A stretch of DNA of 64,000 bases from Candidatus Cloacimonadales bacterium (GCA_963662275.1 OY759316.1:2336001-2400000), one strand, 5' to 3'; counted from the stretch's first letter, positions 1-64,000 are shown. The notes: generated from the sequence alone by a model not told the origin. Numbers and translations are program-made.

Positions 1-1078
1 ACAATATCCAGGTCCAAATAATATATTTAATAACAACGGAGTTTGGTCAAACCCAAGTTATCAACTCTCACGTACAATGGGATATAAAGTTAAATGCGAC
101 GCCAGTACAAATCTTCCAATTAGTGGGTCACGTATTGCGCCATATACAACAATTAATTTAAATTCTAACCAATACATTAATAATGGTGAAAACTGGCTCA
201 GTTACTGGCTGCCAAACAGCCAAAACCCGGTTACAGCACTTGGTTCTTATGCATCCAATATTACTATGATCAAAACGCAATATTGGACAATCGCTAAAAG
301 AAATGGAATTTGGCAAATGCCGGCAAGGAAAGTGACGTTGAATTATGGTGATATGGTAATCCTGAAATGCACGTCTGATATTACGGGTTTTACCTGGCAT
401 GACCATAATGCTCTGCCCCCTATTACACCTCCAAAACCCGTAAAAATCGCTTATACAGAGAAAGAAGATTATATTCCCATGTTCCTGGATTTAACTGCCC
501 TTCAAGACAGCCTTCCGGAAGAAATAGGAATTATGTTCGGTGAAGAATGTAAAGGGGCTGTTGTAGTGGACAGTATAAATGTTCAGTTATGCGCCTATAT
601 CACAGACTTGACGGAAGAAGAAGCAGCAAGCCTGACTTTTGTGATGGAGTATGGAACAAAAGCTCCTCTCAGGACTTGCAGCTCTTATTCTATTTTAGCT
701 GAAGATACAAAATGGATAACACCAAAGACTTCCATACTGAATCTCGATGGAGTCTGGCTAAAGATTGGAGGTTCTTCAGGAGCAACACCACCAGCGATAT
801 TAGCGTTGCATTTGTATCAAAACTCACCTAATCCTTTCTCAACCCAAACTGTCATCAATTATGACCTGTCTCAGAAAGGCATAGTGAAGATCAATATCTA
901 CAATATACGTGGTCAGTTGGTGAAGAGTTATGTGAATAATGCTGATAAATCAGGTAAATACCAGGTTGCCTGGGATGGAAAGGATAAGAATAAACTTGCC
1001 TGTTCCAGCGGAATATACTTCTGTTGTCTGGAATCACAGGGACAAAGAATCACTAAGAAAATGCTGTTATTAAAGTAG
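1..1078 (+). CDS. Secreted protein with C-terminal FlgD-Ig/T9SS type-A sorting-like domain (5' end outside window)
   Basis: The frame is open from the window start. The C-terminus reads QNSPNPFS...IYNIRGQLV...WDGKD...SGIYF...KKMLLLK. Confidence 0.8.
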   Translation, partial: QYPGPNNIFNNNGVWSNPSYQLSRTMGYKVKCDASTNLPISGSRIAPYTTINLNSNQYINNGENWLSYWLPNSQNPVTALGSYASNITMIKTQYWTIAKRNGIWQMPARKVTLNYGDMVILKCTSDITGFTWHDHNALPPITPPKPVKIAYTEKEDYIPMFLDLTALQDSLPEEIGIMFGEECKGAVVVDSINVQLCAYITDLTEEEAASLTFVMEYGTKAPLRTCSSYSILAEDTKWITPKTSILNLDGVWLKIGGSSGATPPAILALHLYQNSPNPFSTQTVINYDLSQKGIVKINIYNIRGQLVKSYVNNADKSGKYQVAWDGKDKNKLACSSGIYFCCLESQGQRITKKMLLLK

Positions 1079-1215
1079 CCCACACTTCAGCGTGTCGGTA
1101 GTCACTGTCTTTAGCTTGTGCTATTTTACAGTAACCTGAAGGATACGACTACCGAGTGTTAGTCATAATTCAGGTGGGGAGCGAAAGCTCCCTGCCTGAT
1201 AATATTGGAGTCGAA

Positions 1216-3591
1216 ATGTCAAAGACTATGTTATTGATAATACTTACATTCTCAACAGGAATCCTATGCGCTATTACCCATACCGTAAACCTGGACGGCT
1301 CTGCCCAGTTTACTGCCATCCAATCCGCAATAAACGCATCCGTAGATAATGACACTGTATTAGTATATCCCGGAAGGTATTTGGAAAACATTACAATCCT
1401 AAATAAACGAATCATCTTAGGATCCAGGGAACTGACGACAGGCAATCCTTTGTATATAGGTCAAACCATCATTGATGGACAGAGACTCGAAAGCTGCATT
1501 AAAGTTTCGGGGACTGGACAAAATGAATCAGTATTTTCAATAATTAGAGGATTTACGATCACTAAAGGTCATGCGGTTATTGTACAATTTCAATATTTTA
1601 CTGAAGGAGGAGGAGTAAAAATATATAATAGTGCTAAAGTTGAATTAATCAACAATAGAATTTTTGATAATCAGTCTGGAGTTGGGGGTGGAGTATATAT
1701 ATCTTCTGGTTCGTTAAATTTACGAGGTAATAGTATCAGCGGAAATATAGCTTCAGTTTATGGTGGTGGAATTTATATAGTTGATGGTTCTATAGTAAAT
1801 TTTGATCCAATAATTCGGTCTAGTATTTACACAAATTTTGCTGGTCAAGGTTCAGATATTTTATTCTTCAATTTCGATAATCCTCCAACAGTTTATGCTG
1901 ACACAATTTCAGTAATTGATCAAACATCATATTTTATCTGTAATGAACAAGGATGGGATTGGGCATCACCTCAGCCTGTTATCGTAGCTAACCATGCCTA
2001 TATTAATGAAATAAATCATGATCTATATGTATCTCTTAACGGAAATGATGACAATGATGGTCAAAATCCAACAAGTCCGTTAAAAACGATTGCCATTGCA
2101 TTTCAAAGAATAGCTTCTGATAGTTTAAATCCTAAGACGGTATTTATAGCACCAGGAGAATATAAGCAATCAGAAGGACAAATTTATCCGATTCAACTCA
2201 AAACATATATTAATTTTATGGGAAGTGGTGAAAACACTACAAAAATAATACTAGATGATCCAAACTTCCCAACAAGTGGTATAATGTGTAGAATAACAAA
2301 ACATGCCAAATTTCAAGGATTTTCAATAAATGGATCAGACATCCAAGGAACTAGTGGAATATACTTAAGACCAGAGGATCCATTAGCAGAGATTTTGATA
2401 GATCGATTGACGTTTGAACATTTAAAAAGCTTATACCCTTATACATACGGTTCATCACTGTTTATTAACGCATGTCATAACGTTACCATCACGAATTCAA
2501 ATTTTCAAAATAACCGTGCGAACGGATCTGCAGGAATTAATTTAAACCGATCATCCGGTTTGATTGAAAATTGCAATTTCAAGGATAATATCGCTGATGA
2601 TCTCAGCCAGAGTATGACAGAAGGCTGTGATATTCAAGCAGAGGTTAATGGACATTTACTTATTAGAAATTGTAATTTTTCCGGTGGTCAAACGGCATTT
2701 GTTAATGAACCTAATTCACCGCTATTTGGTATTGTTAGCATTATCAGTGAACCCGGATCGATTTCGTATGTGAATATAGAAAATTGCTTATTTACTGACG
2801 GTCATGTTGCAGGTGGTGCTGCTTTCACTTTTAGTGGTGAGAATCCAGGCAAAATGAATATTATCAACTGTACTTTTGCCAATAACACTTCTTTGGAAAC
2901 TGCTACGGTTTTGAACGGATATATCAATGTAAAGAATTGTATATTCAAGAATCCAACAACACGAGAAATCATGTTGGGTTATCCTCAAGTATATGGAGTC
3001 GCTACAAATCTTCATATAGATTACAGTGATGTTAGAGGTGGTGCTGCTTTAATACCATTGCCCCAATATTATACCTGGGGTATGGGAAATACTACATTAG
3101 ACCCGCTCTTTGCCAGTACGAATCCGCTTGATGATAACTATCTTTATCTTACTGCAGATTCACCCTGCGTGGACACTGGCACACCGGATACCACAGGACT
3201 TTTCCTTCCTCTTGCAGATTTAGCGGGTAATTACCGTATCTGGAATAACCGCGTCGATATGGGTTGCTATGAGTTTGGTTCTCCTACAGGGAATGAAGAT
3301 GACTTACCTGCTAAATCAGGTGCTGCAATGTACAATTACCCCAATCCGTTCAATCCGAGTACGACGATTAGTTTTCATATTCCAATTAGCTCTCATGTGA
3401 GCCTGTCTGTATATAATATCAGAGGGCAGAAAGTAGCGCAATTGATCAATGAGAATATGCCATTGGGTCTGCATAAGGTCGTGTGGGATGGAAAAGACAA
3501 TAATAAACAAGCTGTGGGTTCGGGTGTATATTTTGTAAAGTTGGAAACTGGTAATGAGACCAGCACGAGAAAAATGATTCTGATTAAATAG
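1216..3591 (+). CDS. Secreted right-handed beta-helix (pectin-lyase-like/DUF1565-like) protein with FlgD-Ig/T9SS-like C-terminus
   Basis: GGAG RBS precedes ATG 1216, followed by a signal peptide. Motifs: IQSAINAS..DTVLVYPGRY, GGGIY repeats, YVSLNGNDDNDG..SPLKTI, SPCVDTG..DMGCYE, and a YPNPFNP C-terminal domain. Confidence 0.8.
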   Translation: MSKTMLLIILTFSTGILCAITHTVNLDGSAQFTAIQSAINASVDNDTVLVYPGRYLENITILNKRIILGSRELTTGNPLYIGQTIIDGQRLESCIKVSGTGQNESVFSIIRGFTITKGHAVIVQFQYFTEGGGVKIYNSAKVELINNRIFDNQSGVGGGVYISSGSLNLRGNSISGNIASVYGGGIYIVDGSIVNFDPIIRSSIYTNFAGQGSDILFFNFDNPPTVYADTISVIDQTSYFICNEQGWDWASPQPVIVANHAYINEINHDLYVSLNGNDDNDGQNPTSPLKTIAIAFQRIASDSLNPKTVFIAPGEYKQSEGQIYPIQLKTYINFMGSGENTTKIILDDPNFPTSGIMCRITKHAKFQGFSINGSDIQGTSGIYLRPEDPLAEILIDRLTFEHLKSLYPYTYGSSLFINACHNVTITNSNFQNNRANGSAGINLNRSSGLIENCNFKDNIADDLSQSMTEGCDIQAEVNGHLLIRNCNFSGGQTAFVNEPNSPLFGIVSIISEPGSISYVNIENCLFTDGHVAGGAAFTFSGENPGKMNIINCTFANNTSLETATVLNGYINVKNCIFKNPTTREIMLGYPQVYGVATNLHIDYSDVRGGAALIPLPQYYTWGMGNTTLDPLFASTNPLDDNYLYLTADSPCVDTGTPDTTGLFLPLADLAGNYRIWNNRVDMGCYEFGSPTGNEDDLPAKSGAAMYNYPNPFNPSTTISFHIPISSHVSLSVYNIRGQKVAQLINENMPLGLHKVVWDGKDNNKQAVGSGVYFVKLETGNETSTRKMILIK

Positions 3592-3631
3592 ACCCTCGAG
3601 TCTATCTGTTGCAGTACAGTATTACGGATAG

Positions 3632-3661
3632 GTAGGGATAAACCCATATGTTTATCCCTAC
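3632..3661. repeat. GTAG...CTAC palindrome (REP-like hairpin, possibly a terminator)
   Basis: GTAGGGATAAAC-ccatat-GTTTATCCCTAC forms a perfect 12-bp stem downstream of a CDS. Confidence 0.6.
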
Positions 3662-3783
3662 AAAGGACATCAGGCATTGATCGCAATCTTATGATTCAAA
3701 TCGTATTTCTTGACAGAAAAGAGTTTTAGCAATTGCTGTATATAAATTAGTAAAGTCGAGGAAATATCACATAGTAAATAAAT

Positions 3784-5892
3784 ATGAAAAAATCACATGT
3801 ATATATCCTGTTAATAGTAGCAGTCTTATTAACTGCCATATCGTACAGTTATAAACCTTTAATACCTCGTATCCCGGCATATAATCTCAAGGAAGGTCAA
3901 ATCGCTGAATACGATATAATTGCACCTTTTACATTCAATATCGTGAAAACACCTTCGCAGGTGGAAGCTGAGGAAAAGGAATTATTCCTTCACATCACAC
4001 CCGTATACATCATATCTGAAGACATTAAATTCAATGCTCTTAAGAAAGTGAATGCTTTTATTGAAATCATCTCTAATAACAATAACCTGGCAGATAGTGC
4101 CACTGTGAATTCATCATTGAGGCAGAATGGGATTTCTCTCTCGCATGAAGCATTGGTCAATATCTTAGGAAGATCAAATCATACAGCTTTCTTTAAAGTG
4201 TTAACGGAAAAAGTTACCGGTTTGATGAATAACGGAATTTACGATCATGTACCATATGACAGTGTTTCCATTTCAGAAGGTTCAAATCTAATTCAAATGC
4301 CCAAGCACCAATTATTAAACATTAGTCAAGCCCGATCAAAATTCTCCGTAATATCTATTCCCAATATCAATAGCAATACACTGCATGAACTTAGCCAGGT
4401 GTTCATTATTCCCAATATTATAGAAAATAAAGACAAAACCGACCAACTATATACAGAAGCGAAATCACAGATACAAAAAATCATTGGTACTGTTCAGAAA
4501 AATGAGGAAATTATCCGAAAGAATAGTCGGATAACTTCAGATGATTTGCAAAAAATACAATCCATGCAAGCTGATCAGAATATCAAAGAGAATATCAGCA
4601 GCTTAAAACTGGCGATTAGAATCTTCGGTAATTTCTTGTTAAACTTATTCCTCATGCTAGGTTTTTACCTGATTATGATCCTGTACTTTCCCCATCATGA
4701 TTTTACCAAACGTGAAATCGTATTGATCTGGGGTGGCGTGCTATTCAATGCCATCATGACAATCGTTATGACCCAGATCTGGTCTTTTCAATTTCTTCTT
4801 CTGCCCTATTCTCTTTCAATCCTGATGATTTGTATCATTTTCAATACAAACCTGGGATTACTATATAATTTCATTAATTTTGTGATTGTCTCGCAATTTC
4901 TCAACTGGCAGATATTTGATCCTTTAATCCTGACAATTGCGACTATGGGTGCTGTTTTGTCACTTAAACGAATCACGGATAAACAGGATTATCTGAATGT
5001 GGGAATTTATCTCTTATTTTCCCTGCTGCTTGTGAATTTTGCTTTTTCATTATATAAAACAGACCCATTCATGGTTATCTTAAGACATTTCCTATATAGT
5101 GTTATATCAGCAACCCTCTCGATAGTGGGTCTGATCGTACTTGTTCCCTGGGTGGAAAGAAGATTGAATATAGCATCAAAACAAGTTCTCTTGGAATTAC
5201 TTGATTTCAATCATCCTATTCTGAAGAAGTTAGCTTCTAATGCCATGGGAACTTATCATCATTCTTTAGTCGTGGGAAATCTGTCTGAAAGCGCAGCCGA
5301 GGCAATTGGTGCTAATCCGCTTCTAGCAAGAGTTGGCAGTTATTATCATGATATTGGTAAAATTTCCAATCCGCAGATTTTTACGGAAAACAATGCTGGA
5401 TCAGACGAGATTCATGACCATCTTCCCCCGCTGGAAAGTGCTGCTAAGATTCGTTCCCATGTCAATGAAGGTGTAGCCCTTGCCCGTAAGAATAAAATAC
5501 CGCAAGCCGTGATAGATATCATTCAACAACATCATGGAACAAGTGTGATTCGTTATTTTCTGAATAAAGCAGAGAAGGAAGGTTTGAATATCGATCTTTC
5601 GAAATATCAGTATCCGGGACCAAAACCATGTAGTAAAGAAGCAGCTCTTGTCATGATCGCCGATATCGTCGAAGCGACATCTAAATCTATGAATGACCCT
5701 TCCACTGATGCAATTCAAAAAATGCTTGATCTCACTATCCTGCACCTGATCCGTGACGGACAGTTGGATGAAGCTCCTATTACTCTCCAAGAGCTTGATC
5801 TGGCAAAGAAGAAAATGTTTCCCATACTGGAGAGTATATATCGTAAACGTCTGGAATATCCTGAAGAGAAACGGGAAAGAGAAAGTTCATGA
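3784..5892 (+). CDS. 7TM-HD (HDIG) phosphohydrolase, PgpH-like cyclic-di-AMP phosphodiesterase family
   Basis: Extracellular domain, multiple TM helices, then GTYHHS...YYHDIGK...HV..G...QHHGT...ADIVEA. Located upstream of ybeY, as is typical. Confidence 0.85.
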   Translation: MKKSHVYILLIVAVLLTAISYSYKPLIPRIPAYNLKEGQIAEYDIIAPFTFNIVKTPSQVEAEEKELFLHITPVYIISEDIKFNALKKVNAFIEIISNNNNLADSATVNSSLRQNGISLSHEALVNILGRSNHTAFFKVLTEKVTGLMNNGIYDHVPYDSVSISEGSNLIQMPKHQLLNISQARSKFSVISIPNINSNTLHELSQVFIIPNIIENKDKTDQLYTEAKSQIQKIIGTVQKNEEIIRKNSRITSDDLQKIQSMQADQNIKENISSLKLAIRIFGNFLLNLFLMLGFYLIMILYFPHHDFTKREIVLIWGGVLFNAIMTIVMTQIWSFQFLLLPYSLSILMICIIFNTNLGLLYNFINFVIVSQFLNWQIFDPLILTIATMGAVLSLKRITDKQDYLNVGIYLLFSLLLVNFAFSLYKTDPFMVILRHFLYSVISATLSIVGLIVLVPWVERRLNIASKQVLLELLDFNHPILKKLASNAMGTYHHSLVVGNLSESAAEAIGANPLLARVGSYYHDIGKISNPQIFTENNAGSDEIHDHLPPLESAAKIRSHVNEGVALARKNKIPQAVIDIIQQHHGTSVIRYFLNKAEKEGLNIDLSKYQYPGPKPCSKEAALVMIADIVEATSKSMNDPSTDAIQKMLDLTILHLIRDGQLDEAPITLQELDLAKKKMFPILESIYRKRLEYPEEKRERESS

Positions 5893-6308
5893 CGAATCTC
5901 AGTGTTTCGAAGGACTGTCAGTGTAGGATTCCAAGGAAAAGAATTGCGGATATCATCACCCACGCTATTGAACTAGGAGATATCAAATCAGATGCCCAAA
6001 TTCAATTGCTTATGACTCATGATGTTCAAATCAGTGAACTCAACCGGAGATATCGCGGATTAAATGAGATAACGGATATTCTCACATTTCCATCAGAAGT
6101 TCCCGAGTCCAGTTTCCTGGGAGATATTGTTATTGACATCCAACAAGCTGCACGACAAAAAGGAAATCATCGATTGGAAAATGAAATAGTCATCCTTTTC
6201 ATTCATGGTATCCTGCATTTAATAGGTTATGATCACATTCGGAAAGAAGACCGAAACCGAATGCTGCTCAAAGAAACAGAATATCGGTCATTCATAAAGG
6301 AGAAATAA
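5889..6308 (+). CDS. ybeY: rRNA maturation RNase YbeY
   Basis: LNRRYRG..TDILTF, LGDIVI and the HGILHLIGYDH zinc motif. Confidence 0.95.
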   Translation: MTNLSVSKDCQCRIPRKRIADIITHAIELGDIKSDAQIQLLMTHDVQISELNRRYRGLNEITDILTFPSEVPESSFLGDIVIDIQQAARQKGNHRLENEIVILFIHGILHLIGYDHIRKEDRNRMLLKETEYRSFIKEK

Positions 6309-6313
6309 ACCCC

Positions 6314-7585
6314 GTGGATATAGCCACGCTAGTTCTCACATTTGTTATCCTAATTCTATGTAGTGCCTTCTTTTCTGCATCAGAAACTGCTTTTTTTTCT
6401 TTAAATAAAATCCAGATATCTATGCTGAATAATTCTGAGAGAAAACGAGATAGGCGTATATTAAGAATACTTAAAAAACCTAGAAGATTACTTATTACTG
6501 TTCTTTTCGGCAATACTCTTGTGAATGTGGGAGCATCTACAACAGCCACAATCATTGCCATTAAAATAGCGGAAGGTTATCACTATAACGTGCCGTTATG
6601 TGTAACATTGCAGATAGTAATCACTACGCTGATTTTGCTTCTCTTTGGAGAAGTTACTCCCAAGATGCTATCTTTCTCAAAACCGGTCGCCTTTGCTGGC
6701 TTCGCATCCCTTATGATCACTTTTCTGGAAACCATTTTGTATCCAGTTATCATCATTCTTGTTTGGTTGAGTAATCTTATCTCTAAGAAAGATAATATTG
6801 AAACGCAATTTGAAAATAGTTTTACTTCAGAGGATTTCAAAAACCTGATCACCTCCAAATCCTCTAATCATCCGTTGGATGAAAATGAAAAAAAGATAAT
6901 TGCCAGTATCTTCAGGCTTTCCACTACTGAATTAAGAGAAATCATTGTTCCGCGAGTGGATATCGTAGCTGTTGAAGAGGAAAGTAGTCTCGATGATCTC
7001 CGGGTAATACTCATGGAATCAGGTTATTCAAGGATTCCTGTTTATCGTGATCATATTGATGATATCATCGGAATCATTTATGCAAAGGACTTGATCTTAT
7101 ATCCTGAGAAAAACACGGTGAAGGATTTAATGCGTGCTCCTTACTATGTAACCGAAAATATGAAGGTTCAAGTTCTCCTTAACCAGTTTAAAAGTAAAAA
7201 GCTTCAAATTGCAATCGTAGTGGATGAATACGGTGGAACTGCCGGTTTGATTAGTCTCGAAGATATTATGGAAGAGCTTGTAGGGGAAATTCTAGATGAA
7301 TATGATGAAGATGAACCTCCTATGCTGCATAAACTGAATGAAAATGAATATATTGTGAATGGGATGTATGGAATTGGTGATTTGAATCATGAATTTGGTT
7401 TGGGGATTGATACTTCACTATATGATAATATTGCTGATTTTTTACTTGCTGAGTTTAATAAGATACCTAAGCGTGGAGACTCCATCACCATTGAAAATAA
7501 AGTCGTTTTTCTGATTACAAATATTAAAGGACAGCGTATTCATTATGTGAAAATGCGACTGTTGAATGTTCATGATGAATCATAA
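6314..7585 (+). CDS. CNNM/DUF21-CBS-CorC_HlyC family (hemolysin-like / Mg2+ transport) protein
   Basis: FFSASETAFFS, FGEVTPK, GYSRIPVY, VVDEYGGTAGLISLEDIMEELVGEI. Confidence 0.9.
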   Translation: MDIATLVLTFVILILCSAFFSASETAFFSLNKIQISMLNNSERKRDRRILRILKKPRRLLITVLFGNTLVNVGASTTATIIAIKIAEGYHYNVPLCVTLQIVITTLILLLFGEVTPKMLSFSKPVAFAGFASLMITFLETILYPVIIILVWLSNLISKKDNIETQFENSFTSEDFKNLITSKSSNHPLDENEKKIIASIFRLSTTELREIIVPRVDIVAVEEESSLDDLRVILMESGYSRIPVYRDHIDDIIGIIYAKDLILYPEKNTVKDLMRAPYYVTENMKVQVLLNQFKSKKLQIAIVVDEYGGTAGLISLEDIMEELVGEILDEYDEDEPPMLHKLNENEYIVNGMYGIGDLNHEFGLGIDTSLYDNIADFLLAEFNKIPKRGDSITIENKVVFLITNIKGQRIHYVKMRLLNVHDES

Positions 7586-8315
7586 ATTGAGGATTTTATC
7601 TAGCTTTTTTGTATTCTTTGCACTCTGCTTAGGAGTACAGTTAAATGCAGAAATTTATCAGTATAAGATCACCTGTCTTGGTATACGCGTAGTGGATATA
7701 AATATTACTAATTATTTCAACCAGGAAATCGGCTTGTTACGTGTAAAAGCTGATTCATACTTTACTACTTCCATCTTTCCATTTATCCATAACACTTATA
7801 TCACCAGGTACGAAGATGATTTCTTACCAGTCAGTTATGAAAAACATGTTGATCAGAAAAAGTACTTTGAAGATCGAATCTGCACTTATAATCGTGAGAA
7901 TAAAACCGCGATTATGATAGACCGTTTAAAGGACAAGACGACTAGTTATTCCATTATGCCTAGCAGCCGTGATTTTTTTTCTGCTCTGCTTTATATCTCA
8001 AACCACCTGCAAGTAAAAGATGATATTTGGTTGGATGCAAATAAATTGATTTGGAAAGCATCTTACGAAAGGGAAGATAAGGAGATCATAAAAACTTCTA
8101 TGGGTAAATTCCCAGCAATCCGTATCAAAATGCGATTTCATAAAATATCTGCAGAACCCAAGGAAAACTCCGATATGTTGACCAATCAACTGGTAAATGA
8201 AGACAATACTTTATATCTATGGATATCTGATGACAATCGTCACTTACCTTTGAGAGCCAAATATGAAAGAAAACCATTCCCTGTATACTGGGAAATTACT
8301 TCCTATAAACCCTGA
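7566..8315 (+). CDS. DUF3108-like exported protein
   Basis: Signal peptide, then DFFSALLY, KTSMGKFPAIRI and LWISDDNRHLPLR. Confidence 0.6.
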   Translation: MFMMNHKLRILSSFFVFFALCLGVQLNAEIYQYKITCLGIRVVDINITNYFNQEIGLLRVKADSYFTTSIFPFIHNTYITRYEDDFLPVSYEKHVDQKKYFEDRICTYNRENKTAIMIDRLKDKTTSYSIMPSSRDFFSALLYISNHLQVKDDIWLDANKLIWKASYEREDKEIIKTSMGKFPAIRIKMRFHKISAEPKENSDMLTNQLVNEDNTLYLWISDDNRHLPLRAKYERKPFPVYWEITSYKP

Positions 8316-8324
8316 GGACTATCT

Positions 8325-8705
8325 ATGAAACTAGCAAATCCCTGCAAATTCTATATGTGTATGTTTATTATCTGGGGTATATTGATCCTCATAGTTTCAT
8401 CAATCCCTAATCTCAAGCTTCCTGTTCCTGAACAATACTCAGAGGATAAAGTTGCCCATTTTTTTGAGTATTTTGTGTTTTCAGGTTTATTCAGTTTATA
8501 CTTGTTTTTCAGTAATCGATCAGAACAAAAAATTTTTATATTGACACTGATTCTTATTGCATTTGCTTATTTAGATGAATTACATCAGAAACTAATACCA
8601 GGAAGACAGTATTCTCTTTTTGATTTTAGTGCTGATTTTCTTGGAATCATTTGCGGTTGGTCTGCCTTGTATTTTATGAAATGGAAACAAAGGAAAACTA
8701 CATGA
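8325..8705 (+). CDS. VanZ family membrane protein
   Basis: DKVAHFFEY, DELHQKLIPGR..S..DF.AD. Confidence 0.85.
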   Translation: MKLANPCKFYMCMFIIWGILILIVSSIPNLKLPVPEQYSEDKVAHFFEYFVFSGLFSLYLFFSNRSEQKIFILTLILIAFAYLDELHQKLIPGRQYSLFDFSADFLGIICGWSALYFMKWKQRKTT

Positions 8706-9970
8706 CTGAGATAATTGCTAATCATTCGATAATTCAAACTAATGTTGCTTGGAAATGGCGACAAATTGAATCGGCGATCCATGATACAATGTCGCTGTTC
8801 AATTTTCAAGAAATCAGACCTTCATTAGTATCCAATTATCATCTTATAGCTCACGCTCTCATTCATTTTCAAAATCATGATATCATCGATAATAACGAAT
8901 ACGGTTTTCTACGCTTGCATGAACCTAAACAAGACTTATGTTTACGTCCCGAAGGTACAATCTCGATTTTAAATAGTACAATAGCAGACAAAGCAAAGAA
9001 TGAAATACAAAAGCTATACTATCTTGGTCCGATGTTTCGGAAGAATGCAAGTTGTGAGATAGAAGAATTCAGTCAGCTTGGAATTGAAATTCTTGGCAGT
9101 TCAACTCTTATCTCAGATGATGAAGCAATTCGACTATCTTTGCAACTATGCAAGAAATTCGGTTTTAATAATTCATGGGTCGAAATTGGCAGTCATGGTT
9201 GTGAACGATGTCGTCCAAGTTATATTAAAAAACGCAATGCTTATCTAATGGAACATAAGGATGATTTCTGTCCTGAATGTTCAGAGAAAATGCTGCAAAA
9301 TCCTTCCAATATTCCTGATTGTAAAACAAAAAAATGTCGGGATAATCTTGTCCATCTTCCGAAATTAGGTAATTCTCTTTGTGATGACTGCTCTGCTCAA
9401 TTCAATCAATTACAGAAAACGCTTGGAAATCTGATGACCAATTATAAAATCAATCATGATCTAAAACTCAGCTTCGGATATTATCGACAAACTGTTTTCG
9501 ATATCCTGATTGATACCGCATCCGGTCCCCGTGTCATTGGAGGAGGTGGTCGATATGATGATTTATCATTATTTGTCACTGGTCACCCGCTTCCATCGGT
9601 TGGTTTTGCTTTGGAATTAGATCTAGTATTCCGGTACTTGGAAGAAAAGAATCTCTTTATTCAACCTGAGACTCAATTCCGAGTATATTTATGTATGCAG
9701 ACCTTAGGTTTGGACACCATTATTATGCAGATTAGCGAAGAACTCAGAAGCCATAATTTTTCCACAGTCCTCGGAGTTAATTGTAATGATTTTCAAAAAG
9801 AATGTGAACTGGCTTCTCGACAGAATTGTACTACGATGATTATTGTTAATGGAAATGATATCAGGGAAGGAAAAGTCCTTCTCAAGAATTTCCTGAAAGA
9901 ACACCAGGAATATATCAAATTGAGTGATTTAATACCACAGCTTAATGTAATACGTAAAACATTCATGTAA
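8702..9970 (+). CDS. Histidyl-tRNA synthetase-like protein (divergent HisS/HisZ paralog)
   Basis: LRPEGT, YYLGPMFR, GGGGRYD, VGFALELD and a C-terminal anticodon-binding-like domain. Several catalytic motifs are altered. ATG 8702 overlaps the vanZ stop. Confidence 0.75.
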   Translation: MTEIIANHSIIQTNVAWKWRQIESAIHDTMSLFNFQEIRPSLVSNYHLIAHALIHFQNHDIIDNNEYGFLRLHEPKQDLCLRPEGTISILNSTIADKAKNEIQKLYYLGPMFRKNASCEIEEFSQLGIEILGSSTLISDDEAIRLSLQLCKKFGFNNSWVEIGSHGCERCRPSYIKKRNAYLMEHKDDFCPECSEKMLQNPSNIPDCKTKKCRDNLVHLPKLGNSLCDDCSAQFNQLQKTLGNLMTNYKINHDLKLSFGYYRQTVFDILIDTASGPRVIGGGGRYDDLSLFVTGHPLPSVGFALELDLVFRYLEEKNLFIQPETQFRVYLCMQTLGLDTIIMQISEELRSHNFSTVLGVNCNDFQKECELASRQNCTTMIIVNGNDIREGKVLLKNFLKEHQEYIKLSDLIPQLNVIRKTFM

Positions 9971-9985
9971 AAAAGGAGATTTACT

Positions 9986-10357
9986 ATGAGAGCCGTACAC
10001 ACAATCAACGCTCCGAAAGCAATTGGACCATACTCGCAGGCAATGATGCACAATGGCTTACTTTTTGTTTCTGGTCAAATTGGCATTGATCCCTTTACTG
10101 CGGAATTAGCTAAAAACTTCGCAGAAGAAGCCAGATTATGTTTCTCCAGTCTGAGAGAAATTTTATCTGAAGCAGGAATGAGCTTTGCGAAAGTTGTAAA
10201 AGTCAGTATATTTATCACTGATTTGCGCAACTTCGAAGCTCTCAATGAAATTTATGCCCAATTCTTCTCTGAGCCTTATCCTGCCAGAGAAACTGTTCAG
10301 GTAGCTGCATTACCTAAGAATGCTTCTATTGAGATATCCCTGGTTGCTATGTCATAA
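9986..10357 (+). CDS. ridA: RidA/YjgF enamine deaminase
   Basis: APKAIGPYSQA, SGQIG, PARETVQVAALP..IEI. Confidence 0.9.
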   Translation: MRAVHTINAPKAIGPYSQAMMHNGLLFVSGQIGIDPFTAELAKNFAEEARLCFSSLREILSEAGMSFAKVVKVSIFITDLRNFEALNEIYAQFFSEPYPARETVQVAALPKNASIEISLVAMS

Positions 10358-10366
10358 GGAAAGTAC

Positions 10367-10897
10367 ATGAGTATTTCAACGAAAAAGGGAGATCACGGAC
10401 TCACTAGCCTCTGGTCAGGTGAAGAAGTCTGGAAGAATGATCCCAGGGTTGAAGCTTACGGTACATTAGATGAATTGGATGCCCATATTGGAGAAGCAAA
10501 ACACTCGATTACCATAGAAGATATTCGAAAAATCCTGGCACAAATACAGAATGATCTTTATCATATTATGGGTGAATTGGCTACTGCAAATATGAGCTAT
10601 CCGGAGCCAATATCATTAGAAGTATGTGATCGGCTGACAGATATCGTTCATCGGTATGAAGAAAATCTTCAATTAACCGGATTCGTAATACTTGGAAATA
10701 CACTAGCATCGGCAAAACTCGATATCTGTAGAACAATCACACGCAGAGCTGAAAGGAAGATTATTTCCCTGGGTCAGGTTACCCAAGTTCCTGAAGCCAT
10801 ATTAGTTTATGTAAATCGTCTTTCCGATGTGTTTTACATCTTAGCTCGAGCTGAAGAAAAACAACAGGGAAAGCTGGAATATATAAAGAAAGGATAG
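10367..10897 (+). CDS. Cob(I)alamin adenosyltransferase, PduO type
   Basis: [36 protein letters not shown]. Confidence 0.9.
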
Positions 10898-10905
10898 GAA
10901 TATTT

Positions 10906-11652
10906 ATGTACAAATTAGTTGTTGTTAGACATGGTGAAAGTCTATGGAATAAGGAAAATCGCTTCACCGGCTGGACAGATATCGATCTTTCTGATAAGGG
11001 AATTGTAGAAGCAACTGCCGGTGCAAAAGCTATTATTGATGCAGGCTTGTCTTTTGACATAGCCTATACATCCGTTTTGAAAAGAGCGATTCGCACTTTA
11101 TGGATTATGCTTGAAAAAATGGACTTGATGTGGTTACCTGTGGTTCGTCATTGGCGACTAAATGAAAAACACTACGGTACACTGCAAGGTTTGAATAAAT
11201 CAGAAACTGCCATGAAATATGGTGAAGAACAAGTCAAACTTTGGCGTCGCAGTTATGATGTACAACCTCCTGCACTTACAAAAGAAGATCCTCGCCATCC
11301 GGGACATGACAGGCGTTATTATAGCCTTACGCCAAACGAATTACCGAACACCGAATGTTTGAAAGACACTGTAGCCAGGGTCATACCCTATTGGAATGAA
11401 GTCTTGGCTCCTGCAATCAAATCAGGTCAGAGAGTACTCATTGTTGCTCATGGCAATAGCTTGAGAGCATTGGTCAAATTCCTGGATCAAATACCTGATG
11501 AAGAAATTGTTGAACTCAATATACCCACCGGTATTCCTTTGGTGTATGAACTTGATGATGACTTGAAACCATTACGTCATTATTACCTGGGTGATCCCGA
11601 TGAAATAGCCAAGGCGCAGGAAGCTGTTGCCAACCAGGGTAAAGCTAAATAA
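10906..11652 (+). CDS. gpmA: 2,3-bisphosphoglycerate-dependent phosphoglycerate mutase
   Basis: [41 protein letters not shown]. Confidence 0.97.
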
Positions 11653-11655
11653 TTT

Positions 11656-11754
11656 GTAGAGACGTGCAATATGCGCGTCTCTACTTCTTCGTGGCATAAG
11701 ATTCCGATCTTATGGTCTGTTCCGTGTAGAGCATGACGCCGATCATGCTGAATA
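11656..11754 (+). repeat. Cluster of three REP-like hairpins
   Basis: GTAGAGACG..CGTCTCTAC (11656-11684); GTGG-CATAAGA-TTCCGA-TCTTATG (11691-11714); GTAG-AGCATGA-CGCCGA-TCATGCT-GAAT (from 11726). Confidence 0.7.
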
Positions 11755-11984
11755 GTACGCAGCATATACTTCAGTATGTAACCCCTATTAATCCTACAAG
11801 AATGAAATTCCACAGCCTGTGGTGGATGCTCTGCAGAAAAGCAACGTAAACAATACTGCCACGATTCCTGAAGTAATCACCACCTGCACTTGTGGCAACT
11901 CCTTTAGGCTGTGTGGAAGCGACTTCAGGCGGTGAATGCTCTGCAGAAAAGCAGCGTAAACAATGCTGCCACGATTCCTGAAGT

Positions 11985-13845
11985 GAGACTGTTCATGAAG
12001 TTATTCATAATATTCAATAAGTTAGAAAGTAGCAAGTTGAAAAAAGTGGTCGAAACGGTCATAATTTAACATACCTTCCAGAATTGACAGATAAGCTCTG
12101 CTAAGGACACCAAATCACAAGTTAAGCTTTTTGACTAAAATTGAAAAACACGCGATTATAAGTAATGTTTCGAAGCCGTTTCTGACTAAATGTGTAGTTA
12201 AAATCATATAAAATAGTTCTTTACAAGTTTTTTGCTATAGCTTCAATGGCATTTGTTACCTGGTAACAAAAGGGAGGATATTATGACAAAAAAACACTCC
12301 AATTCAAGAAGCGGTAAGTGTTAGTCATGAAAGTAACCAATACCATGTAAGTATTAACGTACCATTTTCATTCACTTTGCCTGAGACAACATCAAACCAC
12401 AAGTTCTTAATAGCGTTTCTACGCTTATTAGTAGGAATAGGCGGAGACAACCTCCTTACACTTCAGCAAATAGCTGATCTGTTTAACTACGCAGACCGCA
12501 GGAATGTACATAATTTCTGGCAAGAGTTTGAGCAGCATGGTCATGATATCCTGGCATATTTAAGCCGGAAAGTTGACCTGCTGGAGTGTATTCCTCAGAT
12601 CGAGAATTTTGTTATCAATAACCTGCTTTTACCTTTAAATGTCATGTATCAGGAGTTCATCAGCCATCATGATTTTAAAATGTCCTATACCACTTTCTGC
12701 AAATATGCTTCTCAGGTCAATTCTCTGTCTGTAGTTAAGCAAGCTCAGAAGCTTCTTCTGAAAAAGACAGTAGGCGGTGATGCTGTACATCTGCTGAAAC
12801 TGCTTGCCGGTCAGCAGAATACACCTGTTATCTGTGACAGACTCCTGGAACAAATGAAGACTGCTAAAGGCAATACATCCCATAGAACCGCCGATGCAAA
12901 GCCGTTCCATAGTCTGGAACGCAAGAACCTGTGTCTGCTGGTACATTACCTGGTTGGAAGCGGTATGAACTTCGAGACGATAGCTTTGCTGCTCAACACC
13001 TGTAAAGCTACAGTCTCAAATCTCTGGCATGAAATCGCTGACCTGCAGAGCCTGATTCTGAACTCAATCGGTAAGTGGAGCGGAAAGATCAGCATTGATG
13101 AGAAATATGTGAAGATCAAAGGTATTCCGTACTATGTCATCAGTATTGTTGATTTTGTGACTCACATCCCTCTGTTTTGTGAGTTGTATCCTGACACAAA
13201 GAAAGAATCATTCGAAGCATGTTTCAGAACCTTCAGACAGCTCTACAGGAAAGATCCAACCCTGATTGTCAGTGATGGCAGTAAATCGTTAGCAGTTGCA
13301 AGAAAAACAGTGTTTCCAAAAGTCCATTACCAACTCTGTAAGTTCCATAAGATACGAAATCTCTTCAAAAGAATCAGTCAATGTCATCTCCCTGAAGACA
13401 GGGACAAGTTCTTTAAGAAGAGGATTATGAAAGCTTTCCGAAGAGAAACGGCGGGCGGAAGGAAAAAGGGTATCGCAAGCCTGACAGCTATTACTCCCCC
13501 AACCGCCGCCGAATACATCAAAAGCAATATCATTAGTGATTGGAGACACCTCAGCAAAGGTTTGACTTCCAATGTCTCTGAACGCTGGAACCGCAAAATC
13601 AAGAAGGTGACATCCGGTAGATTTGGACTAAAATCTGAAGAAACCACCCGCAACCTTGTGTTTTCGCTTTGGTTCAAAGAACTGGTCGATAAAGGTCAAC
13701 CAATCATGCGTCAGGAATCACTTTTAGCAAGTTTAAATATCTCCCGCATATGTCAAGAAAATGTGGATTGGTCGCACTTAGACCACTTTTTCTCTGTCAC
13801 TACCAATAAGGCTGCGTAAAATGGAGGTTAATTTTGAACAGTCTC
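11985..13845 (+). mobile_element. Insertion sequence, IS256/Mutator-like DDE type, copy 1 (1861 bp)
   Basis: 11-bp TIRs GAGACTGTTCA/TGAACAGTCTC and an 8-bp TSD CCTGAAGT (11977-11984 and 13846-13853). A second copy starts at 18926. Confidence 0.92.
12377..13819 (+). CDS. DDE transposase (IS256/ISH6-like, CxxH motif)
   Basis: SIDEKY (D), VSDGS (D), QLCKFHK (CxxH), TSNVSERWNR (E). The exact family assignment is tentative. Confidence 0.85.
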   Translation: MPETTSNHKFLIAFLRLLVGIGGDNLLTLQQIADLFNYADRRNVHNFWQEFEQHGHDILAYLSRKVDLLECIPQIENFVINNLLLPLNVMYQEFISHHDFKMSYTTFCKYASQVNSLSVVKQAQKLLLKKTVGGDAVHLLKLLAGQQNTPVICDRLLEQMKTAKGNTSHRTADAKPFHSLERKNLCLLVHYLVGSGMNFETIALLLNTCKATVSNLWHEIADLQSLILNSIGKWSGKISIDEKYVKIKGIPYYVISIVDFVTHIPLFCELYPDTKKESFEACFRTFRQLYRKDPTLIVSDGSKSLAVARKTVFPKVHYQLCKFHKIRNLFKRISQCHLPEDRDKFFKKRIMKAFRRETAGGRKKGIASLTAITPPTAAEYIKSNIISDWRHLSKGLTSNVSERWNRKIKKVTSGRFGLKSEETTRNLVFSLWFKELVDKGQPIMRQESLLASLNISRICQENVDWSHLDHFFSVTTNKAA

Positions 13846-13935
13846 CCTGAAGTAATCACCACAGATGAAAAACAAATTTATTGACATAGCATTGATACAT
13901 TTAAATATTTAAAAGTATCGGGATATGGAGGTAGC

Positions 13936-14625
13936 ATGAATACCAAAAATAACTACAAACAATATCATCGTGGAGATTTGCCACATATTCAACCTAAAGA
14001 TGGTACTTTTTTTATTACTTTTCGACTAGATATTCCATTATCACAAGAATTCTACTCACTCCTCATGAAGAAAAAGGAAGAAATTAATTCCTCAACATAC
14101 AACATAAAGGATCTTAATGAACGGAACGTAATGTACAATAAAAAACTTTTTGCGTTTAAGGATAACTACTTTGATAAATATCAGCATCAAGATAATATGC
14201 TAAAATACCCTAATATCGCGAAGCTTATTATTGATGAACTACATTACCAGGACAAAAAGCTGTTTGATTTATTTGCTTATACAGTGATGCCGAATCATGT
14301 TCATTTCCTAATCAAACCGTTAACAGATGAAAATGGACAGTATTATTCTATCTCAAAGATCATGAATCTGATAAAAGGAAGAAGTTCAAGGTTTATCAAT
14401 CTGGAATTGAAAAGGTCTGGGACATTATGGCAAAGAGAATACTATGATCATTATGTAAGAAATGAAACTGAATTACATAATATAATCAGGTATATAGCAT
14501 TAAATCCTGTGAAAGCTGGTTTCGTTAATAAGCCTAACGAATGGGACTGGACATGGGTTGCGCAGGAGTTTATTAACCTTTTGGATGATGATTCAGTAAA
14601 AGAGGCGATTGCATTCTGGGGGTAG
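13936..14625 (+). CDS. REP-associated tyrosine transposase (RAYT/TnpA-REP, Y1 HUH superfamily)
   Basis: LPH..GTFFITFRL, VMPNHVH (HUH), IKG.S, LWQREYYDHYVRNE, IRYIALNPVKAG (catalytic Tyr). GGAGG RBS, TTGACA at 13881. Flanked on both sides by GTRG-hairpin repeats. Confidence 0.9.
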   Translation: MNTKNNYKQYHRGDLPHIQPKDGTFFITFRLDIPLSQEFYSLLMKKKEEINSSTYNIKDLNERNVMYNKKLFAFKDNYFDKYQHQDNMLKYPNIAKLIIDELHYQDKKLFDLFAYTVMPNHVHFLIKPLTDENGQYYSISKIMNLIKGRSSRFINLELKRSGTLWQREYYDHYVRNETELHNIIRYIALNPVKAGFVNKPNEWDWTWVAQEFINLLDDDSVKEAIAFWG

Positions 14626-16306
14626 GCAGAAAAGCAACGTAAACAATGCTGCCACGATTCCTGAAGTAATCACCACCTGCATTTGTGGCAACTCCTTTAG
14701 GCTGTGTGGAGGCGACTTCAGGCGATGAATGCTCTGCAGAAAAGCAGCGTAAACAATGCTGCCACGATTCCTGAAGTAATCACCACCTGCACTTGTGGCA
14801 ACTCCTTTAGGCTGTGTGGAAGCGACTTCAGGCGGTGGATGCTCTGCAGAAAAGCAACGTAAACAATGCTGCCACGATTCCTGAAGTAATCACCACTTTC
14901 TCTCGTGGCAACTCCTTTAGGCTGTGTGTAAATCAATTGTGGCAACTCCTTTAGGCTGTGTAGAGGCGACTTCAGGCGGTGGATGCTCTGCAGAAAAGCA
15001 ACGTAAACAATGCTGCCACGATTCCTGAAGTAATCACCACTTTCTCTCGTGGCGACTCCTTTAGGCTGTGTGGAGGCGACTTCAGGTGGTGAATGCTCTG
15101 CAGAAAAGCAGCGTAAACAATGCTGCCACGATTCCTGAAGTAATCACCACTTTCTCTCGTGGCGACTCCTTTAGGCTGTGTGGAGGCGACTTCAGGCGAT
15201 GAATGCTCTGCAGAAAAGCAACGTAAACAATGCTGCCACGATTCCTGAAGTAATCACCACTTTCTCTCGTGGCGACTCCTTTAGGCTGTGTGGAGGCGAC
15301 TTCAGGCGATGAATGCTCTGCAGAAAAGCAACGTAAACAATGCTGCCACGATTCCTGAAGTAATCACCACTTTCTCTCGTGGCAACTCCTTTAGGCTGTG
15401 TGGAAATCAATTGTGGCAACTCCTTTAGGCTGTATGGAGGCGACTTTAGGCGGTTGATACTCTGCAGAAAAGCAACGTAAACAATGCTGCCACGATTCCT
15501 GAAGTAATCACCACCTGCATTTGTGGCAACTCCTTTAGGCTGTGTGTAAATCAATTGTGGCAACTCCTTTAGGCTGTGTAGAGGCGACTTCAGGCGGTGG
15601 ATGCTCTGCAGAAAAGCAACGTAAACAATGCTGCCACGATTCCTGAAGTAATCACCACCTGCACTTGTGGCAACTCCTTTAGGCTGTGTGTAAATCAATT
15701 GTGGCAACTCCTTTAGGCTGTGTAGAGGCGACTTCAGGCGGTGGATGCTCTGCAGAAAAGCAACGTAAACAATGCTGCCACGATTCCTGAAGTAATCACC
15801 ACCTGCATTTGTGGCAACTCCTTTAGTAAGCTGTAGAGGCGACTTCAGGTGGTGAATGCTCTGCAGAAAAGCAGCGTAAACAATGCTGCCACGATTCCTG
15901 AAGTAATCACCACTTTCTCTCGTGGCGACTCCTTTAGGCTGTGTGAAGGCGACTTCAGGCGGTGAATGCTCTGCAGAAAAGCAGCGTTAACGATGCTGCC
16001 ACGATTCCTGAAGTAATCACCACTTTCTCTCGTGGCGACTCCTTTAGTAAGCTGTAGAGGCGACTTCAGGTGGTGAATGCTCTGCAGAAAAGCAGCGTAA
16101 ACAATGCTGCCACGATTCCTGAAGTAATCACCACTTTCTCTCGTGGCGACTCCTTTAGGCTGTGTGGAAGCGACTTCAGGCGGTGAATGCTCTGCAGAAA
16201 AGCAACGTAAACAATGCTGCCACGATTCCTGAAGTAATCACCACTTTCTCTCGTGGCGACTCCTTTAGGCTGTGTGGAAATCAATTGTGGCAACTCCTTT
16301 AGGCTG
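14626..16306. repeat. Main tandem array: 14 units of 110/111/144 bp
   Basis: Unit markers at about 14624, then 14734, 14844, 14988, 15098, 15208, 15318, 15462, 15606, 15750, 15861, 15971, 16082 and 16192. The array starts immediately after the RAYT stop codon. Confidence 0.95.
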
Positions 16307-16468
16307 ATATAGTTAGATAGTTATATATTATAATATATTCATAGTACTTGGCTTTCTGGAACCCTGCAATGACGCGTAGGGTACCGAAGCGTCATTGCAG
16401 GGTTCCAGAGACGCTGATTTTCGATCTGAATTCTATGATTAAATCGAATATTACTTATCAAAGCTCTC

Positions 16469-16641
16469 TTGGTTCTACATCCCGATCTTGCTGATATACT
16501 GGATTACCTTCTGATGGTATCCTATTCTTACTTTATCCTATCTGAGATAATACCCGCCGGTGTGCTATAATGAGCTATGGTAGAAGGTCTTGTAAACAAG
16601 CCTTAGTGCCTAATGACTACATCATCCGGCGAGTGAACCAA
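16469..16641 (-). ncRNA. Candidate bridge/seek RNA of the IS110 element
   Basis: A closing stem TTGGTTC/GAACCAA encloses two stem-closed loops, each with a central bulged hairpin flanked by 9-nt segments that match the donor junction or the target (see findings). Confidence 0.7.
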
Positions 16642-16684
16642 TCTAAACACCTCCATTATTTTTTGACTACTTTTTTTTCTTGGC

Positions 16685-17962
16685 TCACTGATTATTTTCA
16701 GTTAAATAACCTGCATATAGCTTTCGCTGTTCAGGATCAAACGACCTTTCATATTTAACCATTGAGTACATGATTCCCAGTAATTTACTGCTCAAAGAAA
16801 CGATAGTTTTGACCTTGTTATTACCTCGCTTTTTTACTTGATAATTATATATCTGATTGATTAATTGATTGTTTATAATCATTTCCAGAGTAAGCATATA
16901 CAAGATCCTTCGCAACCTTACTCTTCCTACCTTAGAGATATGATATTGCCCATGGTATTCTCCTGATTGATTGTGTTTTAAACTCAATCCGGCAAGTTTG
17001 ACTAAATCCTGATATCGACCATATTGATTGATATCTCCAGTCTCCGCCAGAATTAACCCCACTGATACTTTACTCAAACCAGGTATTGTCACCAATAACG
17101 ATCCATAACTGATTTTATCTACACATGTCATGATTGCTGTTTTGATTTGTTTGAGATGGTATTGTTTATAGCTGATATCCTCATAGATCGCATTTATGAC
17201 CACTCTCGCACTATCCGCTCCCTGACTCATGCCAATACTTGTTAGAGATACCTGATATAAACTGTGAAGCTTCTCTGTAGCTATGCACCCTTTGCTTTTT
17301 GTTTTCATAATCTTCAGAAAATTCTCATATCCTGCATTTACGATATCCTGAGGAAGAGGAAAACACTCCATGATATACATTACTCCCGTACTGTTAAATT
17401 TGAAAAAGTTACTCAATTCAGGAAAGTAACAGGCATAAGAGGCTTCCAGATAGTTCCTCTGCCTGCGAATATCTGTGATTAACTGGTGATAATAAGCTGC
17501 ATAGTTGTTCAACTCCGCGAAAACACCTTCAGGTCTCCGATGATGGATGCTCTTGCCCATTCTTAACAGAGAGGTAATGATAATACTGTCTTTCAAATCA
17601 TTCTTGGATGGATGATTATCTTCAATATCCTTCCATCTTTTAGTGTGTAATGGGTTGATGCTTTGGATTTGATAGCAGCGTTCTTCCAAGAAGTACTGGA
17701 GTGGCTTTACATATGAACCTGTTGGTTCCATTCCAAATACAATCTCGTTCAGATTCCACAAACGCTTTTGCTGTTCTGCTTCTTTTAGCAGATACTGAAA
17801 ACCATCATGATTGTTTGTAATAAAAAATGGCTTACGCTTCCGTTCACCTGTAAAATCACAAAAATACACACTGTGTTTGTGCTTGCTGATATCAATGCCA
17901 ACAAGCATCATTTCTGAGTTGACAAAAAACCTCTTTGGGTTAGATTTTGATGTGGTAATCAT
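16685..17962 (-). CDS. IS110 family recombinase/transposase
   Basis: RuvC-like DEDD motifs GIDISK, MEPTG and KNDLKDS. C-terminal TIPGLS, LAGL..NQSG (catalytic Ser) and ISKVG. GGAGG RBS. Confidence 0.95.
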   Translation of the reverse strand: MITTSKSNPKRFFVNSEMMLVGIDISKHKHSVYFCDFTGERKRKPFFITNNHDGFQYLLKEAEQQKRLWNLNEIVFGMEPTGSYVKPLQYFLEERCYQIQSINPLHTKRWKDIEDNHPSKNDLKDSIIITSLLRMGKSIHHRRPEGVFAELNNYAAYYHQLITDIRRQRNYLEASYACYFPELSNFFKFNSTGVMYIMECFPLPQDIVNAGYENFLKIMKTKSKGCIATEKLHSLYQVSLTSIGMSQGADSARVVINAIYEDISYKQYHLKQIKTAIMTCVDKISYGSLLVTIPGLSKVSVGLILAETGDINQYGRYQDLVKLAGLSLKHNQSGEYHGQYHISKVGRVRLRRILYMLTLEMIINNQLINQIYNYQVKKRGNNKVKTIVSLSSKLLGIMYSMVKYERSFDPEQRKLYAGYLTENNQ

Positions 17963-18044
17963 TGTTACCTCCTTTGTTGATTTGATCTATGTATATCAAC
18001 GAGGGAGGTTTTTCTACCTTAATTTTCTAACCTTCCTATAGTAA

Positions 18045-18363
18045 GCTGTGTGGAAGCGACTTCAGGCGGTGAATGCTCTGCAGAAAAGCAGCGTTAACGA
18101 TGCTGCCACGATTCCTGAAGTAATCACCACTTTCTCTCGTGGCAACTCCTTTAGGCTGTGTGGAGGCGACTTCAGGCGATGAATGCTCTGCAGAAAAGCA
18201 ACGTAAACAATGCTGCCACGATTCCTGAAGTAATCACCACTTTCTCTCGTGGCAACTCCTTTAGGCTGTGTGGAAATCAATTGTGGCAACTCCTTTAGGC
18301 TGTGTGGAGGCGACTTCAGGGGGTGAATGCTCTGCAGAAAAGCAGCGTAAACAATGCTGCCAC
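18045..18363. repeat. Distal part of the tandem array (3 units, last one partial)
   Basis: Unit markers at 18078, 18188 and 18332. Confidence 0.92.
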
Positions 18364-18518
18364 CGCATACAGTTGGACTTCGAATCACTTTCGATATTGA
18401 ATGTACCATTTCCTAAGTTTTTCAGAATTTTGATGTTACCTGAGGTTGTGCTTCCTGATACAATGAGATCCTGATCACTATCTAAATCAAGATCTGAAGT
18501 TGTAAATTGTCTCGGCAT
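18364..18518 (-). pseudogene. Fragment of an FG-GAP/VCBS-repeat protein abutting the array
   Basis: TSDLDLDSDQDLIVS...ILKNLGNGTF is a single FG-GAP-like repeat, after which the frame runs into array sequence. Confidence 0.55.
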
Positions 18519-18751
18519 TCCAATTATCCTTCTTTTTTTTACCTCAACCCTTAATCAATTGTATAGATTCCCGCCTGCTCAGGAATGACAGGAGCATAGA
18601 TTTATCAGAGCTTATTAGTTAAAGCCTTAGTGGAGATTATCAGGCACTAAGGGAATGTTTAGAGGTCGGGACGACACTCTCACAAAACAGACAAGACTGA
18701 CTGTGCTACTGGTCACAATCACAATTCATTCCCCAAAGATACTACCACTCT

Positions 18752-18854
18752 AAATCCAATTCTTTACCAATTACATACTAATCTCAAACCAGTTTGACGA
18801 AACAGGAATGAAACAGGATTGAAACAGGATTGAAACTGGTATGAACTTGGTATA
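18752..18854. repeat. 11-bp-period inverted repeat array A
   Basis: Four degenerate CAWWCCWRTTT-like units, a GACG centre, then five AAACAGGATTG-like units. Confidence 0.7.
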
Positions 18855-18925
18855 AATAAAGTAGAATGATAGTTGTTCATGGTCTGTTAGTATATCTCCG
18901 GAAGCATGAAAGATGGCAAATGAAA

Positions 18926-20786
18926 GAGACTGTTCATGAAGTTATTCATAATATTCAATAAGTTAGAAAGTAGCAAGTTGAAAAAAGTGGTCGAAACGGT
19001 CATAATTTAACATACCTTCCAGAATTGACAGATAAGCTCTGCTAAGGACACCAAATCACAAGTTAAGCTTTTTGACTAAAATTGAAAAACACGCGATTAT
19101 AAGTAATGTTTCGAAGCCGTTTCTGACTAAATGTGTAGTTAAAATCATATAAAATAGTTCTTTACAAGTTTTTTGCTATAGCTTCAATGGCATTTGTTAC
19201 CTGGTAACAAAAGGGAGGATATTATGACAAAAAAACACTCCAATTCAAGAAGCGGTAAGTGTTAGTCATGAAAGTAACCAATACCATGTAAGTATTAACG
19301 TACCATTTTCATTCACTTTGCCTGAGACAACATCAAACCACAAGTTCTTAATAGCGTTTCTACGCTTATTAGTAGGAATAGGCGGAGACAACCTCCTTAC
19401 ACTTCAGCAAATAGCTGATCTGTTTAACTACGCAGACCGCAGGAATGTACATAATTTCTGGCAAGAGTTTGAGCAGCATGGTCATGATATCCTGGCATAT
19501 TTAAGCCGGAAAGTTGACCTGCTGGAGTGTATTCCTCAGATCGAGAATTTTGTTATCAATAACCTGCTTTTACCTTTAAATGTCATGTATCAGGAGTTCA
19601 TCAGCCATCATGATTTTAAAATGTCCTATACCACTTTCTGCAAATATGCTTCTCAGGTCAATTCTCTGTCTGTAGTTAAGCAAGCTCAGAAGCTTCTTCT
19701 GAAAAAGACAGTAGGCGGTGATGCTGTACATCTGCTGAAACTGCTTGCCGGTCAGCAGAATACACCTGTTATCTGTGACAGACTCCTGGAACAAATGAAG
19801 ACTGCTAAAGGCAATACATCCCATAGAACCGCCGATGCAAAGCCGTTCCATAGTCTGGAACGCAAGAACCTGTGTCTGCTGGTACATTACCTGGTTGGAA
19901 GCGGTATGAACTTCGAGACGATAGCTTTGCTGCTCAACACCTGTAAAGCTACAGTCTCAAATCTCTGGCATGAAATCGCTGACCTGCAGAGCCTGATTCT
20001 GAACTCAATCGGTAAGTGGAGCGGAAAGATCAGCATTGATGAGAAATATGTGAAGATCAAAGGTATTCCGTACTATGTCATCAGTATTGTTGATTTTGTG
20101 ACTCACATCCCTCTGTTTTGTGAGTTGTATCCTGACACAAAGAAAGAATCATTCGAAGCATGTTTCAGAACCTTCAGACAGCTCTACAGGAAAGATCCAA
20201 CCCTGATTGTCAGTGATGGCAGTAAATCGTTAGCAGTTGCAAGAAAAACAGTGTTTCCAAAAGTCCATTACCAACTCTGTAAGTTCCATAAGATACGAAA
20301 TCTCTTCAAAAGAATCAGTCAATGTCATCTCCCTGAAGACAGGGACAAGTTCTTTAAGAAGAGGATTATGAAAGCTTTCCGAAGAGAAACGGCGGGCGGA
20401 AGGAAAAAGGGTATCGCAAGCCTGACAGCTATTACTCCCCCAACCGCCGCCGAATACATCAAAAGCAATATCATTAGTGATTGGAGACACCTCAGCAAAG
20501 GTTTGACTTCCAATGTCTCTGAACGCTGGAACCGCAAAATCAAGAAGGTGACATCCGGTAGATTTGGACTAAAATCTGAAGAAACCACCCGCAACCTTGT
20601 GTTTTCGCTTTGGTTCAAAGAACTGGTCGATAAAGGTCAACCAATCATGCGTCAGGAATCACTTTTAGCAAGTTTAAATATCTCCCGCATATGTCAAGAA
20701 AATGTGGATTGGTCGCACTTAGACCACTTTTTCTCTGTCACTACCAATAAGGCTGCGTAAAATGGAGGTTAATTTTGAACAGTCTC
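18926..20786 (+). mobile_element. Insertion sequence, IS256/Mutator-like, copy 2
   Basis: Same TIRs and same translated protein as copy 1 (offset 6941). It has its own 8-bp TSD AAATGAAA (18918-25 and 20787-94). Confidence 0.92.
19318..20760 (+). CDS. DDE transposase, same protein as 12377-13819
   Basis: Identical 480-aa translation in the ORF track. Confidence 0.85.
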   Translation: MPETTSNHKFLIAFLRLLVGIGGDNLLTLQQIADLFNYADRRNVHNFWQEFEQHGHDILAYLSRKVDLLECIPQIENFVINNLLLPLNVMYQEFISHHDFKMSYTTFCKYASQVNSLSVVKQAQKLLLKKTVGGDAVHLLKLLAGQQNTPVICDRLLEQMKTAKGNTSHRTADAKPFHSLERKNLCLLVHYLVGSGMNFETIALLLNTCKATVSNLWHEIADLQSLILNSIGKWSGKISIDEKYVKIKGIPYYVISIVDFVTHIPLFCELYPDTKKESFEACFRTFRQLYRKDPTLIVSDGSKSLAVARKTVFPKVHYQLCKFHKIRNLFKRISQCHLPEDRDKFFKKRIMKAFRRETAGGRKKGIASLTAITPPTAAEYIKSNIISDWRHLSKGLTSNVSERWNRKIKKVTSGRFGLKSEETTRNLVFSLWFKELVDKGQPIMRQESLLASLNISRICQENVDWSHLDHFFSVTTNKAA

Positions 20787-20890
20787 AAATGAAAGATAGA
20801 AGGGATTAGATGATAATCAATTGACAAGATCGCAGGATATAATGATTGGGATGATAATTAATGATTCGGTATAAGCCAAAGTGAGACAAA

Positions 20891-21874
20891 ATGGATAACA
20901 GAATTAGAGAATACTTCAATGAAAAAGTGCTTAGTGAAGCAGCAGCCTATTATAGCACCAGCATACCTGAACTAAAGGGATTGGATGGATTCGAAAACTT
21001 TATCTATGAGTTTGAACAATCCGGCAAAGCATATATACTGAGAATATCCCATACCAGCCGGCGCACCAAAGATATGATCGATGCCGAAATGCACTGGATA
21101 GAATATCTGCACGATCACAGAGTGAATTGTTCATTACCTTTGAAATCAAATAACGGCAACCTGGTGGAAATCGTGGGAGTGGGAGAGCACAGCTTCGTCG
21201 TTTGCGCCTTCGATAAAGTTCCCGGCTGCCATATCACCAAAGTACTGGATACTAAACAGCTTCGATATAATTACGGACGACAATTAGGCAGGATGCACCG
21301 TGTAACAAAGGACTATCAATCCAAAACTACACAACGGATTCAATGGTTTGAAGATGAACTGGTGAGTGGATTTGATCGTGTAGTGCCTCCAGATCAAAAG
21401 ATAATTATGGATAAAATGCGAGAAAACACCCAGCAGGTTATGGCTATGAACACGAATCGGGATAACTTCGGCTTAGTACACTTCGATGTACACATCAGTA
21501 ATTTCTTTGTACACAATGAAGATATATATATATATGACTTTGATGATTCGCAATATGCTTTCTTTGCGGCAGACATTGCCATCGTCATGTTCTATTTTAC
21601 TGAATACTGTCCCAAAGGCGGGAATAGAGAAGAGTTCATCAACGAGTTTTACCGGGACTTCATGCAAGGTTATAATTCTGAGAACTCACTGCCGGCAGAA
21701 GAGCTTGCCAAGATACCTATCTTCCTGAAGCAACGCGAATTGATACTATATGCAGCAGTCATTCAAGCCTATCGCGGAGTGGAATTTGATGCTTGGGCAA
21801 ATTGGTATATGACAGGCAGGCAAGAAAAACTGGAACAGGATGTACCCTTTGTGAATATCTCGCTTATTCCTTAA
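20891..21874 (+). CDS. APH/choline-kinase-like phosphotransferase (YerI/SrkA-like)
   Basis: GFENFIY, ILRI, LGRMH, GLVHFDVHISNF (Brenner motif), YDFDD. Confidence 0.85.
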   Translation: MDNRIREYFNEKVLSEAAAYYSTSIPELKGLDGFENFIYEFEQSGKAYILRISHTSRRTKDMIDAEMHWIEYLHDHRVNCSLPLKSNNGNLVEIVGVGEHSFVVCAFDKVPGCHITKVLDTKQLRYNYGRQLGRMHRVTKDYQSKTTQRIQWFEDELVSGFDRVVPPDQKIIMDKMRENTQQVMAMNTNRDNFGLVHFDVHISNFFVHNEDIYIYDFDDSQYAFFAADIAIVMFYFTEYCPKGGNREEFINEFYRDFMQGYNSENSLPAEELAKIPIFLKQRELILYAAVIQAYRGVEFDAWANWYMTGRQEKLEQDVPFVNISLIP

Positions 21875-22080
21875 CTCTAAATCATCTTTCTCTCCTTCTT
21901 ACTGATAGAGTTGACCCCCACTATACTTCGACTTCGCTCAGCAACCGTCAGATTCGGAAGGTGAATTACAGTAAGCAAGTAACAGAGTTGCCCCCCTACC
22001 CCCCTTCCCAAGTGGGGAAAGCTTCCGTCCTACTTGCATAATCACCCAAACCTGCAAATGAATATCACCAGCCATGTGAC

Positions 22081-22110
22081 AAAAAAGCCCCACTGTATGC
22101 AGCGGGGCTT
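22081..22110 (-). terminator. Rho-independent terminator
   Basis: AAGCCCC..GGGGCTT hairpin with a U-tract on the minus strand, just after the stop at 22132. Confidence 0.75.
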
Positions 22111-22131
22111 AAGCATATTGGAATTTTGGAA

Positions 22132-24369
22132 CTATTTGATCTTGATTATTTTCTTAGTAACGTTTGTAACAGAAGTGCTCATTTGGGCGAAGTAAATTCC
22201 GCTTCCGCAGCCTTTTCCATCCCAAGTCAGGCTATGATTACCTTCGCCAACATCGAAGGTTTTCACCATTTGACCACGGACATTGTAGATGGTAACTTTG
22301 CCGAAATCACCAGCTTTCACTGAAACGCTGATATTGTTTGTCTGACCGTCACGGAATGGATTGGGGTAGACAGCATTAAGTGTAGAGATATCCGGTAGAA
22401 CAGGAGTGGGGTTACCAGTTATTTTTACTCTCTGAGGTCCATGCAGGACATTTCCGCCGTTAAAGTCAACATTTTCCACCCAGTAGTAGTAAGTGTGATT
22501 GGTTTCAATTTCTGCATCGCTCATAGAATAAACATGCTGCTCGGAAGTATTGGTGGCAGTGATGATATCTGTGTTTAAGCGTGAAGCATTGTTAACCATA
22601 TCATCTTCAGAACGATAAACGTTATATCCTAAAACATGAGTTTCAGATTCGGTAACCCAAACCAGGTTTACATACATATTAGCCGTCAGGACAGCAGTGA
22701 AGCTTGAGAGCTCTACCGGTAAGGTGGCGTCCTCGCTAGATATTATTACCGGGATCTCGTTGTTTGTGCCAAATGGCAGGTTTGCAAACGTCGTAAATCC
22801 ACCATTTTGTGGATAGCTGCTGCTTCTGTGCCAGCCTAATCCTCCGTCTGAGGGATCATCGTAGTAGGCTATCACATACCAGGTACCCGCTGGAAGGTCA
22901 ATCTTCAGGTCTGTGCCATGGGAACCTGTAAAGACCATCACCTTTGCGCTGGGTAGTGGATTGAGGGGCAAGGGCACCGTCAGTGTTTCCAGGCTACCGG
23001 GTTGAACGTCTAGTGGGATATTGGGATCGGCAGTATATATGTATCCGGCAAGATCAGCGTAGATGAAGGTTCCGGTGAAGGTGATGTTTCTATCGGAATT
23101 GAGATTGTTGATGATGTTGCTGTTCGAGCCGGGAGCAAGACTGAAAACATAGTTTTCCTTTTCAGCCTGGAAAGTACCGTTGTATCCGGCGGGCAGAACT
23201 ATCGGCAATATGGGGTCAATTCCATAATTGGTCGTACCAGTATAGATACGGACTCCGTCGATGTTTCCTGTGCTGATATTGATGTTGTAACCGGCTGAAG
23301 TGGTAGTAAAGGAAATCTCTCCACCATAGCCAAATCCTCCACCGTTTGCCCCCCAGGCTCTGACATAATAGGTTTGCCCCGGTGTCAGGCCTGTGACACT
23401 ATAACTGAAGGGACCGGTCGTGTTTACCGGACCCCAGTAGTGATAAGGATCAACCATGGGGTATGCATAGGTCGGATTTCCGGTTGTGTTCCAGACAAAA
23501 CCAATGACAGGATAGTCGCTACCTACACTGGAAAGCGTGCCATTTAGGGTGGCTGAATCTTCGCCTACCAGCGTTGCAGCTTGTGTAGTAACGGTAGGAG
23601 GAGTGGGAGAACCTATCCACTGGACAGAGCTTCCAAGCATTGCAAATTGTCCCGGACTCATAGGAACTGCGTAATTTCTGGTAACGGTATATTGTCCTTC
23701 AGTAAAAGGGTATGACTGAAGTAGATTGGGTTGAGGTGAAGTGATTGAAAGGTTCATATTGGCAACGATATCCGCCTGCTCTCTTTTGCAGTTCCAATGT
23801 CTGAATTCGTCCATTCTTCCCTTATACAAGTTGAGTACTTGCGCATCCTCCCCTAATTTAAACCCCAAAGCAGGGAGAGGATCATCCAGGATTAGATCTA
23901 TGGACTGATCAAAAACTCCGTTTATATAGATGCCATTGGGAGAAGTCCCGCCGATTCCCCAGATTACTGCTACATGCGACCATTGAAAGAGCGGCAAGGG
24001 AGCATTGCCTGTAGTAACCGTAACACCGGTAGATGTTCTGTTACGAAATATCACATTCCTGTTCACGTTAGTGCCAAAATCATAACCAGAATTCCCAATG
24101 CTTCCTAAGTGGCCCCCAAATATTTCTAAACGATCTGGATTTCCTCCGATCAAAGGTTCCATAGGGTAAACCCATGCTTCCATTGTAAAATCTCCTGCTT
24201 GAAGAGGTACTTGTGTGCTTATATAATTTCCAGATAGGCGTGGGAAGTATACACAATTGGTTTGCACAGTTGCGAAAATCAACCCGGTTGTTAGTAACAG
24301 CAGTAAAACAACTGCCGTTTTGTTCATCCATCCTCTGTAGAGGACACTTGTCAGATTGTTTTTGTTCAT
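22132..24369 (-). CDS. Secreted LamG-like + FN3-like protein with LPVEL module and T9SS-like C-terminus
   Basis: FTMEAWVYP..WSHVAV..YKGRMDEFRHWN; LTPGQTYYVRAWG; LPVELSSF; YPNPF. AGGAG RBS precedes ATG 24369. Confidence 0.8.
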   Translation of the reverse strand: MNKNNLTSVLYRGWMNKTAVVLLLLLTTGLIFATVQTNCVYFPRLSGNYISTQVPLQAGDFTMEAWVYPMEPLIGGNPDRLEIFGGHLGSIGNSGYDFGTNVNRNVIFRNRTSTGVTVTTGNAPLPLFQWSHVAVIWGIGGTSPNGIYINGVFDQSIDLILDDPLPALGFKLGEDAQVLNLYKGRMDEFRHWNCKREQADIVANMNLSITSPQPNLLQSYPFTEGQYTVTRNYAVPMSPGQFAMLGSSVQWIGSPTPPTVTTQAATLVGEDSATLNGTLSSVGSDYPVIGFVWNTTGNPTYAYPMVDPYHYWGPVNTTGPFSYSVTGLTPGQTYYVRAWGANGGGFGYGGEISFTTTSAGYNINISTGNIDGVRIYTGTTNYGIDPILPIVLPAGYNGTFQAEKENYVFSLAPGSNSNIINNLNSDRNITFTGTFIYADLAGYIYTADPNIPLDVQPGSLETLTVPLPLNPLPSAKVMVFTGSHGTDLKIDLPAGTWYVIAYYDDPSDGGLGWHRSSSYPQNGGFTTFANLPFGTNNEIPVIISSEDATLPVELSSFTAVLTANMYVNLVWVTESETHVLGYNVYRSEDDMVNNASRLNTDIITATNTSEQHVYSMSDAEIETNHTYYYWVENVDFNGGNVLHGPQRVKITGNPTPVLPDISTLNAVYPNPFRDGQTNNISVSVKAGDFGKVTIYNVRGQMVKTFDVGEGNHSLTWDGKGCGSGIYFAQMSTSVTNVTKKIIKIK

Positions 24370-24427
24370 TTCATCTCCTTTTGTCAAAATTAATCTCTAC
24401 TTAGTATTGTTCATTACTATCCATATA

Positions 24428-24444
24428 AGCAATACATGGGCCAA
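24428..24444 (-). promoter_or_regulatory. Putative sigma-54 (-24/-12) promoter
   Basis: The minus strand reads TTGGCCC-ATGTA-TTGCT, with canonical GG-N10-GC spacing, about 60 bp upstream of the ATG. Confidence 0.55.
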
Positions 24445-24910
24445 CGTCATTGGGAGAGATATAACATGCACGCGGCTATGTAGATACAGTATTTTTTTGG
24501 CAAATAAGACATAATGAAATATACTTCGCTTTATCTTCACTATTGCATAATTGCAATGCAATAGTGAAATAACCAAGCACCTTCTCGTTCTTAACTTGTG
24601 GGGGAAAGCCTAAATTGATTAAGGCAATTTTGCAGAATTGCCTGCACATCATGGCGAATTCACTTTGTATATGCAATCTTTGTACTTGTCTTATCGCTTA
24701 ACCTGTTTTTTCTTGACAAAATCAGAACCTTCATATTTTATGCAATTATATAATAAGTGTGTACTTATGAGTTTTTAAATAATTTCATATAACTAATCGC
24801 ATGGAGTTTGCATCTCTCTGTAAATAAACTAAATAACGTGAAATTGATTGTGTGCTGTTGCTATACAGGGCTGCTTTCAAGTTATGCGTTCTTGACTGGG
24901 AGAATTCGTT

Positions 24911-25912
24911 ATGAATAAGAAAATATATATAATACTGTTATTAATAGCTGCGTTAAGTTCTTTGTCAGCCCAGACCTTCAACTGGTATTCCCAGGCTGAT
25001 AGTCGCTGGAAACATGATACTCTCGGTAATTCCCGCTATAATACTATTGGGCGCAGCGGCTGTGTCCTTTCCTGTTTAAGTATGCTTGTCAATGCCGAAG
25101 CATCAACTCCGGCAGTTACCCCCGATCTTCTCAACTCCTGGCTTCAGCGTAATAATGGTTTCCGTGGTGCAGATATGAGATGGGAAGTTCTTTCTGACTT
25201 CGATGATACAATAGCAGGAATTCAGTATGAAGGGCAAAACAACCATAGGAATGATTGGGAATATCTCTCCAATGAAATCACAAAAGGTAATAAAGTTGTC
25301 GTAAAAGTTGGTTACGGAAGAGGACATTGGGTTTTAGTCATAGCTCAGAGTGGTCCTCAAAACAATCCGGCATCCTATATCGTCAACGATCCGGGGATTA
25401 GTCAATATAGATTCAAAACACTAGCGGATTGGGGTGGTTTTCGTGCTGCACGGTCATATTCAGGTAACTGGATTGATGCAAACACTGTTAAAATGCAAAC
25501 GAGTCTAACCGTTGCACCTGTATCAAAGAATGAATCCTTTTTATATAACCTGATTCATCTTGATCATCCTGCAGATGTATTTGTCAGTGTAAAAAACAAT
25601 CTACAAGTACCTATTGTCGGTTACTTTCTTTTAGCTATGTTTGATCAGGATGGTAATTATCTGAAGGTTATCGATTCAGAATTGAGTGCTATTCCCAAAA
25701 ATGAAGTGAAGGATTTCTTGTATTCAATTGAAAATATGCAAGAACTTCTGGAAAATAAATATGAATTACGTCTTATTTTCTCCAAATCTTATCGGGAAGG
25801 TGAGAACCCTGAAAGTGTTATCGCCCTAAGTCCTGAAGAGGGCGAGAATACTCTTTCCTATAAATTTGTCGATAATCCTGATGATACATCAGAGGAAGTT
25901 AATTCGAATTAA
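24911..25912 (+). CDS. Secreted peptidase C39-like protein
   Basis: YSQADSRW, TIGRSGCVLSCLSM (Cys), GHWVLV (His), VNDPG (Asp). Confidence 0.75.
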   Translation: MNKKIYIILLLIAALSSLSAQTFNWYSQADSRWKHDTLGNSRYNTIGRSGCVLSCLSMLVNAEASTPAVTPDLLNSWLQRNNGFRGADMRWEVLSDFDDTIAGIQYEGQNNHRNDWEYLSNEITKGNKVVVKVGYGRGHWVLVIAQSGPQNNPASYIVNDPGISQYRFKTLADWGGFRAARSYSGNWIDANTVKMQTSLTVAPVSKNESFLYNLIHLDHPADVFVSVKNNLQVPIVGYFLLAMFDQDGNYLKVIDSELSAIPKNEVKDFLYSIENMQELLENKYELRLIFSKSYREGENPESVIALSPEEGENTLSYKFVDNPDDTSEEVNSN

Positions 25913-26017
25913 TCATCGTATCTGGTCTTGACATTAAACAAATAAGTACAATCTTCTTTACATTTTTTCTATCGACTTTATCATGACATATAAATTGATT
26001 CAAGCGTGTGATGGTAT

Positions 26018-27880
26018 ATGAAATATTGTATTGTAATTACTCTTGTCTGTATCTTTAGCCTATTTCTGTGTATTTTACATGCAGATGCTCAGGATGTGGA
26101 ACAGCTCTTAAAACAGGCTAAGATTACTTATTCCACTGCAGTATTTGCTGAAGATGGCGATTATATCGGATATATCGGCACAACAAATCACATTGAATGC
26201 AAATCCCTTTCTGAGATATCTCCCACAGTCGTTGATGCTTTACTTGCTACAGAAGATCGTGATTTTCTAACGCATGAAGGGATTTCGATCCGTGGACTTA
26301 TGAGAGCGACCGTTAATAATCTGAAAGGTTCCCATGAAGGTGGCAGTACCATTACGATGCAGCTTGCACGTACATTATATCTAACTCGGGAAAAGACGAT
26401 TAAACGCAAATTAGCAGAAATTGATATTGCCATGAGACTTGAAAGTATGCTCACAAAGCAGGAAATCCTTTTACTCTATTTGAATACTATGTACTACGGG
26501 CATGGCACTTACGGTATTTGGGCAGCTTCCCAGGAGTATTTCAGTAAACGTCCTTCTCGCTTGACTGTTCCTGAAGCATGTATGATTGTTGGTTTACTCA
26601 ACGCTCCTTCTGCATATGAACCTACTGCTTATCCAAAAAAAGCAATAGCTCGCAGAAATGTAATTCTTCATAATTTGGCTGAAATTGGTAAAATATCAAA
26701 TGCAGATTATGAGAAGTATGAAAAGATGCCTTTAAATCTCCATATTCGAAAACCCATCGGACAAAGTTTTATTGAATACTTAAGACAGACTTCCGGTTCA
26801 CAATTGAAATCCTTGGGTAAGAGTTTCAATGATGGATTGGTCATTATCAGTTCCCTTCAGTCGCAACTCCAACAAGCAGCCGAATATACGGTAAATGCAA
26901 ATTGGTCAAAATTTCCACCTGCCATGAAGACAGCACAGATTGGACTAATCAGCATTGATACCGATACCGGCAAGATAGTGGCAATGGTTGGGGGAAATCC
27001 ACAAGCCTCTCCTCGTGGAATTAATCATACTACCCAAATCAGAAGACAGCCTGGTTCTTCATTTAAGCCATTCGTATATGCAAGTGTTTTGGAAAATGGT
27101 CACCACCTTCGGGAAATGATCAAGAATACTCCCATCTCCGTTAAGGATGGCAGTCAAACAGTTTGGACTCCGACGAATCTTAAAAATCATAATAATGCCG
27201 GATCAGTAGTGACGATGAGAGCAGCGATCAAACATTCACTTAATTTACCTGCAATTCATGCTATCCTGAGTTTCACAACTCCTGATTCTGTTGTAGACCT
27301 GGCTTATCGCTGTGGTATCAGGTCTCCCCTTCGCGCCTTTCCATCCCTGGCTTTAGGAACAAGTGAAGTCTCTCCCCTGGAAATGGCTTCCGCATATGCA
27401 GTATTTGCAAACCAAGGATTGTATCATACTCCAACTTCAATTGTAAAAATTATTGACAACAACGGAAAAGTCCTCTATCAAGCTACATATTCAAATCATC
27501 TGGCTTTATCACAGGATGTTGTTTTTGAGTTAACAAGTGCCTTAAAAGATGTCGTAAATGGTGGAACCGGGTATACCGTGAGAGCTATTTATCGAGGTGT
27601 TGCAGCAGGAAAAACCGGGACAACAGAAAATAGCACAGATGCCTGGTTTATAGGTTACAATCGAAAAATAAGTACCGCCATCTGGGTTGGTTTCGATGGA
27701 AAATATCAAAAACTTCCTTCCGGCTATGATTATGGAGGAGTTGTTTGCGGTCCTATCTGGGGAGGATACATGGCTCGAGCAGCCAATTATTACCCTGAAA
27801 GTCAAAAACTCGATTTCATTCAGCCCGATTCCTTGGAATTGGGCTTACCTTTACAAGATAATATTAAAAGTCAAGACTGA
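26018..27880 (+). CDS. Class A penicillin-binding protein (transglycosylase/transpeptidase)
   Basis: ATEDRDF..H.G, GGSTITMQL, RK..E; transpeptidase motifs SSFK, SLN and KTGT. Confidence 0.92.
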   Translation: MKYCIVITLVCIFSLFLCILHADAQDVEQLLKQAKITYSTAVFAEDGDYIGYIGTTNHIECKSLSEISPTVVDALLATEDRDFLTHEGISIRGLMRATVNNLKGSHEGGSTITMQLARTLYLTREKTIKRKLAEIDIAMRLESMLTKQEILLLYLNTMYYGHGTYGIWAASQEYFSKRPSRLTVPEACMIVGLLNAPSAYEPTAYPKKAIARRNVILHNLAEIGKISNADYEKYEKMPLNLHIRKPIGQSFIEYLRQTSGSQLKSLGKSFNDGLVIISSLQSQLQQAAEYTVNANWSKFPPAMKTAQIGLISIDTDTGKIVAMVGGNPQASPRGINHTTQIRRQPGSSFKPFVYASVLENGHHLREMIKNTPISVKDGSQTVWTPTNLKNHNNAGSVVTMRAAIKHSLNLPAIHAILSFTTPDSVVDLAYRCGIRSPLRAFPSLALGTSEVSPLEMASAYAVFANQGLYHTPTSIVKIIDNNGKVLYQATYSNHLALSQDVVFELTSALKDVVNGGTGYTVRAIYRGVAAGKTGTTENSTDAWFIGYNRKISTAIWVGFDGKYQKLPSGYDYGGVVCGPIWGGYMARAANYYPESQKLDFIQPDSLELGLPLQDNIKSQD

Positions 27881-27937
27881 TTCAGTTCATGAATTAGAAT
27901 ATGGAGTATTAATAATGAACTAATAGGAGGTAATATT

Positions 27938-30046
27938 ATGAAATCACCCCTTCTCGTTCTCTTGATGCTCGTGTTAGCATTATCCTGTTTCGCCCAAGAC
28001 CACATATTGATCGACGCTGTCCATGGAGCCAACTACTTCTCTTCACCTGACGGTCCACGAAATATTGATTTCCAAGCCATTTTCCCCAACGACATAATAA
28101 CGGTCGCAAATCCCGACAGTTTGGCAGGAATGACATACCTGATTGATACCACCTATTTGGTCCAGGAGGGTAATTTGACCTTCACAATCGATCTGCCTGA
28201 AAGTGCACCTGCAGATTGTATACAAACCTTGTATGTTAATCTTGATAATTACCATGACTTCTTCAGTTTTGTTTCAGGTACGATAACCAATCCGAATGGT
28301 GATTTAGTACAAAATCTGTATGCTGGTAATGGTCATGCTGATAATGCATACGGAGCCGGATGGGTTGTACAAATTCAATTTGCGATTGAAACATGGGGTG
28401 AGTCACAACATATCCGTATAGGCTATGGAAACACGTTATTTTCCAGTTCAGCACATACGGGGTTATACGATCCTGCCAATTACGATGCTATTCTTAGTTT
28501 CTATAATAATTACTATTTTGCGTTTCTGGAAGATGCTCCTGATTATTCAGAGACAGATACACAAGCTCTGACTGAGGCATTTCAAAATGGCTTAAGCATG
28601 ATGCTTGCATACAACTATGCAACGGCTATTCCCGCAAAGCCCTTCATTCATATGTACACTAAAGATGATATGAATGCATCTGTCCAGGTTACTGTACCGG
28701 GAAAGAGATCATTTGCATTACCAAAACCGGAAGGGAATGAAAAGACTTTTGGCTGGAAGAACATACAGTTGAAACCAAACTCTGAGAACGAGCATCTCTG
28801 GGAATGTGCATCCAATCAACGATTCAATTTCATTGATTTTAACTTAACAGGAACAAATATCCATTTCCGAAATCAGACAGACACACCTCTATATGATCTG
28901 ATACTGGTTAAGAACATCGATCATCAACATTTCAAGATAGGGATCAAGGATAATCTGAAACCGGGTATTGACTCTCAAGTCAAAGAATGGAAGTCATTAA
29001 CAACTACCCAGGCAAAGGACTTCCTCAAGGAGGAATTATACAAGCAATGCCTGGAAGCTGGATTGACCGAGAAAGAAGCTCATCAATTTTCATATGGCTT
29101 ACCATGGGTAGATATCCTTATACTGAGGGCTATGCTACATTCTGATCAGTACTTTGGCTTCTATCATTTTGATAATGCCATATTTGACCGGTTGATTCCT
29201 TTGGATATCAAACCCACGCCATCTGCAAAAGAACGTAACTTATGGGTTTTGCTTTCTAATATTCAGCCAAGACAATCAGAACCAGCTCTAACATTAAATT
29301 CTCTCTTAGATAATGAAAAACAGGTGAATGGCAGCGAGGATTTCATCTATCGGGAATATGGAATGGTGGATGAACATTACTCAATGTCCCGTTCTCAAAG
29401 GAATATGGAATTCTTTGGATTCGACATTGATGCTGAATCGGTGTATGGATTCCCTCCATTCGCTGCATACGATAATCCTATGGGAAACGAATTAGCAGAA
29501 TTCACTTCGGTTGTTGGACAAACTGATGGTTCATTGAAATTCATTGTCGATAATCCAAGTCAAACTGGTATCTTTTCTTGTGAAAACGATCCTTTTCATC
29601 CAATCATTTTTGGTAAACGATTCTTGAATAATGGCAGGCTCATGGTATTGGGAGATACAGAGCAATTTTTATCAAATAGCGGTTATCCCTTCGTAAATGC
29701 AGCTATGAATTCGTTGATTCATAGTCCGAACCTGGGTACTCAAAACGCTTCGCCCTTGATCCCAATGCGAGAGAAAGTGCAGATATTCAATTATCCAAAT
29801 CCTTTTAATCCTGAAACAACAATCAAATTCTCTATACCTGAAAAGGGAAAAGTTGAAATTGAACTTTATAATATTAAAGGACAACTCATAAAACGAATAA
29901 TTTTTTTAAATATGGAAAGAGGATTGCATTCAATTCAGTGGAATGGTTTAAATCAAAATCATGAACAGGTTGCTTCTCAGATTGTTCTTTGTAGAATGCG
30001 ATATGAAGGTCGCGAGTATATACGAAAGATGGTCTTGGTGAAGTAA
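27938..30046 (+). CDS. Secreted hypothetical protein with T9SS-like C-terminus (paralog 1)
   Basis: Signal peptide and NYPNPFNPET C-terminal domain. Colinear similarity to the next gene. Confidence 0.8.
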   Translation: MKSPLLVLLMLVLALSCFAQDHILIDAVHGANYFSSPDGPRNIDFQAIFPNDIITVANPDSLAGMTYLIDTTYLVQEGNLTFTIDLPESAPADCIQTLYVNLDNYHDFFSFVSGTITNPNGDLVQNLYAGNGHADNAYGAGWVVQIQFAIETWGESQHIRIGYGNTLFSSSAHTGLYDPANYDAILSFYNNYYFAFLEDAPDYSETDTQALTEAFQNGLSMMLAYNYATAIPAKPFIHMYTKDDMNASVQVTVPGKRSFALPKPEGNEKTFGWKNIQLKPNSENEHLWECASNQRFNFIDFNLTGTNIHFRNQTDTPLYDLILVKNIDHQHFKIGIKDNLKPGIDSQVKEWKSLTTTQAKDFLKEELYKQCLEAGLTEKEAHQFSYGLPWVDILILRAMLHSDQYFGFYHFDNAIFDRLIPLDIKPTPSAKERNLWVLLSNIQPRQSEPALTLNSLLDNEKQVNGSEDFIYREYGMVDEHYSMSRSQRNMEFFGFDIDAESVYGFPPFAAYDNPMGNELAEFTSVVGQTDGSLKFIVDNPSQTGIFSCENDPFHPIIFGKRFLNNGRLMVLGDTEQFLSNSGYPFVNAAMNSLIHSPNLGTQNASPLIPMREKVQIFNYPNPFNPETTIKFSIPEKGKVEIELYNIKGQLIKRIIFLNMERGLHSIQWNGLNQNHEQVASQIVLCRMRYEGREYIRKMVLVK

Positions 30047-30203
30047 TTTTCGATATCTAGTTCTTGCCATTTAATGAAAATGTGCCAGAATTTGATGGTT
30101 ATTTGGAATATTAGTAATAATCATTCTTTAGTTTGTAATCTGATTTTAATCAGCATTAAAACTAAGGAGATAGAAAACTGTAAATTAATCATGAGGAGAA
30201 ACA

Positions 30204-32291
30204 ATGAAACCTACTTTCTTATTCTTATTCCTTTGTTTAATCGTCTTTCCCATATTTGCCCAAGAACATATCCTGGTTGATTGTATTCACGGAGCAAATT
30301 ATGCTGTTTCCTTTGAAGGACCTGTTGCTATCGATTTTCAAGCTGTCTTTCCCAATGATATCCTTACTATTGTCAATCCTGACAGCCTGCGGGACTTGAC
30401 CATCCTTGAAGACCAAGATATTCTTGCAGGACAGTACACTTTCTTGTTTAACCTGCCTTCAGTTACCATCCCTGAAGAAATACAGACGCTCTATGTTATC
30501 GTTCACGACGATAGCGGTGTGATATTGAATGGGATCACGGGTACAATAACAGGACCCGACAGCATACTGACTGAAACTCTCTTCAATGGTTCCGGACACA
30601 TTGATGCAGCCTATGGAAGTGGCTGGGAAGTGAGAGTTCAAACTTCGAGCAATGCTCATATATTTGTTGGTTACGGTTCAACTGTTTTTTCAGGTCCCGG
30701 ACATTCAGGTCATTATAATCTCGAAAATTACGATGCCATCCTTCGTATTTGCGACTCATCATATCTTGCATTTTTGACAGAAACTCCAGATTATTCAGTT
30801 TCTGATCTCGGTGCAATATCAAATGGGTTCACAAATGGACTTTCTTTCATGAATATCTTTAATTTGATGAATATAATGGTAGATAAACCATTTATTCATA
30901 TGTATACGAATGAGAATTTGTCAGCTTCTGTCAATGTCTCCCTACCAGGAAAAAGAACCATGGCTTTACCCAAACCAGAGGGAGATGAAAAGGACTTTGG
31001 CTGGAATCAAATACAGTTGAAGCCGAATTCACAAAACGAACATGTGTATGAAGGTGCACTTAACCAAAAGCTTAATTTCCTACATTTCAATGTCTCAGGT
31101 TCAAGTATTGAATTCTATAATCAAATTGATGTTCCGTTGCAGGATTTAATACTGATTAAAAGCATTAATCCAACCCATTATGAAATTGGCACAAGCCCTG
31201 TTGTATTCCCTAGAGTAAATGATAGAATCAAACAATGGAAAACATATTCAACCTGCGAAGCAAGAGATTTTCTACTGGCTGAGTTATTTAACCAATGCAT
31301 AAAAAGCGGATTTACTCAACAGGAAGCACGGCATTTTTCCTCTGAACTTCCATGGGTAGATGTTCTATTGTTGAGAGCTGTAAAACACCCTGATCAGTAT
31401 TTCGGGTTATATCGTTTTGACAATGATATCTATGACAAGCTGATTCCCGTTGATATCACACCGTTACCATCAGCAGTAGAACGTAATATGTGGGTCATGG
31501 TGTCGAATATCCAACCCAGTGATTATGAACAGGCTAGCCCATTGAATAATGATATTACCAGATATTCACAGCAGAATGGAAGGGAGAATTTCCTTTATCG
31601 GGAATATGGCATGGTGGATGAACGCTATTCCATGCAGAATTCCACACGTGAAACAGGCTTCTTCGAAATCGATGTTTTTAATCAGGATGTATTTCACGGC
31701 GAACTTGCTTTTTTCAATAATCCTTTCTCGAACGCTTTAGCAGGATATGCACCATCACTTGTATTTCCCTATAGTTTGACCAGCTTCAGCGTAGATTATC
31801 CAGGACATTACGGTATTTTGTATGATGCTTTTGATGAAGCCCATCCATATGCTGTAGCGAAACCTATCTTAACCCAGGGAAGGGTGTTTGTCTTAGGTAC
31901 ATCAGCACAATTTATTAATGCAACTCAATTTCCTTTTCTTGATGCAGCGATGGATTCTTTAATTCATAGTCCAAACCTCATTACGGAAAATGCTCCTGAA
32001 CCTGTTATTATGACGAAACAAGTATCGCTGAATAACTATCCAAATCCTTTTAATCCAGAAACTACGATTCAGTTCTCAATTCCTGTAAAAGGAAAAGTGA
32101 AGATAGATCTCTATAATATCAGGGGACAACTGATAAAATCACTTCTTTCTGCTAATATGGAAGAAGGAATGCATTCCATTTCCTGGAAAGGATTGAATCA
32201 AAACCAGGAACCGGTTGCTTCACAAGTAATTCTTTGCCGGATGCAATACCAAGGTGGCAATTATACAAAGAAGATTGTCTTGATGAAGTAA
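30204..32291 (+). CDS. Secreted hypothetical protein with T9SS-like C-terminus (paralog 2)
   Basis: Shares HGANY, KPFIHMYT, LPKPEG, LPWVD, YREYGMVDE and LIHSPNL with the previous gene. Confidence 0.8.
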   Translation: MKPTFLFLFLCLIVFPIFAQEHILVDCIHGANYAVSFEGPVAIDFQAVFPNDILTIVNPDSLRDLTILEDQDILAGQYTFLFNLPSVTIPEEIQTLYVIVHDDSGVILNGITGTITGPDSILTETLFNGSGHIDAAYGSGWEVRVQTSSNAHIFVGYGSTVFSGPGHSGHYNLENYDAILRICDSSYLAFLTETPDYSVSDLGAISNGFTNGLSFMNIFNLMNIMVDKPFIHMYTNENLSASVNVSLPGKRTMALPKPEGDEKDFGWNQIQLKPNSQNEHVYEGALNQKLNFLHFNVSGSSIEFYNQIDVPLQDLILIKSINPTHYEIGTSPVVFPRVNDRIKQWKTYSTCEARDFLLAELFNQCIKSGFTQQEARHFSSELPWVDVLLLRAVKHPDQYFGLYRFDNDIYDKLIPVDITPLPSAVERNMWVMVSNIQPSDYEQASPLNNDITRYSQQNGRENFLYREYGMVDERYSMQNSTRETGFFEIDVFNQDVFHGELAFFNNPFSNALAGYAPSLVFPYSLTSFSVDYPGHYGILYDAFDEAHPYAVAKPILTQGRVFVLGTSAQFINATQFPFLDAAMDSLIHSPNLITENAPEPVIMTKQVSLNNYPNPFNPETTIQFSIPVKGKVKIDLYNIRGQLIKSLLSANMEEGMHSISWKGLNQNQEPVASQVILCRMQYQGGNYTKKIVLMK

Positions 32292-32357
32292 CATTAAGAT
32301 CATTGAATGTTAGGTAATGCCAGAAATATGTTACTTTAGGTAACTAGGGGTAACTTA

Positions 32358-33005
32358 TTGGAAAATAGATATATTCTAGTAGCTGGCATCATTCTGTTTA
32401 TAGGTGTATGTGCCTATGCAAGCTATATGATGCTAGCTCCTATTGCCGATGATAGTTCATTGGACCTGATTCAAACGAATTTTGATCCAATCCAGATCAT
32501 GGATTATTCAACGAAGTTACCCTCAATAACGAAAACCGGTGTCACATTTGATTTAAGCGCTAAGGCAAAGTATGAACTCTCAGGGGTGGTTGAAAGTACA
32601 AAAGAATATAGCATAGATACTGTCAGCAGAATTGCACCTTACGATTATGCCATTTGTTGGGGAGATGTTCCTGAGATGGCGAAATATATGCATTTCAGTC
32701 AATATGGTCGCTTCTGTAATTATACCTACGATCTTGACTCACCTGTTAATCCGAAGTATGTAGTCAGTCATATGTCAAATAATCATATGATCCCTTCCAA
32801 TTCGAATATTAAAAGAGCTCTACCTCTTGCAAAAAAAGGAGATAAAGTCTTGGTTGGAGGGTATCTTGTTTGGGTTACAGGCAACCATCCTGCCAGGGGT
32901 TCATTTCATTGGAATTCTTCCTTACGCCGTGATGATTGGGGTAATGGAGCATGCGAGATCATTTATGTGACTAAGCTGCAAATTAATGATAAGGTGTATG
33001 AATAG
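32358..33005 (+). CDS. Hypothetical membrane-anchored protein
   Basis: N-terminal TM segment; motifs SNNHMIP and WNSSLRRDDWGNGACEIIYV. Confidence 0.65.
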   Translation: MENRYILVAGIILFIGVCAYASYMMLAPIADDSSLDLIQTNFDPIQIMDYSTKLPSITKTGVTFDLSAKAKYELSGVVESTKEYSIDTVSRIAPYDYAICWGDVPEMAKYMHFSQYGRFCNYTYDLDSPVNPKYVVSHMSNNHMIPSNSNIKRALPLAKKGDKVLVGGYLVWVTGNHPARGSFHWNSSLRRDDWGNGACEIIYVTKLQINDKVYE

Positions 33006-33031
33006 CTTATAATTAATAATGTGATGAAGAC

Positions 33032-33204
33032 GTGCTCATCTCCCTCCCTTTGGATAAAGAAGTGTTCATCTCCCTCCCTTTGGATAAAGGGAGGGATTAA
33101 GGGAGAGTTTGATTCTCTACTTCACTTATTCTACAATCTGTTGTCTCTTATTGCTTTTCAAACTCTCCGACCTGAAGGTCACCTCCCTTTATCCAAAGGG
33201 AGGA
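33032..33204. repeat. Palindromic doublet / MITE-like intergenic element
   Basis: CCTCCCTTT-N4-AAAGGGAGG palindromes in inverted arrangement (33071-33096 and 33182-33203) plus a ~30-bp tandem duplication. A related single copy lies at 40611. Confidence 0.6.
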
Positions 33205-33251
33205 ATGGGCTAGTAGCCACCTCACTATTCCCTACTCTGTAATTCTTAGTT

Positions 33252-35330
33252 CTATTTAGCCTTCCATACTAAATCACTATTACTTGAAGGGGACAAATCC
33301 CCTGAATCTATCGGTTTATTTGCTTCTTTTGACAAGTCAAACACTTGCCAACTCTGATTCTGGTAATGAAACATCTTTCGGAAAGATGGAACTGCAGAAT
33401 CATCATTCCAGATATATAGTGTCATAAGCTTCTCATGATTGTAACAATTAACATCAGAAATCAACAAAGAAGCCAAAGGGTTATTATATAGCTTTCCATT
33501 AGCTTCAAAGGATTCTGGATGGATGATGTATAGGTGCTGTATTGATAGAGGAAGCGAGCTGAATATTCTATTGTCATTATATTTACCAAGTATGAAGAGA
33601 TTACGATTCTTCAAATCTTCTTCAGTTACGCTATCTGCGGGTAAAGATGTAAATTGATAGTCACTTTGTTTGAGCATCATTATGAGCATTTGCAAACGAT
33701 CCAGCGATTCTCCTTTTGTAGGAAGAATGATCAGCGGGTTAGCTGACATAACACGATTCAGGTTATATGGCATTTCATTATCAGAAATAGCTCTTAGTAT
33801 TTGATATTCAGGATCAACCGTTATTTTATTTATTTTTCCCCACGGTGTGAAAGAATAGGAAGCAGACACGTTCTTTATGGGAATATTCAGTTTTTCTGTA
33901 TTATCATCCATTTCAACATGAACAGGGACTCTCATTGCAAAGACGGGATTTTCCTGTTTTAAATTAATGACCCAGTTATGAGCAGAATGGGTTACACTTG
34001 ATATTTTGATCTGTGGAAGATCAAGACGATTCAGAGTTTCTTCACATAGCTTGTGAATATTCTCGGTATTATCAGGTGAGTTCTTTGTTAGAGCTACCTC
34101 AAAGTCATTCCAGGTTGCATACTTACCTAAGAATTTTCCAATCACTTGACGAAGTGAATTAAAAAATGCTTCTTTCCCAGTTAAATTATATAATTCATAA
34201 AAAAGCATGCTTCCTTTCTGGTAACCAATTACTGCATCATCATCGTTACGCTGGTAGCGGAAATCTGCGAGTGGATAGTTTTTCTCGGGTGCTAACTGAT
34301 TTATCGAAAATATGGCATTCTTACGATAATCTATCTGTTTTTCCCGATCTCCAGTCAATTCGTTCCAATAGTAATTCGAGCTGAAAGCCGTGAGTGCCTC
34401 ACACCAGTTACCTGTGCCAGGTTTTACCATGACACTATTTCCCCACCAATTATGACAAAACTCATGGGCTAAAGAGCCAGGATCTGTAATAATAAAGGGC
34501 ATCTTTACGATGTCCTTAGCTAATAGTGTATAATTTGGCATCCCATAACCGCTGGCAAAGAAGTTTTCCACCATACTGAATGAGGAAAAAGGGTAAGTAC
34601 CCAGCAATGGATAGTATTTATTATAAATATCCTCCATAGCATCCAGATAGGTATCTGCCAATTTCGCCTCTTCGGGTAACAAATAGACTGCCAGACGCTT
34701 TTCTCCTATATGCCGTTCCCGTACTATAAATCGGTTCCCGCACAGAGTTAGTCCATCCGTTGGGAGTTCAGTCTTCCAGGAATACACATTGTTACTTCCT
34801 TTCGCTAGTTTGCTTTCGTTTCCGGAAGTAATCAGGGAAAATTCCTTCAAACACGTCGCAATCACTGAATAAAAACTTAATTCTTCATCTTCATGCATAG
34901 GATACCAACTACCCGATGGGAGAAATATACCTTCGCCTGGAGAGTCCGAAATCATACCTCTGCTGAAATCATGTCCCTGGTTAAGGTTTCTTCCCTGTAA
35001 GGCAAAAAATATCTCTCCTTCGTAAGATATTGAGTAAATAGAGGCATTCTTCTCAGGAAAGATCGTGATTGAATTGTATCCAGATGAATCAGCCTTAATT
35101 TCGTACTTGATTTTCTTACCATTTGTCTTAATCGACTTAATATTTAAATTGGAGGGTAGATAGAGTGTGTCAGGTTCTATCAGGACAGCTATATATTCAA
35201 TGCTATCCGTAGCTTTCAGGATGTGATTGGCGGGATCAAGTTTCATGACTATCCTATGATTTTTAATTGGAAAAGAATACATATTTGTGAATAGGATTAT
35301 CAAGGCTAGCAGAATGAAAAAACGATTCAT
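33252..35330 (-). CDS. M1 family aminopeptidase-like zinc metallopeptidase
   Basis: GYGMP, LAHEFCHNWWGN...WCEAL (HEXXH-X18-E), GYQKGSM. Signal peptide present. Confidence 0.85.
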   Translation of the reverse strand: MNRFFILLALIILFTNMYSFPIKNHRIVMKLDPANHILKATDSIEYIAVLIEPDTLYLPSNLNIKSIKTNGKKIKYEIKADSSGYNSITIFPEKNASIYSISYEGEIFFALQGRNLNQGHDFSRGMISDSPGEGIFLPSGSWYPMHEDEELSFYSVIATCLKEFSLITSGNESKLAKGSNNVYSWKTELPTDGLTLCGNRFIVRERHIGEKRLAVYLLPEEAKLADTYLDAMEDIYNKYYPLLGTYPFSSFSMVENFFASGYGMPNYTLLAKDIVKMPFIITDPGSLAHEFCHNWWGNSVMVKPGTGNWCEALTAFSSNYYWNELTGDREKQIDYRKNAIFSINQLAPEKNYPLADFRYQRNDDDAVIGYQKGSMLFYELYNLTGKEAFFNSLRQVIGKFLGKYATWNDFEVALTKNSPDNTENIHKLCEETLNRLDLPQIKISSVTHSAHNWVINLKQENPVFAMRVPVHVEMDDNTEKLNIPIKNVSASYSFTPWGKINKITVDPEYQILRAISDNEMPYNLNRVMSANPLIILPTKGESLDRLQMLIMMLKQSDYQFTSLPADSVTEEDLKNRNLFILGKYNDNRIFSSLPLSIQHLYIIHPESFEANGKLYNNPLASLLISDVNCYNHEKLMTLYIWNDDSAVPSFRKMFHYQNQSWQVFDLSKEANKPIDSGDLSPSSNSDLVWKAK

Positions 35331-35494
35331 ATAATTACTCCTGATTTACGATGAGCTATGTTGTTTATTAATAATCTGAAGTGTCAATAAGTAATTGGAT
35401 TGCTATCTTCAGATGGTACTATGTGCTCTGTTACTGGCTTCTTTAAGGACATGGACTAAAGTCTACACAGCATTGTCAGGATTAAAATGTTCCA

Positions 35495-37606
35495 ATCGAG
35501 TAGGGTGATGCTGGCTAATTAATTCCAGCATCATCCCTCTCACAGAACCGTGCGTACGGGTCTCGTACACGGCTCCTGATAATCCTTGTAATTACTCGTA
35601 GTAATTAAATAAAACACTTGTCTGAAGTGATGTCAAATCAAACAACTTCATTTCTTCAAACCACTTGTTCGGCAAGGCAAAGCATAAGTGGAAGCTCTGA
35701 GCGTTACGCCATCTGGTCATAGATAGTTTTGGGCATTCTCCCTTGAAGCCTTGTCTGCGCATTGCTTTATGGAATGCTTTCCAGCTCTTCCATTCACGCA
35801 TCTTCTTCATTCGAAGCCTCCTTCGTATCCATTCCATCAGGCTCGCAAAGATGCTTTTACAACTCGCAACTTTGAAATAGTTACCCCATCCCCTTAGTAC
35901 AGGATTCAGGCTTCCTATCGTCATGGATATTGGGATGCCACTGTTGCGGGGAGTAAGCTTACGTATCTTATCCTTGAAACGTTTCAAACGCTCCTTGTCG
36001 ATGCAGACACGGCTTCCTTTGATGAAAAATCCCAGATAGCTGATTCCTGTTTCGACACTGCTGATATGAGTCTTTTCCAGATTGACTTGCAAGCGAAGTT
36101 CTTCAAGTATCGCTGTCGCTATCTTTTGATATTGCTCTGCCTTTTTCCTGGTCGGAGCAAATATCAGGATGTCATCAGCATAACGTACTATCCTGATATT
36201 CCGCTGTTTCATCCTCTGGTCAAACTCATCCAGATAGATATTCATCAATAAGGGTGAGATTACTCCACCTTGCGGACTGCCTATCTCAGTAGCTTTGAAA
36301 TCCCCATCGACCATTACTCCTGATTTGAGAAAACGGCTGATTAATCTCAGCAATGTACCATCACTGATTTTCCTGTTCAGACGGCTCAATATCAGTTCGT
36401 GGTCTAAGGTGTCAAAACACTTGGATAAGTCCATATCCACAGCATAACCCAAATTGTACGCTGTAAGAAAACGCTGAGCTTTCGCTACGGCATGTTGGCA
36501 AGACCGATGCGGTCTGTAGCCATAACTGGACGGATGGAAGTCAGGCTCAAATATCGGTTGTATGATATTCAGGATTGCCTGCTGCACTACTCTGTCTCTT
36601 ACCGTTGGAATGCCTAGCGGTCTCATTTTGCCATTGGGTTTGGGTATCTCTACACGTCTTACCGGTGAAGGCTCATAAGTGCCTGCCATTAGTTCATCGT
36701 GAAGTTGGTTGATGTTCACTACCAGTTGTTCGTCAAAGTTTTCTAGACTCTGCCCATCAATGCCTGATGCACCTTTATTCTGTTTCACCGAAGTGAAGGA
36801 AGCATACAGGTTGGACAGTGAGTACACTTTGTCGATTAAACTGTAGTATTTTCTCATGACATTTCCTGTCTCATTGTGATTCGTTTTGCGGTGTTCATCG
36901 AGGATGAATGTCTCTTCATCAGGGTGTCCTGCCTTCTTTAGCATATAGCAATATGACAGAACTGCTGCTTTTGAGCTTTGCCTGACTAATCAGTCTCGTG
37001 CGGTCGGGGTTGAAAGGAAGTTCGTCACCACTGTCAAACCGAGCCTCGAAGCATTTCAGCTTCTTCCTTCGTTTCTCACTTTTCATCGATTACTTTCCAC
37101 ATTTCAAATCATCCCTTTGGATTATCTTCATCCCTTCGCATGAACTGTATCCTTTTGAGATACAGCCCTCAGCATTACCGTGAATGCTGTCCCTTTTGTT
37201 TTATCCTCCAGACTGTCACCAGCTTTCATAGGCAAAAGGTTAATCACTACTACGGAATCATCTGCCACCTGCTATCGCTTGGCTTCTCACTTATCTTTCA
37301 ACTTGATCGAAGCTACTACCTTAAGTAGACAATAACAGGCTTCCCCAGTTAAGTTTTCCTGCCTGAATATGAAGCCATCTGTCATAATCTGTAGAGTTAT
37401 CCAGCTTTCGGGCTTTCCCACTTTTAGAAAGGTTACCCACTCTACAAACCAACATCAGTTCACTTGCGCTATGTTCCATATTCCCTCTGCGTCTTACTTC
37501 AGACCCTGCCGTTGCCGGCAACGCCCTTGACCTCGAGTTGACTTCCCGCTGATTAGGTGTCAGGACTTCTTCCAGTCCATCGGCGCAGAAAACATTCTGG
37601 GCAAAC
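35495..37606 (-). mobile_element. Group II intron, class IIC, inserted after a terminator
   Basis: 5' end GTTTGCCCAGAATG at 37606. Domain V GAGCCGTGTACGAGACCCGTACGCACGGTTC. Domain VI ends CCCTACTCGAT at 35495. A terminator hairpin lies directly upstream. Confidence 0.88.
35592..36857 (-). CDS. ltrA: Group II intron reverse transcriptase/maturase (no endonuclease domain)
   Basis: RPLGIPTVRDRVVQ, SYGYRP, PQGGVISPLL, VRYADD, LNPVLRGWGNYF. Probable start is MRKYYSLIDK at 36857. Confidence 0.93.
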   Translation of the reverse strand: MRKYYSLIDKVYSLSNLYASFTSVKQNKGASGIDGQSLENFDEQLVVNINQLHDELMAGTYEPSPVRRVEIPKPNGKMRPLGIPTVRDRVVQQAILNIIQPIFEPDFHPSSYGYRPHRSCQHAVAKAQRFLTAYNLGYAVDMDLSKCFDTLDHELILSRLNRKISDGTLLRLISRFLKSGVMVDGDFKATEIGSPQGGVISPLLMNIYLDEFDQRMKQRNIRIVRYADDILIFAPTRKKAEQYQKIATAILEELRLQVNLEKTHISSVETGISYLGFFIKGSRVCIDKERLKRFKDKIRKLTPRNSGIPISMTIGSLNPVLRGWGNYFKVASCKSIFASLMEWIRRRLRMKKMREWKSWKAFHKAMRRQGFKGECPKLSMTRWRNAQSFHLCFALPNKWFEEMKLFDLTSLQTSVLFNYYE

Positions 37607-37637
37607 TAAAAAGAGGCAGGATTTTCTTCCTGCCTCT
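37607..37637 (-). terminator. Rho-independent terminator, serving as the intron target
   Basis: The minus strand reads AGAGGCAGG-N8-CCTGCCTCT-TTTTA, followed immediately by the intron 5' end. Confidence 0.85.
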
Positions 37638-37680
37638 CACTATTCCGTTTTACCGGTTGCTTGTTATTCTTAACTTATTT

Positions 37681-39750
37681 TTACTTTACAATCACCATTT
37701 TCTTAGTAGTATTGATACTAGGCGAGTTGAGCTTGTAGAAATATATTCCACTACCGCAAACTGCACCCTTTTCGTTACGACCATTCCAGGTGATCTTGTA
37801 CGAACCGGCTTGACGGACATAAGTCTTTACAGTCTGTCCAAGTACATTGTAGATTATTAAAGTAGCTGTTTCACCTGTCTTAACATCCATTGCAATGTTA
37901 GTGGAAGTATGTTCATTGAATGGATTTGGATAAGCTTTTCTGAGCACTGTTGTGATTGGTATAATTGGAGTATTGTCATGTGTATTTACGACCACATAAT
38001 TGCTGAAGCTGTTTGTGCCATCGAAATTAATCATCTCCAACCAATAGTAATATGTGGTTTCAGGATCTACTTCACTATCTACAAAATCGTAAGTGTGCGT
38101 TGAACTGGTATTTGTACCATTGATTAATCTACTGTTAACTTTTCTTGCAGTAGCAATTATACCATCATCTGACCGTAGAACATTGAAACCGAGGTTGTTA
38201 GTTTCTGATTGTGTAATCCACTGCAGGCTAACGAACATATCTGCAGTAACAGTAGCAGCAAATGATGACAATTCCACAGGAAGCTCAACATTTTCTACAC
38301 CTAAAGTATAGATATCCCGATCATGATCTGTCAATAATTCGTTCCTGCGGTCCATCCAGGCATAAAGAGCTTTGCTATCGATATTGCTGACAAGCATTGG
38401 ATAAGTCTGATTCATAGGAGTTTCTCCAACTTGCCAGGTGCAGATTCCGAAGCCATTAGCCTGACCTTCTCCAGTAAAACCACCTGTTGCATCCAGATGA
38501 TTACCGTATATATCATAACCATTTGTTAACAAATTCCGTCCATCCTGCCAAACGATATGAGCTCCGTCAAACCCGTCTGAGACTGCTTGCGGATATAATT
38601 GATCACCAACAACATCACAAACAGTTACAGGAATACCTGTATTCCAGACGAGTGAACCGGAAGTTGAACCTGTTACCTTTTGAGCATAGATATCAAAATC
38701 AGTGGTGATATTGTCATACCAAACAATGATAGCAGAATTTGTACCAGCGCTAACAATTGATGGATTCAAAGAAGTATAGGCAGCATATCGTAAGCATATC
38801 CCGTTCGATGTCCATTGGATATTATCACTAAAGACTCTTTGGACATAAAGGTTGTATTGAGCCCCATTAACGAAGTCTTCCCATACTATAATTGCGCTTC
38901 CAAGTCCATCATTGACTAACTTTGGATTTACCTGGTTATAAGCGGCAATACATGCAGGTACTCCACCGCCTGACCATACGATATTACAGCTTGTGTCAAA
39001 TCGTTGGGCATAGATGTCTATACCGGCATAAATATCATAAAAATACTGCTCATAGGCAACAATAGCTCCACCGGCACCATCAGGGCAGACTTCTGGATTG
39101 ATTTGGTTATTTGCATCAATCTGGAGAGGAGATCCATCAGCAAGACCGAGTAAGCTGCCCGGTGAAGTAATATGCACAGCATAAATGTCATAATCAACAT
39201 TTCTGTCATCAGACCAAACAACGAAGGCACCACTAGCACCATCAGAAGCCATTTTAGGGGGTGATTGGGTTGAAGGATCCGTACAAATAGCAATACCATT
39301 GAGTAACCAAGCTGGATCACCATTGGAGTCTATCCTTTGGGCATAGATATCATAATTTCCATTACGCATATCCTGCCAGGCAATAATTGCTCCACCGACT
39401 CCATCACTAACCATGGACAGTTGCCCTTGTTCATAAAGAGAACTGCAGACGATTTTGCCGTTGATAGTCCATTGCATCACACCCATTGAATTGAATCTTT
39501 GAGCCCATATATTGAAGTTCCCTGTTGCACGTGAATCCTGCCAGGCAACAATAGCGCCACCTACACCATCACTAACGATGATTTGGGAATTTTGGTCATT
39601 GACAATTTTAACGACCGGAATACAAGTTTTCACATCTGCAGCCCAGATGCTGAAGCTAACGACGAGTAGAAGAATAAGAATTAATGTCTTTTGCATGTTT
39701 TTTATATAAATAGTACAGCTTTCTTCTGTACTCCCTTCACTCAAAGACAT
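37681..39750 (-). CDS. Secreted repeat protein (SDGxGGAIxxWxDxR repeats) with LPVEL module and T9SS-like C-terminus
   Basis: About 7 repeats of SDG.GGA..AW.D.R...DIYAQR; LPVELSSF; YPNPFN. The start may be at 39696. Confidence 0.8.
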   Translation of the reverse strand: MSLSEGSTEESCTIYIKNMQKTLILILLLVVSFSIWAADVKTCIPVVKIVNDQNSQIIVSDGVGGAIVAWQDSRATGNFNIWAQRFNSMGVMQWTINGKIVCSSLYEQGQLSMVSDGVGGAIIAWQDMRNGNYDIYAQRIDSNGDPAWLLNGIAICTDPSTQSPPKMASDGASGAFVVWSDDRNVDYDIYAVHITSPGSLLGLADGSPLQIDANNQINPEVCPDGAGGAIVAYEQYFYDIYAGIDIYAQRFDTSCNIVWSGGGVPACIAAYNQVNPKLVNDGLGSAIIVWEDFVNGAQYNLYVQRVFSDNIQWTSNGICLRYAAYTSLNPSIVSAGTNSAIIVWYDNITTDFDIYAQKVTGSTSGSLVWNTGIPVTVCDVVGDQLYPQAVSDGFDGAHIVWQDGRNLLTNGYDIYGNHLDATGGFTGEGQANGFGICTWQVGETPMNQTYPMLVSNIDSKALYAWMDRRNELLTDHDRDIYTLGVENVELPVELSSFAATVTADMFVSLQWITQSETNNLGFNVLRSDDGIIATARKVNSRLINGTNTSSTHTYDFVDSEVDPETTYYYWLEMINFDGTNSFSNYVVVNTHDNTPIIPITTVLRKAYPNPFNEHTSTNIAMDVKTGETATLIIYNVLGQTVKTYVRQAGSYKITWNGRNEKGAVCGSGIYFYKLNSPSINTTKKMVIVK

Positions 39751-40242
39751 ACCCGTTGCACATCTAGCTACAATTTTATTATCACTGCACCAATTAGTTA
39801 ATCATGAAATCTGCAAATGCCAATTTTTATTTTAGCATAATTTGAATTTCTTGAAATACTATAAGTTTTTTATCATTTCAAATTTCTCTTATACATACAT
39901 AACTTGGCTTCAGATGGTTATATTAAAAAAATTGACCGTTTAATCTCACTATAAACACTCTTTTGGTTTTTTAAAATCTTTCTTTAAGTCTTGACGAACA
40001 TAAAGATTCAAATAAAGATAGCATTTCGATGAAAATGGTTTTCGCTACTGAGGATGAAAGCTGAGTTCTCCGAGTGAACTGATTTATCTATTTGTATCGA
40101 GGAGACGACATTTATACAACCTTGAGTATAGTATCGCTTCATTTCGATACAATTTCTCCTTCGTCGAAATCACTCAATGAACCGTGTATTCTCTCGTTCG
40201 ATACTTTAGCTTTCATGTAAGCCAAAATCATTAGGAGGTATT

Positions 40243-40578
40243 ATGTCATCAAGACAAGAAATCGCAGATTTTATCGTAAGCCAAATCCAACCACTCGGAT
40301 ATGTGACTGCCAAGAAGATGTTCGGAGAATATGGTTTATTCTGTGAAGGTAAGATGGTAGCCTTGATATCTGATGACCAGTTGTACATCAGACCAACAGT
40401 ATCAGGCAAAGAATTCATCGGAGATGTGGAAGAAGCACCACCCTACCCTGGAGCAAAGAATTATTTTCTCATCCCCGAAGATCAATGGGATGATGCAGAA
40501 TGGCTGAGTGAGCTGATTCGTATCACTGAGCCTGAAACACCGCTGCCAAAGCCGAAGAAGAAGAAAACTAATAGCTAA
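40243..40578 (+). CDS. TfoX/Sxy N-terminal domain protein
   Basis: KKMFGEYGLFCEGKMVALISDDQLYIRPT, PPYPGAK. AGGAGG RBS. Confidence 0.85.
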   Translation: MSSRQEIADFIVSQIQPLGYVTAKKMFGEYGLFCEGKMVALISDDQLYIRPTVSGKEFIGDVEEAPPYPGAKNYFLIPEDQWDDAEWLSELIRITEPETPLPKPKKKKTNS

Positions 40579-40936
40579 TAACTAATAACTAAAAGTCGCA
40601 GAGATGGATGTCCTTCCCTTTAGACAAAGGGAAGGTGGCACGAAGTGACGGATGAGTTTATTCTTCTTTGTTGTAGAGTAGGACTCCGATCCTGCTTCCT
40701 GCTCTTCAATCCGCAGGATGCCACTCTGTTAGCCCAGGAAGTCCTTACTGGGTTAACGTTAATAAAAGAAAACCGCCTGAAGTCTGCGCGACACGAGTCC
40801 GTTAGGATGGCATTATCCAAACTTCCCTGGGATTCATATTACCTAGTGAATGGTTATTTATAAAACATTAGGCAAGTCCTGGGTGAATGTTATTAATAAC
40901 ATTCCATTGTGGTAAAAAGAGCATATATATTTTCCA

Positions 40937-41089
40937 AACCGCTCTTGAACCGCTCTCAAATGATCATCTAACCACCATCTAACGATCATCTAACCATCAT
41001 CTAACCAGTACCTAAAGTATTTTAGTTTTTGGCTAGTTCATGGTTACTTCGTATTTAACTATTAATTTCATGGTGGTTTAGGAGCCGTT
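40937..41089. repeat. 11-bp-period inverted repeat array B
   Basis: Seven AACCATCATCT-like units, a 10-bp centre, then six degenerate reverse-complement units. Confidence 0.7.
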
Positions 41090-41577
41090 CGTGTGCCTTC
41101 CTGTTTCCTACCAGTCATACTTCCTCAAAAACAAAGATTCTAATTACTTGACAATTAGTTCTAATATTTAATCATATGTCAGTTAACATAATAATTATTA
41201 CTAATGTGAAATAATAAAGAAGATGGGAAGTACAAGATTATATATTTATTTTTGAACAAAAATAGTCAAATCCGGAGTATAGCAAGGCACATGTTGTAAT
41301 TGTATCGAAAAACAAAGTTGTGAATTAATAGAATGTAATTACAATCTGATTGCTTATTAGTATAATCCACAACAATGCTTTTTCATATCTGATAGTACAT
41401 GATAGTAGTCCATTGTATAAGGAATTTCTGGACAAACTTAGAATGAAGTTGAAATTTGTAAAATGGTAAGAGTCAGAGAAATAAATCTAGTTGCAAAACT
41501 ACGATTTGAATCTTCAGGCATTAAGTTTATGAATCCAAATATTTATAATTGAGTTTAATTCTAAGGGGTTAATTAGA

Positions 41578-44187
41578 ATGGATGAGTTATCATTTTTTCA
41601 ACATGGTAGTAAATGGATTAGAGCTGATTTCCATCTGCACACAAAGCGTGATCGTGAATTCATTTACGCAGGCGACGATAATGATTTTATAAAAGACTAC
41701 ATCTCTGCGCTAAAAACTGCCAACATCCGTGTTGGCATTATTACAAATCATAATAAATTCGACAGAGAGGAATTTAAAAACCTGAGGAAAGCAGCAAAAA
41801 AGGAAAACATCTATCTTTTACCGGGAGTTGAGTTATCTATTAAGGATGGAGCAAATGGAATTCACACTTTGATAGTATTCCAAGAAGATTGGATAGATAA
41901 CCAAGCCAATAAAGACCACATCAATAGCTTTATTGAGCTTACATTCGCAGGTCAAACAAACTATGATAACAGCAATTCTCGATCAAACCATGATATTATT
42001 GATACAATTAGAGAATTGGATAAATTTCAAAAAGAATATTTTATGATTTTCGCTCATGTAGAAAATACGAGTGGATTATGGCATGAGCTTAAGGACGGGC
42101 GAATTACTGAGCTAGGCAAGAAAGAGGAATTCCGTTGTAGAACAGCAGCATTCCAGAAAGTAAAACCTAGTGAAACCAAAGAAAAAGTGATAGCTTGGCT
42201 AGAAGGGTGGTACCCATCTGAAGTTGAAGGTTCTGATCCAAAATCAATTGAACAGGTTGGAAAAGGTGAGAAATCTTATATCAAGATCGGAGCTTTCACA
42301 TTTGAAGCTATCCAATTCGCATTAAAACCAAAAGCTGAAAGATTGTTAAAAAGTGAAATACAGAAACTAAAACACACTTGGATTAGATCTATTAGTTTCG
42401 ACGGTGGGATTTTTGATAAAACTCGCATTGATTTTTCTGAAGAAATGAATTGTTTAATTGGTATAAGAGGAAGTGGCAAATCAGCATTGTTAGAATGTCT
42501 TCGTTATGCACTTAAATTACCATTACCTTCTAATACCGAAGATTATAGATATAAGGTAGATTTAGTTGATTTCGCCCTCGAAAGTGGCGGCAAGATAGTT
42601 GTTGAAATCGAAGATGCTTCAGGTAATATTTATGAAATCAGACGTATTTTAAATCATAATTCAGATGTCTATTTTAATGATGTATTGCAACCAGGCATAA
42701 GTATTCCACTTAAAGATCCATTATTTTTTGGGCAAAAAGAACTAGTTAAAAGAGGTGAAGGATCTGAACGGGAATTGGTTTCCAGACTCATGGGAACAAA
42801 GCTCGATAATGTGCGAAAAGAAATTCGAATGCAGCATCAGAAAGTGCTTGATGTATTGAATAGTTTAGACAAATTTCAGAGCTTGGATGAATTGGAACAA
42901 GAATATTTAAATAAGAAAAGAACCACTGAATTTAAATTAGATCTATTTAAGAAATATGGGATCGAAAAACAACTTAACCGTCAGGTTGTATTCAATGCAG
43001 ATGTAACGAACTCTCAAAGAGTTGTAACCGCTATCGACACTTTCATAAATTCTTTTGATCTTTTTTTAAATGAACAATCATCTGAACTTGCCTCATTAGC
43101 CAAACTTGAATCAGAGGAAAATGCTGATACAATGCTTAGTATAAACGCCCTTATGGAGAAAATACGTAAGGTACCTGATGCCATAATGAAATTCCTTAAT
43201 GACACTCGCCAGTGTTCAACAGAACTTCATGAGAAGTTATCAGACTTAGAACAACGGCGTGATCTTCTCAAAGAAGAATTCGCTTCCATTGAAAGGACTT
43301 TAAATGAACAACTTCAAAGTTCGGGAGAAAAAGGCATTCGACCTGATGATTTTGTGAAGCTGAATACTGAATTACAGAATGCAAAATTAGCTCTTGAAGA
43401 AATTGCAAAAAACAGAGTTCGTAAGAATAACATTCAAGATGAATTACGTAAGGAACTTAGAAGTCTATCAAATTTATGGCATACAGAATACAAAATGATC
43501 GAAGCCGAAATTCTGAAACTTAATGATAGTCAAAAAGCTTTAAAAATTATTCCAATTTTCAAAGGAGATAAAGAAATTTTTAAAAACGAAATGATTACCC
43601 AGTTTAGAGGGAGCCATCTCAGAGAAAGCACGCATAAAAATATTTCAGAAAAATATGCGGATTTCATTTCAATTTTCGATTCATTAGATTCGGTTTGCAG
43701 CGAATTGGGGGAATCAGGAGATGTATTCCGTAAGTATTTTACCGACAATAGAGCTACTCTATTAACTTGGCAGGTACCAAACTCATTTCATATTAAGTAC
43801 CATGGAAAGGAATTAAGTGAACATTCTCTAGGTCAAAGAGCATCTGCATTAATACTTTTCATACTCAGCCAAAGCGACAACGATGTTATTGTGATTGATC
43901 AACCTGAAGATGATTTAGATAATCAGACGATTTTTGAAGATGTTATCAAGCAAGTTAGAGCTGTAAAACAGAATATTCAATTTATTTTTGCTACACACAA
44001 TGCGAATTTCCCGGTTTTAGGTGATACTGAACAAGTCGGAGCATGTTCTTTTGTTGATAGTAACACTGTGCTAAAAGTCGGAAGTATTGATGATCCTACT
44101 ATTCAGAAAGCAATAGTATCAATTATGGAAGGTGGACATGAAGCTTTCACACGCAGAAAGGAGATTTACCAGCAATGGAAGCAATAG
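41578..44187 (+). CDS. PHP phosphoesterase-ABC/SMC-like ATPase fusion (Ppl/TrlF-like)
   Basis: PHP motifs ADFHLHT, ITNHN, GVE, H, AHV and GSD. Walker A GIRGSGKS, coiled coil, SLGQR, Walker B IDQPEDDLD and ATHN. Confidence 0.85.
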   Translation: MDELSFFQHGSKWIRADFHLHTKRDREFIYAGDDNDFIKDYISALKTANIRVGIITNHNKFDREEFKNLRKAAKKENIYLLPGVELSIKDGANGIHTLIVFQEDWIDNQANKDHINSFIELTFAGQTNYDNSNSRSNHDIIDTIRELDKFQKEYFMIFAHVENTSGLWHELKDGRITELGKKEEFRCRTAAFQKVKPSETKEKVIAWLEGWYPSEVEGSDPKSIEQVGKGEKSYIKIGAFTFEAIQFALKPKAERLLKSEIQKLKHTWIRSISFDGGIFDKTRIDFSEEMNCLIGIRGSGKSALLECLRYALKLPLPSNTEDYRYKVDLVDFALESGGKIVVEIEDASGNIYEIRRILNHNSDVYFNDVLQPGISIPLKDPLFFGQKELVKRGEGSERELVSRLMGTKLDNVRKEIRMQHQKVLDVLNSLDKFQSLDELEQEYLNKKRTTEFKLDLFKKYGIEKQLNRQVVFNADVTNSQRVVTAIDTFINSFDLFLNEQSSELASLAKLESEENADTMLSINALMEKIRKVPDAIMKFLNDTRQCSTELHEKLSDLEQRRDLLKEEFASIERTLNEQLQSSGEKGIRPDDFVKLNTELQNAKLALEEIAKNRVRKNNIQDELRKELRSLSNLWHTEYKMIEAEILKLNDSQKALKIIPIFKGDKEIFKNEMITQFRGSHLRESTHKNISEKYADFISIFDSLDSVCSELGESGDVFRKYFTDNRATLLTWQVPNSFHIKYHGKELSEHSLGQRASALILFILSQSDNDVIVIDQPEDDLDNQTIFEDVIKQVRAVKQNIQFIFATHNANFPVLGDTEQVGACSFVDSNTVLKVGSIDDPTIQKAIVSIMEGGHEAFTRRKEIYQQWKQ

Positions 44188-45356
44188 AACTCATTGAAAT
44201 AGTAACATGCGGTGAAGATACAAGAACCCAATTCAAACAAAGCCAGGATATCACAAATGCAAAATCATTGGCTGGAGAAATGGTAGCATTTTCAAATAGC
44301 AAAGGTGGAAGAATATTAATCGGTGTAGATGACAACAGCTCAGTTGTTGGATTAGCACCTATAGATATTCGTAGGTTGAATCAATTAATATCAAATACTG
44401 CAACGAATAATGTACGCCCACCAATAAATCCAGAGACTGAAAATATCACAATTGGTGATAAGTTAGTAATGGTTGTTTCAATATCTGAGGGAATTTCAAA
44501 ACCCTACTCAGATAACGAAGGAACGACATGGGTTAAATCAGGGTCTGATAAAAGAAGAGTTACTTCTCGGGAAGAATTACAAAGAATGTTTCAAAGCTCT
44601 CATCTCATTCAAGCTGATGAAATACCTGTTGAAGGTACAAGTTTAACAGATATAGATATCGACCATTTTAAGAATTATTTTGAGAGGCAGTATGGTACTT
44701 CTCTAGAAGAAGCACTAGGAAAGGATAATATTACTCTAGATAATCTATTTCAAAACATGGGACTTGCTCAAGATTCTAGAATTTGTCTAGCTGGTTTAAT
44801 GATATTTGGAATAAATCCACAACGATATCGTCCTGCTTTTATCGTTAAGGCTGTCTCTTTTATTGGTAATGATGCTACTGGAGATAAATATAGAGATAGT
44901 CAAGATATTACAGGTTGTATTCGTGAACTTCATCAAGAATCAATGTCTTTTTTGACTCGTAATCTCAGAAGAATACAGGGAGAAAAGAATTTTAATTCTG
45001 AAGGTGATCTCGAAATACCTATTTCTGCACTGGAAGAACTTATTGCCAATATGTTACTTCATAGAGATTATTTTATTTCAGCACCATGGCGCATCATGAT
45101 ATTCGAAAATAGAATTGAAATAATAAGTCCCGGTGCTTTGCCTAACAATCTTACAATTGAGAATATCCGCAACGGTGTCTCAAATTTTAGAAACTCTCGA
45201 ATGGTTAATTTTGCAACAAATGGAAATGAGCTTCCATTCAGAGGTATCGGTACAGGAATAAGACGGGCTTTAGCTGCTGTTCCGAATATTGAGTTTGAAT
45301 CTGACCAAGATCGTAATTTGTTTATCGTACGCATTCCTCGAAATCAGAACATTTAG
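44175..45356 (+). CDS. AlbA_2 (Schlafen-like) + HATPase_c_4/RecG-C-like protein
   Basis: GEDTRTQFK, MVAFSNSKGGRILIGVDD, EELIANMLLHRDY, IISPG.LP, GTGI. Overlaps the upstream gene. Confidence 0.85.
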   Translation: MEAIELIEIVTCGEDTRTQFKQSQDITNAKSLAGEMVAFSNSKGGRILIGVDDNSSVVGLAPIDIRRLNQLISNTATNNVRPPINPETENITIGDKLVMVVSISEGISKPYSDNEGTTWVKSGSDKRRVTSREELQRMFQSSHLIQADEIPVEGTSLTDIDIDHFKNYFERQYGTSLEEALGKDNITLDNLFQNMGLAQDSRICLAGLMIFGINPQRYRPAFIVKAVSFIGNDATGDKYRDSQDITGCIRELHQESMSFLTRNLRRIQGEKNFNSEGDLEIPISALEELIANMLLHRDYFISAPWRIMIFENRIEIISPGALPNNLTIENIRNGVSNFRNSRMVNFATNGNELPFRGIGTGIRRALAAVPNIEFESDQDRNLFIVRIPRNQNI

Positions 45357-45495
45357 ATTTCTTATTAATTATATAGTCATTTGTTCCAATGTGATTAGCT
45401 ATAGCATATTAATGAGTCAGGGTTATCGCATCGGATAAATCCAAACTATCCACCTCATAAAATGAGGCGTTGCATTATTGTTGACATCCTCCCCC

Positions 45496-47148
45496 TTATT
45501 TAATTAAAAGTACTTTTCTCGTTATGGTCTTTGCATTTCCAACCTTAGCTGCCAATAAGTATATCCCGGTAGGTAAAGCATCAAGATCTACATCAAAAAC
45601 TGAGTCATGTCCTTTGATTACTGACCTGGTATCTTCACTGACTTTTTCACCTTTTATGCTGTATAATTGAAGGATTACTTTATCAGATCCCGGATTGTGA
45701 AGCAGTCCTTTTAACGTTCCACGACACGGATTGGGATAAAGATCAATTTGGTTGAGCAACTGAACACCTGCTACTTCATCATCATTTGCAATTGCACCAT
45801 CCTGGGTTACGGTGCAAATTGCAGTCAACGTCCCAGCAGTAATTGTGATATCGGCAGTTCGCGGTGTTGATGAAGTATTTAGTATACTTGATACGGAAAA
45901 TTGTCCATTACCTGTCCCTGTTAATGGAACGCAGGTTAACCAACTTGCATCCTCAGTAACAGTCCAGGCGATATTTGAAGTAACATGAATAACAAAACTT
46001 CCTGCAAAGGAACCTAAGCTTTGGATCGAGGGTGTAATAGAAAGCTGTGGTTCAGCCGGAGTTAGGTCAACAGTCAAAGTATAAAATGAGTTGGTTGGAT
46101 TTGTTGTTCCATAAGCGTTTTGAACACAGATGATATATTTTCCATCAATATAACCCGCATTTTGGACAATATCTGCATTGATTACTTCTGTTGTAGTTTC
46201 CGGATTCATAGACAAATGATTTGGTGAACCATACATATCTCCCTGGCAGTATAAATATAGATCATGATTTTGTGGCAGGTCGCTTAACGTAATCGTTGCG
46301 TGTGTGACTTCAAAGGGTACATCAAAAGCATAAAAATCTAAATCAATTGTTTCATTATTACAATCATATGCGATACTTGCATCTGATATTGTATGATGAT
46401 AAGGCTCACCAATCGTCGGATTTAAATCAGAGTAAGTAGACAGGCTTCCATTAGGCTCATATCTGTCCCATGTCCAGAATGAGTTAGTTCCAGACCAGCC
46501 TGATGAACCGGTAGCTGAATTTGCCTTCACACGCCAATAATACTGACTATGTGGATCCATATCCAGGTTATTGGCATAACAGCTTACATCAGTAATATTG
46601 GCTGAAACAGGATTTGTGAAATCAATATTATCTGCTAATTGAATATCGTAACTTGTTGCTCCACTAACGCTATTCCAAGAAAAAACAATGGGGTAGTTCG
46701 CTATAGCAGTGGAAAGACCTGGTGCATTATTTGCAGGAAGAAGAAGTGTAGGTGCTTGTAGTGATGTCGATTGTGTCACTATACACAAAGCTTGTTCATC
46801 ACCACTCCCACTGAATGTAATTGTACCTATTCTTGTTGAAAGAGTTGAATTCTGCTCATATGAAACTTGCACAGTACCATTATTCGATCCTGAATGGGGT
46901 GTATATGTAATCCATGAAGCGTCATCATTCACAGACCAACTGCCATCTGACGAAACGGTGATATCGAAGGTTCCAGCGGTATAAAGCACTGATTGATTCT
47001 CAGGTGTTATTGATAAAGATCGATTTGAATAAGTAATTTGATTCAATGTCGTACTAGCACTAAAAACACTTGCGGTAAAAATAATACTCCAACATGTTGC
47101 TGTAATGAATAGAAAAAACAGGATTAGGAAAATTAACTGTGTTTTCAT
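45496..47148 (-). CDS. Secreted BACON + FN3-like protein with T9SS-like C-terminus
   Basis: Two BACON-like repeats (W...DASW.T..P.SG), YYWRVKA, DRYEPN and YPNP. Confidence 0.75.
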   Translation of the reverse strand: MKTQLIFLILFFLFITATCWSIIFTASVFSASTTLNQITYSNRSLSITPENQSVLYTAGTFDITVSSDGSWSVNDDASWITYTPHSGSNNGTVQVSYEQNSTLSTRIGTITFSGSGDEQALCIVTQSTSLQAPTLLLPANNAPGLSTAIANYPIVFSWNSVSGATSYDIQLADNIDFTNPVSANITDVSCYANNLDMDPHSQYYWRVKANSATGSSGWSGTNSFWTWDRYEPNGSLSTYSDLNPTIGEPYHHTISDASIAYDCNNETIDLDFYAFDVPFEVTHATITLSDLPQNHDLYLYCQGDMYGSPNHLSMNPETTTEVINADIVQNAGYIDGKYIICVQNAYGTTNPTNSFYTLTVDLTPAEPQLSITPSIQSLGSFAGSFVIHVTSNIAWTVTEDASWLTCVPLTGTGNGQFSVSSILNTSSTPRTADITITAGTLTAICTVTQDGAIANDDEVAGVQLLNQIDLYPNPCRGTLKGLLHNPGSDKVILQLYSIKGEKVSEDTRSVIKGHDSVFDVDLDALPTGIYLLAAKVGNAKTITRKVLLIK

Positions 47149-47324
47149 AAGAACCTCCATCTAAAAAATACTCGTTAAATACAATTCTATCTATTTCCAA
47201 AGAAAATCAAAAACCTAATTCAACTATATTCAACTCATCGATGACTTGATAGTCACTAAATAGATTCACTTATTTTTAGTTACATTTTAGGGTAAGTATA
47301 TTGTTAAATATTGTCAAGCCATAT

Positions 47325-48017
47325 TTAATTATTAATTTCCCAATTAATGGGAATAGCATACTCAATCGGGTCCTGTGTTCCGGTTTTTTTGAAAGCATTA
47401 ATCCGCAATCTGCAACTGTCACACACTCCACATGCTTTATCATTACTTCGATAGCAACTCCAGCTTAGGTGGAAAGGAGCATTGAGTTCATTTCCCAGTT
47501 TCACGATTTCAGCTTTTGATTTATGGATAACGGGAGTAATAATTTTAATTAATGTTTCAGGTTTAGTTCCAAAAGATATCAGATGATTAAAAGCTTGAAT
47601 AAAATCTTCCCTGCAATCCGGATAACCTGAACTGTCTTCTTCTACAACTCCGATATAGATACGTGTAGCTCCCACAACCTCTGCCCAGGAAACGGCAACA
47701 CAGAGAAGATGAGCATTACGAAATGGAACATAAGTACTTGGAATATTATTATGAATACCGGAAGTTGAAATTTGCATGTTCAAATCAACCAGGCTAGAAC
47801 CACCAATATCTTTCAAATAGGATAAGTCAGCTATTAGAGTATCCTTTGGTCGATAATGATCTATCAATGCTTGAAAAGATTCCAGTTCACGATCTTCAGT
47901 AAGTTGTCCATAATTCATATGAAGAAAGAATAATTCATGATTTTCATTAGCTGCAATTGAGACTGTCACCAGACTATCCATTCCACCACTGACGAGTACG
48001 ATAGCTTTTTGATTCAT
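47325..48017 (-). CDS. queC: 7-cyano-7-deazaguanine synthase
   Basis: SGGMDS, YGQ, TYVPFRN, GYPDCR, SWSCY..CGVCDSC.LR. Confidence 0.95.
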   Translation of the reverse strand: MNQKAIVLVSGGMDSLVTVSIAANENHELFFLHMNYGQLTEDRELESFQALIDHYRPKDTLIADLSYLKDIGGSSLVDLNMQISTSGIHNNIPSTYVPFRNAHLLCVAVSWAEVVGATRIYIGVVEEDSSGYPDCREDFIQAFNHLISFGTKPETLIKIITPVIHKSKAEIVKLGNELNAPFHLSWSCYRSNDKACGVCDSCRLRINAFKKTGTQDPIEYAIPINWEINN

Positions 48018-48102
48018 GTTAATCCTTTTCTAGAGCAGGTCACCGATCCTGCAGAATCCTAATATTCATTATAATTACTTCATGATTCATAGTTTTCAAA
48101 CC

Positions 48103-48300
48103 TTAATCACTTGGTGGTAGCGGTCTTGTTGAAAGAGTATCTATCATTTGACCTGCTTGTTTCTGATGCTTAGCAGAAGAAGTGAAGGCACGAACTATTC
48201 TTGGCAGTCTCGGCGTAATAAATAAGATGAATGCAACCAGGACGATGATAACAATAATCACTTTATATTTACATGTCTTATTGTCATTGTCTTCATACAT
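48103..48300 (-). CDS. Small membrane-anchored hypothetical protein
   Basis: AGGAG RBS precedes ATG 48300. One TM helix, in an operon-like position. Confidence 0.5.
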   Translation of the reverse strand: MYEDNDNKTCKYKVIIVIIVLVAFILFITPRLPRIVRAFTSSAKHQKQAGQMIDTLSTRPLPPSD

Positions 48301-48311
48301 GTTTACTCCTT

Positions 48312-49214
48312 TTAGCGCCAACCGCTTACATTGTTCTCTCTTTCAATTTCTATTTCGATGGATTCAGGAAGTTTAGAAAAGAAATCGAGTCCAGTTTTCT
48401 TTTCGATGGTATCTATTGAGACAGTATAATCCCAATACGAATTCATGCTTCTTTCATTTGGAATAAGGAAGGAGATAACTTTGAATCCAGGTTGTTTGAA
48501 ATCAAGAATGATTTTAAAGAAAGCATCCGGTATTGCTACTTTGTCCATTCCGATGTAGTTTCTTCCCGCAGGAGGATTATTAAAAACTGGACCAGTGACG
48601 ACATAAACCTGTTGATCTGATATAGCCCAATTTCTTACACAGGATTCCAGTTCTTCCCAGATGCCTTGATTGAATTCTGGCTTTTGAGGTGTCATATTAC
48701 TCATATAGAAAGATTCCTTCATAGCTTGTTCTGACCACTTCATATCAGCAAAAGGAGCCAGGTGCCCCCTATCATAACCCGAAGACTTGTAATCTGCAAG
48801 TGTAGCTGAACCAGTGGATACATAAGGATCGGGTTTGAAGCTATCTATTCTTTTTCTTTGAGCCTGTACTTCAGCCTTTGTCAGTTCATATGCAACCCAG
48901 TCAGCTTCTTCATTCTGTTCATTATAAGCAAGCGTATATCCAATATGTGTAATGATTTCATCCTGCTTGGGTTGTGAGGGGAGAAGATATTGAGCTAATT
49001 GATTACCATTGTAGGGAATATCATAATTATTAATATCAGGTGAGATATCGGATTTTTGTTTATCCAAAGGAGATGAAATTGAGTCATGAGATACCAGGAT
49101 ACTATCATTTTGAGGAAATCTAAATATGTCGATCGGCAAGTCTTTTTTTGTATAACGTATAAGAAGACTGATAACCAATACAGCCAGGACAAGAATGAAT
49201 ACTGTTTTCTTCAT
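48312..49214 (-). CDS. DNA/RNA non-specific endonuclease (NucA/EndoG family)
   Basis: WVAY.LT, GYDRGHLAP, SFYMSNMTPQ..FNQGIW..LE, VVTGP. Confidence 0.93.
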   Translation of the reverse strand: MKKTVFILVLAVLVISLLIRYTKKDLPIDIFRFPQNDSILVSHDSISSPLDKQKSDISPDINNYDIPYNGNQLAQYLLPSQPKQDEIITHIGYTLAYNEQNEEADWVAYELTKAEVQAQRKRIDSFKPDPYVSTGSATLADYKSSGYDRGHLAPFADMKWSEQAMKESFYMSNMTPQKPEFNQGIWEELESCVRNWAISDQQVYVVTGPVFNNPPAGRNYIGMDKVAIPDAFFKIILDFKQPGFKVISFLIPNERSMNSYWDYTVSIDTIEKKTGLDFFSKLPESIEIEIERENNVSGWR

Positions 49215-49229
49215 TAGTTTACTTGATTT

Positions 49230-49448
49230 TTAATCCTTAAGAATTTCTCTTCTTTCTGCCCCCTGTTCGGCTTTATATAGTGAATCTGTTGTAGATTCAG
49301 CAGGTGTGCTTCTGATCAAGGATTTTTCAATTTTACTCAATTGCCGGGGAAGAAAACCTGAGAAATATCCAAATACTACCAGAGCTAGAAGGATTACTAT
49401 CCAGTAACGAAGTAATAAATGACCGAGATTATCCGGTTTGCGATACAT
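49230..49448 (-). CDS. Small membrane-anchored hypothetical protein
   Basis: AAGGTGG precedes ATG 49448. One TM helix. The longer ORF start at 49544 falls inside the repeat. Confidence 0.5.
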   Translation of the reverse strand: MYRKPDNLGHLLLRYWIVILLALVVFGYFSGFLPRQLSKIEKSLIRSTPAESTTDSLYKAEQGAERREILKD

Positions 49449-49526
49449 GGCAACCACCTTTCGAAGTTCGAAGTACGAAAGTATGGGGTCTGCATCAGCA
49501 GACCCCATACAATAATTTTGATTTCT

Positions 49527-49658
49527 ATTCAGTAAGATCGGCATCTTACTCCACGACCAGATTCAGTAAGATCGGAATCTTACTCCACGACCAGATTCAG
49601 TAAGATCGGCATCTTACTCCACGACCAGATTCAGTAAGATCGGCATCTTACTCCACGA
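49527..49658 (-). repeat. Four tandem 34-bp REP-like units
   Basis: The minus-strand unit is GTGG-AGTAAGA-TKCCGA-TCTTACT-GAATCTGGTC, with starts at 49527, 49561, 49595 and 49629. Confidence 0.9.
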
Positions 49659-49659
49659 A

Positions 49660-52600
49660 TTATGGTAATTTACGTGAAGGTTTATGACTGAAATCAGGTT
49701 TCATGGGAGGATTCGCTTTCAAATCCTTCATGATTTCCTTGATCGTTACATCTAATTGCGGATCTTTACCTGCAGCATAATCCTGGGGAAGAATATCCAC
49801 AAAAATATCCGGGTCAGTTCCGTAGTTCTCAACCCCCCAGCCCACATCCTTGAACCAGAAGCTCATCTCGGGTTGAGTCGTAATTGTTCCATCGACCAAC
49901 CAATTACGAGGCCATATCCCAATCACACCACCCCAGGTACGTTTTCCAACAAGTTTTCCTAATTTCATGAGCTTAAAGGCATGGCTGAAAATATCACCAT
50001 CGGAACCTGCATGTTCATTAGTCAGCGCAATAATAGGTCCACCTATGGAATCTGATGGATAAGGTTCATGACCAAACCAACGAGTTAAGTCGAATCCAAT
50101 TCTCTTACGTGCCAGTTTTTCCAGAAGTAATTGTGAAACAGAACCACCGCCATTGAATCGCACATCAACGAGAAGTCCATCCCGATCAATTTCCTGGAGG
50201 AAATAGCGATGGAATTCTGAAAATCCCTGTACCCACATATCTGGAATATGGACATAACCAATCTTTCCACCTGTTTTTTCATGAACATATTTGCGATTGG
50301 CATCTACCCAATCACGATAACGCGGCGTCATTTCATTATTCAGTGTTTTAACTCGAATTTCACGAGGGTTCTTGCCGGTTTTATCGGCAACAGTAAGACT
50401 CACTTCCTGCTGGGCAAAGTTAATCAGGATTTTCTCAGGTGGGTTGTCTATATCAACTTTTTCTCCATTAATCGCCAATAACAGCATACCTTCTTCAATA
50501 TGATTTCCCGGTAACATGAATGGAGTAGAGTTTTGCCAAAAATCACCTTTCACAATATGTGTGATTTTATACGCTTTGTGCTTTGAATCAAATTTAAAAT
50601 CTGCTCCAAGGTAGCCGATACCATATCTCGGTTTCTGCTTATAATCACCACCAAATTCATAACAATGTGAGGTGCCTAGTTCCCCTTGCATTTCCCAGAT
50701 AAGATCAGAGAATTCAGTACGTGAACCTAAACGGTCAATGAGAGGATAATAACGATCATGCACTTTCTTCCAGTTGATTCCTGCCATATCTTCAACCCAG
50801 TAATACTCTCTTTGAAGACGCCAGGCTTCTGAATACATCTGCTTCCATTCATTAAGAGGTTCAATACTTAGCTTGATACGATTTAGATCGATCCAGCCAG
50901 TCTTTCGACCAGGTTTATCTTCACAGGCTAATTCCTGTTTGGGATCATGGGCTGCATCGATGATACGTATCCCCTTCTGATAATGAACAGCCATTACATC
51001 GCATGCATCATTCAGGTCATAACTGAGAATATCTTTCAGAAATACTTCTGTTTCCAATGTCTTGAAATTATATGCAATGAGGTTGGCTGTTTCAGGATTA
51101 TCAGAAAAGTCGAAATCAGCCATCGCTTTCAATGCATATTGTGTCCAAAATAAGCGATCCTCTGATGCCTTCAGGTCACCATATAAACCTTCCGGAACAG
51201 GTATCCCCAGCACTCTGTCTTCAATACCTTCAAAGTCAATAATAACAGGTTTAATTACTTCAACTTTAACCTTTGTAGTAGCTTTCCCTTCTTTTTTAGC
51301 AGGTTCAGCAGGTTTTTCAGGAACTTCCTTAAAAGGTTTCAGGGCTGGAAGAAATGGTGATGTAGTATCTTTCTGTAAAGTGATCATATATGGCTTATCA
51401 GATTGTGGAAAGGCGAGTTCAAATTGAATGGAATCAATCATGGGATTGAAAGTACGATTTGACATGAAATACAGATACCTGCCTTTGGGATCGAAGATAG
51501 GGTTATAATCCATTAAAATAGGTTTTGTAACTGTATATATCTTTTTAGTCTCCGTATCATAGATATTGATTTGTGATTGTTTTGAATTGATAGATATGGA
51601 ATACGCAATGTATCTGCCATCAGGTGACCAGCTATATCCCCAGATCATTCCGAACTTGTTCTGATCAACGATCAGCTTCGTTTTCTTTTCCAAATCAATG
51701 AGAAGAAGTTCGTTTCGGTTATTGACAGCAGCCAGGAGTTGCTTGTTTTTAGTGATTTCCATCGAAACAACACGCCCCAAATCGAGATCAGGGAACACAA
51801 TATAGTCATCAGAATTATTCAGGCTATGAATTTCCACATGTTCCACATTCCCTTCATCAGATAAAACGACCACATGCTTCTGATCTTTGAGTAAACGAGA
51901 CAGACGATAACGAATACCTTGCTTCTTACCAACCTGAAGGATATTCCCTTCCCAATTGCCCATCGTAAAAGGTTTTCCTCTACTAGTTAAGAGAATTGAA
52001 CCGCCATCGCTGGAGAGTGTGTATTCTTCCAAGTGTTTGTTGACATCTGCAAATTTACGATTTAACTGAATACGTGGTGAATTTAAGACAATCTCAACTT
52101 TCTTTTCCTTGGCTTTCTCCACATCATAGCAATACAGGTCACCACCTGCATGATAAATTATGCTTTTACCATCTGTGGAAGCATTCCTGGCATAAAAGTT
52201 CTTTTGTGAAGAATGTTTTTGAATGTCTTTCCCATCAGGTTTTGCTGAATAGAGATTACCAATTCCTTCATGATCAGAAAGAAAATAGATTCTGTTACCA
52301 ATCCACATAGGGTTAGTTAGATTGCTCTTCAGATCCAACCATTTATGGAATTGACCCGAATTATTCTCATCAATCAGGATATCTCCAGCAGTACCACCAC
52401 GATATCGTTTCCACCGTGCAAGATCATTTGAATAACGCCCTAGTACCGTTCCTTTTTTTCCGAAAGAAATCTGACTCACCGGACCATAGGAAAGCTTAGT
52501 TGGTTCTCCTCCAGTCACAGGAATCTTGTACAGAAACTGATCACGACCCATTGGCTGTTTAAAGGTTGTAGTATAGATAATTTCATTTCCCTGCCAGGTT

Positions 52601-52881
52601 AAAACCATACAGGGTGACCCCTGCCAGGTTAAACGTATTGCCATCCCTCCTTCCGCAGGCATGACATAAATCTCACTGACACCCTCTTCCCTGCCAGTAA
52701 ATGCAATATACTTGCCATCAGGTGAAAAACGAGGGTGTGATATTTCTCCTAAATTTGCCGTTAATCTTATGGCTTGACCACCTTTTGTCGTGGTTAACCA
52801 GAGATCATCCTCAGAAACGAAAACGATCTGATCATTAAAAATGGTGGGGAAACGGTAGTAGCCTTGATTTGAAGATTTCAT
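49660..52881 (-). CDS. Tricorn protease homolog (S41 family)
   Basis: Beta-propeller repeats, WKRYRGG, ELGTSH, PDZ, DVRFNGGG, GSDGD, RTWGG and ENYGTDPD. GGAGG RBS precedes ATG 52881. Confidence 0.93.
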   Translation of the reverse strand: MKSSNQGYYRFPTIFNDQIVFVSEDDLWLTTTKGGQAIRLTANLGEISHPRFSPDGKYIAFTGREEGVSEIYVMPAEGGMAIRLTWQGSPCMVLTWQGNEIIYTTTFKQPMGRDQFLYKIPVTGGEPTKLSYGPVSQISFGKKGTVLGRYSNDLARWKRYRGGTAGDILIDENNSGQFHKWLDLKSNLTNPMWIGNRIYFLSDHEGIGNLYSAKPDGKDIQKHSSQKNFYARNASTDGKSIIYHAGGDLYCYDVEKAKEKKVEIVLNSPRIQLNRKFADVNKHLEEYTLSSDGGSILLTSRGKPFTMGNWEGNILQVGKKQGIRYRLSRLLKDQKHVVVLSDEGNVEHVEIHSLNNSDDYIVFPDLDLGRVVSMEITKNKQLLAAVNNRNELLLIDLEKKTKLIVDQNKFGMIWGYSWSPDGRYIAYSISINSKQSQINIYDTETKKIYTVTKPILMDYNPIFDPKGRYLYFMSNRTFNPMIDSIQFELAFPQSDKPYMITLQKDTTSPFLPALKPFKEVPEKPAEPAKKEGKATTKVKVEVIKPVIIDFEGIEDRVLGIPVPEGLYGDLKASEDRLFWTQYALKAMADFDFSDNPETANLIAYNFKTLETEVFLKDILSYDLNDACDVMAVHYQKGIRIIDAAHDPKQELACEDKPGRKTGWIDLNRIKLSIEPLNEWKQMYSEAWRLQREYYWVEDMAGINWKKVHDRYYPLIDRLGSRTEFSDLIWEMQGELGTSHCYEFGGDYKQKPRYGIGYLGADFKFDSKHKAYKITHIVKGDFWQNSTPFMLPGNHIEEGMLLLAINGEKVDIDNPPEKILINFAQQEVSLTVADKTGKNPREIRVKTLNNEMTPRYRDWVDANRKYVHEKTGGKIGYVHIPDMWVQGFSEFHRYFLQEIDRDGLLVDVRFNGGGSVSQLLLEKLARKRIGFDLTRWFGHEPYPSDSIGGPIIALTNEHAGSDGDIFSHAFKLMKLGKLVGKRTWGGVIGIWPRNWLVDGTITTQPEMSFWFKDVGWGVENYGTDPDIFVDILPQDYAAGKDPQLDVTIKEIMKDLKANPPMKPDFSHKPSRKLP

Positions 52882-53133
52882 ATGACCTCCATATATTTTG
52901 TTATTTCTTATATATAGCATACAGTTATGTATTATAAAATGCACAACTGTAAAGTATTTGAAAGTTGAAAAATAGTCAAGATAATATTTGAATTTATTTA
53001 CTTAACTTAGTAAAAATATGCACATTCCAGTGATATTATGTGCATTTTAATTGACAATTATAATCATCGAGAAATTTATCTTTATATTCTGTTTTGAGTT
53101 AGAGCTTGATTTCTTAACGTTATCAACATAAGA

Positions 53134-53235
53134 GCATTACGGTAGCAATACGGTAGCAATACGGTAGCAATACGGTAGCATTACGGTAAAAAACCGTATT
53201 TGTACCGTAATCGTATAGTAATCATACCATGTTTC
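53134..53235. repeat. 11-bp-period inverted repeat array C
   Basis: Five GCAWTACGGTA units followed by four TACCGTAATC-like units. Confidence 0.75.
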
Positions 53236-53260
53236 CTTTACCGAAAATTGCAATTTAAAG

Positions 53261-53566
53261 GATGTATATGGAGCAGGTGCACAACGCAGTGATTTCAAAA
53301 GCAGTGAACCTGCAGATTATCCATATGAAATTGACCCCCAGGGTGATGTTATCAGGATATTCAGTTATATACGCTTAATCAGCGATTTTGTGTGAACAAC
53401 CGGAATCAATGATAATGAAATGGGTGAAGCAATACCTAATTCATAAAATTCAGTAGTTTGGAATGGTGATGATGAGAATAACTGACCTGTTGCTTCCGGT
53501 ATGTATCTCTTCAAGATTAATTATGGCGATAACCCATACAGCAAACAATTGGTTTTGCATAAATAG
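53261..53566 (+). pseudogene. Decayed 3' remnant of a DUF1566-like + T9SS-C-terminal protein
   Basis: One frame reads DVYGAGAQRSDFKS..PQGDVIRIFSYIRL, then in-frame stops, then VWNGDDENN*PVASGMYLFK...SKQLVLHK*. Confidence 0.6.
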
Positions 53567-53666
53567 ATAAATGCAATTTCCAGCACCTAGAGAATGATGA
53601 ATGCTATGATTCCATAAATACAATTCCGGGATTCATAAGTATTCTTGTATAGAGAGAATCTACAAA

Positions 53667-55070
53667 CTATTTTGATTCATCATCAATTTTATATTTTTCT
53701 ATCCTGCGATTCAGGGACTGTCTTGTGATATTCAAAGCCTTAGCAACATGAGTTTTATTATTGTGATAAAATTTCAAGGCATTGATTATCCATTGCTTTT
53801 CCTTTTCTTCCAATATTTCCAGAGGCTGAAAACTCTCTAGCCATATCGTGTCTGGTTCAGCCTGTTGTCCTTTAACATAGAGCTCAGGAAAATCTTCCTT
53901 TCTCAAAATATCCACATTCTTATCGCATAAAGTCATTGCCTTGCTTATCATGTTTTGCAATTCTCTTTCATTCTTGAGAAATGGATAGGTCAATAAAGAT
54001 AGCAATGCATCATGTGATAATTCAGGTTGAGTTCGCTGTAGAATTTCTGAATACATAGTGATGAAGTGTTTTGCAAGAAGAATGATATCATCTTTCCTTT
54101 CTCGAAGTGGAAGAATCTCGATCTGATACCCATTCAGTAACTCAAATAGTTCTAATGAGAAAGTATGATCTTCAACCATCTTCAATATCTTTTTATGTGA
54201 GGATGAAATAAATCGAACATCCAATGAAATGGTTTTAGTTGATTGCATTCTTTTAAATTTTCCTGTTTGTATCGTATGAACTAATTTTTCCTGGATGTAA
54301 AATGGCATCTCTGATAATTCTTCCAGGTAGATAATACCACCATTTGCTGCTTCCAAAACACCTGTCTTATTTTCCACCATACCAGTGAAAGCATTGAGTA
54401 ATTGACCGTACAATTCGCTTTCAAAAAGAATTGAAGAAACAGAAGAACAATTGAATTTCAAGAAAACACTATTCTTTCTTTTACTTAGGGAATGAATTCC
54501 TCGTGCGACGGCTTCTTTACCAACACCTATTTCACCAAGAATAATTACATTCGAGTCATCTTGAACTGCCGCGATGGACATCATTTCGATTACTTTCATC
54601 ATTTCCTGGCTACCTGAGATTATTGAGAATTTTTGTTGTTGTTCATAAGTATCAACTAAATTCAAATATAGATCAGAAGTAGTTTTTATTAATAAAGCCA
54701 GGGAACTTTGAGATGATATATGGTGTGACATGATTTGAATCTCCCTGGCATTTGTTGGTTTCGTGATGTAATCAATAACACCGAAATGCAGGGATTTTAC
54801 AATAACATCATAGTTTCGCTGATTTGCTATAATTATGATTGGTATTTCCTTAAAATAATACTTAATTTTCTCCAAGAATTGTTCAACCGTTATTTCTGGC
54901 ACAAGAGGATTCACAAGCAATAAATCTGGTAAGTCATTTTCATTATATATTTTTGCTAAACTATCTGCTTGAGTAAAAGATACAGTATATTTAAGAGACT
55001 TCAAATATGAACTCAATTCTTTTTGGAAATTTACATCTTCATCAATAATAAGAATTTTTTTTACTTTCAA
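53667..55070 (-). CDS. NtrC-like sigma-54-type response regulator with degenerate motifs
   Basis: Receiver domain, AAA+ domain (GEIGVGKE, FESELYG, PLRERKDDI, NERELQN) and Fis HTH. Confidence 0.85.
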   Translation of the reverse strand: MKVKKILIIDEDVNFQKELSSYLKSLKYTVSFTQADSLAKIYNENDLPDLLLVNPLVPEITVEQFLEKIKYYFKEIPIIIIANQRNYDVIVKSLHFGVIDYITKPTNAREIQIMSHHISSQSSLALLIKTTSDLYLNLVDTYEQQQKFSIISGSQEMMKVIEMMSIAAVQDDSNVIILGEIGVGKEAVARGIHSLSKRKNSVFLKFNCSSVSSILFESELYGQLLNAFTGMVENKTGVLEAANGGIIYLEELSEMPFYIQEKLVHTIQTGKFKRMQSTKTISLDVRFISSSHKKILKMVEDHTFSLELFELLNGYQIEILPLRERKDDIILLAKHFITMYSEILQRTQPELSHDALLSLLTYPFLKNERELQNMISKAMTLCDKNVDILRKEDFPELYVKGQQAEPDTIWLESFQPLEILEEKEKQWIINALKFYHNNKTHVAKALNITRQSLNRRIEKYKIDDESK

Positions 55071-55257
55071 AGCACCCCCTCATTAAAATATATGTTCTTA
55101 TTTTATCATGAATTTTGTCAATGCATTTCTGCCCGATATCGTACACAATGAATTTGAGACGTTTTATAATATGCTTAAGCTGAAAAGTTAAAATCGAAAT
55201 CTCATACAATGAAGTTGAATTAAAAAATCAAAAAATCAAAAAAAATAAATTAAAAAC

Positions 55258-55286
55258 TTGACATCAGTTCAAATTCCTTTAAATTA
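55258..55286 (+). promoter_or_regulatory. Putative sigma-70 promoter
   Basis: TTGACA-N16-TAAATT upstream of the AGGAGG RBS of the gene at 55369. Confidence 0.45.
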
Positions 55287-55368
55287 AGTACGTAATGAGA
55301 ACGAATGTGTGTATATATATTCGTAAAATATTCAAAAACTAGAGCTTAGTATACTAAAGGAGGACCAT

Positions 55369-57753
55369 ATGGCAAAATTCAAAATCTTTTTACTTGTTTT
55401 CACTTTGATGTTAATCAACTTGAGCTTATTCTCTGCTACCATTACCAGTAATGTTTCTGGTAATTGGTATAATGGTGGAACTTGGGTTGGCGGTTTCGTT
55501 CCAGGAGCATCTGATGATGTAATTATTAATGCAACTTCAAAAGTAACTTTAGATGGTCCTGTTACCTGCCACAATTTAAAACTTAACGGTTTGGTAGGTA
55601 CACGGCTTGAATGCGGTGCTTTCACAATTACTGTAACAAATAATATTGACGGACCTGCAACAGACTATACCAACGCCATTATCACAACTGATGGTGGAAA
55701 ACTCAGATTTACAGGTGCTTCACGTCAGCTTTTTGGAATTAACTGGTGCGCTTCCCATGGTAATTGGGCTTGCGAAGTTGCCTTAAATTCTGGAGCAAGT
55801 GGATTTGCAATTACAGATATGAAATTTGGTACTTTAACTATCACTTCTGGATCTTTCGCCGTTAATAATGGTAAAGAATTGCGCATTGAAGGTGCAACGG
55901 GAAGTGGTTCCGGATCAGTCTATATTGCCAATGGTGCAACTTTGACTGCCACAGGTATTATGGGTACATGTACTGCTGTTGCAACTACTTATTGTGGAGA
56001 TGTTGATGTCTATGGAAACCTGGTTATCCAGGGAGATCGTTTGAATGGTACAGTTACTGTCAGAAATGGCGGTATCTTAACAATAAAACGTGCATCCAAT
56101 GCATTAGGTTTAGCTTCAAACGGTCCTTCAGCATTTAATTTCACCTACGCTACCGGTTCTACTCTTCAGTACGATCGCTATCTTGCGATTGGCAGAATGC
56201 CTACCGGTGCTGAAATATCACAGGTGAATAATATTGGTTTACATTATCTTTCCAACATGACCATCAATAATGCTGCCGGTATTGATCTCAGAGCAACTCC
56301 CATCATAGACGGAACTTTGAAGATAATTGATGGAGATGTTATTACAACAAATGCTTCTACTGTCATATATGGTACAGAAGGTATCTTACATTACCAAGGA
56401 TCGACAGGAACACAGACCACAACAGCATTGTGTTTCCCCGACGTGAATCCACCTGCCAGTTTATTTATTGAGAATGCTGCCAATGTAAACCTGCACGCAC
56501 TCCGCACTATCCAAGGCACACTCAAAATATTAAAAGGTCATTTGGTTTCCACCTATGGAGCAACTCTTCGTTTCGGCAGTTTAGGCTATTTGGAATATAA
56601 CAGTACGATTAGCCAAGTTACCAACGATATGGAATTCCCTGGTACATTTGGTCCTGCTTATCTTACCATACACAATGATGCAGGTGTAACTCTTCATGCC
56701 AGCAGAACACTCTCTGAGGATGTCTACATATCCGGTCGTATGTACTTTACAGCTCATACACTTACATTGTCGAGACATCGTTTGGCAATAACCGGTACAG
56801 ACTATATCGCAGATTTCTTCCCCTATTGGGATTCAACACCACATGTTGTTAACTGGTTCTGGCAGAGTTTACCGGATATTTGGAGAACTCAAGGTACAGT
56901 TAGCGGTACCGTTGATGTAACTTTATACTATGATACATCAGAGAATCATGATCCCTTTATTACCTGCTGGAATCGTAGTGTTTTACTCAGCGATCCTTCA
57001 CCTTGGACACACATAAGTGATTTACCAACCAATAATCTTGGATTACAACACTCAGTAGTTTTACTGGGTCTCACTTCTGTCAGCTCCGCTGGTGATAATG
57101 GTATGAATTGGACATTAACTCCAATAGTTCAGACTCTACCGGTTGAAATGACTTCATTTACAGGTCAATTGATCAATAACTCATATGTGTCTTTATCATG
57201 GGTAACACAATCAGAATCAGATTTACTCGGTTATCTTGTATACCGTAGTAATGAAGATATCTTAAGTTCTGCAGTGTGCATCTCTCCCACAATGATTGAA
57301 GCCACCAATTCAGCACAAACCCACACATATACATTTACAGATCCTGAAATTGAAACTACTCCAGCATCTTATTATTACTGGATTCAACATCAGGAATATT
57401 CTGGCAATAACGTTATGCATGGACCAGTTCGCATTACTGTTGGCGATAATTCAGGACAAACACCAGTAATCCCAACATCTACTTCAATTAAATCTGTTTA
57501 TCCTAATCCGTTCAGAGAAAATGCGACAATCTCTTATGGTCTGTCAAAAGGTGAGAATGTAAACCTTGATATTTACAATGTAAAAGGACAAAAGGTTCGT
57601 TCACTTGTTTCTAGTTATCAGAACGCAAATAGCTATAATGTATCTTGGGATGGACGCGACATGAATGGTCGTAGTTGTTCAGCAGGAATCTATTATACAA
57701 GGCTTGATACTAGTACTTATCACCTTGTAAAGAAAATTATCTATATTAAGTAA
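55369..57753 (+). CDS. Secreted beta-helix/adhesin-like protein with LPVEM module and T9SS-like C-terminus
   Basis: Signal peptide, SGNW...TWVGG.VPG..DDVII, LTI.N..GV.L repeats, LPVEMTSF and YPNPF. Confidence 0.8.
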   Translation: MAKFKIFLLVFTLMLINLSLFSATITSNVSGNWYNGGTWVGGFVPGASDDVIINATSKVTLDGPVTCHNLKLNGLVGTRLECGAFTITVTNNIDGPATDYTNAIITTDGGKLRFTGASRQLFGINWCASHGNWACEVALNSGASGFAITDMKFGTLTITSGSFAVNNGKELRIEGATGSGSGSVYIANGATLTATGIMGTCTAVATTYCGDVDVYGNLVIQGDRLNGTVTVRNGGILTIKRASNALGLASNGPSAFNFTYATGSTLQYDRYLAIGRMPTGAEISQVNNIGLHYLSNMTINNAAGIDLRATPIIDGTLKIIDGDVITTNASTVIYGTEGILHYQGSTGTQTTTALCFPDVNPPASLFIENAANVNLHALRTIQGTLKILKGHLVSTYGATLRFGSLGYLEYNSTISQVTNDMEFPGTFGPAYLTIHNDAGVTLHASRTLSEDVYISGRMYFTAHTLTLSRHRLAITGTDYIADFFPYWDSTPHVVNWFWQSLPDIWRTQGTVSGTVDVTLYYDTSENHDPFITCWNRSVLLSDPSPWTHISDLPTNNLGLQHSVVLLGLTSVSSAGDNGMNWTLTPIVQTLPVEMTSFTGQLINNSYVSLSWVTQSESDLLGYLVYRSNEDILSSAVCISPTMIEATNSAQTHTYTFTDPEIETTPASYYYWIQHQEYSGNNVMHGPVRITVGDNSGQTPVIPTSTSIKSVYPNPFRENATISYGLSKGENVNLDIYNVKGQKVRSLVSSYQNANSYNVSWDGRDMNGRSCSAGIYYTRLDTSTYHLVKKIIYIK

Positions 57754-57767
57754 TAATACTTAAGTAT

Positions 57768-57803
57768 AAAAACAGGCTGTCTTCTGACAGCCTGTTTTTT
57801 TTT
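57768..57803 (+). terminator. Rho-independent terminator
   Basis: AAAACAGGCTGTC-TTCT-GACAGCCTGTTTTTTTT. Confidence 0.85.
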
Positions 57804-58242
57804 AACCAGCAAGAGATTTGATCATCTTATCTCTATAGAATGAGTAAATATGAAATCAAATAGAGCATACTATTTTCTCACATTATGTTGTTAATTTCCA
57901 TGCCGTTTCTTGTCATTTTATATTGAAGTTTTATTAGTAAGTGGGTTCGATTTTAAACTCGAAAGTTATTCATTGTTCAATATTTCAATTGTAATTATTG
58001 CTTGTTTCTTGATTAGCAACATCACGTCTGAAGCAGAGTGGACAACTTCAGTTACCTGTACTCCTGATCTATACTCTGAAATTTCAAAAGTACATAGACC
58101 TCTAACATTTCTATATTATCTTATGTACAAATTATTATTGGATTTCTATTAATTACTGTTCGTTACTTCTATAATCAATTTGAAATAGATTTTGATTACA
58201 TGAATATTGGTTTAACCCGAGTTGATACCATCATATTCAAAG

Positions 58243-58274
58243 AAAAGACCCATCATGTATTCGATGGGTCTTTT
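58243..58274 (-). terminator. Probable terminator
   Basis: AAAAGACCCATC...GATGGGTCTTTT after the stop at 58288. Confidence 0.7.
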
Positions 58275-58287
58275 CCAATATGGATTG

Positions 58288-60756
58288 TTATTTTGCTTTG
58301 GGAGGTAAGGATTCAGAGACGTATTTTCCATAGGTGTTATTTATGGTCTGTGTGAATTTCGTCCCAACTATGTGCAAGGTTGTTACATTCCAGATATCAC
58401 CTGTTTCAGATATGTTTCCATAGTAATTAGTTGTACTCTGGTCAGCCTGTCCTTCATTTTGCCGAATTACTACCTGGCAACTTGTGGGCACTGCACCAGT
58501 GGCATGTGTGCTGAAAAAATGTACTTGCACAAGATAATCACCGGGTATGGTCGTCGAGGTTGTAATATTTTCAGGACCATAGCCATCTCGATCATCAAAA
58601 TCAAGAACTAATCCGCTAGAAGTAGTCAAGTTAGCATAGAAACACTTTGCTCCATTCGGATCAGTACACCAGAAATCAACATCTGTACCACCTGTATCCC
58701 ATGTTAAGGTCATTCGAATGTCTGATAATGGTACATTTGAAGTAAATGTGGTAGATGCTTCCTCAGTATTGCTTCCTGAAACAGCCATAACTTTAACAGT
58801 ATGATTCAGAACAGAAGAGGAACCTCCTATGGCGATATCACGACTGAAGACACCATTTGATACATTAGCTATCAACTCATGTTCCAAATCATTATCAAGT
58901 ATCACTACAGCTTCAGTTACCTGAGGATTGGCAATTTTACCAGTTAGCGTTAAAACCCGATTCGTTACTGGTTGAGCTGTGATTGGATTAATCGTTACAT
59001 AAAACTCAACAGGGAAATCAACTGGCAGAGAGATAGTCACAGGAGTATTGGCTGCATCGTGAGTGGCAAATTTAAATAAAAGACTTCCGGTAGTCTCACT
59101 GTAATTGACAGGTAATAGAACATTGATGTCCCATATTCCTGTCTCACCAGCCGGAATGAGAGCATTGGGAGTAGAATTAAATGCAACTGTAATTCCACCT
59201 AAACCTTCTGCTGTTTCAGCTCCTGTTAAGTCTGTTGTACCAGTATTCTTGATATACAGACTCATTGTTACCAATTCTCCCGGATTAATCTTAGAGTCAG
59301 TGAAACTCTCATTGGAGAAAGTGTAATGATCAATCAACAACTGTGCTGCAATGACCTGTATCTGAATACTTTGAGTTTTTGTATGGTTTTCACCGTCTGT
59401 AATGGTAACTGTTACTGTGTAAGTTCCTTCCTGGGTTGGTTTGAAGCTGAAGTTATTTTGCTGATTGGTTGAATTTGTATAAGTTCCGCCTGTTATCGCC
59501 CATGTGAAGGTTAGATCTTGGCCAATTGTGCTGACACAATTAACACTGATTTTTGATAAACTATTCAATGGTACTGTTTCAGGATCAGCAGTCATGTTTT
59601 GTATGACGATAGCATTATTTGCACGATCCATCAGTTTTACCATTTGATTTTTCACTTGACCTTGGACAATTGTCAAGCTTTCGACAGTACTTCTGATGAA
59701 TCCATCAGCCAAGACAATGAAATCATACATACCAGAGGGAAAATCCTGGTTTATACTCTGCGGTGCATTTACGTAAATAGTGATCCTTGGATCAGATTCA
59801 GGCTGGTTTTTCTTGGAAATAATGATGGTCTTACCAACCGAACTACCAATTGGAGGATTGCCTGTTGCATCATTATTGATAGTCAAATTGAGCGTACCCT
59901 TATCATCGTCATCCTGCCCATCACTTTGGCTTTCTACGAATATATCGTTAGCTGTATCATTGCCAATTTCATCTGCAACTTTCTTAACAGCCACCTCAGC
60001 GAGTTCTTTTGCTAAAGCTGCTGCTCTAGCTTTTTGCTCATCATCCCAATATATCACATCTCCACGGATTTGCTTTTTTAAGGGATCGTCATCGGGAAGA
60101 TTCAAGTAATAATTCAACTTTTCCTGGTTTGTATTTCCGGTTAACTGACTCATTGGAATAGGATTATCCTGTGTGTTTGCTAGTATTTCATTCCTGATGG
60201 TCGCATCACAACCGGCGTTGTAATTCTGGAGCCTTTGGGCAATATCAGATAGAAATGGTATTCCTGAATCGGGAGCTACAAGAACCTCACGCAAGGATTT
60301 CTGCCCGCTTACCAATCTCCAACAGGAACGTGCCTGTTGACCTGTTTGAACAACTTTATTCTTTGCAATATTATATACTCCCCGTGCAATACTGCCAAAG
60401 ATGTTCTTTCCCTGGTCACCATAAGGGATTATTGCATCTTCCAATGCGATCAAGTCATCAAAATACGCAGCGGTTTGTTCACTTTGTGTTACGTAGGTAT
60501 CAAACAGGGCACTAATGTCTGAGTTAGCATCCCGATTTGATTTTGAACCCAGTGCATTGATCTTTTGAGTAATTTGATCCATCGTTGCATCACGTGCTCC
60601 TAAACTAGCTGTTAAGTTCGTCTCAGCAGCATCATATTGCGTTAGTGCCTGTGAAGTAGTGAGTTGTGTGTGATTTGTTGTTTTCTTCTTATCACAAGAG
60701 ATAAGAAACATAGTAAATAAACTAAGAAGGATAATGATGTAAATCTTTACTTTCAT
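58288..60756 (-). CDS. Lipoprotein with PKD/Ig-like domains and C-terminal YfaP/DUF2135-like domain
   Basis: Lipobox LISC; GTYTVTVTITDG; LTWDT..DVDFW.TDPNG...LDFDDRDGYGPENI. Confidence 0.75.
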   Translation of the reverse strand: MKVKIYIIILLSLFTMFLISCDKKKTTNHTQLTTSQALTQYDAAETNLTASLGARDATMDQITQKINALGSKSNRDANSDISALFDTYVTQSEQTAAYFDDLIALEDAIIPYGDQGKNIFGSIARGVYNIAKNKVVQTGQQARSCWRLVSGQKSLREVLVAPDSGIPFLSDIAQRLQNYNAGCDATIRNEILANTQDNPIPMSQLTGNTNQEKLNYYLNLPDDDPLKKQIRGDVIYWDDEQKARAAALAKELAEVAVKKVADEIGNDTANDIFVESQSDGQDDDDKGTLNLTINNDATGNPPIGSSVGKTIIISKKNQPESDPRITIYVNAPQSINQDFPSGMYDFIVLADGFIRSTVESLTIVQGQVKNQMVKLMDRANNAIVIQNMTADPETVPLNSLSKISVNCVSTIGQDLTFTWAITGGTYTNSTNQQNNFSFKPTQEGTYTVTVTITDGENHTKTQSIQIQVIAAQLLIDHYTFSNESFTDSKINPGELVTMSLYIKNTGTTDLTGAETAEGLGGITVAFNSTPNALIPAGETGIWDINVLLPVNYSETTGSLLFKFATHDAANTPVTISLPVDFPVEFYVTINPITAQPVTNRVLTLTGKIANPQVTEAVVILDNDLEHELIANVSNGVFSRDIAIGGSSSVLNHTVKVMAVSGSNTEEASTTFTSNVPLSDIRMTLTWDTGGTDVDFWCTDPNGAKCFYANLTTSSGLVLDFDDRDGYGPENITTSTTIPGDYLVQVHFFSTHATGAVPTSCQVVIRQNEGQADQSTTNYYGNISETGDIWNVTTLHIVGTKFTQTINNTYGKYVSESLPPKAK

Positions 60757-61072
60757 ACAAATCTCCTTTGTTATATGTAAAATACTTCATAGATTATTTA
60801 TGTCAAAAAATTTCTGTAGATCACATACTCTTTTTTTTCATGTCCATGAAGATGTTTGCCATTTAATGATTAGACTATGGCATTTCAACATTTTCCTTAT
60901 GGATAGCTGACCTATAAAAAAAGTATCACTGAAAATAGTAAAAACACTCGAGTATATCTTGATAAGCTTGATGTTTTTCTATTGATATGTAAAAACTATT
61001 ACTTGACGCGTAGCTATTAAAATCATTTATCAGTATAGGTATTATATCTAAGTAAATTACTTGGAGGTCGCC

Positions 61073-61417
61073 ATGAGTTACAATGTTATCTTTAAATTAG
61101 TACTTATTCTCATTGTTATATTGGGTTCGTATTCTGATTTTGTTAAGGGTGACTACAGCAGCATTATCTTAGGAATCTTCATATTTATTTCCATATTAGA
61201 AGAGAAACACAAACTGTTAGCTGGTACTCTTTTTTTGGTTGGTAGCTTGATCTTTGGAGTAACCTGCCGCAATTTATATCATAATCTCTATACATTCTTA
61301 ATTTATTTCCTTGTAATTTTCTTCGTCGGCTCCTTTTCTATTCTTCAGTATTACAAACAAAAGAAGAAGAGCGAGAAAGAAGTCTCAAAAATAGAAGCAC
61401 CTAAGGAAAGTAAATAA
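61073..61417 (+). CDS. Hypothetical membrane protein
   Basis: GGAGG RBS precedes ATG 61073; about 4 hydrophobic segments. Confidence 0.6.
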   Translation: MSYNVIFKLVLILIVILGSYSDFVKGDYSSIILGIFIFISILEEKHKLLAGTLFLVGSLIFGVTCRNLYHNLYTFLIYFLVIFFVGSFSILQYYKQKKKSEKEVSKIEAPKESK

Positions 61418-61459
61418 CTTTCGATTAAGTAATTTACTTAATCAAAAAAAGGAGTTAAT

Positions 61460-61918
61460 ATGAAACATCATTGGTTTATTTGGGTACCACGCATTTTGAC
61501 TTACGTGTATTTTCTTATTCTTCTTATTTTTTCCTTTCATCTCTATGGAGGGAATCAACCCTTAATTTTCCAGAATGAAAGTACAACTGACAAATTGCTT
61601 TCCATCTTTATCTTTCTACTGCTAATGATTGGTACTCGGAAGAGTCCTATACGTTCAGGTCTCGTTGCGTTCTTAACATGCTTTTTAATTACAGTTATTT
61701 TTCAAACCTACAAAGATCTGTTCTACTTCCCGATTCTATCTCTACCTTTGCTCATCATTGCTATTTTCTATATTATCGCACATTATACTAATCCAGAGAT
61801 CAAAGACCCGCATAAATCGATTTGGGTATCGCTGTTCAGTATTGGGAAAAAGAAGATAACAGCCAAAGAAAAGAAAGAAGTCAATAAGGATACTAACGAT
61901 AGTAATCCTGATTCATAG
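61460..61918 (+). CDS. Hypothetical membrane protein
   Basis: AGGAG RBS, a W.PRIL N-terminus and about 4 TM segments. Confidence 0.65.
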   Translation: MKHHWFIWVPRILTYVYFLILLIFSFHLYGGNQPLIFQNESTTDKLLSIFIFLLLMIGTRKSPIRSGLVAFLTCFLITVIFQTYKDLFYFPILSLPLLIIAIFYIIAHYTNPEIKDPHKSIWVSLFSIGKKKITAKEKKEVNKDTNDSNPDS

Positions 61919-61924
61919 CAAGTT

Positions 61925-62005
61925 CAAACCTATCCCATTCCTATGTCGCGATACAGGAATGAAATAGGTATGAGATTGGTATGGAATTGGATTGGGATTG
62001 GCAGT
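61925..62005. repeat. 11-bp-period inverted repeat array D (same consensus as A)
   Basis: CAAACCTATCC CATTCCTATGT CGCG ATACAGGAATG AAATAGGTATG AGATTGGTATG GAATTGGATTG. Confidence 0.65.
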
Positions 62006-62032
62006 AATAATGAGGAGTTATTGGAGTGTGTA

Positions 62033-62890
62033 TTACTTAAGAAGTACACTTTTAAGAATCTCATAAATAATGGGTAATATGAAATATGTTGGAATGCTAA
62101 TCATTAGTATTTTTGTCCACGAAAGCATTAACTTCATTTTTACAGTATTTCTCCCAATGCCAATTATCGTTTTCGGTTTAAAAGCTAATACCAATAATCC
62201 AATAAGTATTATCAACGGATACCAAATTACATATTTATCGTTTAAGATAATTGGTTTAGTACTATAGATACCGAAGTTTTTTCTTAATAATAGCTCTACA
62301 GCCAAGTTAATATTCTGTGATGTAATTCCACTATTTATTAACTGATTTGCTTTTATATTGATATTTTGAGCGTATGGGTTTGATGAAGAATAGATTAGAA
62401 TGAAAAAGCTATATATTCCGAAAAATATAAGTAAACTTATGGAAATTTGAAATTTCTCCCATATTTTAAGCCAATAAGATTGTGAATATTTCGCTACCCA
62501 TTTATCAATAACGTAAATTATTTCCTGTTTGCAGTTAATGTCCTTAATACCTAAACTTACTGAAATATCTTCTCCATTTTTTGATTCAATTTTTAATTCA
62601 AATTCGTTATCTGGTCTACTTCCGATATATACTGATAACTTTATTGGTTCGAAGCTTTGTAACCCTTCATCTTTGAGAATTTTTATAATCGAAGTATCTT
62701 CGTACATTCTATCATTTCTATCACTCAATCTAACTGTACATTTAAACTCATTATAGTTATTAGGTAGAAAAAATTCTTTCATTTTCCCTTCAACAGAACT
62801 TAGAGTTTTATCTAATTCTTCCATCGCTTCCGTAGTAATAAAGAAAGGGCCCCAATATACTTTTTTTGTTGAAGTAATTAATGTACTCAA
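62033..62890 (-). CDS. Hypothetical protein, soluble N-terminal domain plus 3 TM helices, very AT-rich
   Basis: GGAGG RBS and a 285-aa ORF; no recognised motif. Confidence 0.65.
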   Translation of the reverse strand: MSTLITSTKKVYWGPFFITTEAMEELDKTLSSVEGKMKEFFLPNNYNEFKCTVRLSDRNDRMYEDTSIIKILKDEGLQSFEPIKLSVYIGSRPDNEFELKIESKNGEDISVSLGIKDINCKQEIIYVIDKWVAKYSQSYWLKIWEKFQISISLLIFFGIYSFFILIYSSSNPYAQNINIKANQLINSGITSQNINLAVELLLRKNFGIYSTKPIILNDKYVIWYPLIILIGLLVLAFKPKTIIGIGRNTVKMKLMLSWTKILMISIPTYFILPIIYEILKSVLLK

Positions 62891-63026
62891 TTTAACCTCC
62901 AGATATTATCCCTTAAATTGAATAATAACATTCTCTTGTCAAGATTTTATAGTATGTACAAAATAGCTAATTAATAAATTTATCATAAAAGATTCATATT
63001 ACGAATAAAAATGCATAAATAACAAA

Positions 63027-63062
63027 GAAAGCCCACATCTGTTTTAAAAGATGTGGGCTTTG
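63027..63062 (-). terminator. Rho-independent terminator of the hydrogenase gene
   Basis: AAAGCCCACATCT..AGATGTGGGCTTT. Confidence 0.75.
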
Positions 63063-63080
63063 TATTTTTTTTAATTATAA

Positions 63081-64000
63081 TTAATGATGTTTCTTTGTTG
63101 CAGGTTCAATTACCTGACCGGAGGTCTTTGATCTCTTGAAGTAATGGGTATGCAACAATTTGTGAGACATTTCACCACAAGGTGTTCCCAAGAAATCCTT
63201 ATAAATCTTGGCGACTTCAGGATTGTGATGGGACTTACGAACTGGAAGCCCTCTGTCTTCATCATAAAGACCTTGTCCCTTACGTGCGCGACGTGCCATA
63301 TCATTGCCATAAGGCTGACCGCCACCACCGACACAGCCACCGGGACATGCCATGATTTCGATGAAGTTCCATTTGGATTTACCAGTTGTAGCAAGTTGTT
63401 CACGAACCATATCCATCAATTTACGTGCATTGCCCAATCCATGAGCAACAGCAACACTGACAACGACACCATCAATATTTACTTCAGCTTCCTTGATGCC
63501 TTCAAAACCACGTACAGCTTTGATATCAACATCTTCCAGCTCTTTTCCTGTGACGAGGGTATAGGCAGAACGAATTGCAGCTTCCATGACACCGCCTGTC
63601 ACACCAAAGATGGTTCCGGCACCTGTATAGTAGCTCATCAATCCATCTGGATCTTGGGGTTGCACATGTTTGAAATCGATTCCAGCTTCCTTGATCATGC
63701 GGATGAATTCACGGGTTGTTAGAACATTATCAACATCCTGGTAACCCGAATCGCGCATTTCAGGACGACGTGCCTCAAATTTCTTTGCTGTACAAGGCAT
63801 AATTGCGACGCTAACTATATTAGCTGGATCAATGCCCTTTTCTTTTGCGTAGTATGTCTTAGCTAAAACACCAAACATAGACATTGGTGATTTTGCTGTA
63901 GAAATACAATCAGCTAAGTCAGGATAGTAAGTTTCCATGAACTTGATCCAACCTGGTGAACATGAAGTGATCAAAGGTTTTGGACTTCCGGCTTTAATCA
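63081..64000 (-). CDS. [FeFe]-hydrogenase catalytic subunit, C-terminal H-cluster part (5' end outside window)
   Basis: H-cluster motifs TSCSPGW, MPCTAKKFE and EIMACPGGCVGGGGQP, plus a small-subunit-like tail (SHHNP..LLHTHY). Confidence 0.95.
   Translation of the reverse strand, partial: IKAGSPKPLITSCSPGWIKFMETYYPDLADCISTAKSPMSMFGVLAKTYYAKEKGIDPANIVSVAIMPCTAKKFEARRPEMRDSGYQDVDNVLTTREFIRMIKEAGIDFKHVQPQDPDGLMSYYTGAGTIFGVTGGVMEAAIRSAYTLVTGKELEDVDIKAVRGFEGIKEAEVNIDGVVVSVAVAHGLGNARKLMDMVREQLATTGKSKWNFIEIMACPGGCVGGGGQPYGNDMARRARKGQGLYDEDRGLPVRKSHHNPEVAKIYKDFLGTPCGEMSHKLLHTHYFKRSKTSGQVIEPATKKHH

Follow-up and report, generated by a model that had tools for sequence, protein, structure and literature searches.

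A candidate bridge RNA in the right end of an IS110-family insertion sequence from an uncultured Candidatus Cloacimonadales bacterium

We find that the minus strand at positions 16469-16641 of a 64,000-nucleotide stretch of Candidatus Cloacimonadales bacterium DNA (GCA_963662275.1 OY759316.1:2336001-2400000, hereafter the window) very probably encodes the bridge RNA, or long seekRNA, of an active IS110-family insertion sequence; we put the probability of this reading at roughly 0.9. The mechanism was already published in 2024, and the element is a well-supported further example of it in a sparsely sampled branch. The region had been singled out in an initial annotation as a readable guide RNA, and the motifs and coordinates given there all agree with the sequence, as do its match counts (9/9, 8/9, 7/9, and 5/9) on recount.

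The insertion sequence, its surroundings, and its recombinase

The element lies in the window with its right end (RE) at the low coordinate and its left end (LE) at the high coordinate (Table 1). The genome, a single 4.38-Mb contig, carries six copies that are 100% identical across 1745 nt, and on this basis the insertion sequence appears to be active. Sequence identity among the copies ends at the 16303 and 18046 junctions, and assemblies of public sequencing runs place the element on a separate unitig of 1747 nt (16303-18047). On the plus strand, the low-side junction reads CCTTTAG-GCTG-ATATAG (16296-16312) and the high-side junction reads TATAGTAA-GCTG-TGTGG (18037-18053). In element orientation, the junctions of the six copies take the forms ..(T/C)AGC-TTACTATAGG.. 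and ..CTATATCAGC-(C/T)T...

Comparison of the six copies reveals insertion without target duplication and a short core common to both junctions. In element orientation, only AGC is shared by the junctions. The base to the left of AGC is derived from the target at the left junction and from the donor at the right junction, and the base after GC is target derived at the right junction; exchange therefore takes place within AGC. The core had been placed within GCTG on the plus strand, an assignment that stands and is narrowed by the other five copies to GCT. From these junction sequences, the core is most likely the GC dinucleotide. The contigs of four public runs, which drop rare forms, include none with the circle junction, and the loose ends among them are flanks of other genomic copies.

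The window copy is inserted in an array of 110-nt and 34-nt units that starts at 14694 and adjoins a gene for a REP-associated tyrosine transposase (RAYT) at 13936-14625 (NF047646, 98.2 bits; cut-off, 80). The reconstructed empty sites of the five other copies have 18 to 68 BLAST matches each in the genome. At four of these sites, matches run across the insertion point; at the fifth, c615k, the matches listed stop just short of it. One of the other sites belongs to a tandem array in which four identical units are unoccupied. All six copies are inserted in repeats, dispersed or tandem, and one copy is next to the RAYT gene. IS621 targets REP sequences.

Several features of the array bear on its history. 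A joint of 16302 to 18045 was considered as a trace of excision and rejected: it equals an uninterrupted repeat unit present elsewhere in the array and therefore provides no evidence of excision. The array units at 15820 and 16041 read CCTTTAG-TAA-GCTG. Elsewhere in the genome, a solitary repeat unit, TCCTATAGTAAGCTGTGTGGAA, is identical over 22 nt to the left-end junction of the window copy and lacks the element. At 7/8 positions, bases 4-11 of the left end (CTATAGGA) agree with the array's right target half (CTAAAGGA). We can only guess that deletion of earlier insertions across this 7/8 microhomology would leave TAA-type or junction-like units.

The open reading frame within the element had been called an IS110-family RNA-guided recombinase, which is borne out by its domains and its predicted fold. 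It scores 92.1 bits against PF01548 (cut-off, 29), 58.4 bits against PF02371 (cut-off, 21.3), and 177.2 bits against the NCBIfam model NF033542, "IS110 family RNA-guided transposase" (cut-off, 140). Residues D24, E79, D125, S333, and G334 show no variation across 18 homologues, and D122 almost none. An AlphaFold model (pLDDT 82.4, pTM 0.70) has as its 10 best PDB matches only IS621 or ISCro4 chains (E values of 2e-15 to 7e-14). For the best of these, IS621 8wt9 and ISCro4 9t56, the target-normalised TM scores are 0.83-0.86, at approximately 18% protein sequence identity. The sequence alignment to ISCro4 covers residues 15-180 and 271-412, which leaves approximately 90 extra residues between the two domains. 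Protein relatives are scarce: among 5.8 billion proteins searched, two have 56% (P0001) and 49% identity, and the remainder have 33% or less.

A scan of species genomes recovered a 53%-identical element at six loci in a Candidatus Cloacimonadaceae metagenome-assembled genome (MAG). A protein search of 232 genomes of the phylum likewise found only one close relative, with seven matches in that MAG. The right end of this relative aligns with that of the window element, allowing the two to be compared position by position below. Farther afield, a metagenome scan gave one 24%-identical locus (L019), which was not useful. A blastn search of the noncoding region against plasmids gave no match, and the best tblastn match among plasmids is 32% identical (Anoxybacillus), with a downstream gap of approximately 460 nt. 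A 15-nt scaffold motif has at least 119 matches in viral contigs, which we judge to be due to chance for so short a motif, although relatives may be among them.

Architecture of the predicted RNA

The putative RNA is located in the long right end, 44 nt past the recombinase stop codon. On the sense (minus) strand the target loop precedes the donor loop, the same order as first annotated.

Table 1. Coordinates of the insertion sequence and of the predicted parts of its guide RNA within the window
Feature	Position	Strand	Description
IS110-family element	16303..18046	-	1742 bp plus one extra GC core copy
Recombinase gene, 425 aa	16685..17962	-	DEDD RuvC-like domain and Tnp domain with Ser-Gly (S333-G334)
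Left noncoding end	17963..18044	-	82 nt, versus 382 nt on the right
Left-end terminus (right donor half)	18037..18046	-	Core GC 18045-18046; putatively read by donor-loop 5' arm
Right-end terminus (left donor half)	16303..16311	-	Core GC 16303-16304; putatively read by donor-loop 3' arm
Left target half, window insertion (element orientation)	18047..18053	.	TGTGTGG on plus strand
Right target half, window insertion (element orientation)	16296..16302	.	CCTTTAG on plus strand; within REP-like repeat unit
Putative bridge/seekRNA, 173 nt	16469..16641	-	Target loop 5' of donor loop; closed by TTGGTTC/GAACCAA
Closing stem	16469-16475 / 16635-16641		TTGGTTC / GAACCAA
Target loop basal stem, 5' strand	16626..16633	-	CCGGCGAG; pairs with 16553-16560
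Target loop 5' arm	16608..16616	-	Plus strand GCCTAATGA; RNA TCATTAGGC
Target loop apical hairpin	16584..16604	-	7 pairs in both elements; closing pair A-U -> G-C
Target loop 3' arm	16574..16582	-	Plus strand GCTATGGTA; RNA TACCATAGC
Target loop basal stem, 3' strand	16553..16560	-	CCCGCCGG; pairs with 16626-16633
Donor loop basal stem (corrected), 5' strand	16540..16547	-	Pairs with 16480-16486
Donor loop 5' arm	16527..16535	-	Plus strand CTTACTTTA; RNA TAAAGTAAG
Donor loop apical bulged hairpin	16501..16522	-	GGATTACC 16501-16508 / GGTATCC 16516-16522; 7 pairs, invariant in relative
Donor loop 3' arm	16490..16498	-	Plus strand GCTGATATA; RNA TATATCAGC
Donor loop basal stem (corrected), 3' strand	16480..16486	-	Pairs with 16540-16547
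21-bp hairpin between bridge RNA and right-end terminus	16355..16409	-	-44.3 kcal/mol; same place in relative

Folding of the 173-nt sense strand gives -48.4 kcal/mol (z = -3.5), a value reached by 1 of 200 shuffles; for the opposite (plus) strand the values are -43.9 kcal/mol, z = -1.9, and 11 of 200. Rfam holds no family that matches the RNA region, with weak microRNA-like matches on the long hairpin falling below gathering scores.

Conservation between the window element and its relative is distributed unevenly along the RNA. The target-loop stems are identical at 17/17 and 11/13 positions, the 17 nt CTCGCCGGATGATGTAG around the 5' strand being unchanged, the donor-loop stems at 8/10 and 8/9, and the donor hairpin at 18/22. 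Of the arms, those of the target loop are identical at 4/9 and 5/9 positions and those of the donor loop at 6/9 and 8/9. Eight pairs form the basal stem of the target loop, seven of them invariant and one changed from U-G to U-A. The donor loop had been drawn as closed by ATCT/AGAT, which is not sustained by the alignment: on inspection, only two of these four pairs are kept in the relative, and a different helix closes the loop. This corrected closure, UCUC-A-GAU with AUC-GGGA in the RNA sense, is supported by both elements and has nine pairs, of which seven are invariant, one shows a one-sided change, and one a compensatory change.

A consensus fold was computed from a three-row alignment that represents two lineages, with the helices specified by the analyst. 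All 39 pairs are kept (117/117 cells paired), with three compensatory and three one-sided changes, and slid controls, in which the partners were moved by 1 to 3 columns, are 36-50% paired. As there are only two lineages and 22 of 500 shuffles reach the observed pairing and covariation values, this structural covariation is suggestive only.

Between the putative RNA and the right-end terminus lies a further hairpin with a conserved apex, GACGC-13 nt-GCGTC, in which only two loop positions differ between the two elements. The lower part has 16 pairs, all of them standard in both elements; at 10 of these, both bases have changed. This pattern shows that the hairpin is under selection as a structure; it may help to form the 3' end of the RNA, act as an insulator, or serve as a binding site. 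Expression signals are few. A promoter scan found nothing beyond chance for a sigma-70-like promoter before the RNA, a terminator scan found no intrinsic terminator for it, and a junction scan found no hybrid promoter spanning the junction. Both elements do carry an outward-facing TATAAT, approximately 24 nt inside the right end. Among the public runs searched, the element is in no sequencing run on record as RNA.

Guide arms, insertion sites, and element ends

For the 5' target arm, complementarity is to the top strand, over the core and right target (GC-CTAATGA); the 3' target arm runs in the sense of the left target plus core and hence pairs with the bottom strand. Together they would specify an ideal target of TACCATA-GC-CTAATGA in element orientation. 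The arms of the initial annotation were taken from the window copy alone, and the five other sites therefore constitute an independent test. The reconstructed site of the window copy is CCACACA-GC-CTAAAGG; those of the other copies are AAATATA-GC-CTAATAA, ATAGATA-GC-TTAATGT, TCCCATA-GC-CTAACGT, GATCATA-GC-CTGTAGT, and CGAAATA-GC-CTAATAA. The consensus of these five, nnnCATA-GC-CTAATnn, agrees in reverse complement with the earlier suggestion that the ideal target is nearer to TCATTAG-GC-TATGGTA than to the array site.

The earlier proposal to collect other genomic insertion sites and test them against the guides gives a clear result: the five non-window sites match the arms at 10, 8, 11, 8, and 9 of the 14 noncore positions. 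Among 337,866 GC-centered 16-mers in the genome, 5,004 (1.5%) have at least 8 matches, 1,012 at least 9, 127 at least 10, and 22 at least 11; the last 22 sites stand unoccupied. With a background probability of about 0.016 for at least 8 of 14, the five tail probabilities multiply to 10^-13.4, although two pairs of sites belong to common repeat families, so that the insertions are independent but their sequences not fully so. Against the right halves, the 5' target arm ranks first of 3468 element 9-mers from both strands, with a mean of 7.0/9 (next, 5.5). Against the left halves, the 3' target arm ranks second of 3468, and it is joint first on the five non-window sites.

The window copy itself has a poorer site, with 8/14 noncore matches, which makes it the joint weakest of the six by strict matching. 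The array is also highly recombinogenic, and one could argue that the RNA is genuine while this one insertion was unguided, having been carried into place through homologous recombination or the duplication of array units. We consider this improbable. The junctions of the array copy are exact at the GC core, as in the other five copies, and with the core counted in both arms its site has 12 Watson-Crick and 3 wobble pairs of 18. When rU-dG and rG-dT wobble are thus included, its 15/18 equals the best site (background probability of at least 15, 0.001), and seven contiguous bases, AGCCTAA, are matched. Guided insertion at the array is the reading we prefer.

Guide/target covariation among homologues, which the initial annotation had proposed as a check, is seen in the close relative, whose rewritten target arms, TTCCTATGT (5' arm) and TTATGTAGC (3' arm), fit its own six sites. 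These sites have the form ..TGTA-GC-ATAGG.., with right halves (G/A)C-ATAGG.. and left halves ending in ..TGTAGC. With their positions fixed by homology, the arms rank third and second of 3464 9-mers against these sites. For the six sites whose left junction is regular, matches number 9, 8, 9, 12, 8, and 8 of 14 positions, giving a product of 10^-14.9, computed on the background of the window's genome; a further copy (L013, 94% identical) was left out for its aberrant left junction. When the guides of the two elements are swapped, matches are 3-8/14 and the products 10^-4.4 and 10^-2.9. All 12 sites of the two elements fit their own guides better than those of the other element.

These results bear on whether the region could be an ordinary structured 3' untranslated region or a terminator, matching targets and ends by chance. 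Lone 9-mer matches are indeed weak: the left-target arm is equalled or outscored by another 9-mer of the element, we estimate that matches of 8/9 to the left end would arise approximately 0.4 times per element, and Rfam has no family here. The explanation was nonetheless already disfavoured, and we regard it as having a very slim chance of being correct. It is opposed by the joint ranks of the arms at homologous positions in two elements, by the gap between own and swapped tail products, by a scaffold that is conserved while the guide arms change, and by the absence of a terminator-like site.

The relative is also informative about the core. Its left junction ends in ..TAGC (GC) in all six copies with a regular left junction, while its right junction ends in ..TCAAC (AC) in two of seven copies. 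Its donor arm reads ..CAGC, and its 5' target arm is complementary to AC-ATAGGAA. By analogy with IS621, we infer that a target core of AC recombining with a donor core of GC across a 2-nt stagger would yield this pattern.

Turning to the donor loop, the 3' arm repeats the terminal 9 nt of the right end exactly (9/9) and hence pairs with the bottom strand. Within the element, this 9-mer occurs only at the arm and at the right-end terminus. In the relative, the corresponding arm is CATATCAGC and the terminus CTATATCAGC. The 5' arm is complementary to the left-end top strand, C-TTACTATA, at 8/9 positions, six of them contiguous from the core C; in the relative the match to the left end is 6/9.

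Three distant relatives (L022-L024), from three other families of the phylum, extend the comparison. They encode recombinases with 28-31% identity on short, element-only contigs and have long downstream noncoding regions, part of the scaffold (AGATAGGA..), and left ends starting at AGC. In five lineages, the reverse complement of the first five left-end bases is found at the homologous position of the noncoding region: GTAAG at 1519 in the window element, GCAAG at 1534 in the close relative, GGAAG at 1572 in L023, AGAAG at 1562 in L024, and GAATG at 1521 in L022, the last being shifted by 1 nt in a register chosen after looking. Each of these 5-mers occurs only two to four times per element. 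All five lineages also have AGC as the last three bases of the 3' target arm. From these alignments, the donor 5' arm covaries with the left end across the five lineages.

It could nevertheless be that only the first stem-loop is a guide, as in a short seekRNA, and that the donor-loop matches are DNA-level features such as internal copies of the ends bound by the recombinase. According to Siddiquee et al. (PMC11187229), short forms of 82-96 nt with target matches only are predominant and sufficient. The donor 5' arm is moreover imperfect in both elements, and the ends of the two close relatives are nearly alike, so that covariation of the donor 3' arm cannot show there. On the other side, the donor region is a conserved stem-loop with the geometry of the target loop, with 16/16 pairs kept and one compensatory change, and its 5' arm tracks differing left ends through five lineages. 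In IS621, the second loop binds donor DNA (PMC11208160). We therefore think a target-only guide unlikely and favour an RNA in which both loops act as guides.

Relation to known systems, proposed mechanism, and implications

As with the IS1111 group (ISEc11, ISPa11, ISKpn4, and ISPst6; Siddiquee et al. 2024, PMC11187229; Durrant et al. 2024, PMC11208160), the RNA is predicted in the right end, within a long noncoding region downstream of tnp. IS1111-type seekRNAs are described there as downstream, with the match to the top strand 5' of that to the bottom strand (PMC11187229). The same order is found here, with the arm that pairs with the top strand placed 5' of the bottom-strand arm. Further similarities are that the matches overlap at the insertion point and that target duplication is absent. 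The 173 nt of the predicted RNA is close to the 148-172 nt given for long seekRNA forms in PMC13604230.

In other respects the element departs from IS1111. Recombinases of 330-350 aa are given for IS1111 and of 395-455 aa for the IS110 subgroup in PMC11187229, and compared by length, the 425 aa found here fall in the IS110-subgroup range. The subterminal inverted repeats of IS1111 are 7-17 bp (PMC11208160), whereas by inspection the repeat CTATA/TATAG is only 5 bp here and 4-5 bp in the relative. The motif before Ser-Gly is G-L-S-L rather than G-L-x-P, and the 21-bp covarying hairpin after the RNA is an additional feature. IS110-type elements with a downstream noncoding region do exist, as noted in PMC11187229. 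Judged from layout, length, and motifs, the element thus appears IS1111-like in layout but not in recombinase length or in its 5-bp repeat.

With IS621 and ISCro4 (PDB 8wt6-8wt9 and 9t56), the element shares the protein fold, as modeled here, and an RNA with two internal loops, the target loop 5' of the donor loop, each with two arms reading opposite strands and including a dinucleotide core. It differs from IS621 in that the RNA is in the left end, upstream of the gene, in that element and in the right end here. In the IS110 subgroup (IS621/ISEc21 type), it is the bottom strand that pairs with the 5' side of the loops, the opposite of the order here. Another difference from IS621/ISCro4 is the GC core. 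We find no IS110-subgroup-type RNA in the 82-nt left end. Bridge RNA predictions exist for 93% of IS1111-group elements and for 86% of those of the IS110 group (PMC11208160). Pseudomonas putida ISPpu9 and ISPpu10, also of the IS110 family, have several copies in REP sequences (PMC12288879), and all six copies here are likewise in repeats. In contrast to those elements, there is no orphan copy of the RNA in this genome, and the RNA carries clear guides.

We propose the following mechanism. The RNA would be transcribed, probably with or after tnp, and would fold into two stem-loops, each with an internal loop, and presumably bind the recombinase. The first loop would read the target, ideally the sequence given above, and the second the joined ends of the element, ..CTATATCA-GC-TTACTATA.. 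By analogy with IS621, the 425-aa DEDD/Ser recombinase would act as a tetramer on the two loops, with strand exchange at the GC core. A circular form of the element, the likely intermediate, would then insert without target duplication, leaving the flanking GC(TG) as the common core.

More speculatively, and with the odds against it, the element may belong to a distinct Cloacimonadota branch that combines an IS110-like recombinase of approximately 420-430 aa, without Pro before Ser-Gly, with an IS1111-like right-end RNA. Such a branch might have a third module in the perfectly paired 21-bp hairpin with its conserved 13-nt loop, approximately 60 nt past the donor loop, which could set the 3' end of the RNA (for example, as a site for a double-strand RNase) or bind the recombinase. 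The TAA variants of the array would in that case be footprints of imprecise loss.

The element offers a cleanly readable natural example of RNA-guided recombination from the little-sampled, uncultured Cloacimonadota. Together, the two relatives amount to a natural reprogramming experiment, in which the insertion sites have changed along with a rewritten target loop on a conserved scaffold and donor loop; the pair therefore shows which positions are free to change. The AC/GC pattern of the relative indicates tolerance at the first core position, and guide positions far from the core tolerate mismatches, both of which bear on the prediction of off-target sites. For genome engineering, the recombinase is one more divergent orthologue to screen. 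For biology, the finding confirms what was expected of the IS110 family.

Repeat array and neighboring genes

The IS110-family element lies in a repeat array whose CCTTTAGGCTG motif occurs 21 times in the window versus only 3 times in the rest of the genome, and the minus-strand ORFs that run across this array are probably artefacts of the repeat. A gene for a RAYT (REP-associated tyrosine transposase) adjoins the array directly upstream. Gene, array, and element are flanked on both sides by the two copies of a second insertion sequence, which encodes a Mutator/MULE-like DDE transposase of 480 aa; the copies are in direct orientation with a spacing of 6941 nt, and the first of them also splits the array.

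Coordinates of the features discussed (window positions, except where G000:C1, the contig of the window's own genome, is named)
Feature	Position	Description
Repeat array	11723-12132, 14516-16302, 18045-18416	~110-nt units with 34-nt short units between
RAYT gene	13936-14625	229 aa; NF047646, 98 bits
Second insertion sequence, two identical copies	12377-13819 and 19318-20760	repeat starts 11985 and 18926
Variant repeat units	15820-15833, 16041-16054; G000:C1 about 3178659-3178681	CCTTTAG-TAA-GCTG or CCTATAGTAAGCTG in place of normal CCTTTAGGCTG
Perfect 21-bp hairpin	16355-16409	downstream of bridge RNA
ORF, 62 aa	16570-16758 (+)	antisense to bridge RNA

Targets, junctions, and candidate footprints

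Unoccupied targets are found at another insertion, at 1.703 Mb, which is hosted by a tandem array (G000:C1 about 1702459-1703251). Four more units of that array carry the same target, with 100% identity over 105 nt, and all are empty. The variant repeat units have the same sequence as the left-end junction of the element, with no element present at them; they may be footprints of insertions lost through the 7/8 microhomology between left end and target.

The 53%-identical relative from a Cloacimonadaceae metagenome-assembled genome targets the 5' foot of variable-stem hairpins of the form ATAG-stem-loop-stem-CTGTTG. Its right junction reads ..TCAAC in two of seven copies (L014 and L018) and ..TCAGC in the other five, while the left junction reads ..TAGC in all six copies in which it is regular; a mismatch at the first base of the core should leave just such a pattern. 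The remaining copy, L013, whose identity is just 94%, departs from the others at its left junction, where ..TTAGGTT is aberrantly joined to GTGCTATATT; it is probably old or rearranged, and another copy begins 3.8 kb downstream.

The right end and its distribution

In comparison with the Cloacimonadaceae element, the hairpin downstream of the bridge RNA conserves its apical part (GACGC-13 nt-GCGTC) and shows compensatory changes in 10 of the 16 lower pairs. It has no U-tract. As for the antisense ORF, the sequence pattern within the bridge RNA, where stems were kept while guide arms changed, argues against a coding role.

More distant recombinases, with 28 to 31% identity, come from three other families of the phylum (L022, L023, and L024), on contigs that consist of the element only. 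Each is followed by a long non-coding region containing part of the common scaffold (AGATAGGA..), the target arm has a terminal AGC, and the left ends begin at AGC. The right-end RNA layout is thus spread across a wide branch.
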